Shown here one piece after another: positions 1 through 48,307 of a DNA stretch of 48,307 bases. The DNA comes from Candidatus Colwellbacteria bacterium (GTDB taxonomy: Bacteria > Patescibacteriota > Minisyncoccia > UBA6257 > Colwellbacteraceae). Location: assembly GCA_023228665.1 (NCBI GenBank), contig JALOAR010000001.1:1-48307 (forward strand), read 5' to 3'. Under the pieces are notes generated by a model. That model saw only the letters and a list, made by a program, of their open reading frames with translations, made no database searches and was not told where the DNA came from. Position 1 is the stretch's first letter, and the number at the start of each line of letters is the position of its first letter. The translations under genes and the position numbers were made by a program.

Positions 1-8118: not shown

Positions 8119-9915
8119 TTAATCCAAGTATATAGTATCTTCGTCTTTATATTGAAAATTATCAAAGATAACCAGTTCGGGCGGTATTTCATTCAGGAAA
8201 CGAGAAGATCCGCGGAAGAAGGATATGGAAAGTTTTTTCTTCGCTCTCGTCATAGCTACATACATAAGGCGGCGCTCTTCCTCAATATCGTTTTCTCTAA
8301 ATATGGAGCGTTCGTGGGGGATGAGCCCTTCAGAGGCGCCGGCAAGAAAAATGTTATCGAACTCAAGCCCTTTTGCCATATGAATAGTCATTAGCCTGAC
8401 GGGAGAAGAGTCATCTTGGCGAGATGAACGCTCTTTAGGCTGATCAGTTGTTTCCAGAAGGGATATCCTTTCTACGAATTCGCTTACGCTACTAAATCCT
8501 CCGGCAAAAGAGATGAGCTCTTTTATATTTTCCATACGGTCTTCATAATTCTTTTCTTTTTGGATATAAATTGCGTAATCAGTTTCCTTAAGAATATAGC
8601 CGATGAATTCGACGGGAGATAAATTATCTGCCATTCCCGGCAAATTTTCGAGAATAGGCTTGATGCGGGTTTTTCTGAACCCTTTAAACATTCTTTCTTT
8701 ATTTATTTCATCAAGCGGATTGATGCCGTATTTTAGGGCGGAAACAATATCTTTTATTTCTTTTCGGTCGTAGAATTTAAGGCCTCCGTATATGAAATAG
8801 GGAATATCGGCAAAAATGAGAGCTTGTTCTATAGGGCGAGATTGGGCATTTGTTCTGTAAAGAATGGCGGAATTGATTCTATCTTCATTATATAATTCGT
8901 TTGCTAGCCAGTTTGCTTCTTCTTCAGCGTCTGCAAAACCGGATATTTTAATAAGGTCGCCTTCATTATTTTCTGTCCATAATTTCTTAGGGCGCTGGTT
9001 TAGATTATTGCTTATAAGGGCAGAAGATGCTCTGACAATATTTTGAGTTGACCTATAATTTTGATCGAGCACGACGACTTTTGCTTCAGGAAAATCTTTC
9101 TCAAAGTTAAGGAAGTTTCGGAAATCCGATCCTCTAAAACTGTATATGCTTTGGTGATCGTCCCCTACGACGCTTAGATTTCTTTCTTTAGCGGATAATA
9201 ATTTTATTAGCTTGTATTGAGCGGTATTTATATCTTGATATTCATCGACGAGAAAATATCGAAATATATTATGGTAGTTATCCAGTTTTTTTCGCGATTC
9301 TTGCAATAAGCGAACAGGTTTTTCTATAAGATCGTCAAAATCAAAAGCATTTTGCCTTTTAAGCGCATCTTCATATCTTTCAAAAAGCAATGATATATTC
9401 TCATCCTCTGCCGATTCAGCTCCGGCAAGTTCGTTTTTGATTCGGGAAAAATGTTTTCCAACTATATTGTGGTGATATTTAACTTTGTCGAGATCGGCGT
9501 TTTTAACTAAGTTTTTAATTAATTTAGCCATATCGTTTCCGTCAAAAATCGTAAAATTTCCGTTTCTGCCAAAGTTTCGAGATTCTTTCCTAAGCAATCT
9601 TGCGCCAAAGGAGTGAAATGTTCCTATAAAGGGAGTGTTTTCTTCTTTTGGCAAGAGGGCAAGTATCCTTTCTTTCATTTCCCCAGCGGCCTTATTTGTG
9701 AAAGTTATGGCCACTATTTGTTCAGCAGGAACCCCTTGAGACAGCAAATATAAGAGGCGGCTTGTAAGAGTCTTAGTTTTGCCTGATCCAGCACCAGCTG
9801 TTATTAACAAGGGACCTTTTTTGTAGCAGGCGGCTTCGAGTTGCTTTGGGTTTAAATCGTGTGGTAGTATCCCGGCCATTAGTACAGTATTATCAAAAAC
9901 GCTATATTTTACCAT
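8119..9915 (-). CDS. UvrD/PcrA/Rep-family ATP-dependent DNA helicase (short form)
   Basis: 598 aa. Walker A AGAGSGKTKT, DEYQD motif (VDEYQDIN), QNYRS, TIHMAKGLEF and YVAMTRAK motifs. Confidence 0.85.
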   Translation of the reverse strand: MVKYSVFDNTVLMAGILPHDLNPKQLEAACYKKGPLLITAGAGSGKTKTLTSRLLYLLSQGVPAEQIVAITFTNKAAGEMKERILALLPKEENTPFIGTFHSFGARLLRKESRNFGRNGNFTIFDGNDMAKLIKNLVKNADLDKVKYHHNIVGKHFSRIKNELAGAESAEDENISLLFERYEDALKRQNAFDFDDLIEKPVRLLQESRKKLDNYHNIFRYFLVDEYQDINTAQYKLIKLLSAKERNLSVVGDDHQSIYSFRGSDFRNFLNFEKDFPEAKVVVLDQNYRSTQNIVRASSALISNNLNQRPKKLWTENNEGDLIKISGFADAEEEANWLANELYNEDRINSAILYRTNAQSRPIEQALIFADIPYFIYGGLKFYDRKEIKDIVSALKYGINPLDEINKERMFKGFRKTRIKPILENLPGMADNLSPVEFIGYILKETDYAIYIQKEKNYEDRMENIKELISFAGGFSSVSEFVERISLLETTDQPKERSSRQDDSSPVRLMTIHMAKGLEFDNIFLAGASEGLIPHERSIFRENDIEEERRLMYVAMTRAKKKLSISFFRGSSRFLNEIPPELVIFDNFQYKDEDTIYLD

Positions 9916-9916
9916 C

Positions 9917-10489
9917 TTGATTGCCCTAATGGCTTTTGTAGCGCTTATTTTTTCTTTGCCGGCGCTTATTGTAGTAGATGGAATTGAAAAGAGTGAAAAA
10001 TCTTCGGCTGTTGCGATAAGTAAAAAAACATCTTCTTCTGTTTTTGATAAAGATATGCCTATCCCTCTTATAGGGGAAGGTATGATGATGGGCAGTCAGG
10101 ATTTTTCTGCGAATAATGCTCTTTTAAGGGAACAAGATTTTTCAGCCAGCCAATCTTATTCTTCTCTTAGCGAGGAAGGCGCTCAATTTGCCGGAGAGTA
10201 TGGCGATGAAGATGTGTTTTTTGTTTCTTGCGGTGTAAACGTCAAAGCTTTAAGATCCGGGCTCATAGTTGCTGTAGGGGAACCTGGAAAGTGGAATGAA
10301 GGCAGGGGAGGATATGTAATGGTAGAAGATATATATTATTCCGGATCGGTTACCGTATATTCTCATTTTTCTGAAATATATATTAATGAAGGCGATTTTG
10401 TTGAAGCAGGCGATAATCTTGGACTTGCCGGATCATCGGGAGATCTCTTGCCTGGGGGATCTTGCCAGTTAGGAATAGCGCTTAAATAA
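9917..10489 (+). CDS. Membrane-anchored LytM/M23-like domain protein lacking the catalytic His residues
   Basis: 190 aa. Start is TTG at 9917, or more likely ATG at 9929. N-terminal TM anchor. The C-terminal YSHFSEIYINEGDFVEAGDNLGLAGSSGD resembles the M23 fold, but no HxxxD or HxH motif is present. Confidence 0.5.
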   Translation: MIALMAFVALIFSLPALIVVDGIEKSEKSSAVAISKKTSSSVFDKDMPIPLIGEGMMMGSQDFSANNALLREQDFSASQSYSSLSEEGAQFAGEYGDEDVFFVSCGVNVKALRSGLIVAVGEPGKWNEGRGGYVMVEDIYYSGSVTVYSHFSEIYINEGDFVEAGDNLGLAGSSGDLLPGGSCQLGIALK

Positions 10490-10499
10490 ATTATTGATA

Positions 10500-12038
10500 T
10501 TATGGAAGGATGTTTTTTAACCGATACTGAAAAGCTTCGGCGACATGGTCTAAGCTAACGGTATCGGATGCAGCTATATCAGCTATAGTGCGAGATGTTT
10601 TAAGCAGCCGATAATAGCCTCTTGATGATAAGTGAGAACTGTCAAACATTTTTTTAACGAATTCTTCAGCTTCCTTTGAGAGGAAAATTGTTTCATCGCA
10701 TTGTTTTGAAGTGAGGGTTGCGTTGGCGCTGCATTTTATTCCGAATTTTTTAAATCGTTCTTTGCGGAACTCTATAGAAGAAGCGACGATATCTGTATAT
10801 TTATTTTTATTTTCCCCGGATTTTTTCTTTAATTCGTCGTATTTAATGCGGGGAACATTTATTTGTATATCTATGCGGTCCAGGAGAGGACCGGATATTT
10901 TTTTGCGATAGCGCAGAATGTCATATGCTCCGCAACGGCACTCGATGTCTGGATCTCCGTAATAACCGCACGGACAGGGATTCATCGCTGATACAAATTG
11001 GAATCGTGCAGGAAAAATAGCGTTTGTTTTAGCTCGAGATATGGCTACTTCACCAGATTCGATAGGCTGGCGCAGGGATTCGAGGACGTCGCGCCGGAAT
11101 TCCGGGAGCTCATCGAAAAAAAGAACGCCGTTATGCGCGAGACTTATTTCTCCAGGGCGGGGATTAGTGCCTCCGCCGATTATGGATATTGACGAAGATG
11201 TGTGGTGGGGGCTCCTGAAAGGGCGGTTTGTTATATAAGGCATTTCTTGAGAAAGCATTCCGGCAGCGCTCCAGTTTTTAGAAACTTCGATGGATTCTCG
11301 CAGGTTGAGGGGAGGCATTATTGATCCGAGGGCTTTTGCCAGCATTGTTTTTCCCGATCCTGGAGGGCCGACCATAAGAATATTGTGTCCTCCAGATGCG
11401 GCTACTATCAAAGCTCTCTTGGCAGATTCATGACCTTTGATATCAGTAATAGATATATCTTCTTTTACGGCGGTTTCGGGGGTTTTGTTTTCTAATGGGG
11501 TTATATCAAGAGATCCTTCGGCATATTTAGCGGCTTCCGCAATATTCTTAACGGGAATAATTTTTATGCCTTCAATAAGAGCTGCTTCACTTGCGTTTTC
11601 GGCAGGCAATATTATTTTTTCAAAACCTTTTTCTCGAGCCATTGAAGATATGTTAAGGGCTCCTTTAACGGGCCGGACGCTTCCGTCTAAAGCGAGCTCT
11701 CCGATGATGATAGAGCGTTCAATATTTTTAGGCCTTATTTCTCCTGTCGCTGAAATATAGCCGACGGCGATGCCGAGGTCGTATTGCGATCCGGTTTTAT
11801 GTATGTTTGCCGGAGCGAGATTAACGGTGATGCGCTTGTTTTCTCGATTAGGCGCGCGAAAACCGCTATTTTTAAGGGCAGAATTAACTCTTTCTTTAGC
11901 TTCAGAAAGGGCTTTGTCGGCGAGCCCGACAATGGCAAAATTATGGAGGCCGACATTAACGTCGACCTCTATAGTTATTATTTTTGCCGTAACTCCTTCA
12001 AGCTCGGCTGAAAAGAGCTTTGAAAGATTGCGGGGCAT
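10500..12038 (-). CDS. comM: Mg-chelatase-like AAA+ protein ComM/YifB
   Basis: 512 aa. N-terminal Lon-like domain, Walker A MVGPPGSGKT, Walker B VLFFDELPEF, and C-terminal ChlI/YifB-type helical domain. Confidence 0.9.
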   Translation of the reverse strand: MPRNLSKLFSAELEGVTAKIITIEVDVNVGLHNFAIVGLADKALSEAKERVNSALKNSGFRAPNRENKRITVNLAPANIHKTGSQYDLGIAVGYISATGEIRPKNIERSIIIGELALDGSVRPVKGALNISSMAREKGFEKIILPAENASEAALIEGIKIIPVKNIAEAAKYAEGSLDITPLENKTPETAVKEDISITDIKGHESAKRALIVAASGGHNILMVGPPGSGKTMLAKALGSIMPPLNLRESIEVSKNWSAAGMLSQEMPYITNRPFRSPHHTSSSISIIGGGTNPRPGEISLAHNGVLFFDELPEFRRDVLESLRQPIESGEVAISRAKTNAIFPARFQFVSAMNPCPCGYYGDPDIECRCGAYDILRYRKKISGPLLDRIDIQINVPRIKYDELKKKSGENKNKYTDIVASSIEFRKERFKKFGIKCSANATLTSKQCDETIFLSKEAEEFVKKMFDSSHLSSRGYYRLLKTSRTIADIAASDTVSLDHVAEAFQYRLKNILP

Positions 12039-12040
12039 AT

Positions 12041-12373
12041 CTATTTTTGGAGCTTGTGGGTTTTACAAAACCTTGATTCAGGAACGATGTTAAGTATTTC
12101 TTTTTCGATAGGGGCGCCACATTCTTCACAAATTCCGTATTTTCCGGATTCTATTTTATTTAATGCTGCGCGTACGTCTCCTATTCTGGATTTAATTTCG
12201 TGCCTTATTCCTGCTTGTTCATCTGCGGCGACTGATTCATCGGCTTCGTGTTCTTCGGGATCGGTATTATCACCATAGTCTATTATTTGCGGCATTTCTT
12301 CTAGCTCTTTTTCGAGCCTTTCTTCTAACTCTTCAAGGTCTTTTTTATATTTTTCTAATTCTTCGCGGTTCAT
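12041..12373 (-). CDS. DksA/TraR-family zinc-finger protein
   Basis: 110 aa. Acidic coiled-coil N-terminus, then CEEC-x17-CKTH at the C-terminus (the fourth ligand is His, not Cys). Confidence 0.75.
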   Translation of the reverse strand: MNREELEKYKKDLEELEERLEKELEEMPQIIDYGDNTDPEEHEADESVAADEQAGIRHEIKSRIGDVRAALNKIESGKYGICEECGAPIEKEILNIVPESRFCKTHKLQK

Positions 12374-12375
12374 CC

Positions 12376-12381
12376 TATAAT
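12376..12381 (+). promoter_or_regulatory. -10 box (TATAAT) placed for a leaderless or near-leaderless ruvA transcript
   Basis: TATAAT ends 8 nt before the ruvA ATG. The whole divergent intergenic spacer is 16 nt and has no Shine-Dalgarno sequence. Confidence 0.35.
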
Positions 12382-12389
12382 TCTAACAT

Positions 12390-12947
12390 ATGATATATGC
12401 CTTAAAAGGAGAGATAGAAGAGGTTTATCCTAATTTTGCCGTAGTGTCGGTTGCGGGCGGAGAGTCTTATAAAGTGTTTATGCCGGCAGGAAGCGTGGGT
12501 TCTTTCAGCGCAGGCGACAAGGTGAGAATATTTACTTGCTTATTTTCGAAGGAAGACGGAATGGATTTATACGGGTTTATTACTCAAGAAGAGAGGGAAT
12601 TGTTTGAAATGCTGAACACTGTTTCAGGGGTCGGTCCAAAGGCGGCTCTAGGAATATTAGATCTTGGGCCGGCGGATCAGATAAAGGGGGCTATAAAAGA
12701 GGGCAAGACAGAGGCGCTGACTAAATCATTTGGAATAGGAAAGAAAACAGCTGAAAGGGTAATAGTGGAACTAAGGGATAAAATAAAGGACGGGGGAGAA
12801 GTTCCTCAATGGGATGAAGACGTCTATGATGCGCTGGTTAAATTGGGGTATAGGAGAGACGCAGCAAAAGAAGCTATAAAAAAAATAAGCAAGGATGCGG
12901 AAACGACGAACGAAAGACTAAAAGAGGCGTTGAAATATATTAAATAA
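12390..12947 (+). CDS. ruvA: Holliday junction branch-migration complex subunit RuvA
   Basis: 185 aa. N-terminal OB domain (MIYALKGEI...), HhH motifs (LNTVSGVGPKAAL and FGIGKKTAERV), and C-terminal domain III. Confidence 0.9.
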   Translation: MIYALKGEIEEVYPNFAVVSVAGGESYKVFMPAGSVGSFSAGDKVRIFTCLFSKEDGMDLYGFITQEERELFEMLNTVSGVGPKAALGILDLGPADQIKGAIKEGKTEALTKSFGIGKKTAERVIVELRDKIKDGGEVPQWDEDVYDALVKLGYRRDAAKEAIKKISKDAETTNERLKEALKYIK

Positions 12948-12981
12948 TAAAAGACAACTCACAAGAAATAATTATTTAAAA

Positions 12982-14151
12982 ATGATAAAAAGACTAAAAA
13001 ATATATATCATTATTTGCTTGCCTGGTTAAGCAATATTTTATGCGGAAATCCTTCTAGAAAATTATATGTAATAGGAGTTACGGGCACTAAAGGAAAGTC
13101 GATGACGGCAGAACTTATCGCTACGGCTTTAAATGCTTGCGGAAAAAGAACGGCAATTATTTCTTCAGCTCATATTGTTATTGGAGAAAAAGAAGATAAA
13201 AATTTTAGCGGCAATACTATGCCAGGCAGGGGAAAAATACAGAGAATATTAAAGAAAGCGGTGAAAGAAGGATGTAGATACGCAGTGATAGAAGCGACGT
13301 CGGAAGGCGTTTTGCAGCACAGGCATAAATTCATAGAATGGGATGCTGCAGTTTTAACGAATTTACATCCGGAGCATATAGAGCATCATGGCAGTTTTGA
13401 AAATTATCGCGAAGCAAAGCTTGGTTTTTTCAGATATGCGGCTTGCTCTCCTAAGCAAAAAAAGCTCTTTTTTATAAATAAGGAAGATGAGAATGCGGAA
13501 TATTTTTCTGAAGCGGCGGGAGATAATCAAAAAATTTTCTTTAAGGGAGTTTTTTTGAAGGCTAATTATGCAGCAGCAATAGCGGTTGCAGAAAGCCAAG
13601 GATGCAACGCAGATATGGTGGGAGACGCTTTATTTAAGTTTAAAGGGCTTTCCGGGAGGGTAGAAACGATAACAGAAAAACCTTTTAAAGTGATTGTTGA
13701 TTATGCTCACACGCCAGATTCTCTAGAAGAGGTATGTAAGTGGGCGGCTTTGCCTTTTAAGATAGAAGGAGCCAGCAATAAAAAAATGATATGCGTTCTC
13801 GGTTCTGCCGGGGGAGGCAGAGATAAGTGGAAAAGGCCGAAAATGGGAGAAATTGCTTCAAGGTATTGCGATGAAATCATAATTACCAATGAGGATCCGT
13901 ACGATGAAGACCCGATGGAAATAATAAACAGCGTTGCCGAGGGAGCGGAAAAATCAAGTAAAAAAGTTTTTAAAATAATTGACCGACAAGAGGCGATAGA
14001 TAAGGCTGTAACGCTGGCAAATGAGGGAGATGTGGTTATTTTAACCGGAAAAGGAAGCGAGCCGTATATACATCTGGCTAAAGGAAAGAAGATTGAGTGG
14101 TCTGAAAAGGAAGCAGTAATGAAAGCGATAAAAGATAGAAATAGCGTATAG
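12982..14151 (+). CDS. Mur ligase family protein (MurE-like central and C-terminal domains, no N-terminal UDP-binding domain)
   Basis: 389 aa. P-loop GVTGTKGKS at aa 33-41, TNLHPEHIEHHGSFENY, DYAHTPDSLE, and GSAGGGRDKWKRP...ITNEDP in place of the MurE DNPR region. Confidence 0.75.
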   Translation: MIKRLKNIYHYLLAWLSNILCGNPSRKLYVIGVTGTKGKSMTAELIATALNACGKRTAIISSAHIVIGEKEDKNFSGNTMPGRGKIQRILKKAVKEGCRYAVIEATSEGVLQHRHKFIEWDAAVLTNLHPEHIEHHGSFENYREAKLGFFRYAACSPKQKKLFFINKEDENAEYFSEAAGDNQKIFFKGVFLKANYAAAIAVAESQGCNADMVGDALFKFKGLSGRVETITEKPFKVIVDYAHTPDSLEEVCKWAALPFKIEGASNKKMICVLGSAGGGRDKWKRPKMGEIASRYCDEIIITNEDPYDEDPMEIINSVAEGAEKSSKKVFKIIDRQEAIDKAVTLANEGDVVILTGKGSEPYIHLAKGKKIEWSEKEAVMKAIKDRNSV

Positions 14152-14177
14152 ATTTGAAAGTCAAAATTTTTAATTTA

Positions 14178-14212
14178 TAAAAAGACCCCGTTTATTCGAC
14201 GGGGTCATTTTT
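14178..14212. terminator. Bidirectional rho-independent terminator
   Basis: Stem gaccccg / cggggtc with a 9-nt loop, A-run upstream and T-run downstream. It overlaps the last codons of the 66-aa minus-strand ORF. Confidence 0.7.
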
Positions 14213-14392
14213 GGTCATTTTGGCAAGGATAAACCAAAACGTAAAACCAAGTAATTTTGTCATTATAAATTCGAAAGAAAATACATCTTCTGATTCGCAA
14301 GCAATAAGTATCAATCCTCCGATCAGCAAGAAAGCTTCGATAGCTGTTCTAATAGACGCCCTAATCCTTTGTTTTTTTGTGGCAGTCATCAT
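14192..14392 (-). CDS. Small two-TM membrane protein (orphan)
   Basis: 66 aa. GGAGGTG Shine-Dalgarno 7 nt before the ATG, with its own consensus promoter. Confidence 0.55.
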   Translation of the reverse strand: MMTATKKQRIRASIRTAIEAFLLIGGLILIACESEDVFSFEFIMTKLLGFTFWFILAKMTKNDPVE

Positions 14393-14428
14393 TTAACTGC
14401 ACCTCCTTTGTAAAGATCTTATGCCTTA

Positions 14429-14457
14429 ATTAAAGCATAAAAATATATATTTGTCAA
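14429..14457 (-). promoter_or_regulatory. Sigma70-type promoter, TTGACA-N17-TTTAAT with extended TGc
   Basis: Minus strand reads TTGACAaatatatatttttaTGcTTTAATtaa upstream of the SD and ATG of the 66-aa ORF. Confidence 0.6.
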
Positions 14458-14467
14458 GTGAAAAAAG

Positions 14468-14506
14468 ACAGAAAAAAATCCTCTGGGCCGTTAGGCAGCA
14501 GAGGAT
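14468..14506 (-). terminator. Rho-independent terminator of the 94-aa ORF
   Basis: Minus-strand stem atcctctg / cagaggat followed by seven T. The loop contains the stop codon. Confidence 0.65.
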
Positions 14507-14775
14507 AGATCAAGGATTTTTCCTTTATATATGATAAATGTTCCTTTCGGGGCTTTAAGATCCTTGGGTACTAAGTCTGATTTTCTTTTGGCTGGAGGGC
14601 TGCATATAATCTTTACGGATTCGGGAATGCTTTTTCCTTCTATTTCTTTATAGGCCAGATAAGCTAGTTTATAAGCCTGTTTTGGGCTGAAGGCACCAAC
14701 CACGAAAGACATTACTAAGTTGTAGGATCTTTTTTCTCTTAGAAAGAGGTTAAAATACTTTCTACTACTAGTCAC
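14491..14775 (-). CDS. Hypothetical small protein (orphan)
   Basis: 94 aa with a GTG start, preceded by GGAGGTG at 7-nt spacing. Has its own consensus promoter and terminator. Confidence 0.55.
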   Translation of the reverse strand: MTSSRKYFNLFLREKRSYNLVMSFVVGAFSPKQAYKLAYLAYKEIEGKSIPESVKIICSPPAKRKSDLVPKDLKAPKGTFIIYKGKILDLSSAA

Positions 14776-14814
14776 TTATAAACACCTCCAAAATATTTTT
14801 ATTGTGCTGGGTTA

Positions 14815-14843
14815 ATTAAATCACATAAATATTTAATTGTCAA
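14815..14843 (-). promoter_or_regulatory. Sigma70-type promoter, TTGACA-N17-TTTAAT with extended TGa
   Basis: Minus strand reads TTGACAattaaatatttatgTGaTTTAATtaa. Same architecture as the promoter at 14429-14457. Confidence 0.6.
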
Positions 14844-14899
14844 GTATAAAAGAATAAAAAATAAAGCGAAATATTGCTTTGATATAATAAAAAGAAACA

Positions 14900-15106
14900 A
14901 TGCTAAAAAATTACAATCACGATCTTATTCAGCAGTTGTCAGAAATATCGGACAGCCTTTGGAGAATAGAGGATTATATAAAAAATTCCGAGGGGTGCGA
15001 CAGCTGCGCTAATATGTGGAGAGAGATGAAAGAGGACTATGAAAAGCACGTGGAGATGTTGAAGGACGAGATCGCTAAACATGTTAAGGAAGATAAGTTT
15101 AATTAA
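14900..15106 (+). CDS. Hypothetical small helical protein with a CxxC motif
   Basis: 68 aa, charged and helical (…EGCDSCANMWREMKEDYEKHVEMLKDEI…). Divergent from the 94-aa ORF. Confidence 0.5.
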   Translation: MLKNYNHDLIQQLSEISDSLWRIEDYIKNSEGCDSCANMWREMKEDYEKHVEMLKDEIAKHVKEDKFN

Positions 15107-15146
15107 AAAATAAAGTTAATTTGGGGAAAAAGGATAAGTTTATTAC

Positions 15147-16562
15147 TTGTCCTTTTTTGAGTTATTATTTAATGAAATGAAGTTATATTTTTATGGAGGA
15201 GCGCAGGCGGTTACCGGAGCTAATTATTTACTGGAAGGAGAACCTAACGCTAAAGGAGAAAAAACTAAAATACTTATAGAGTGCGGATTATCTCAAGGCA
15301 CAAGAAAAGAAGAGAAAAAAAATTATAATCCTTTTCCTTATGACCCGAAGGAAATCGATGCTCTTTTAATAACCCACGCCCATATAGACCATACGGGCCG
15401 GGTTCCATTTCTTTACAAATCCGGTTATCGCGGTCCGATATATTCAACTCCTCCGACGAAGGATTTTACGGAGGATCTTCTTGTTGATTCCCAAGGACTG
15501 ATAGAAAAAGAGGCAAAAAAAGACGGGCGCGATCCTTTATATTCTTTACAAGACGTAAATAACTCGATGTTGCTTTGGAGAGGAGTAAAATATCGCGAGC
15601 CGATAAGGATTAAGGAATTTGATGTAGAGTTTTTTGATGCCGGACACATACTTGGTTCCAGTTTTATAAAAATAACTGCTAATTATAAGGATAATAAAAA
15701 AACGCTGGTTTTTTCCGGCGATTTAGGAAATGTCGGCACGCCTCTTGTTAAGGACACGGAAAGCTTTCAAAACGTTGATTATGTTGTTATGGAGGCTCTT
15801 TACGGAGACAGGCTGCACGAGAATGTTGAAAATAGAAAAGATTTGCTAGAAGACGTGATCGAAGAAACAGTAACTGCCGGAGGGGTGCTTATGATACCGG
15901 CTTTTGCAATGGAGAGAACGCAGGAACTCTTATATGAAATAAATGAGCTTGTAGAAAATACGAGGATACCGAGCGTACCGGTATTTATAGACAGTCCGCT
16001 TGCTATAAAGCTTCTTGCGACATACGAGAAATATTCGGATAATTCGGACTATTTTGATAAGGAGGCGATAAAGCTTTATAAGGAAGGGGATGAAATATTT
16101 AATTTTCCGAGGTTAAAGTTTACCCTTACTACCCAGCAGTCTAAAGAAATAAACGATGTGCCTCCGCCAAAAATAATAATAGCCGGTTCGGGGATGTCTG
16201 AAGGAGGGAGAATAATCCATCATCAATACAGGTACGTATCTGATCCAAAAAGCACGCTGCTGTTTATCAGTTATCAGTCTCCCGGATCATTAGGGCGAAA
16301 AATAAAGGACGGACAGAAAGTGGTTAAAATATTCGGAGAGGAAAAGATTGTCAGGTGTAAAGTTCGTTCAATAGGAGGATATTCGGCGCATGGCGATCAG
16401 GAAAAGCTGCTTGATTGGCTCCGTCCGGCCAAGTCTTCGCTTAAAAAAATATTTCTTGTACAAAGCGAGGGCGAAGCGGCGGAGATTTTTGCCGGCAAGG
16501 TTAGGGACGAACTTGCGATAGATGCGGTTGTTCCGGATCCTAAGGAAGCAATTGAGTTGTAG
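15147..16562 (+). CDS. MBL-fold beta-CASP ribonuclease (RNase J/CPSF-like)
   Basis: 471 aa. HAHIDHTG metallo-beta-lactamase motif, beta-CASP region and C-terminal GYSAHGD motif. The likely true start is the ATG at 15177 (MKLYFYGG). Confidence 0.85.
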   Translation: MSFFELLFNEMKLYFYGGAQAVTGANYLLEGEPNAKGEKTKILIECGLSQGTRKEEKKNYNPFPYDPKEIDALLITHAHIDHTGRVPFLYKSGYRGPIYSTPPTKDFTEDLLVDSQGLIEKEAKKDGRDPLYSLQDVNNSMLLWRGVKYREPIRIKEFDVEFFDAGHILGSSFIKITANYKDNKKTLVFSGDLGNVGTPLVKDTESFQNVDYVVMEALYGDRLHENVENRKDLLEDVIEETVTAGGVLMIPAFAMERTQELLYEINELVENTRIPSVPVFIDSPLAIKLLATYEKYSDNSDYFDKEAIKLYKEGDEIFNFPRLKFTLTTQQSKEINDVPPPKIIIAGSGMSEGGRIIHHQYRYVSDPKSTLLFISYQSPGSLGRKIKDGQKVVKIFGEEKIVRCKVRSIGGYSAHGDQEKLLDWLRPAKSSLKKIFLVQSEGEAAEIFAGKVRDELAIDAVVPDPKEAIEL

Positions 16563-16642
16563 GGGAGCTTATAAATTAATAAAAGATTTCTTTAAGATAA
16601 TTTTCTAAAAAGGTATAATTTTAAAAAATACAGATAATTTAT

Positions 16643-17221
16643 ATGCAGGATTTTTATTTAAAATATAAGATATGCGTTTCCGGCGCGGCGGAAACGATGC
16701 ATTGCGGAGAAGAAGCTTTTAATACTGCTGAAACTCTCGGCAGAGAAATAATTCGCCAAGGAGCGGTTCTTGTCGACGGAGCAACCACAGGTTTTCCTTT
16801 TTGGGCGGCTAAAGGGGCAAAAAAAGAAGGAGGCATAGTTATAGGAGTTTCTCCTGCTGAAACAAAAAAAGAACACATCGTGCATTACGAGCTGCCTATC
16901 GATTATCACGACATAATAATGTATACGGGTCATGGCTATTCTGGCAGAAACCTTTTGCTTACCAGGATGGCAGATGCTGTAGTTGTCGGTTGCGGGAGGA
17001 TGGGCACTTTAAATGAATTTACTATAGCTTTTGAAGATAAAAAGCCTATTGGCGTATTGGAAGGAATTTGGGAAACAGACGAAGTCATAAGAACTTTGAT
17101 AGAGAAATCATATCGCGCTCATGAAATGAAAGATAAGATTATTTTTGCAAACGATCCCAAGACGCTTATTTCTTCGGTAATAGAGATGATAAAGGCCGAA
17201 GAGAATAATGGGTTTAAGTAA
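16643..17221 (+). CDS. TIGR00725/LOG (SLOG)-family Rossmann-fold nucleotide-binding protein
   Basis: 192 aa. Matches the LOG-like pattern as I recall it: ICVSGAA...GGIVIGVSP...GGRMGTLNEF. Confidence 0.7.
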   Translation: MQDFYLKYKICVSGAAETMHCGEEAFNTAETLGREIIRQGAVLVDGATTGFPFWAAKGAKKEGGIVIGVSPAETKKEHIVHYELPIDYHDIIMYTGHGYSGRNLLLTRMADAVVVGCGRMGTLNEFTIAFEDKKPIGVLEGIWETDEVIRTLIEKSYRAHEMKDKIIFANDPKTLISSVIEMIKAEENNGFK

Positions 17222-17224
17222 GGA

Positions 17225-18343
17225 ATGCGTTTTTTAGAAAGCTTTAAAAAAACAGCTGTTCCCGCTGCTCTTTTATCTTCTTTAATAGTCGGCGCGGGAA
17301 TATTTTCTCTTCCTTATATATTTGTTCGGGCAGGGACTGTTTATGGCATTTTGTTGATGGTTTTTTTTGCGTGGGTAATGTCGACGCTTCATTTTCGTTA
17401 TGCGGAAATAATAGATCGCGATGACGGGAAAAAGAGATTTGTCGGCTATGCGAAAGAATATCTTGGAAATAAGGGATATATTTTTGGGCTGATATTTGCG
17501 GCAGGAGGGATAGCTTTTACTTTATCAGTATATCTTGCTCTTGCGCCCAGTTTTTATTCTTTAATATTTTCGTCAGCTATTCCGATTGTCGCAGTCTTTA
17601 TTTTTTGGATTATCGGAAGCGTTTTAACTTTACTCGGTCTCAAGAAGGCTGCTCCCGCGGGCATTATTATATTTTTAGCAATGGTGCTGATAATTGTCCT
17701 TCTTGGAATTTTTTCTTTTTTAAACGGCAATACCGGCAATATTGTTATTGCAGATCTTTTTAATCCCGCTAATTTAATATTGCCTTTCGGACCGCTTCTT
17801 TTTTCTTTTGCGGGCAGATCAGCCTTATCTTCAATAAGGGATAATTATAAAAGAGAAGATTATAATTTGGAGAGGTTTAAAAAAGCGATAAAAATCGGGA
17901 CTTTTTTGCCGGCAGCGCTTTATATTTTGTTTGTAGCGTCAGTAATATCTTTATCGCTTTATGGCGTTACTCCGGATGCTGTCGGCGGATTAACTAATAT
18001 TCCTCTGGCTGTTATTTCGGGTATCGGCGTTTTAGGTATATTTTCTATCCTAACTTCTTATATGGTTCTCGGAATGGAATTTTTGGGAATACTTAAAAAA
18101 GATATTAAATTAAAACCTTTGGTTGCCGGAGTTATATTTTCTTTTATTCCGCTTATTATATATTTTCTAGGTTCAGGAGATTTTATCAGGCTGGTGGGTA
18201 TTTCCGGAGGCGTGTTCTTGGCGGCAGAATCGATAATGGTTATTTTAATGGGAAGAAAAATATTTGGACGAAGAGCTACTGATATTGTTTTGGCAACGGT
18301 TTTTATTTTAGGAATAGCTTATGAGATATTTAGTTTGTTTTAA
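17225..18343 (+). CDS. Amino-acid permease-like polytopic membrane protein
   Basis: 372 aa with about 11 hydrophobic helices. N-terminal VGAGIFSLPYIF resembles the amino-acid/auxin and Trp/Tyr permease signature. Confidence 0.55.
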   Translation: MRFLESFKKTAVPAALLSSLIVGAGIFSLPYIFVRAGTVYGILLMVFFAWVMSTLHFRYAEIIDRDDGKKRFVGYAKEYLGNKGYIFGLIFAAGGIAFTLSVYLALAPSFYSLIFSSAIPIVAVFIFWIIGSVLTLLGLKKAAPAGIIIFLAMVLIIVLLGIFSFLNGNTGNIVIADLFNPANLILPFGPLLFSFAGRSALSSIRDNYKREDYNLERFKKAIKIGTFLPAALYILFVASVISLSLYGVTPDAVGGLTNIPLAVISGIGVLGIFSILTSYMVLGMEFLGILKKDIKLKPLVAGVIFSFIPLIIYFLGSGDFIRLVGISGGVFLAAESIMVILMGRKIFGRRATDIVLATVFILGIAYEIFSLF

Positions 18344-18387
18344 AAAATACACAAGCCATAATTTTATTATTCAGTTATAATTAACCG

Positions 18388-20073
18388 GTGATATTTACTG
18401 AAATTGCTTTGGCGCTTGTGATTGCTGCGTTTTTTGGATTTTTAGCTCACATTTTAAAACAGCCGGCGATAATCGGCTTTATAGCTGCTGGTGTTGTTGC
18501 CGGTTTTTTCGGTTTTCAGCATTTAAGCCAGCCGGAATTGATAGATAGTTTTTCTTCTGTAGGCATAGCCTTGCTTTTATTTATTGTCGGGCTTGAGATG
18601 AGATTTAGCGAGCTGAAGCATGTAGGCATATCATCTCTTATAACTGGTTTGGGACAAATTATATTTACGTTGGCGGCTGGGTTTGGCATTTTACACTATT
18701 TTCTTAACGTACCTTTTATTCCGGCAATATATATAGCGATAGCTTTAACTTTTTCATCGACGATAATAGTGATAAAGCTTCTTTCTGAAAAAGGGGATTT
18801 GCAAAGCTTATATGGAAGGATAGTTGTCGGTTTTTTACTGGTTCAGGATTTTGTCGCCATATTAATACTTGTTTTTCTTTCAGGAATGCAGGCAGGAGGG
18901 GATCCTCTGGCTAGTTTCGGGCTGGTTGCACTCAAGGGGTTGGGAATGATTTTGCTGACGATATTGCTTTCAAAAGTTTTTCCAAAAGTACTTCATCTTA
19001 TAGGGACTTCTCAAGAAATGCTTTTTTTATTCAGTATTGCTTGGTCTTTAGGCGTAGCGGCGATAGCAGCTTCTCCAGCTGTGGGATTATCTATAGAAAT
19101 AGGTGGTTTTCTTGCCGGACTCTCGCTTGCGAGCTCTTCCGAGCATTTTCAGATATCTTCCAAATTAAAGCCGATAAGAGACTTTTTCATAATAATATTT
19201 TTTATAGGGCTGGGCTTAAAAATGATGGAAGGCGTTGGTTCTATAGATATTGCCAAAGCGCTGATACTTTCTTTATTTGTACTTATCGGCAATCCTTTAA
19301 TTGTTTTTTTAATAATGAATCTTCTTGGCCACAGGGCAAGAACTTCTTTTATGTCCAGCCTGGCGGTGGCGCAAATATCAGAGTTTAGCTTGATAGTTAT
19401 GGCTATGGGGTACAGATTAGGGCATATAGGCCAGCCTGAAGTTGCGCTCGTAACTTTAATTGGCATATTTACCATTTTTTGTTCTTCATATCTCATAATA
19501 TACAGCGAAAAATTATATTCTTTCCTAAAGCCTTTAGTTTCTTTATTTTCTATTCGTTCGAGCAAAAAAGGAGAGGCTGAAACGGAAAAGCCTATGAAAA
19601 ATCATATAATACTTATTGGCGCTCATAGGCTTGGAAGAAATATTTTAAATTCTCTAACTGAAGGAAAGAGGAAGTTTTTAGTCATTGATTTTGATCCTAA
19701 AGTGGTTTCTCGGTTAACAGAAATAGGCATACCGGTTATATACGGGGATGCTTCAGACGAGGAAATTAGGGAGATTGCCGGCTTTTCAGGAGCTCGTGCC
19801 ATTATTGCGGCAGTACCTAATTTTAATGATAACGCGTTAATATTAGAGGAGGCTAAAAAGGCTAATCCGGACGTTAAAGTGATAAACACTGCTAGCGACG
19901 AGTGGCATGCAGCCAGGCTTTATGAGTCCGGGTCGGATTATGTAATAGTGCCGCATTATTTAGGGGGAGAGCATCTGGGCGCTATATTAAAGAAAAAAAT
20001 TGGGGAAGGACTATTGATTCTCTTAAGAGATCGAGTATGGATATTTTTGAAGAGCGCCTTTCTTAGCTTATAA
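18388..20073 (+). CDS. CPA2-family cation:proton antiporter (Kef-type) with C-terminal TrkA-N (RCK) domain
   Basis: 561 aa. About 12 TM helices, then a Rossmann motif IILIGAHRLGRNI...DFD. Confidence 0.85.
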   Translation: MIFTEIALALVIAAFFGFLAHILKQPAIIGFIAAGVVAGFFGFQHLSQPELIDSFSSVGIALLLFIVGLEMRFSELKHVGISSLITGLGQIIFTLAAGFGILHYFLNVPFIPAIYIAIALTFSSTIIVIKLLSEKGDLQSLYGRIVVGFLLVQDFVAILILVFLSGMQAGGDPLASFGLVALKGLGMILLTILLSKVFPKVLHLIGTSQEMLFLFSIAWSLGVAAIAASPAVGLSIEIGGFLAGLSLASSSEHFQISSKLKPIRDFFIIIFFIGLGLKMMEGVGSIDIAKALILSLFVLIGNPLIVFLIMNLLGHRARTSFMSSLAVAQISEFSLIVMAMGYRLGHIGQPEVALVTLIGIFTIFCSSYLIIYSEKLYSFLKPLVSLFSIRSSKKGEAETEKPMKNHIILIGAHRLGRNILNSLTEGKRKFLVIDFDPKVVSRLTEIGIPVIYGDASDEEIREIAGFSGARAIIAAVPNFNDNALILEEAKKANPDVKVINTASDEWHAARLYESGSDYVIVPHYLGGEHLGAILKKKIGEGLLILLRDRVWIFLKSAFLSL

Positions 20074-20082
20074 TCCAATTAT

Positions 20083-20445
20083 ATGGCTATAAAGTATATA
20101 GCGGAGCAGTTTACGTTGTGGCTGGCAGATTTTTTCCGCCATTGGTATTTTGACGGCTTATTTTTATTTTTAAGGACTTTTGTAAAAACTCTTTCTTTTT
20201 TAGATAGAATATTTGCCTTAAGGGTCAGTTTAAAGAATATATTCAAGCCTATGTATCAGGATAATAGTTTTATAGGCTATGTTATGGGTTTTTCGTTTCG
20301 TTCTTTAAGAATAATTACTGCCCTTATTTCTTATTCTTTTATAGCTTTTTTGTTTCTTGTGGCTTACCTGATATGGGCAGCGATTCCGCCTTATTTGCTT
20401 TTAAAATTATTTAATATAGATATCAATGTTTCAAATCTACTTTAA
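20083..20445 (+). CDS. Small membrane protein, overlaps the Clp-like gene
   Basis: 120 aa with hydrophobic segments. Its 3' end overlaps the start of the next gene by 20 nt. Confidence 0.5.
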   Translation: MAIKYIAEQFTLWLADFFRHWYFDGLFLFLRTFVKTLSFLDRIFALRVSLKNIFKPMYQDNSFIGYVMGFSFRSLRIITALISYSFIAFLFLVAYLIWAAIPPYLLLKLFNIDINVSNLL

Positions 20446-22912
20446 GGACGATTATTACAAGCTTTCTTTTTTTGGGAGACTATTGTCGAGAGTTTTTATA
20501 GCTACTTTTACAGCGATAACCGTTATCGGTTCGGCAGTTTTTATATTATCCGAATCTGCAAACCTTCGATTCGGGGGAGTGTTACTTGCTTTTTTTGCCG
20601 GGGACAGAATATTTCATTTAAGCAAGTCGAGAAAATCGATAAAGAAATTGCCGAGGGGTGGAAAAATAAATGTGGCGGATTATATTTCTCCAAAGGCAAA
20701 AAATATGGCTGCAGCAGCTTTTAATCGGGCAGTTCTCGGAGAACGGGATCTTTCTGTTGAAATGATGCTTGAAACGCTTACTGTAAGAGAGGTTAAGGAA
20801 GCAATAAGACGTTTAGGCATAGATCCTGTAAAAGTTAAGGAGAGAGTAATAGAGATTTCTGGAAAAAATTTTCCAAAACAGGATAAAAATTTACTGAAAG
20901 ATAAAATGGAAACGACAGCAAAAGAGGCTTTCAAAATTGCTTTAAAGGCCGGAGAAAGATCAGTTACGCCGGCAGATTTTCTGGTTGCTCAAGGGCGGGC
21001 AGGCAGCGATTCGGTTATAAAAGTTTTTCGCCTTTTTGACATAGATCCGGATGATTTAGAAAAGGCTTTAATATTTGGAAGGCTTGCTAAAGAGAGAAAT
21101 GTGCCGAGTACATCTTTTTTTGCAAGAAGAATGCCTACGACCAAGATAAGGCCTGTAAATAGGGCATGGACATCAAGACCGACACCTACTCTTGATATGT
21201 TCGGGTTTGATATAACCGATATGGCGGTGGCAGGCAAATCAGGCTTTCTTATAGGACATAAGAATGAGTATGAACGCCTTGAAGATATATTGTCCCGTCC
21301 GACAAAACCCAATGCTTTATTAGTTGGCGAACCTGGAGTAGGAAAGGAGACAATAGTCGGCTATCTTGCTTACAGAATACTGAAAGATCAGGTGCCTTCG
21401 AATTTATTTGATAAAAGGCTAGTGGCATTAAATATCAGCGCTCTTTCGTCTGGCGCTGATCAGGCTGAATTGCAGCGCAGGATAAATAAGATAATAAATG
21501 AGATAAGAGAAGCGGGAAATGTAATACTTTATATACCGGAGATACATAATTTAAGCAGGACTTCCGGAGAGATGTATTTGTCTGCTGCCAATATATTACT
21601 TCCTCTTATAAGCGGCGATGAATTTCCGACTATAGGCACAACTTATCCTAAAGAGTATAAGCAGTATATAGACCAAGACAGCGCTTTTGCGGGAGTATTT
21701 GAATCTATCCCGGTGGGAGAAATATCTGAAGACGAGGCAGAAGAGTATCTTTCTTATGAAAGCGTTGTTCTCGAGAGGGAATGGAAGATAGAGATATCTT
21801 TTGCTTCTATAAAAAAAGCGGTATTGATAGCAAAGAAATATTTTCATAAAAAACCCCTGCCTTCTTCAGCAGAAGATTTATTGAAAGAAGCATTATCGGA
21901 AGCAAGGAGAAGAGGAGATGATGTTCTTGATGAAAGCGATATTATAAGGGCGGCTGAAAAGAGAGTTAATATTCCGATACATCATGCCGGTCCGGCTGAA
22001 GCAGAAAAACTTTTAAATCTAGAGGCTGAAATACATAAAAGGCTTGTGGATCAAGAGGAAGCGGTTGGAGCTGTTTCTAGGTCTCTTAGGGAGTATAGAA
22101 GCGGTCTTTCAAGAAAGGGCGGGCCGATAGCTTCTTTTCTTTTTGTTGGTCCAACTGGCGTTGGAAAAACTGAACTTGCAAAAATTTTGGCAGCGATACA
22201 ATTCGGATCCGAGGAAATGATGGTGAGAATAGATATGTCTGAATATCAAGATACGGGGAGCGTATCGAGGCTTATAGGATCTAGTGGCGGAAAAATATAC
22301 GGAGCGCTTACCGAATCAGTTTCAGAAAAGCCTTACAGCTTGATACTTCTTGATGAATTTGAAAAGGCAAACGGAGATGTTTTAAATTTATTTTTACAAG
22401 TTTTGGATGACGGAAGGCTGACGGACGGATTGGGCAGAACTGTTGATTTCCAAAATACTATAATAATAGCTACCTCTAATGCTCATTCGGGATTTATTAA
22501 GGATTCTCTTGATAAAGGCGAAGATCCTGCCCAAATTTCCGAGATTTTAAAAAAGAGGCTTACTGAATATTTTAAGCCAGAATTATTAAATAGGTTTTCT
22601 GATATAATCTCTTTTAAAACTCTATCTGTTTCTGATATGGAAAAGATAACAAAATTAAATTTGGCGTCTTTAGCTGGAATGCTTGAAGAAAGCCAGGGAA
22701 TAATGATCAATTTTGACGATAGAGCAGTAGCTGCCTTAGCAAGGCAGGGATACGATCCTACTTTTGGAGCAAGGCCTTTGCGAAATGCTATATCAAAATC
22801 AATAAAGGATCCGCTGTCTTCAAAAATATTGTTAGGCGATATAAAAAGAGGCGATATAGTCAGCGTTTCTTGCGGGGAAGACGGCGTTTTTTCTTTTTCA
22901 CCCGCATCTTAA
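20426..22912 (+). CDS. Membrane-anchored ClpB/ClpC-like double-AAA+ protein with degenerate NBD1
   Basis: 828 aa. Two N-terminal TM helices. NBD1 reads GEPGVGKE (Thr to Glu) and ILYIPEIH (Asp to Pro). NBD2 is canonical: GPTGVGKT, LILLDEFEKA, GARPLRNAI. Confidence 0.85.
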   Translation: MFQIYFKDDYYKLSFFGRLLSRVFIATFTAITVIGSAVFILSESANLRFGGVLLAFFAGDRIFHLSKSRKSIKKLPRGGKINVADYISPKAKNMAAAAFNRAVLGERDLSVEMMLETLTVREVKEAIRRLGIDPVKVKERVIEISGKNFPKQDKNLLKDKMETTAKEAFKIALKAGERSVTPADFLVAQGRAGSDSVIKVFRLFDIDPDDLEKALIFGRLAKERNVPSTSFFARRMPTTKIRPVNRAWTSRPTPTLDMFGFDITDMAVAGKSGFLIGHKNEYERLEDILSRPTKPNALLVGEPGVGKETIVGYLAYRILKDQVPSNLFDKRLVALNISALSSGADQAELQRRINKIINEIREAGNVILYIPEIHNLSRTSGEMYLSAANILLPLISGDEFPTIGTTYPKEYKQYIDQDSAFAGVFESIPVGEISEDEAEEYLSYESVVLEREWKIEISFASIKKAVLIAKKYFHKKPLPSSAEDLLKEALSEARRRGDDVLDESDIIRAAEKRVNIPIHHAGPAEAEKLLNLEAEIHKRLVDQEEAVGAVSRSLREYRSGLSRKGGPIASFLFVGPTGVGKTELAKILAAIQFGSEEMMVRIDMSEYQDTGSVSRLIGSSGGKIYGALTESVSEKPYSLILLDEFEKANGDVLNLFLQVLDDGRLTDGLGRTVDFQNTIIIATSNAHSGFIKDSLDKGEDPAQISEILKKRLTEYFKPELLNRFSDIISFKTLSVSDMEKITKLNLASLAGMLEESQGIMINFDDRAVAALARQGYDPTFGARPLRNAISKSIKDPLSSKILLGDIKRGDIVSVSCGEDGVFSFSPAS

Positions 22913-22967
22913 AAAAATATCAGGTTTTTATTACTGGTAGTTGTGAGTTATTATTAATAAGAAAAAT

Positions 22968-23627
22968 ATGATAGGGGATTTTGTAAAATCTTTTAAAATA
23001 AGTAAGATTGCCAAAAATTTTATTATCGCGGATCTTGTTCTTTTTGGCGGATGGGGTCTTGTTTCTCCGATAATGGCGGTTTTTATAATAGATGAAATTC
23101 CGGGCGCGAATCTTGTTACGGTTGGGCTTATGACTACTATATATTGGGCTGTTCGGTCGTCTATAGAATTGCCTATAGCGACAGTAATAGAAAAGACTAA
23201 GTCGGAAAAGGACGATCTTTATGTTCTTATATTGGGCTTATTGCTTGTGTCGGTGGCTGCTTTTTGGCTTACGGTCGTTAAGACTGTCCCCCAGCTTTTT
23301 GTTAATCAAGCAATAAAGGCATTAGGCTTTGCTTTTTATGCCGCTTCTTGGTCGGGAATATTTTCTCGCCACATAGATACGGATAAGGCAGCGAGAACTT
23401 GGGCTATCGATCATACAGTGCTGGGTATCGCCACAGGAATAACCGGAGCGGTTGGCGGATATCTTGCTGTACGTTTTGGCTTTGATGCCATATTCGTGGC
23501 GGCGGGGATAACGTCTTTTATAGCGGCGGTTATAGTTTTTCTTGTTCCGGATATAGTATTTCCTGGCAAGAAATACAAGCCTGTGTTTAAAGGGATTCGC
23601 AACCATTCGCCAAAGACTGAAAGATGA
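22968..23627 (+). CDS. Half-size (6-TM) MFS-like membrane protein
   Basis: 219 aa with about 6 TM helices resembling one MFS half. Its stop overlaps the polX start (ATGA). Confidence 0.5.
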   Translation: MIGDFVKSFKISKIAKNFIIADLVLFGGWGLVSPIMAVFIIDEIPGANLVTVGLMTTIYWAVRSSIELPIATVIEKTKSEKDDLYVLILGLLLVSVAAFWLTVVKTVPQLFVNQAIKALGFAFYAASWSGIFSRHIDTDKAARTWAIDHTVLGIATGITGAVGGYLAVRFGFDAIFVAAGITSFIAAVIVFLVPDIVFPGKKYKPVFKGIRNHSPKTER

Positions 23628-25363
23628 TTAATGAGGAAATAGCCAAGATATTCCAAGAGATAAGCGAGTATCTTGAGATGGGAGAAGAGCCATTCAAACC
23701 AAGGGCTTATTCTCGGGCAGCGCGGATAATAGGAGAATTAGAAAAAGATTTAACTGATATCTACAAAGAGGGTGGCGAAAAGGCGCTAAAGGATCTTCCG
23801 GGGATAGGGGGATCAATGGCGGAAAAGATAGAAGAATATATAAAGACAGGAAAGATAAAATATTTTGAAGATTTAAAGAAAAAAGCTCCTATTGATGTAT
23901 CTTCGCTTACAGCGGTGGAAGGATTGGGGCCAAAAAAAATAAAACAGCTTTACAAAAAGCTAGATATAAAAAATATTGAAGATCTCGAAAAAGCGGCGAA
24001 GGATAAAAAAATAAGAGAGCTTGAGGGCTTTGGAGAAAAGACGGAAGAAAATATACTGAAGGGCATAGATTTTTTAAGGCAATCTGGGGGGAGATTTATT
24101 CTCGGCTATATTTATCCTTTAGCTCAAGAAATAAAAGAACGCATAAAAAAAAGAAAGGGAGTAAGCAAGGCAAATATAGCCGGTTCTGCGAGAAGAATGA
24201 AAGAGACCGTGGGGGATTTAGACGTACTTGCTTTAATGGATAAAGAAGATGAGGCGGCTGATGTAATGGATTATTTCACTTCAATGCCCGAGGTTATAAA
24301 TGTTTATTCAAAAGGATCGACAAGGTCTTCGGTGAGGTTAAAACAAGGCATAGATATCGATCTTAGAATTTTACCGAAGGAATCATATGGAGCAGGACTT
24401 ATTTATTTTACGGGGTCTAAAGACCATAATATTGAACTTAGAAAAATAGCTATTAAAAAAGGGTTAAAACTAAACGAGTACGGCCTTTTCAAGCGGGATA
24501 AGGCTATTGCCGGAAAAAGCGAACCAGAGGTTTACGAGAGCTTGGGGCTGGATTTTATACCGCCGGAATTAAGAGAAAATACAGGAGAAATAGAAGCTTC
24601 TTTAAATGGAGAACTTCCGCATTTAATAGAGGAAAAAGACATATTAGGAGATCTTCAAATACAGACTAAGTGGTCTGACGGAGAAAATTCCATAATGGAT
24701 TATGCTGAAGCAGCGATAAAGAAGGGCTTGAAATACATATTAATAACTGACCATAGCAAAAGATTAGCTATGATTGGAGGCTTGGATGAAAAAAAGCTTA
24801 AAAAGCAGGGAAAAGAAATAGATAAAATAAATAGGATAATAGCCGATAAAGGCATAGATTTTAGGGTTTTAAAAGGTGTTGAGTGCGATATATTGAAGGA
24901 TGGATCGCTTGATTTAGCGGATGATGCGCTAGCTGAACTTGACATAGTCGGTGTGGCAGTACATTCTTATTTTAATTTACCGGCTGTTTCGCAGACAGAA
25001 AGATTAATAAAAGCGATGGAAAATAAGAATGCAGATATTCTTTTCCATCCAACTACTCGGGTAATAAACCAGAGAAAAGCTATTGATCTTGATATAGATG
25101 CTGTCATAGAAGCTGCCTACAAAACGGGAACGACATTAGAAGTTGATTCTTTTCCCGATAGGCTTGACTTGAAAGACGAATATATTAGGAAATGCGTGGA
25201 GAAGGGCGTAAAAGTTTCTATAGATACGGATGCCCATTCTATTAAGCATCTTGATTACTTAAAATTCGGCGTAGCTCAAGCTAGGAGGGGATGGGTTTCT
25301 AAGGAAAGCGTTATTAATGCTTGGCCGGTGGATGAGTGTTTAAGAAAAGTCAGAAAAGTATAA
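23624..25363 (+). CDS. polX: Family X DNA polymerase with C-terminal PHP domain
   Basis: 579 aa. HhH motifs (LPGIGGSMAEKI and VEGLGPKKIKQL), GSARRMKETVGDLDVL catalytic region, and PHP motifs (ITDHS, HPT, DTDAH). Confidence 0.9.
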   Translation: MINEEIAKIFQEISEYLEMGEEPFKPRAYSRAARIIGELEKDLTDIYKEGGEKALKDLPGIGGSMAEKIEEYIKTGKIKYFEDLKKKAPIDVSSLTAVEGLGPKKIKQLYKKLDIKNIEDLEKAAKDKKIRELEGFGEKTEENILKGIDFLRQSGGRFILGYIYPLAQEIKERIKKRKGVSKANIAGSARRMKETVGDLDVLALMDKEDEAADVMDYFTSMPEVINVYSKGSTRSSVRLKQGIDIDLRILPKESYGAGLIYFTGSKDHNIELRKIAIKKGLKLNEYGLFKRDKAIAGKSEPEVYESLGLDFIPPELRENTGEIEASLNGELPHLIEEKDILGDLQIQTKWSDGENSIMDYAEAAIKKGLKYILITDHSKRLAMIGGLDEKKLKKQGKEIDKINRIIADKGIDFRVLKGVECDILKDGSLDLADDALAELDIVGVAVHSYFNLPAVSQTERLIKAMENKNADILFHPTTRVINQRKAIDLDIDAVIEAAYKTGTTLEVDSFPDRLDLKDEYIRKCVEKGVKVSIDTDAHSIKHLDYLKFGVAQARRGWVSKESVINAWPVDECLRKVRKV

Positions 25364-25368
25364 AAAAG

Positions 25369-25938
25369 ATGAAAAAAGAATTTTCAGCGGGACTTATAAT
25401 TTACCGCAAAACACCGCACGGTCCGCGTTTTTTGCTTTTGTACCATGGCGGGAGATATTGGAATTTTCCCAAAGGCCATATCGAATACAACCAGAAAAGC
25501 GTAAAAACCTCTATTGGCGGAGACGAAGAGGTTATTAATGTAAGAGAAACAAGCAAGGAGGCAGCTATAAGAGAAACTTATGAGGAAACAGGCATAGATC
25601 CATTAAGGCTTTCTATAAAAAAGAATTTTAGAGCAGTCGAAAAATTCCGTTTTAGGAGAAATAGAGAGCAAATATTTAAGGTAGTTATTTTTTATCTGGC
25701 CGAAACAGACCAAAACGAAGTAACTATATCATCCGAGCATGATGGCTTTGGCTGGTTTCAATATAAAGACGCGAGACATATTCTCACGCCTTATAAGGAT
25801 AGCCAAAGATTGTTGCGAAGCGCTTATGATTATATAAGGCCTAAGAAGAAGACTGTTCCTTTACGGACGAAACAAGTTTCTTCCAAGCTTCAGGATGAGA
25901 AGAAGCAATCTCCGCTAACACCTTCCGATCAAGCTTGA
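25369..25938 (+). CDS. Nudix hydrolase (Ap4A-hydrolase-like) with an insertion in the Nudix box
   Basis: FPKGHIE...EAAIRETYEETGI. The ATG at 25369 avoids overlap with polX (the maximal ORF starts at 25336). The C-terminal tail overlaps rplT on the opposite strand. Confidence 0.8.
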   Translation: MKKEFSAGLIIYRKTPHGPRFLLLYHGGRYWNFPKGHIEYNQKSVKTSIGGDEEVINVRETSKEAAIRETYEETGIDPLRLSIKKNFRAVEKFRFRRNREQIFKVVIFYLAETDQNEVTISSEHDGFGWFQYKDARHILTPYKDSQRLLRSAYDYIRPKKKTVPLRTKQVSSKLQDEKKQSPLTPSDQA

Positions 25939-26200
25939 TATCGGACTTGTTTAAAGAATCGATAAAAGTGCTGTATTTTAAGCCGTCTTCTTTTAGGGCG
26001 GCGTTTATTTTTACATTCCAAAGAGTTCTGGCGGTTCTCTTTTTTTCTTTTCTTCCCGTATAAGCGTGCTGCCAAGCGTGAATAAGAGCTTCTTTAGCAG
26101 CTCTTTCTTTTGATTTTCTACCCCAACGGAAACCTTTAGTATGCTTTAGGAGACTTTCTCTTTTTTTGTGGGCTGTAGCGCCTCTTTTAACTCTAGTCAT
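25841..26200 (-). CDS. rplT: 50S ribosomal protein L20
   Basis: 119 aa. MTRVKRGATAHKKRESLLKHTKGFRWGR is typical of L20. Confidence 0.95.
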   Translation of the reverse strand: MTRVKRGATAHKKRESLLKHTKGFRWGRKSKERAAKEALIHAWQHAYTGRKEKKRTARTLWNVKINAALKEDGLKYSTFIDSLNKSDIKLDRKVLAEIASSHPEAWKKLVSSVKEQSSS

Positions 26201-26203
26201 TTT

Positions 26204-26380
26204 TTACAGTTCGGATTGTATACGTTTTCTATCAACTGATGCAACGTTAACGGAATTTCTTTTATCGCGAATAGTTTTAGACCTTTTCTTTGACTTAAAG
26301 TGGGCCTGTCCCATTTTTCGGCGAACAAGTTTTCCGGTTTTTGTGGTTTTAATTCTCTTGGAAAAAGTTTTTTTAGACAT
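26204..26380 (-). CDS. rpmI: 50S ribosomal protein L35
   Basis: Not in the ORF track (58 aa). Hand translation gives MSKKTFSKRIKTTKTGKLVRRKMGQAHFKSKKRSKTIRDKRNSVNVASVDRKRIQSEL*. Lies between infC and rplT. Confidence 0.9.
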   Translation of the reverse strand: MSKKTFSKRIKTTKTGKLVRRKMGQAHFKSKKRSKTIRDKRNSVNVASVDRKRIQSEL

Positions 26381-26386
26381 ATTGCT

Positions 26387-26890
26387 TTATTGCTTGCTTA
26401 TTTGAACTGTAAAGCCCATTCCTACTGATTTGGGGTCGTTTATGGTGCGGAAATCTTCGGTTATCAGCTCAAGAAATTCGTTAAGCTTGTTTTTGGCCCA
26501 GTCGCGATTGGCTTTTTCACGGCCTCGGAGCTTAAGCAGAATCTCTACTTTATAGCCTTCTTTGATAAATTCGTCAATTTGTTTTGCTCTGATAAGAAGA
26601 TCGTTTCTTCCTGAACCGAGGCCTATACGAATGTGCTTGATATCGTCTTTGGCAGCAGCTTTTGCCTGTTTTTCTTTTTTAAGTTCTTTAGCTTTCTCGT
26701 AGCGGAACTTGTCGTAATTCCCAATCTTAGCAACGGGAGGATTAGCCTTAGGCGATATTTCGATAAGATCTAATTCTCTTTCCTCGGCGATTTTTAAGGC
26801 TTCTTCCTTGCTAAGCACGCCAATATTTTGGCCTTTTTCATCAATTACGCGGAGTTCACGAGCGAATATCTCGCGGTTTTTCCGAAACAT
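26387..26890 (-). CDS. infC: Translation initiation factor IF-3
   Basis: 167 aa. ELRVIDEKGQNIGVLSKEEALKIAEERELDLIEISPKANPPVAKI is typical of IF-3. ATG start. Confidence 0.95.
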   Translation of the reverse strand: MFRKNREIFARELRVIDEKGQNIGVLSKEEALKIAEERELDLIEISPKANPPVAKIGNYDKFRYEKAKELKKEKQAKAAAKDDIKHIRIGLGSGRNDLLIRAKQIDEFIKEGYKVEILLKLRGREKANRDWAKNKLNEFLELITEDFRTINDPKSVGMGFTVQISKQ

Positions 26891-26941
26891 TGGTGTTGGA
26901 TCGTATCTTTTTATGTAACGCTTTTTTCCTTTGATATAGAA

Positions 26942-26970
26942 AATATAGTGTTTTTCGGGGGCTTAGTCAA
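26942..26970 (-). promoter_or_regulatory. infC operon promoter, TTGACT-N17-TATATT
   Basis: Minus strand reads TTGACTaagcccccgaaaaacacTATATT, about 50 nt upstream of the infC ATG. Confidence 0.6.
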
Positions 26971-27000
26971 TGAAAAACGTTTAAATAAAAGGTTTTCTTT

Positions 27001-27041
27001 AAAAAAATAAGAAATTAAAAGACCCTCTAGGGGAGGGTCTT
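27001..27041 (-). terminator. Rho-independent terminator with no annotated upstream gene
   Basis: Stem aagaccctc / gagggtctt (9 bp, 5-nt loop) followed on the minus strand by a T-rich run. There is no minus-strand CDS between it and ssrA. Confidence 0.7.
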
Positions 27042-27311
27042 AAAGCTAAAGCAAGCTGCGGATGAATTCTGAAGTTTTTTGGGTTTCAAAAAAGTTTATA
27101 TCTTATCCGGAAAGAAAAAAAGTGAGCTTGCGCTGTGAGCCACGATGCGGCCCCAATATTCACTTCTTAAGTAGCTGACTTAACTTTAATATCCAGGCGG
27201 ACCGGATACAAGTGGATAACTTTGATAATCGTGGGAAGAGAGTTGTATGAAGCAAATAGGTAATTTTAGCTATTATTGAATATCTATAGGTTTTGGGTTA
27301 TTTTTTAGTAT

Positions 27312-27728
27312 ATGAGATTAAACTTTGCTCTATTAGCTCAAGAAGTGGAGCTAAAGGAAAACGGAGGGGTTGATATTAAGGATCCAATAACTAATTTGTC
27401 GGCACCTGCTTTGCCAGCTAGGCATGAAAGGGCGGCGGTAATTATTAATTTTATGCCGGGGGATACAGAGAAGCATAAGCTTGATATTAAAATAACCGGG
27501 TCTTATGAAGGAGGCGATTGCGTGAGACCTCATTCCTCTGAAGTTGGTCCGGCAGTTTCAGAAAAAGCTTCTATAGGGCATGTTGCCTATATTGGCGACA
27601 TATCTTTAGAGAGAGAAGGCGATTACAGAGTTGAGGTGGATGTTGACGGGGAACGATTAGCTACTATTCCTTTTTCCTTGCATTTGGCAGAAAATGGTTA
27701 TCTAGAAGGAATATGTGAGAAAAAATAG
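27312..27728 (+). CDS. Hypothetical protein
   Basis: 138-aa ORF with no SD and a clean bidirectional terminator 13 nt downstream. Loosely resembles small beta-rich DUF proteins (MRLNFALLAQEVE...); no firm family call. Confidence 0.5.
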   Translation: MRLNFALLAQEVELKENGGVDIKDPITNLSAPALPARHERAAVIINFMPGDTEKHKLDIKITGSYEGGDCVRPHSSEVGPAVSEKASIGHVAYIGDISLEREGDYRVEVDVDGERLATIPFSLHLAENGYLEGICEKK

Positions 27729-27740
27729 AAATTTATTTTT

Positions 27741-27768
27741 AAAAAAGAGCGCTTAAGCGCTCTTTTTT
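27741..27768. terminator. Bidirectional rho-independent terminator
   Basis: aaaaaagagcgc-ttaa-gcgctctttttt: perfect 7-bp GC-rich stem flanked by A6 and T6. Confidence 0.8.
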
Positions 27769-27772
27769 GTTA

Positions 27773-27856
27773 GGCGTTCAACTCCCGCAGGACATATTCA
27801 TATAATATAAAACTCCTCTTGCGAGGAGTCTTATATATGTGGAGATGGCGGGAGTT
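27773..27856 (-). repeat. 84-bp direct repeat, copy A (orphan copy of ssrA 3' end + terminator + downstream arm)
   Basis: Identical base for base to 27942-28025 by my reading. Contains the last 17 nt of tmRNA (aactcccgccatctcca on the minus strand) but not the rest of the gene. Confidence 0.9.
27803..27829 (-). terminator. Duplicate copy of the ssrA terminator hairpin
   Basis: gactcctc-gcaa-gaggagt plus tttatatt on the minus strand, inside repeat copy A. Confidence 0.6.
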
Positions 27857-27941
27857 CCCTCAACTAAATTTTTCGCCGTCGCTCAAAATTTGTTTCAGGC
27901 CGCGCCTCCCTCGATTTTTCTGGCTGAAAAATCTTCAGTCC

Positions 27942-28025
27942 GGCGTTCAACTCCCGCAGGACATATTCATATAATATAAAACTCCTCTTGCGAGGAGTCT
28001 TATATATGTGGAGATGGCGGGAGTT
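27942..28025 (-). repeat. 84-bp direct repeat, copy B (genuine ssrA 3' end + terminator)
   Basis: Same 84 bp as 27773-27856. Continues rightwards into the intact tmRNA body. Confidence 0.9.
27972..27998 (-). terminator. ssrA rho-independent terminator
   Basis: Minus strand reads gactcctc-gcaa-gaggagt followed by tttatatt, starting 10 nt after the tmRNA discriminator base. Confidence 0.75.
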
Positions 28026-28391
28026 GAACCCGCGTCCGGATTAAAACATAAACAGCTTCTACGAGCGTATCTTAGTTTTGGTTAAACGATGATCCTTTAA
28101 CTAAGCAAACGTTATCATCGAACCGCGCTCGTTAGTCTTTGCTTTACTTGGAGAGCGCAAGCCAGTAAAGCGCAACCTGAAGTATTATGCCCAAAGGATA
28201 TTTCAGGCGGAATTATCCAAGGACACCCGTTTCGCGGGAGAGCTTATTGCTCTCAAGCCTGTTTAGGCAAAAGCGAAAGCGGGAACGCGTACTTTATTGT
28301 TGGCGTTTATAATTTTGAAACTGTTTAAAGAGAAGTATCAACTCTGCACGCAACTATTTAAGTTTTTAACACGTCGAGGCCTTACATCCCC
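28009..28391 (-). ncRNA. ssrA: tmRNA (transfer-messenger RNA)
   Basis: The minus-strand 5' end GGGGATGTAAGGCCTCGACG pairs with the 3' end CATCTCC+A (G3:U pair). T-arm is GCGGGTTCAACTCCCGC. Tag reading frame is GCC AAC AAT AAA GTA CGC GTT CCC GCT TTC GCT TTT GCC TAA (28304-28263). CCA is not encoded. Confidence 0.9.
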
Positions 28392-28399
28392 ATACTTTC

Positions 28400-28428
28400 A
28401 ATCTACCACAAATAATTACTTTTGGCAA
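28400..28428 (-). promoter_or_regulatory. ssrA promoter, TTGCCA-N17-TAGATT
   Basis: Minus strand reads TTGCCAaaagtaattatttgtggTAGATT. The -10 box ends 8 nt before the tmRNA 5' G. Confidence 0.55.
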
Positions 28429-28724
28429 GGAAAATTTCTAATGTTTGGATCTATTTGTTGCAGTATTTGTTCTTGCTTATATTTTTTATATTCAGAAATA
28501 GTATAAATAAGAGGCGCGATTAATCCGATAATTGCACTAAAAATTAAGGCGGGTATTTTTAATTGCGGAACAATAAAAAGACCTACAGCTAATACAGTAA
28601 TGGCAAGAGCAGATGCTTTGGCGTCGAATGAATATATTTTTTTATATAGTTTTTCTCCGCCGTCTCGCCAATAGCTTTTCCACTCTTCTAAATTAAAAAA
28701 CTTTTTGGGCTTTTCTTGCTTCAT
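28416..28724 (-). CDS. Small two-TM membrane protein between smpB and ssrA
   Basis: 102 aa. Starts 4 nt after the smpB stop. Two hydrophobic helices (ALAITVLAVGLFIV and ALIFSAIIGLIAPLIY). Confidence 0.55.
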   Translation of the reverse strand: MKQEKPKKFFNLEEWKSYWRDGGEKLYKKIYSFDAKASALAITVLAVGLFIVPQLKIPALIFSAIIGLIAPLIYTISEYKKYKQEQILQQIDPNIRNFPCQK

Positions 28725-28727
28725 ATT

Positions 28728-29168
28728 TTATTTAATTTTTTTACCTACTTCTTTGCTTATATCTCTCTTTTTTATCACTTCTCGCTTGTCTGCCTTGCGG
28801 CGGGAGCGGCCAAGGCCTATTTTTACTTTTATCTTACTGCCTTTATTGTGCAGCTCTAAAGGGATAATAGATGTTCTTTCAGAGCTGATGCTTTTTTCTA
28901 TTTCGGATATTTCTTTTTTATTCAGGAGCAGTTTGCGGGGGCGGGAAGTGTTTGGTTCGCTTATCATATTTTGAGGCTGGTATGGCGGAATATCCATATT
29001 AATAAGCCAAACCTCATTGCTTCTTAATATTCCGTATGATCCTGATAAATCTGCTTTGCCTTGCCTTATAGATTTAACTTCCCAGCCAAGCAACTCCAAG
29101 CCAGCCTCGAAGGTTTCGCGGATGTCAAAATTGAACTTAGCTTTTCTATTGGTGGAAAAAATTGCCAT
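28728..29168 (-). CDS. smpB: SsrA-binding protein SmpB
   Basis: 146 aa. NRKAKFNFDIRETFEAGLELLGWEVKSIR...Y...R.RKLLL is typical of SmpB. Confidence 0.95.
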   Translation of the reverse strand: MAIFSTNRKAKFNFDIRETFEAGLELLGWEVKSIRQGKADLSGSYGILRSNEVWLINMDIPPYQPQNMISEPNTSRPRKLLLNKKEISEIEKSISSERTSIIPLELHNKGSKIKVKIGLGRSRRKADKREVIKKRDISKEVGKKIK

Positions 29169-29193
29169 GGTATGCCTATAATCTTATAAGATA

Positions 29194-30753
29194 ATGATAA
29201 AGACGATAACTGATTTAGTAAAAGGGGCAATAGGCGGAGAGCCTATTGTTATGCCTGCGGAAAGGCCTGAATACGGGCATTATTTTACGAATATAGCTTT
29301 TTTAACGGCTAAGGAAGCGAGGCAGAATCCCAGAGAAGTTGCTGAAGAAGCGGTAAAAAAGATAAAAGAATTGTCTCCAGAAGGTTTTTTTGAAAAAGTA
29401 GAGATTGCCGGTCCCGGGTTTATTAATTTTACACTTTCGCAAGAAACGCTTGCTGGCGAGTTAAAAAAAATATTGAAAGAGGGAGATAAATATGGGCGGG
29501 AAGAAAAAAATAATCCGCAAAAAATTCAAGTGGAGTTTATATCAGCCAATCCAACAGGGCCTTTGACGTTTGGCAATGGAAGGGGCGGTCCTTTTGGCGA
29601 TGTGCTTGCCAATATTTTTGCTTATTTAGGCGACGATGTTACTAAGGAATATTACGTGAATGACGCCGGCGGACAAGTGCTGAAGCTTGGCAAGTCAGTT
29701 CTTAAAGAGGATGGGGCTGAATATAAAGGCGAATATATTGAAGATTTAAGAAAGATTATAGATGCGAATAAAAAAGAGGCAAAAGAAGCTGGCGAAGAAG
29801 CGGTTAAAGAAGTTTTAAGCTGGCTGAAAAAAACAGTTTCGGAAAATATGGGAATTGATATGGATGTCTGGTTTTCTGAAAAATCACTTTATGAGAATGG
29901 GACTGTTGATATGGTGATTGATAAATTGAAAGAAAAAGGGCTGATATATGAAAGGGAAGGAGCTTTGTGGTTCAAATCAACGGAATACGGGGATGACAAG
30001 GATAGAGTAGTTGTTAAATCTGATGGCGAAAAAACATATTTTGCCGGAGATATGGCTTATCTTTGGAACAAATTTGCGGAAAGAAAATTCAATAAAGTTA
30101 TAAATATTTGGGGAGCGGATCATCATGGCGATGTGGCGAGAGTCAAAGGCGCTTTTGAGGCGTTAGATTTGAATGGGGATTTTGAAATTTTACTTCTTCA
30201 GTTTGTCCGCTTATTAAAGGAGGGCAAAGAGATGAAGATGTCAAAAAGAAAAGGCGTTTATGTGACAGTGGATGAAGTTATAGAGGAAATAGGCAGGGAT
30301 GCTTATAGATTTTTATTGCTTATGTATTCGCCTGATTCCCATATTGATTTTGATATGAATGTCGCGAAAGAGAAATCGATGGAAAATCCGGTTTACTATG
30401 CGCAATACGCCGGAGTGAGAGCGGGCAATATAATTAAAAAAGCTGATGAGGCCGGAATAGCTATTTCAAGTAATATTAAAGAATTAAATACTCCAGAGGA
30501 TCTTGCTTTAATGTTTGAAATATTAAGGTTTAAAGATGTTATTCGTATGGCAGGGGAACAAATGAAACCGGAAATGCTTGCGAGATATTCGCTGGATTTA
30601 TCTAAAAAATTCCACGCTTTTTATGACAAGGAAAGAATAGTGGGAGAGGAATCGAATATTGCCGGACAAAGATTGTCTTTAGTCAAAGCGTCTTACCAGA
30701 TATTTAAAAATCTTTTTGGCATATTAGGAGTATCTTTGCCGGAAAAAATGTGA
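29194..30753 (+). CDS. argS: Arginine--tRNA ligase (HIGH motif replaced by TFGN)
   Basis: 519 aa. SANPTGPL-TFGN-GRG, YYVNDAGGQV, KMSKRKG, and a C-terminal DALR-type anticodon-binding domain. Confidence 0.9.
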   Translation: MIKTITDLVKGAIGGEPIVMPAERPEYGHYFTNIAFLTAKEARQNPREVAEEAVKKIKELSPEGFFEKVEIAGPGFINFTLSQETLAGELKKILKEGDKYGREEKNNPQKIQVEFISANPTGPLTFGNGRGGPFGDVLANIFAYLGDDVTKEYYVNDAGGQVLKLGKSVLKEDGAEYKGEYIEDLRKIIDANKKEAKEAGEEAVKEVLSWLKKTVSENMGIDMDVWFSEKSLYENGTVDMVIDKLKEKGLIYEREGALWFKSTEYGDDKDRVVVKSDGEKTYFAGDMAYLWNKFAERKFNKVINIWGADHHGDVARVKGAFEALDLNGDFEILLLQFVRLLKEGKEMKMSKRKGVYVTVDEVIEEIGRDAYRFLLLMYSPDSHIDFDMNVAKEKSMENPVYYAQYAGVRAGNIIKKADEAGIAISSNIKELNTPEDLALMFEILRFKDVIRMAGEQMKPEMLARYSLDLSKKFHAFYDKERIVGEESNIAGQRLSLVKASYQIFKNLFGILGVSLPEKM

Positions 30754-30850
30754 TGATAATTAGAGCTTAAAATTATGGAAAGCGATTAGGTTGCTAGTGT
30801 TTTTAAAACAGGGAGAAGCTTAATTTTCAGACAGTGATTAAGGTTATAAA

Positions 30851-31819
30851 ATGGAAAGCTTAAATTTTTGGAAAAAACTTAGAAAACCGGTTTCGGCTTC
30901 GGCTCCAATGGCTGGCGTATCTGATGCGGCTTTTAGAAAAATATTATCTTTGTATGGAAAGCCAGACATAATATGGACGGAAATGGTATCTCTTGCCGGA
31001 ATTAAGGCAAAAGGGGAAGATTTTTTTAATAATGAAATGATGTTTTCGGAAGAGGAGCGTCCGATTGTGCTCCAATTCTTTGGCTCAAAACCGGAAGAAT
31101 TTGAGTTGTGCGGAAGATTGGCAAAAGAGAGGGGTTTTAACGGAGTGGATATAAATATGGGCTGTCCGGATAAAGGAGTCGAAAAACAAGGGGCGGGAGC
31201 CTGCTTGATGAATAATTTATCCCTGGCAAGAGAGATAATTTGTTCTGCAAAAGAAAAGTCTTTAGGATTGCCGATTTCGATCAAGACTAGGCTGGCATAT
31301 ATAAATAAGAGGGATATGGAAAAGTGGATATTAGCCATATCGGCGGAAAAACCGACGGCAATAACAATTCATGGGCGTACCAGGAGCCAGAGAAGGAGGG
31401 GCAATGCTGACTGGGAATTTATAAAAGAAGCATGCAAAATAATAAAATCGGAAAGTCCGGATACCATTGTTATAGGCAATGGCGATATATTATCGAAAAA
31501 GCAGGGAGAAGAGCTTGCACGAAAAACAGGAGTAGACGGCTATATGGTCGGGAGAGCGCTAGTCGGAAATCCATGGTTTTTTACGGCTAAAGAAGCATCT
31601 AAAAAAGAAAGGCTGACAATAGCTGAAAAGCATTTAGATATCTTCAAAGAGCTCTTCGGTGAAAATGAACCATTTGATCTTCTAAAGAAGCATTTCGCGG
31701 GCTATGCGAGTAATTTTGAAGGAGCAAAGGAAATAAGGACGGAGTTAATGGAGGCTAAGACGGCGGAAGAAGCTAAGTTTATATTAAAAAACTTTAATGC
31801 GGGATTAAATGAGGCTTAG
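30851..31819 (+). CDS. dus: tRNA-dihydrouridine synthase
   Basis: 322 aa. APMAGVSD, VDINMGCP and HGRT motifs of the Dus family. Confidence 0.9.
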   Translation: MESLNFWKKLRKPVSASAPMAGVSDAAFRKILSLYGKPDIIWTEMVSLAGIKAKGEDFFNNEMMFSEEERPIVLQFFGSKPEEFELCGRLAKERGFNGVDINMGCPDKGVEKQGAGACLMNNLSLAREIICSAKEKSLGLPISIKTRLAYINKRDMEKWILAISAEKPTAITIHGRTRSQRRRGNADWEFIKEACKIIKSESPDTIVIGNGDILSKKQGEELARKTGVDGYMVGRALVGNPWFFTAKEASKKERLTIAEKHLDIFKELFGENEPFDLLKKHFAGYASNFEGAKEIRTELMEAKTAEEAKFILKNFNAGLNEA

Positions 31820-31829
31820 AAAGGACGAC

Positions 31830-31858
31830 TTGACAAATAATAGTTATGGGTATATATT
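31830..31858 (+). promoter_or_regulatory. Promoter, TTGACA-N17-TATATT
   Basis: cTTGACAaataatagttatgggtaTATATT, 11 nt after the dus stop and about 70 nt before the next ATG. Confidence 0.55.
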
Positions 31859-31926
31859 CATAACATATCAATTTGGAGTACAGGTTGGTATCGAAACAAA
31901 GGTCATAAAATAAATATATTATTAAA

Positions 31927-32166
31927 ATGCCTTATTTTAATGGAACTGGTCCTGATGGATACGGTCCTGGAACTGGAAGAGGTCTCGGACCTTGCGGAGC
32001 AGGAATGGCTCGCGGCAGAGGTTTTGGAAGGGGAAGAGGGTTCTTTGGAAGAGCTTTCGGATTTGGAAGAAATAATTCCGGAACTGGTTATTCGCTTCAG
32101 GATAGAAAAGAATGGCTCAAACAAGAGCTTAGAGCTATAGAGGAAGAGGAAAATACTTCTAACTAG
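31927..32166 (+). CDS. DUF5320-like protein (Gly/Arg-rich N-terminus + coiled-coil C-terminus)
   Basis: 79 aa. MPYFNGTGPDGYGPGTGRGLGPCGAG...GRGRGFFGR then KEWLKQELRAIEEE. This pattern and its pairing with a DUF134 gene match DUF5320 as I recall it. Confidence 0.65.
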   Translation: MPYFNGTGPDGYGPGTGRGLGPCGAGMARGRGFGRGRGFFGRAFGFGRNNSGTGYSLQDRKEWLKQELRAIEEEENTSN

Positions 32167-32178
32167 ATAGTTTTTGCA

Positions 32179-32200
32179 GTGACCCGCAATTGCGGGTCAC
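32179..32200. promoter_or_regulatory. Perfect 22-bp GC-rich palindrome GTGACCCGCAATTGCGGGTCAC
   Basis: Read directly from the sequence. Lies between the DUF5320-like stop and the DUF134-like start, with no T-run after it. Confidence 0.6.
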
Positions 32201-32224
32201 TTGCGTAATAATATAAAAAACAAA

Positions 32225-32500
32225 ATGCCTAGACCGCGAAGACGAAGAAGGATCGGTTTTAATCCTTCTATAAAGATGTTTAAGCCACAGGGAGTTCCAG
32301 CAAGGGATCTTGAGGCTGTTTTGCTGTCTGCGGAAGAAGTAGAGGCGGTTAGGCTTAAATATATAAAGGGATTTGATCAAAATCAATGTGCCGAGCAGAT
32401 GGATATTTCACAAAGCACCTTTCAGAGAATCCTTTATTCGGCGAATCAAAAAATAGCCGATGTTTTAATAAACGGAAAAACGCTTGTGATGGGGGAATAA
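32225..32500 (+). CDS. DUF134/UPF0251-family predicted DNA-binding protein
   Basis: 91 aa from the ATG at 32225. MPRPRRRRRIGF...FKPQG...L..EE.EA.RL......Q..CAE.M.ISQSTFQRIL matches the DUF134 HTH pattern. Confidence 0.75.
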   Translation: MPRPRRRRRIGFNPSIKMFKPQGVPARDLEAVLLSAEEVEAVRLKYIKGFDQNQCAEQMDISQSTFQRILYSANQKIADVLINGKTLVMGE

Positions 32501-32530
32501 AAAGGAACAGATAAATTATTTTTTATAAAG

Positions 32531-32601
32531 CGGGGCCACAAGGATTTGAACCCTGATTAACGGTTTTGGAGACCGTCGTTCTACCATTGAACTATAGCCC
32601 C
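32531..32601 (-). tRNA. tRNA-Trp (CCA)
   Basis: Minus-strand cloverleaf folded by hand: GGGGCTA/TGGCCCC acceptor, GTTC/GAAC D-stem, ACGGT-CTCCAAA-ACCGT anticodon arm, CAGGG-TTCAAAT-CCTTG T-arm. 71 nt. Confidence 0.9.
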
Positions 32602-32654
32602 AGGGTCATAGAAATTTAACCAAAAAAGATGATTTTTGCCAAACTGTACGTTTT

Positions 32655-33044
32655 TTATAGATTAAGTTTTTTGCCTTTATGGTTTAGCGCTTCTTTAATA
32701 AATTTTTCTTCGTTTTTATCACTATGTCTAATAGCGTGACAGTTTGCACATAATAATATGCATTTTTCTAGTTCTTTTTTAAGAATAGACCATCTTTTAT
32801 TTGAAAAATTGCTAATAGTGAAATCTTTTTTATTTGGATTGATGTGGTGAAATTGAAATACAGATTAGTCTTCTTGCCAGCCGCAGTCTTGGCATTTTTC
32901 TCCTAATAGTTTAATGGCAGCAGCTTTGGTTTTATATCGCCTTATTTTTGTATTACATGATCCACATCGGGATCTATTGATTCCTTGATAGTCTTTAAAA
33001 GTTCTTCCACAAAGTTTGCATGTAGGTATGCCTTAATATAGCAT
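32655..33044 (-). pseudogene. HNH endonuclease gene interrupted by two in-frame TAA codons
   Basis: Hand translation: MLY*GIPTCKLCGRTF...CGSCNTKIRRYK...CQDCGWQED*SVFQFHHINPNKKDF...LLCANCHAIRH...*. Stops at 33033-33035 and 32865-32867. No canonical start codon follows either stop. Confidence 0.65.
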
Positions 33045-33085
33045 GAATTGTTCTATATATTTGAATATATATTTAATATGATTGC

Positions 33086-33114
33086 TTGAAAAAATAATAA
33101 GCTGTTGTTATTCT
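33086..33114 (+). promoter_or_regulatory. Candidate promoter for tRNA-Phe, TTGAAA-N17-TATTCT
   Basis: Spacing read directly. The -10 box ends about 19 nt before the tRNA 5' end. Confidence 0.4.
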
Positions 33115-33132
33115 TAGCCTATATTTTTGAAA

Positions 33133-33204
33133 GCCGTGGTAGCTCAATGGTAGAGCGCAGCTCTGAAGAAGCTGGCGTTGGGGGTTCGATTCCCTCCCGC
33201 GGCA
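33133..33204 (+). tRNA. tRNA-Phe (GAA)
   Basis: GCCGTGG/CCGCGGC acceptor, CAGCT-CTGAAGA-AGCTG anticodon arm, GGGGG-TTCGATT-CCCTC T-arm. 72 nt. Confidence 0.9.
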
Positions 33205-33207
33205 CAT

Positions 33208-33233
33208 AAAATCCGTCTTTATGACGGATTTTC
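33208..33233 (+). terminator. Rho-independent terminator after tRNA-Phe
   Basis: aaatccgtc-tttat-gacggattt with the T-run. Confidence 0.6.
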
Positions 33234-33269
33234 AGATTAGGTAGCAAATGTCTTTTGTCGGTTTTAAAA

Positions 33270-33298
33270 TTGCAATTATTAGTAATAGTTATTATATT
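33270..33298 (+). promoter_or_regulatory. Candidate promoter for the Arg-Arg-Pro-His tRNA cluster, TTGCAA-N17-TATATT
   Basis: Spacing read directly, about 37 nt upstream of tRNA-Arg. Confidence 0.45.
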
Positions 33299-33334
33299 TT
33301 AGAAGCCTTAAGCGGGCCTCGCTACATTTCACTC

Positions 33335-33406
33335 GCCCTCGTAGTTCAATGGATAGAACAGCGCACTCCTAACGCGCTGATAGGGGTCCGATTCCTCTCG
33401 AGGGCA
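33335..33406 (+). tRNA. tRNA-Arg (CCT)
   Basis: GCCCTCG/CGAGGGC acceptor, anticodon loop CTCCTAA (A:C mismatch at the loop-closing pair), T-loop TCCGATT. 72 nt. Confidence 0.85.
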
Positions 33407-33423
33407 CACAGACGCTTATGTCT

Positions 33424-33495
33424 GCCCCGATAGTTCAACGGATAGAACAACTCCCTTCTAAGGAGTAAATGAGGGTTCGATTCCTTCTCGGGGTA
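33424..33495 (+). tRNA. tRNA-Arg (TCT)
   Basis: GCCCCGA/TCGGGGT acceptor, ACTCC-CTTCTAA-GGAGT anticodon arm, GAGGG-TTCGATT-CCTTC T-arm. 72 nt. Confidence 0.9.
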
Positions 33496-33507
33496 CTGTT
33501 TAACAAT

Positions 33508-33578
33508 CGGAGCGTAGTATAGTGGTAGTATACGTGCTTTGGGAGCACGCGGTCCGAGTTCGATTCTCGGCGCTCCGA
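33508..33578 (+). tRNA. tRNA-Pro (TGG)
   Basis: CGGAGCG/CGCTCCG acceptor, CGTGC-TTTGGGA-GCACG anticodon arm, CCGAG-TTCGATT-CTCGG T-arm. 71 nt. Confidence 0.9.
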
Positions 33579-33630
33579 CAAGAATGTTGATTTAGAAGCT
33601 TATTCTGAATACAATAGTTCTGGTTTGCAT

Positions 33631-33703
33631 GGTGTCTATGGTGTAGTGGTTAGCACTAGAGTTTGTGGAACTCTCAGCACGGGTTCGAATCCCGTTAGAC
33701 ACC
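33631..33703 (+). tRNA. tRNA-His (GTG) with encoded G-1
   Basis: G(-1)+GTGTCTA/TAGACAC+C73, AGAGT-TTGTGGA-ACTCT anticodon arm, ACGGG-TTCGAAT-CCCGT T-arm. Confidence 0.9.
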
Positions 33704-33712
33704 CCTATAAAT

Positions 33713-33744
33713 AAAATACTCCTTGTAAAGGGAGTATTTTATTT
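33713..33744 (+). terminator. Rho-independent terminator of the tRNA cluster
   Basis: aaaatactcc-ttgtaaag-ggagtatttt: 10-bp stem plus T-run. Confidence 0.7.
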
Positions 33745-33832
33745 ATGTATAAATTTAGAACGGGATTCGAATGTTGGAGGGGTCGAAAAACCGTTCTAAA
33801 TAACTTCTCTTACTTGTGCGAGGGGTTTTTAT

Positions 33833-34468
33833 TTATTCTTCGATTTTTTTATCAAACTCTTTCATTAGGGTTTGATATTTTCTATTGAGTTCATTTATGG
33901 AAAGAGCGTCTTCGTTTAATCCTTTTGTGATTTCTGCCATCTCGTCATTAAATTGTTCAGGCGAATAGCTGGTAAATTTGCTTCTTAATATATCAAGAAG
34001 AGATTTTAATTTTTCGTTGTAATTTAAGAGCTTGTCTACGAGGGATATTTCTGTTGATATTGCCTGCATTCCCAGGGATTGCGCTTCATCGTCTGGGATT
34101 GAAGGAATAGATGCTGCCATTTTTTCGAGCTCGCTTAGCAATTCTATGGTTTTGGTGCGAGCCTTCTCAATGCGTTCTAATTCTTTTATTGTAATATCTA
34201 AAGCATTGCCATATCTGCCAGCTTTGTCTTCTTCTTTTATTTTTTCAAGGCTATTTATTGAATTATCAGAAAACTCATTAAGAAAGCTGGCTATTTCAGC
34301 TCCGCTTGCCCGAGCTTCGGTAAATTCAGCGGGCATAGTAAATCCTTTTTTTGATATTAATGCTGTTCCCAGGATTATTCCGGGAATTATCAGCATTACT
34401 CCGATTAAGGGGAGGATCCATTTTCGAAACATGGGCTTTATATTATGTAATTTCTTTACAACAATCAA
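33833..34468 (-). CDS. Membrane-anchored coiled-coil protein (orphan)
   Basis: 211 aa. N-terminal TM helix (WILPLIGVMLIIPGIILGTALI), then heptad-like charged helical sequence. Confidence 0.55.
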   Translation of the reverse strand: MIVVKKLHNIKPMFRKWILPLIGVMLIIPGIILGTALISKKGFTMPAEFTEARASGAEIASFLNEFSDNSINSLEKIKEEDKAGRYGNALDITIKELERIEKARTKTIELLSELEKMAASIPSIPDDEAQSLGMQAISTEISLVDKLLNYNEKLKSLLDILRSKFTSYSPEQFNDEMAEITKGLNEDALSINELNRKYQTLMKEFDKKIEE

Positions 34469-34590
34469 ATATTCGACTAAATTATACTTTGTATACAGGA
34501 GTTTTTAAAAACTCGAATAGTAATGTGTTTCGCCTTTGCGATTTTAAAAAAGCGGGCTTTGCCCGCCGTAGCTCGCTTTGGCGAGCAAAG

Positions 34591-34664
34591 GCGGGATTAG
34601 TATAGTGGCAGTACGCTACCTTGCCAAGGTAATGGCGCCGGTTCGATTCCGGTATCCCGCTCCA
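34591..34664 (+). tRNA. tRNA-Gly (GCC), CCA encoded
   Basis: GCGGGAT/ATCCCGC acceptor, anticodon loop TTGCCAA, GCCGG-TTCGATT-CCGGT T-arm, then T-CCA. Confidence 0.85.
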
Positions 34665-34668
34665 GAAT

Positions 34669-34698
34669 AAAATCTACTCGATTAGGTAGGTTTTAAAT
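34669..34698 (+). terminator. Weak terminator candidate after tRNA-Gly
   Basis: aaaatctac-(8 nt)-gtaggtttt: AT-rich stem plus T-run. Confidence 0.4.
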
Positions 34699-34822
34699 TT
34701 TTAAGATTAATTCACAAATTACCTGCGAGGTGTTTTTTTGTATTTATAAGGCTTAATAAGTGAAATAAAAATCTTAAAGTGGCAACAGGATATTGTAATT
34801 TAGTCTGTGGTAAAATTTATGG

Positions 34823-36370
34823 GTGTTAATTGCGTTTGGGGCTATTTTGCCTATAGCGATACTTATTTTTCTTTCGTCTCTATCTAAGAGGGGTTTTTTA
34901 TTTTCAGTTGTGATTTCTTTGTTTTTTCTTTTGGCAATAAGTTTTTTTGTTTGGCAGATGCCTGTAATAGTTTTATTAGCAAGCTTACTCAAAGGCTTTT
35001 TTTTGGCGTTAGAAATAGCGGGCATAATATTTGGGGCCCTTCTTTTGTTTGGCGTTTTTCGCAGGCTTGGCGGCGGGCAGTCATCAAAAGCTGTTTTTGG
35101 CAGGCTGTCTTCTGATTATCGGGTTAAGGCTGTGCTTGTAGCTTGGGCATTTGTCCATTTTATCGAGGGAGTTTCGGGGTTTGGCACGCCGGCGATGATA
35201 GCTTCTCCTATATTGGTTTCTATAGGATTTTCGCCTGTTGCTGCGGTTATAATGTCTTTATTGGGTGATTCCGTTCCTGTTATATTCGGAGCGGTCGGCT
35301 TGCCGGTTACATACGGACTTGCTTCAGTAGTGGGCTGGCCATTAGCTATGGATGCGGCGGGAATTATTGCCGTATTGAATATCATAATGTCTTTATTGGT
35401 TGTTGTAGCTGTCCTGGCCGTAGCCGTGAGAGATAAAAAGGGGACTTTTGGAGACGTAATAAAAAAAATACCTTTTGCGATATTTGCTTCGCTTGCGGTT
35501 TCCGTTCCAGCCTTTATTACTTTTAAGCTGTTTGGTCCCGAATTACCTTCTATTGCGGGAGGGATTTTTGGAGTTTTGCTTATATCTTTATGGGCGCTTA
35601 CGCGATATAAGAAAGAAAATAACAGAAGTATTTCGGTGAAAAAAACCGATATTATTCCTTTTTTACCTTATCTTTTAGCTGTTTTTATTCTTGCTTTAAC
35701 TAGAATTCCTGCTTTGAAAATTTTTTTAACAGAGGCGGTTAATTGGAATATGCCTTCTATTTTGAATACGCCAATCAGCCATTTATTTTCACCGCTCTAT
35801 TCTCCTGCTTTGATATTCGTATTGGTAGCGATAATTTTTTGCCTTAATCTTTGGATAAAAGGCGATAGAAAATCCGTTAAGGAAGTTGTTTTTGGCGCTT
35901 TTAAAGAAATTAAAAAGCCTTTTATTACTCTTGTATTAATTCTTTCTTTTGTCCAAATAATGATGAATTCCGGAATAAACGGATCCGAGCTTGCATCTAT
36001 GACGGAAGCGATAGTCAAGCCTCTTGAAGGAGCTAATCCTATTTTTCTTTCTTTCGCTTCTCCGGCAATAGGAGCTTTAGGCGCTTTTGTTGCCGGCAGT
36101 TCTACGGTTTCTAATCTGCTTTTTTCTTCCATACAGCAATCAGCGGGGATTTTTTCGGGAATAAGAGAGAGCGTGATGCTTGCTATGCAGGGGATGGGAT
36201 CGGCTGCCGGCAATATGATATCTATACATAATATATTAGCTGCCATTACTGTGGCGGGCGCAACAGTTGCGATGGAGAGAAAAGTGCTTCGTTCCAATTT
36301 GCCGTTTTTAGCTTTATATATTTTTATATTGGGCTTAGCCGGATTTATATTGTCGGTGGTATTATATTAA
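34823..36370 (+). CDS. lctP: L-lactate permease (LctP family)
   Basis: 515 aa, polytopic. FIEGVSGFGTPAMIASPILVSIGFSP matches the LctP signature region. GTG start. Confidence 0.8.
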   Translation: MLIAFGAILPIAILIFLSSLSKRGFLFSVVISLFFLLAISFFVWQMPVIVLLASLLKGFFLALEIAGIIFGALLLFGVFRRLGGGQSSKAVFGRLSSDYRVKAVLVAWAFVHFIEGVSGFGTPAMIASPILVSIGFSPVAAVIMSLLGDSVPVIFGAVGLPVTYGLASVVGWPLAMDAAGIIAVLNIIMSLLVVVAVLAVAVRDKKGTFGDVIKKIPFAIFASLAVSVPAFITFKLFGPELPSIAGGIFGVLLISLWALTRYKKENNRSISVKKTDIIPFLPYLLAVFILALTRIPALKIFLTEAVNWNMPSILNTPISHLFSPLYSPALIFVLVAIIFCLNLWIKGDRKSVKEVVFGAFKEIKKPFITLVLILSFVQIMMNSGINGSELASMTEAIVKPLEGANPIFLSFASPAIGALGAFVAGSSTVSNLLFSSIQQSAGIFSGIRESVMLAMQGMGSAAGNMISIHNILAAITVAGATVAMERKVLRSNLPFLALYIFILGLAGFILSVVLY

Positions 36371-36374
36371 ATAT

Positions 36375-37322
36375 ATGGTTGTCAGCCTAATTTTGTTTTT
36401 TATAGGTTTTTTTATCCTTATTAAAGGAGCGGATATTTTAATAGATGGAGCATCGTTTATTGCGCAAAAACTTCATTTATCTAATTGGCTAGTAGGGACG
36501 GTTATTGCCGGAATAGGAACTTCCATACCGGAATTTAGCATAACTCTTGTATCTAATTTTGCGGGGCAAACTCAAGTTGCGGTTGGTAATCTCGTGGGGA
36601 GCGCGATAGTCAATATTTTATTAGTGCTTGGGGTATCTGCAATAGCGGCACCTCTTGTCATTAGAGATTCCTGGATAAAAAGGGATATGGCGTGGAATAT
36701 ATTTTCTATTGCGGTATTTTTGCTTTTTGCTTATTTGCCAATAGGGGGGCCGATAGGGCAATTATCCAGAATCGAAGGAATAATTCTCGTCGGCTTATTT
36801 ATTGTTTGGCTATGGAGAGTAATAAGAGAAAAAACTAATGGAGACGATGAGGCTACAGAATATTCGTTTACTTTTATTACAGCTATTGTGATGATAATAG
36901 CCGGTTTTATAGGCGTGGTTATCGGGGGAAATTGGGTGGTAAACGGAGCGGCGATATTAGCAGGGGCTTTTGGCATAAGTAAGGGTCTGATAGCTCTTAC
37001 AATAATAGGTATAGGAACTTCTCTTCCCGAGCTTGCAGTGTCGGTGATGGCGGCGCTTAAAAAACAGCCAGGCATAGCTATGGGAAATATTATCGGTTCA
37101 ACTATATTTAATTTTTTAATTATAGCGGGCGTTAGCGCAATAACTTTTCCTTTCTTTTTCCCGACTGGACTGTTTACAGATACGCTTATAGCAGGTTTTG
37201 CGGGAATGCTTCTTTTATTGCTAATGTTTTTTGGCAGAAAGAAAATTTTAACAAAAGCTAAAGGAATAATTCTTGTAGGAGCTTATGTTTTTTACTTGTT
37301 TTATTTGATTATAGGAAGATAA
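36375..37322 (+). CDS. Ca2+/Na+ antiporter (CaCA family, YrbG-like)
   Basis: 315 aa. Two alpha-repeats: GTSIPEF...GNLVGS and GTSLPEL...GNIIGS. Confidence 0.85.
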   Translation: MVVSLILFFIGFFILIKGADILIDGASFIAQKLHLSNWLVGTVIAGIGTSIPEFSITLVSNFAGQTQVAVGNLVGSAIVNILLVLGVSAIAAPLVIRDSWIKRDMAWNIFSIAVFLLFAYLPIGGPIGQLSRIEGIILVGLFIVWLWRVIREKTNGDDEATEYSFTFITAIVMIIAGFIGVVIGGNWVVNGAAILAGAFGISKGLIALTIIGIGTSLPELAVSVMAALKKQPGIAMGNIIGSTIFNFLIIAGVSAITFPFFFPTGLFTDTLIAGFAGMLLLLLMFFGRKKILTKAKGIILVGAYVFYLFYLIIGR

Positions 37323-37385
37323 TTTGACAGTTATAATTTGATATGACTATATTGGGCTTAGATTCTTTAAAAAGGATGTGTTGGG

Positions 37386-37589
37386 ATGATTGTTTCAAAA
37401 AAAGACAAGATAGATTGCCCTTTTGGCTGCAAGGATGATAAAGGCAATTTTATCAAAGTGGCTATCGGAGGAAACTGCCCCGTTTGCCGAACAACAATAC
37501 CTTATGGATCAGGGTATTCGCTTAGCGCCCAATCCAATATAAGGAAGAGGACGCGGACATTGGATCATAAGGTCCACATAGGGCCGTAA
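37386..37589 (+). CDS. Small zinc-ribbon-like protein
   Basis: 67 aa with CPFGC...CPVC. A terminator follows at 37610-37643. Confidence 0.45.
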   Translation: MIVSKKDKIDCPFGCKDDKGNFIKVAIGGNCPVCRTTIPYGSGYSLSAQSNIRKRTRTLDHKVHIGP

Positions 37590-37609
37590 GCCCTTAAAAA
37601 CTAAAATAA

Positions 37610-37643
37610 AAGCTCTCTTAATGGGAGCTTGATTTTTATTTTT
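37610..37643. terminator. Rho-independent terminator (usable on both strands)
   Basis: aagctctc-ttaat-gggagctt followed by gatttttattttt. An A-rich run precedes it. Confidence 0.65.
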
Positions 37644-37695
37644 ACATAGGTATATACTCACGCTATTGCTCTTTAATATAAAGGGAGGTGAAGTA

Positions 37696-37887
37696 ATGGT
37701 ATTTATTGCCATCTTCCTTTCGCTCTGCATTGCGATATTTCCAGTGATGGCGATTATAGAATTTTGTGATTTAAAGCTTTTTTTAGCTGTTAAATCACCA
37801 GCAATTCTTATTTTGCCGGCTGTAGCAATCGAATGCCGGGTTATCGGCCTTAAAGAGCCTGTGGGAAAGGACCACATAAGCTTATAA
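37696..37887 (+). CDS. Small hydrophobic protein
   Basis: 63 aa (MVFIAIFLSLCIAIFPVMAII...). AGGGAGGTG Shine-Dalgarno 5 nt before the ATG. Confidence 0.45.
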   Translation: MVFIAIFLSLCIAIFPVMAIIEFCDLKLFLAVKSPAILILPAVAIECRVIGLKEPVGKDHISL

Positions 37888-37913
37888 AGGCTTGAGTTGG
37901 AAGGAGGAAGCGG

Positions 37914-38075
37914 ATGGTCTTCATTGTTTTTATTAAGACATGCAGTATTGCTTGTGCTCCCGCAGAATCGGTTTTCTCCTGTTTTGGTCAAGAGATGTAC
38001 TCCAGAAAATATCTGGACCGCGCAAACGAGGGTTGCGTTTTAAAAAGCAGGAATAATCGAGATAGCGCCTTATAA
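37914..38075 (+). CDS. Small Cys-rich peptide candidate
   Basis: 53 aa (MVFIVFIKTCSIACAPAESVFSCFGQEMYSRKYLDRANEGCV...). GGAAGGAGG SD 6 nt before the ATG. Below the ORF-track length cut-off. Confidence 0.3.
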   Translation: MVFIVFIKTCSIACAPAESVFSCFGQEMYSRKYLDRANEGCVLKSRNNRDSAL

Positions 38076-38090
38076 GGAGGAGGCGCTAAA

Positions 38091-38120
38091 GGCTCTGTCT
38101 TTGAAGACGGAGCCTTTTTT
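38091..38120 (+). terminator. Rho-independent terminator
   Basis: ggctctgtc-tttgaa-gacggagcc followed by tttttt. Confidence 0.75.
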
Positions 38121-38156
38121 GATTTTTATTCCTTAAAGATTTAACTTTAATCATTG

Positions 38157-39413
38157 ATGATGGATAAAAAGCTGGAAAAATTAATAAAAAGAGAAACTAA
38201 AAGACAAGAAGAAACGATTGACCTTATTCCTTCGGAAAATATAATGCCTTCGGAAATAATGTTTGCAATCGGTTCTCCTCTTGCCAATAAATATTCTGAA
38301 GGCTATCCCGGAAAGAGGTATTATCCTGGAAATAATATCTGCGATGAAATAGAGATTTTAGCGCAGGAAAGAGCTCTCGAAGCTTTTGGTCTTGATGACA
38401 AAAAATGGGCGGTTAATGTCCAGCCGTATTCGGGCTCTCCCGCCAACTTAGCCGTTTATTTAGCTCTTATGAATCCTCGAGAAAAACTTATGGGCATGGA
38501 GCTTTCTTCTGGCGGACATTTGACTCATGGACATAAAGTTTCGGCTACCGGAAAAATATTTTGTTCAGTACAGTACGGTCTTGGCAAAAATGGAAGGCTT
38601 GATTATGAGGCAATAGAAAAAATTGCATTAAAAGAGAAACCGAAAGCAATTGTTTCCGGAACAACGGCTTATCCAAGAAAAATAAGCTTTAAAAAATTCG
38701 GTGATATAGCCCAGAAGATTGGGGCGTATCATATTGCCGATATTTCTCATATTGCCGGCTTGGTTTTGGCCGGGGAGCATCCTTCTCCTTTTGAATATGC
38801 TCAAGTTGTAACAATGACAACCCATAAAACCTTGCGCGGTCCGAGGGGCGCGGTTATTTTTTCAAGAAGAGAGCCGTTAATAGCCGGGAAAGGAAATATA
38901 AACGAGGCAATAGATAAAGCTGTTTTCCCCGGATTGCAGGGAGGGCCTCATAATAACCAGACTGCAGCGATAGCGCAGAGTTTTTATGAGGCAGGCAAGG
39001 CGAGTTTTAGAAATTATCAGAAAAAAATTATTAATAATTCTAAAGCTCTTGCTGATGGATTAAAAGCAAGGGGCTTTAAGCTGGTTACCGGCGGTACGGA
39101 TAATCATTTAATTCTTGCCGATTTGAGAAATTTTGAAATAAAAGGAAAGGATGCGGAAACCAGACTTGAAGAAAACGGAATAATAGCCAATAGAAACTCT
39201 ATTCCTGGAGACAAGTCTCCGTTTAATCCTTCCGGTTTGAGGATGGGCACGCCCGCAGTGACAACGAGGGGAATGAAAACGAGAGATATGGAAAAAATTG
39301 CTGATATGATTTACCGGGTTATTGCTTTTAATGATGACGTTAAAAATGACGTTAAAAATCTTATCGCGAAATATCCTGTAAAAAGTTTTGTTAATTCGCT
39401 TGAAAAGAAATAA
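38157..39413 (+). CDS. glyA: Serine hydroxymethyltransferase
   Basis: LIPSEN, YSGSPANL and TTHKTLRGPRG (PLP lysine) motifs. ATG at 38157 (TTG at 38154 is also possible). Confidence 0.95.
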   Translation: MMDKKLEKLIKRETKRQEETIDLIPSENIMPSEIMFAIGSPLANKYSEGYPGKRYYPGNNICDEIEILAQERALEAFGLDDKKWAVNVQPYSGSPANLAVYLALMNPREKLMGMELSSGGHLTHGHKVSATGKIFCSVQYGLGKNGRLDYEAIEKIALKEKPKAIVSGTTAYPRKISFKKFGDIAQKIGAYHIADISHIAGLVLAGEHPSPFEYAQVVTMTTHKTLRGPRGAVIFSRREPLIAGKGNINEAIDKAVFPGLQGGPHNNQTAAIAQSFYEAGKASFRNYQKKIINNSKALADGLKARGFKLVTGGTDNHLILADLRNFEIKGKDAETRLEENGIIANRNSIPGDKSPFNPSGLRMGTPAVTTRGMKTRDMEKIADMIYRVIAFNDDVKNDVKNLIAKYPVKSFVNSLEKK

Positions 39414-39415
39414 GG

Positions 39416-40216
39416 ATGATAAAAATAAACGGCAAAGAAATAGCTTCTAAAATATATGCGCGCTTATCTGAAAAAGAAACAGCTGGCTTAAAGCTGGCTG
39501 TTTTGATGGCGGGCGAAGATTCTGCCATATCTTCTTTTATTAAACAGAAAAGGAGAGCGGCGGAAGAAATAGGCATATCTTTTGATCTTGTCAGCCTGCC
39601 TTATAAGGCAGATACGCAAAACGTAATAAATGAGCTTAATCGCTTGTCTTTTGATAAATCTGTAACTGCCATAGTGGTTCAGCTTCCTTTGCCGGAGCAT
39701 ATAAACAAGAAAGCAGTGATAGGAGCAATACCTTCCGAAAAAGATGTAGACGCTTTAAATGGCGGAAATGTTATTTCTCCGGCTGTAGGCGTTGTTTTAG
39801 AGATAGCGAATGAATTTGGCAAAGATTTTCATAATACAGATGTTGCTGTTGTCGGCTACGGAGAGCTTGTCGGAAAGCCTGTTTATAACGCTCTTAAAGA
39901 TAAGGCGAGATCGATAAAAGTTTTAGACAAAGGAAGCAATATAAGCCTAGGAGTTGCCGAAGCTGATATTATTGTTTTAGGCACAGGCGTTCCCGGTATT
40001 GTGGATTCAGGCATGATAAGGGATAGATCGCTTGTAATCGATTTTGGTTATGGAAAAGGATCTCTCGGAAAATCAAGCGGAGATTTTAAACTAAGGCCGG
40101 AAGATGAAGATAAGGACTTTGCTTACACTCCGACACCGGGAGGTACCGGCCCTATATTGGTAGCAAAGCTTTTTGAAAATGTTTTTGAAATAGAAACTTC
40201 TGATAAAAATAAATAA
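39416..40216 (+). CDS. folD: Bifunctional methylene-THF dehydrogenase/methenyl-THF cyclohydrolase
   Basis: 266 aa. VQLPLP motif, GYGELVGKP Rossmann loop, C-terminal TPTPGGTGP. Confidence 0.9.
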   Translation: MIKINGKEIASKIYARLSEKETAGLKLAVLMAGEDSAISSFIKQKRRAAEEIGISFDLVSLPYKADTQNVINELNRLSFDKSVTAIVVQLPLPEHINKKAVIGAIPSEKDVDALNGGNVISPAVGVVLEIANEFGKDFHNTDVAVVGYGELVGKPVYNALKDKARSIKVLDKGSNISLGVAEADIIVLGTGVPGIVDSGMIRDRSLVIDFGYGKGSLGKSSGDFKLRPEDEDKDFAYTPTPGGTGPILVAKLFENVFEIETSDKNK

Positions 40217-40238
40217 CGACTCGATGAAACGAGCCGTT
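40215..40238. terminator. Bidirectional terminator between convergent folD and recA
   Basis: aacgactcg-atgaaa-cgagccgtt (one mismatch) with flanking A/T runs. Confidence 0.55.
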
Positions 40239-40247
40239 ATTTATAAT

Positions 40248-41279
40248 TTATTTTTCCGATTTTTCTTTTTCTATCTTGATAACTAGTTCTTTTTCTAGAG
40301 ATTGCAACATTTTTTTATCTCCTCTTAATGTTTCTTTGGCGGCTTCGGTTCCTACGCCAAGCTTTTCTTCATTAAAATAATAAGTGTTTCCGCTTTTTTT
40401 TGCGATGCCGTATTTCAACGCGCTGTTTAAGATATCTCCTTCATAAGATATGCCTTCATTGAACATAATATCGAACTCTGCTTGACGAAATGGGGGAGCG
40501 ACCTTATTTTTGACTACTTTTGCTCGGACCCTGTTTCCTACAACTTCCTCTTTTTTCTTTATCTGGGCAATTCTTCTAAGATCGATACGGACAGATGAAT
40601 AGAATTTAAGAGCTCTTCCTCCAGGAGTGGTTGTGGTCGGACCATAACCCATCATGCCTATTTTTTCTCTTACTTGATTGATAAATATCAGAAGAGTTTT
40701 GCTTCTTGCGGCTATGGCGGTAATTTTTCTCATTGCTTGAGATAGCATTCTTGCTTGGAGTCCGATATATTGCGCTCCCATTTCTCCGTCAATTTCAGCT
40801 TTTGGCGTAAGGGCGGCGACTGAATCGATTATTATTACATCAATAAGTCCGGATTTAACCAAGCTTTCCATTATATTAAGAGCTTCTTCTCCGTTATCGG
40901 GCTGGGATATGATGAGTTCTTTAATATTAACTCCTATTTTTTGAGCTCTTTCTGGATCAAGCGCATGTTCAGCATCAATGAAGGCGGCTTTGCCTCCTTT
41001 CTTTTGGGCTTCAGCTATAATTTGGAGCCCGAGGGTGCTTTTTCCAGACATTTCAGGACCGAATATTTCGACAATTCTTCCTTTAGGAAATCCTCCTATG
41101 CCAAGAGCGAGATCAAGGCTGAAAGATCCGGAAGATATTGAATCAACGTCAGTTTTTTTCGTTTCGCCGAGCTTCATTACTGACTCCTCGCCGAACTTAT
41201 CTCTTATAGACGCAATAAGAGAATCAAGATCTTTTTCTTCTTCTGAATTATTGGTCTTCGTCGTTTTCTTCTTGGGCAT
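40248..41279 (-). CDS. recA: Recombinase RecA
   Basis: 343 aa. GPEMSGKST Walker A, IIIDSVAAL, and FINQVREKIGMMGYGPTTTTPGGRALKFY. Confidence 0.97.
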   Translation of the reverse strand: MPKKKTTKTNNSEEEKDLDSLIASIRDKFGEESVMKLGETKKTDVDSISSGSFSLDLALGIGGFPKGRIVEIFGPEMSGKSTLGLQIIAEAQKKGGKAAFIDAEHALDPERAQKIGVNIKELIISQPDNGEEALNIMESLVKSGLIDVIIIDSVAALTPKAEIDGEMGAQYIGLQARMLSQAMRKITAIAARSKTLLIFINQVREKIGMMGYGPTTTTPGGRALKFYSSVRIDLRRIAQIKKKEEVVGNRVRAKVVKNKVAPPFRQAEFDIMFNEGISYEGDILNSALKYGIAKKSGNTYYFNEEKLGVGTEAAKETLRGDKKMLQSLEKELVIKIEKEKSEK

Positions 41280-41949
41280 TGTTTATATTATTATTTTCTT
41301 CGTTTAAATTTTCTGTTATATAAAAGACCTTTCTAATAACAGTGATCTCGCGTCCGAGAAATCTTTTAACTTTTATTTCAAAAGTGTTAAGTCCGGCGTC
41401 GAGTTGGACCTCTTTTGTAAACCGGCCTTCGCTATCAACGGGCACGAGCTCTTTGTTAATTATAATCGAATCTTTGGGATTAATCTTGCCTTCTATTGCG
41501 AGCAATTGATCTCTGGTTTCCAAAAAGTCCCTATTTTCTATTTTTTCAGGGAGATTTATGTCGAGAGAAGGTATTCCGAGAAATGAATTTATTCTTGGCA
41601 TTATAATAATGGCTAAAATTCCAAGAATTATGGCAAATATCCAGCCTTTTCTTTTTTTAGCGACGATAAACCTGTTTTTAGGGAGAAAATCTTCTTTTCC
41701 AGAGGTTTTAAGCCCAGCTTTTTTGTATGCGTCCAATAGTATCTCCGGTTCTGTATCGAGGGCGGAAGATATTTTAATCAAATATCCTCTAACGTAGGGG
41801 GCGGCAGGCATATTTTTAAGGTCATTATCTATTATTGCCGAAAGATACCTCTTTGGAATATTTGTAAGATCGGATAATTTTTCGAGCGTTATACCATGCT
41901 CGGTGATTATTTCGGATAAGATATCTCCTAATTTCTTATCATTATTCAT
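41248..41949 (-). CDS. RodZ-like HTH membrane protein
   Basis: 233 aa. N-terminal HTH (LGDILSEIITEHGITLEKLSDLTNIPKRYLSAI), a single TM helix, and a C-terminal beta-rich domain. Confidence 0.65.
   Translation of the reverse strand: MNNDKKLGDILSEIITEHGITLEKLSDLTNIPKRYLSAIIDNDLKNMPAAPYVRGYLIKISSALDTEPEILLDAYKKAGLKTSGKEDFLPKNRFIVAKKRKGWIFAIILGILAIIIMPRINSFLGIPSLDINLPEKIENRDFLETRDQLLAIEGKINPKDSIIINKELVPVDSEGRFTKEVQLDAGLNTFEIKVKRFLGREITVIRKVFYITENLNEENNNINNAQEENDEDQ

Positions 41950-48307: not shown

Follow-up and report, generated by a model that had tools for sequence, protein, structure and literature searches.

The window, i.e., the whole 48,307-nucleotide stretch of DNA analyzed here, carries ssrA, the tmRNA gene, on its minus strand at 28006/28008-28391 (28006..28391 by ARAGORN; Rfam tmRNA RF00023, 147 bits, E = 5e-59). 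The gene encodes the tag ANNKVRVPAFAFA, and its T-arm, GCGGG-TTCAACT-CCCGC, lies at 28017-28033 on the same strand. Upstream of ssrA are smpB (28728-29168) and an unannotated 102-aa open reading frame (ORF); these, together with ORFs for a DUF6941 protein and for IF3, are the coding regions that adjoin the repeats described below. The DUF6941 ORF (27312-27728, plus strand, 138 aa) is convergent with ssrA and is closed by a palindromic terminator with perfect 14+14 arms at 27741-27768. In a same-genus relative (L010), infC directly follows ssrA and the DUF6941 ORF is missing, so the DUF6941 gene is in its turn an insert, variably present, between these two genes.

Positions 27773-27856 and 27942-28025 are identical at 84/84 bases, with a start-to-start spacing of 169, as determined by a repeat search and by direct string comparison. 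The perfect 84-bp direct repeat, with its copies 85 bp apart, that the initial annotation had described was thereby confirmed, and it is real because a perfect 84-mer arising by chance in 48 kb is impossible. ARAGORN, Rfam, and a terminator scan agree that the proximal copy, DR1 (27942..28025, minus strand, 100% over 84 nt), holds the real ssrA 3′ end (its last 17 nt) and terminator, as had been proposed. Read in the tmRNA sense, DR1 starts just after the TTC of the T-loop and comprises the rest of that loop (AACT), the 3′ strand of the T-stem (CCCGC), the 3′ strand of the acceptor stem, the discriminator A plus a C, a trailer with an intrinsic terminator, a segment that we designate X′, and GCC. 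The genuine tmRNA 3′ end within it, AACTCCCGCCATCTCCAC (28008..28025, minus strand), amounts to 17 nt up to the discriminator, or 18 with the next C. Beyond this end, DR1 contains the terminator hairpin at 27981-27998 (minus strand; GACTCCTC GCAA GAGGAGT, then a T-run) and 39 more bases.

The far end of each repeat holds a detail absent from the initial annotation, namely an inverted copy of the T-arm. The proximal X′ (27945..27957, minus strand; GCGGGAGTTGAAC in the tmRNA sense) reproduces in inverted orientation, perfectly over 13 nt, the tmRNA bases equivalent to G53-C65 (GTTCAACTCCCGC, 28017-28029), which make up the T-loop and 3′ T-stem; GTTCAACTCCCGC accordingly reads on the plus strand at both 27945-27957 and 27776-27788. 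The distal copy, DR2 (27773..27856, minus strand, from the repeat search), repeats the tmRNA 3′ end at 27839-27856, the terminator at 27812-27829, X′ at 27776-27788, and GCC at 27773-27775. As the initial annotation had noted, its tmRNA fragment is joined to an 85-nt stretch (ccctcaact...), and these 85 non-coding bases (27857..27941, minus strand) are all that lies between the repeats. In the sense of the gene, the locus therefore reads ssrA up to the T-loop TTC, 84 nt, an 85-nt core, the same 84 nt, and downstream DNA. BLAST, a covariance model, and covariation analysis identify the core as a three-way junction belonging to an element family (family 1), whose closing helix is formed by the proximal X′ (5′ strand; helix 1 of the model) and the tmRNA 3′ end copy at 27839-27856 (3′ strand); with this helix included, the model matches 27848-27958 at 121.5 bits.

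Four independent assemblies (ENA ERZ27247376, NCBI GCA_028697855.1, JGI 3300035208, and JGI 3300028602) contain the identical structure, and a fifth (JGI 3300037067) differs by one SNP, in the distal copy only. Because five independent assemblies agree, the duplication is not an assembly artefact, a possibility that the initial annotation had raised. A metagenome pattern scan with the ssrA trailer gave 0 matches.

When the repeat region was used as a BLAST query against the 589-kb genome, it was the 85-nt spacer, not the repeat, that found matches. Five further full copies of the core, with 83-87% identity, are present in the same genome along with partial copies, and a seventh, at tRNA-Leu-taa, is partial by BLAST and full by the covariance model. 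The seven full copies (at tmRNA, Thr-tgt, Glu-ctc, Lys-ctt, Lys-ttt, Asp-gtc, and Leu-taa) each directly adjoin the 3′ end of a tRNA or tmRNA gene, with which they are all co-oriented. The initial annotation had suggested searching for other copies of the spacer, and had offered a miniature element as one reading of the repeat. That reading was essentially right, and what differs is the form: the spacer belongs to a family of structured elements, ~90-110 nt each, which are dispersed through the genome and found 3′ of tRNA and tmRNA genes. The copies share a common layout, in which the gene up to the T-loop TTC is followed by the rest of the T-loop, the 3′ T-stem, and the acceptor 3′ strand, then the trailer, X′, and the core, and then the rest of the T-loop, 3′ T-stem, and acceptor 3′ strand once more, together with 1-4 nt or much more. 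At each locus both X′, on the gene side and inverted, and the direct repeat, on the far side, match the locus's own neighboring tRNA. The trailers are unrelated from locus to locus, even where the cores are nearly identical (Thr, Glu, Lys-ctt).

We scanned all 43 tRNA and tmRNA genes of the genome for an inverted copy of their G53-N65 bases within 200 nt downstream. The scan recovered the same seven family-1 loci and six others, and no X′ was found at the remaining 30 tRNA genes, which rules out X′ as a standard feature of tRNA genes. The six further loci (Arg-tcg, His-gtg, Leu-tag, Ser-gct, Leu-caa, and Leu-gag) carry a second core, family 2, of ~125-150 nt (GTTGGAGGGGGTCGGGGAACC...GTGAGATT), which is unrelated to that of family 1 and has the same layout of tRNA, trailer, X′, core, and tRNA 3′ end. 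In all, 13 of the 43 genes are occupied. The Arg-tcg, Leu-tag, Ser-gct, Leu-caa, and Leu-gag copies are on contigs C4, C16, C17, C23, and C39 of the genome (Arg-tcg being L032, 1-200). The His-gtg copy lies in the window, where a truncated family-2 element follows tRNA-His (33632-33705) at 33760-33801 on the plus strand. Its X′ (ACGGGATTCGAAT) is complementary to the tRNA-His T-arm at 12 of 13 positions and is succeeded by ~29 nt of the start of the family-2 core (GTTGGAGGGGTCGAAAAACCGTTCTAAAT) and then by unrelated DNA; as a remnant or "landing pad", this piece is comparable to the one-copy ssrA allele described below.

The cores cluster by genome, not by tRNA. The window's tmRNA core and that of another strain (L057) have their nearest relatives at the Lys-ttt and Asp loci, respectively, of the same genome. 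The cores have therefore been copied between loci, and the flanks are local. In the host's own family, 11/53 genomes and 7/30 genera carry the element, as do 45/251 genomes and 35/172 genera of the order, with 1-8 copies each, and 17/350 genomes in the rest of the phylum, other classes included. Of the loci inspected within the family, 22/26 adjoin a tRNA or tmRNA 3′ end or another unit of an array, and tandem arrays and truncated remnants are present among them; 20/20 loci in the order-level sample and 4/5 in the phylum-level sample lie just 3′ of a tRNA. A terminator separates the tRNA from the element at 24/39 loci, and DR2 is followed by a terminator of its own at 18/39. The direct repeats range from 15 to >120 nt, with most copies having only 18-24 nt. 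Two loci depart from the usual arrangement. At L143 (G497:C9, phylum-level), the core has no called tRNA nearby and is flanked by a ~55-nt direct repeat of non-tRNA sequence, from which the closing helix is derived. At L093 (G218:C2:9835-10543), the upstream tRNA-Glu apparently is without the part from the anticodon region to the acceptor 3′ strand and is not called by ARAGORN, yet the element retains a full copy of the tRNA-Glu 3′ end.

The seven copies of this genome fold into a three-way junction with 17 compensated pairs. When 47 copies, drawn from 30 genomes, were aligned to the covariance model, pairing held in 96.6% of cells, as against 37-52% in controls with slid partners; 33 of 34 pairs show changes on both sides (i.e., compensatory changes), values that 0/500 shuffles reach, and the covariation score is 0.736, compared with 0.196 when shuffled and at most 0.134 in the slid controls. 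An alignment fitted to a model leans towards structure, although the margin here is large. Pairing is thus maintained through compensatory change, as in a structured single-stranded RNA or DNA element. The inner helices contain 30 G-T pairs and 1 A-C pair, and this excess indicates that the folding constraint acts on the tRNA-sense strand, be it RNA or single-stranded DNA. Almost no variation is seen in several unpaired stretches, namely CCGGA, GGAGG, and the loops CAGCAG and GAGCGACGGCGA. The strong conservation of the two loops suggests a specific partner or activity, of which the account proposed below makes no use. Rfam 15 holds no family for either the family-1 or the family-2 core (window and L032 as queries), and the sub-threshold overlaps with rimP (28 bits vs 47) and tmRNA_permuted (21.7 vs 47) are due to chance. 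A hammerhead or another known self-cleaving ribozyme was rejected: CUGANGA-like strings occur in the core, but their G8/A9 are Watson-Crick paired, and Rfam returned no match.

The closing helix, in which X′ pairs with the direct copy of the host gene's 3′ end, forms a T-stem-like helix in nearly all copies (92% of cells paired). In many of the more distant relatives the left flank is longer, consisting of a complement to the acceptor 3′ strand, a small hairpin with the loop AACTGCTT, and X′; the tRNA-Tyr copy in L103, for example, reads GTGCGCAG, the hairpin, and GGGGAGGATTCGAA. The acceptor complement matches at 8/8 positions in L103 and at 7/8 in L101, and is also found in L099 and L102. 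These long forms look like the top half of a tRNA (acceptor stem plus T-stem) with the core in place of the T-loop. The copies of the present genome have the T-stem part only, without the acceptor complement.

Strain contigs from ~10 other samples, retrieved through exact matches to proteins adjoining the elements, revealed filled and empty alleles. Among strains with identical SmpB, the ssrA locus is filled, with the structure seen in the window, in five samples (L051-54 and L056). The L055 allele is exactly 169 bp shorter and reads ssrA, trailer, X′, GCC, and downstream DNA, with one copy of the repeat and no core; it comes from a k=141 assembly, which is expected to resolve an 84-bp repeat, not to collapse it. 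L060 carries the same one-copy allele with two substitutions in X′. Both the one-copy and the two-copy states that the initial annotation had proposed looking for in relatives therefore exist. L057 has a core of another subtype, beyond which come no more than 18 nt of tmRNA 3′ end and then different downstream DNA. Contigs L057-L060 end at or near the ssrA element.

The same pattern recurs at other genes. At tRNA-Glu, five samples are filled and four are empty, with a perfect solo X′ retained in the empty allele. The tRNA-Arg locus (family 2) likewise has filled alleles and empty ones with a solo X′, and there two trailer haplotypes occur in every combination across the two repeat copies. One contig (L082, from JGI 3300014206) links the tRNA-Arg locus, through a family-2 core, to the downstream flank of tRNA-Ser-gct, and is probably an assembly chimera through the repeated core. 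By comparison, the short-repeat Asp and Leu-taa copies appear fixed, with gene spacing constant in 17/17 spanning contigs (10/10 and 7/10 strains). As these copies are constant and the long-repeat loci are polymorphic, long repeats go with instability.

Where the repeat begins and ends bears on how it was made. The left boundary always falls after the T-loop TTC. The right end extends into the core by 0 (Glu), 2 (Thr), 3 (ssrA), 4, 13, 20, or ~41 nt, depending on the locus. At L025, a partial core distal to the full copy is of another subtype (AAGGTT, as against CAGATT in the full copy) and must therefore be older than the full core beside it; the repeat ends at the point where remnant and full core diverge. 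Taken together, the variable right end and the L025 remnant argue against a measured target-site duplication. Further, DR2 contains trailer bases, not CCA, so it was copied from DNA or from a precursor and not from mature tRNA.

We conclude that the 84-bp repeat flanks a single copy of an element that is non-coding and non-autonomous and that is tied to tRNA and tmRNA 3′ ends. The fuller reading, in which the length of the repeat additionally reflects homology-guided copying that restarted in the tmRNA T-loop, is the one we favor, with a probability of roughly 60%. The route by which such copying might have occurred can be reconstructed from the end points of the repeats as a series of template switches. 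A truncated landing pad of ssrA, terminator, X′, and GCC would already have stood after ssrA, exactly the arrangement present in L055 and L060. At the edge of this remnant, the 3′ end of a DNA strand undergoing synthesis or repair could have switched to another copy of the element in the genome through shared X′/GAACGCC homology and copied its core. The 3′ flank of that core would have had its sole other homology at the ssrA T-loop and T-stem, and re-annealing there would have led to a second copying of the stretch from the final 18 nt of ssrA through the terminator and X′ to GCC. Such a route would make a dedicated transposase unnecessary, and the unit could later be removed by recombination between the two 84-bp copies. 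The one-copy strains may equally be the product of such a deletion, because 84-bp repeats recombine easily. Conversion of a tRNA lacking X′ was not observed among the loci compared, and the origin of X′ at new tRNAs lies outside this account. Two candidate sources of the flanks were rejected: a mobile unit of tRNA 3′ end, trailer, X′, and core (as a circle or in the manner of IS608), since trailers are unrelated despite nearly identical cores, and, for X′, its origin by fold-back synthesis at the terminator, since the Thr and Glu trailers of this genome are not palindromic. Fold-back synthesis does fit the long palindromic trailers of the relatives L092, L094, L096, and L103.

There is a real chance that the mechanism or the RNA of the element is something new. 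More specifically, and tentatively, the element could be a new kind of selfish or semi-domesticated RNA or DNA that clamps itself with copies of host-tRNA arms, mimics the top half of a tRNA, and spreads without a transposase of its own, or else its invariant loops could mark a new ribozyme or protein-binding RNA acting on tRNA 3′ ends. Such an element would have its arms re-templated from each new host gene, whether by fold-back or template-switch synthesis or through an RNA intermediate handled by tRNA-processing enzymes.

Alternatively, the core might chiefly be a host small-RNA gene whose products imitate tRNA 3′ ends, each made beside the tRNA it imitates, with the repeats arising as by-products of unequal recombination and gene conversion, not of mobility. 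We consider this doubtful as the principal explanation, though it is compatible with homology-guided copying. The covariation and invariant loops reach the level of riboswitches and ribozymes across the phylum, G-U pairs occur on the tRNA-sense strand only, DR2 remains identical to the tRNA while the cores diverge by 15-20%, DR2 often leads into its own terminator (18/39 loci), the long forms imitate both the acceptor and T helices of the neighboring tRNA, and the class-1 Asp and Leu-taa copies keep a constant gene spacing in all 17 spanning contigs. A host gene would not be expected, however, to be confined to 18% of genomes, to accompany different tRNAs even within one genus, to exist as presence/absence alleles in conspecific strains, or to form tandem arrays and truncated remnants. 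Moreover, a terminator stands between tRNA and element at 24/39 loci, and the cores cluster by genome.

A transposase or integrase, possibly borne by a phage or plasmid, might instead recognize the inverted arms (GTTC-T-loop-T-stem and X′) as a palindrome or hairpin, cut symmetrically, and insert the core, with gap repair duplicating the DNA between the cuts to yield a very long target-site duplication, comparable to the action of Cas1-Cas2 on a CRISPR repeat. Consistent with such an enzyme, what filled alleles have and empty ones lack is, at three loci and in two families, precisely the core and the stretch that runs from T-loop position 57 through X′; the left boundary is constant after the T-loop TTC; and the folding constraint bears on a single strand, a trait of elements mobilized as single-stranded DNA. 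We nevertheless judge it improbable. The right boundary is not constant but lies, depending on the locus, 0 to ~41 nt inside the core, and in L025 it coincides with the point of divergence from the older remnant, which fits homology better than a measured cut; the repeat is only 18-24 nt in most copies; and terminal inverted repeats belonging to the core itself are absent. Of the enzymes looked for, TnpB (PF07282) and Y1 (PF01797) are absent from this genome, and reverse transcriptase (RT) is uncorrelated with the element; an enzyme of another family acting in trans, such as a tyrosine or serine recombinase or a homing nuclease, might still take part. Within the family, PF07282 is found in 3/53 genomes and PF01797 in 10/53, unrelated to the presence of the element, and RT (PF00078) is encoded in 4/11 genomes with the element and 13/42 without it, i.e., there is no co-occurrence. 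We accordingly rejected a retroelement (retron, group II intron, or SINE-like) or tRNA-primed cDNA, as RT does not co-occur with the element, and a TnpB omega-RNA with the tRNA 3′ end as its guide, the geometry of which is attractive but for which TnpB and Y1 are missing. The single RT-like ORF of this genome (C2:9904-10317, minus strand, 219 aa) is probably partial.

The initial annotation had also offered a different source, in which the repeat would be the attL/attR scar of an excised or decayed integrase-bearing island that targeted ssrA. The 3′ ends of ssrA genes are classic sites of island integration, with crossovers often in the T-loop, where this repeat starts, and the islands, prophages, and CIMEs (miniature derivatives without an integrase) of tRNA and tmRNA genes share with our element a direct repeat, running from the T-loop to the gene end, that brackets foreign DNA downstream of an intact gene. 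The insert here, in contrast, is 85-110 nt and non-coding, and we found neither an integrase gene or remnant between or beside the repeats nor any island gene at the locus. The 85-nt insert belongs to a family that also occurs at six other tRNAs, where the repeats correspond to the local gene (those at Thr, Glu, and Lys, for example, to three different tRNAs), so that there is no fixed att block and no fixed attP. An att site does not explain why the long repeat spans a terminator and an inverted T-arm copy, a copy which is always present here and which the empty, core-less alleles retain. Same-genus tmRNA loci, in which the initial annotation had proposed looking for a full island, contain neither an island nor a remnant of one. 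Nor is there support for the DUF6941 ORF as leftover island cargo, as had been suggested: it is unchanged in strains with and without the unit (L051-L056) and sits beyond its own bidirectional terminator. We therefore regard an island scar as highly implausible. Equally implausible is that no element is involved and that the repeat is just a local tandem duplication, an option allowed by the initial annotation, produced by slippage during replication, or else an artefact of assembly: the locus is formally a 169-bp unit repeated ~1.5 times, but the unique part of that unit is a multi-copy structured family, and one of the five concordant assemblies has a SNP in a single copy.

The element resembles several other known systems in part. 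Like MITEs, REP/BIME, ERIC, Correia, RUP, and the Rickettsia RPE, it is small, non-coding, multi-copy, foldable, patchily distributed, and polymorphic in presence among strains. It differs in that constant terminal inverted repeats are absent from the core, as is a short target duplication of fixed length; what stands in the place of terminal repeats are copies of the neighboring gene, and X′ changes from one host tRNA to the next. The elements are positioned exclusively 3′ of a tRNA or tmRNA gene and in a single orientation, and the covariation, with one strand constrained, goes far beyond simple palindromy. The tyrT-rtT region of E. coli is similar in having tandem units downstream of a tRNA with copies of its 3′ bases; 178-bp units, each with a tRNA 3′ end, reportedly follow tRNA-Tyr and are ascribed to unequal recombination. 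That case, however, concerns a single locus, whereas ours concerns a dispersed family with a conserved fold, and we know of no inverted T-arm copy described there.

At the right end of IS200/IS605 elements, the omega/reRNA of TnpB consists of a scaffold followed by ~16-20 nt of flanking DNA that serves as the guide. Our element is similar in having a one-strand scaffold and then ~20 nt that match DNA beside a GTTC motif, here that of the T-loop, but part of this "guide" is locked in the closing helix, and TnpB and Y1 are missing both here and in most element-bearing genomes. Finally, as in tRNA-like structures (the tRNA-like domain of tmRNA, viral 3′ TLS, YrlA, and mascRNA), the closing helix of the long forms reproduces an acceptor and T-stem, with a 3′ strand identical to a tRNA 3′ end. 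Unlike those structures, the mimic is specific to the neighboring tRNA, its 5′ strand is a perfect complement and not the tRNA's own, and the T-loop is replaced by a ~90-nt junction; the copies in this genome do not have the acceptor part at all, and the element has no Rfam match (tmRNA_permuted, tRNA, and YrlA included). Thus the element resembles MITEs, att duplications, and tRNA mimics in separate respects and does not fully fit the definition of any of them. In the literature searched, we found no account of a structured element that is restricted to the 3′ flanks of tRNA and tmRNA genes and is held closed by sequence copied from its host gene.

The genome concerned is 0.59 Mb and has hardly any mobile DNA, yet 13 of its 43 tRNA and tmRNA genes are occupied, and the fold is conserved phylum-wide in these ultra-small bacteria despite having no Rfam family. 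That the arms are copied afresh from each host tRNA is not explained by current classes of mobile element. These observations bear on the spread of repeats in minimal genomes free of transposases and on tRNA 3′ ends as hot spots of recombination. They also have a practical side: the pseudo tRNA and tmRNA 3′ ends can be mistaken for att sites of islands, and can break or chimerize metagenome assemblies (e.g., L082), and the covariance model provides a ready marker for annotating the elements.

A further small hairpin repeat, TGTCATTCCCG-N5-6-CGGGAATCCAG, was observed in four copies (C2:8809, C9:17655, C10:6378, and C25:21941). It resembles the dRS3 type of Neisseria (ATTCCC-N8-GGGAAT). The copy at C25:21941 is located just downstream of the tRNA-Glu element, and the motif also follows the L025 element in another genome.
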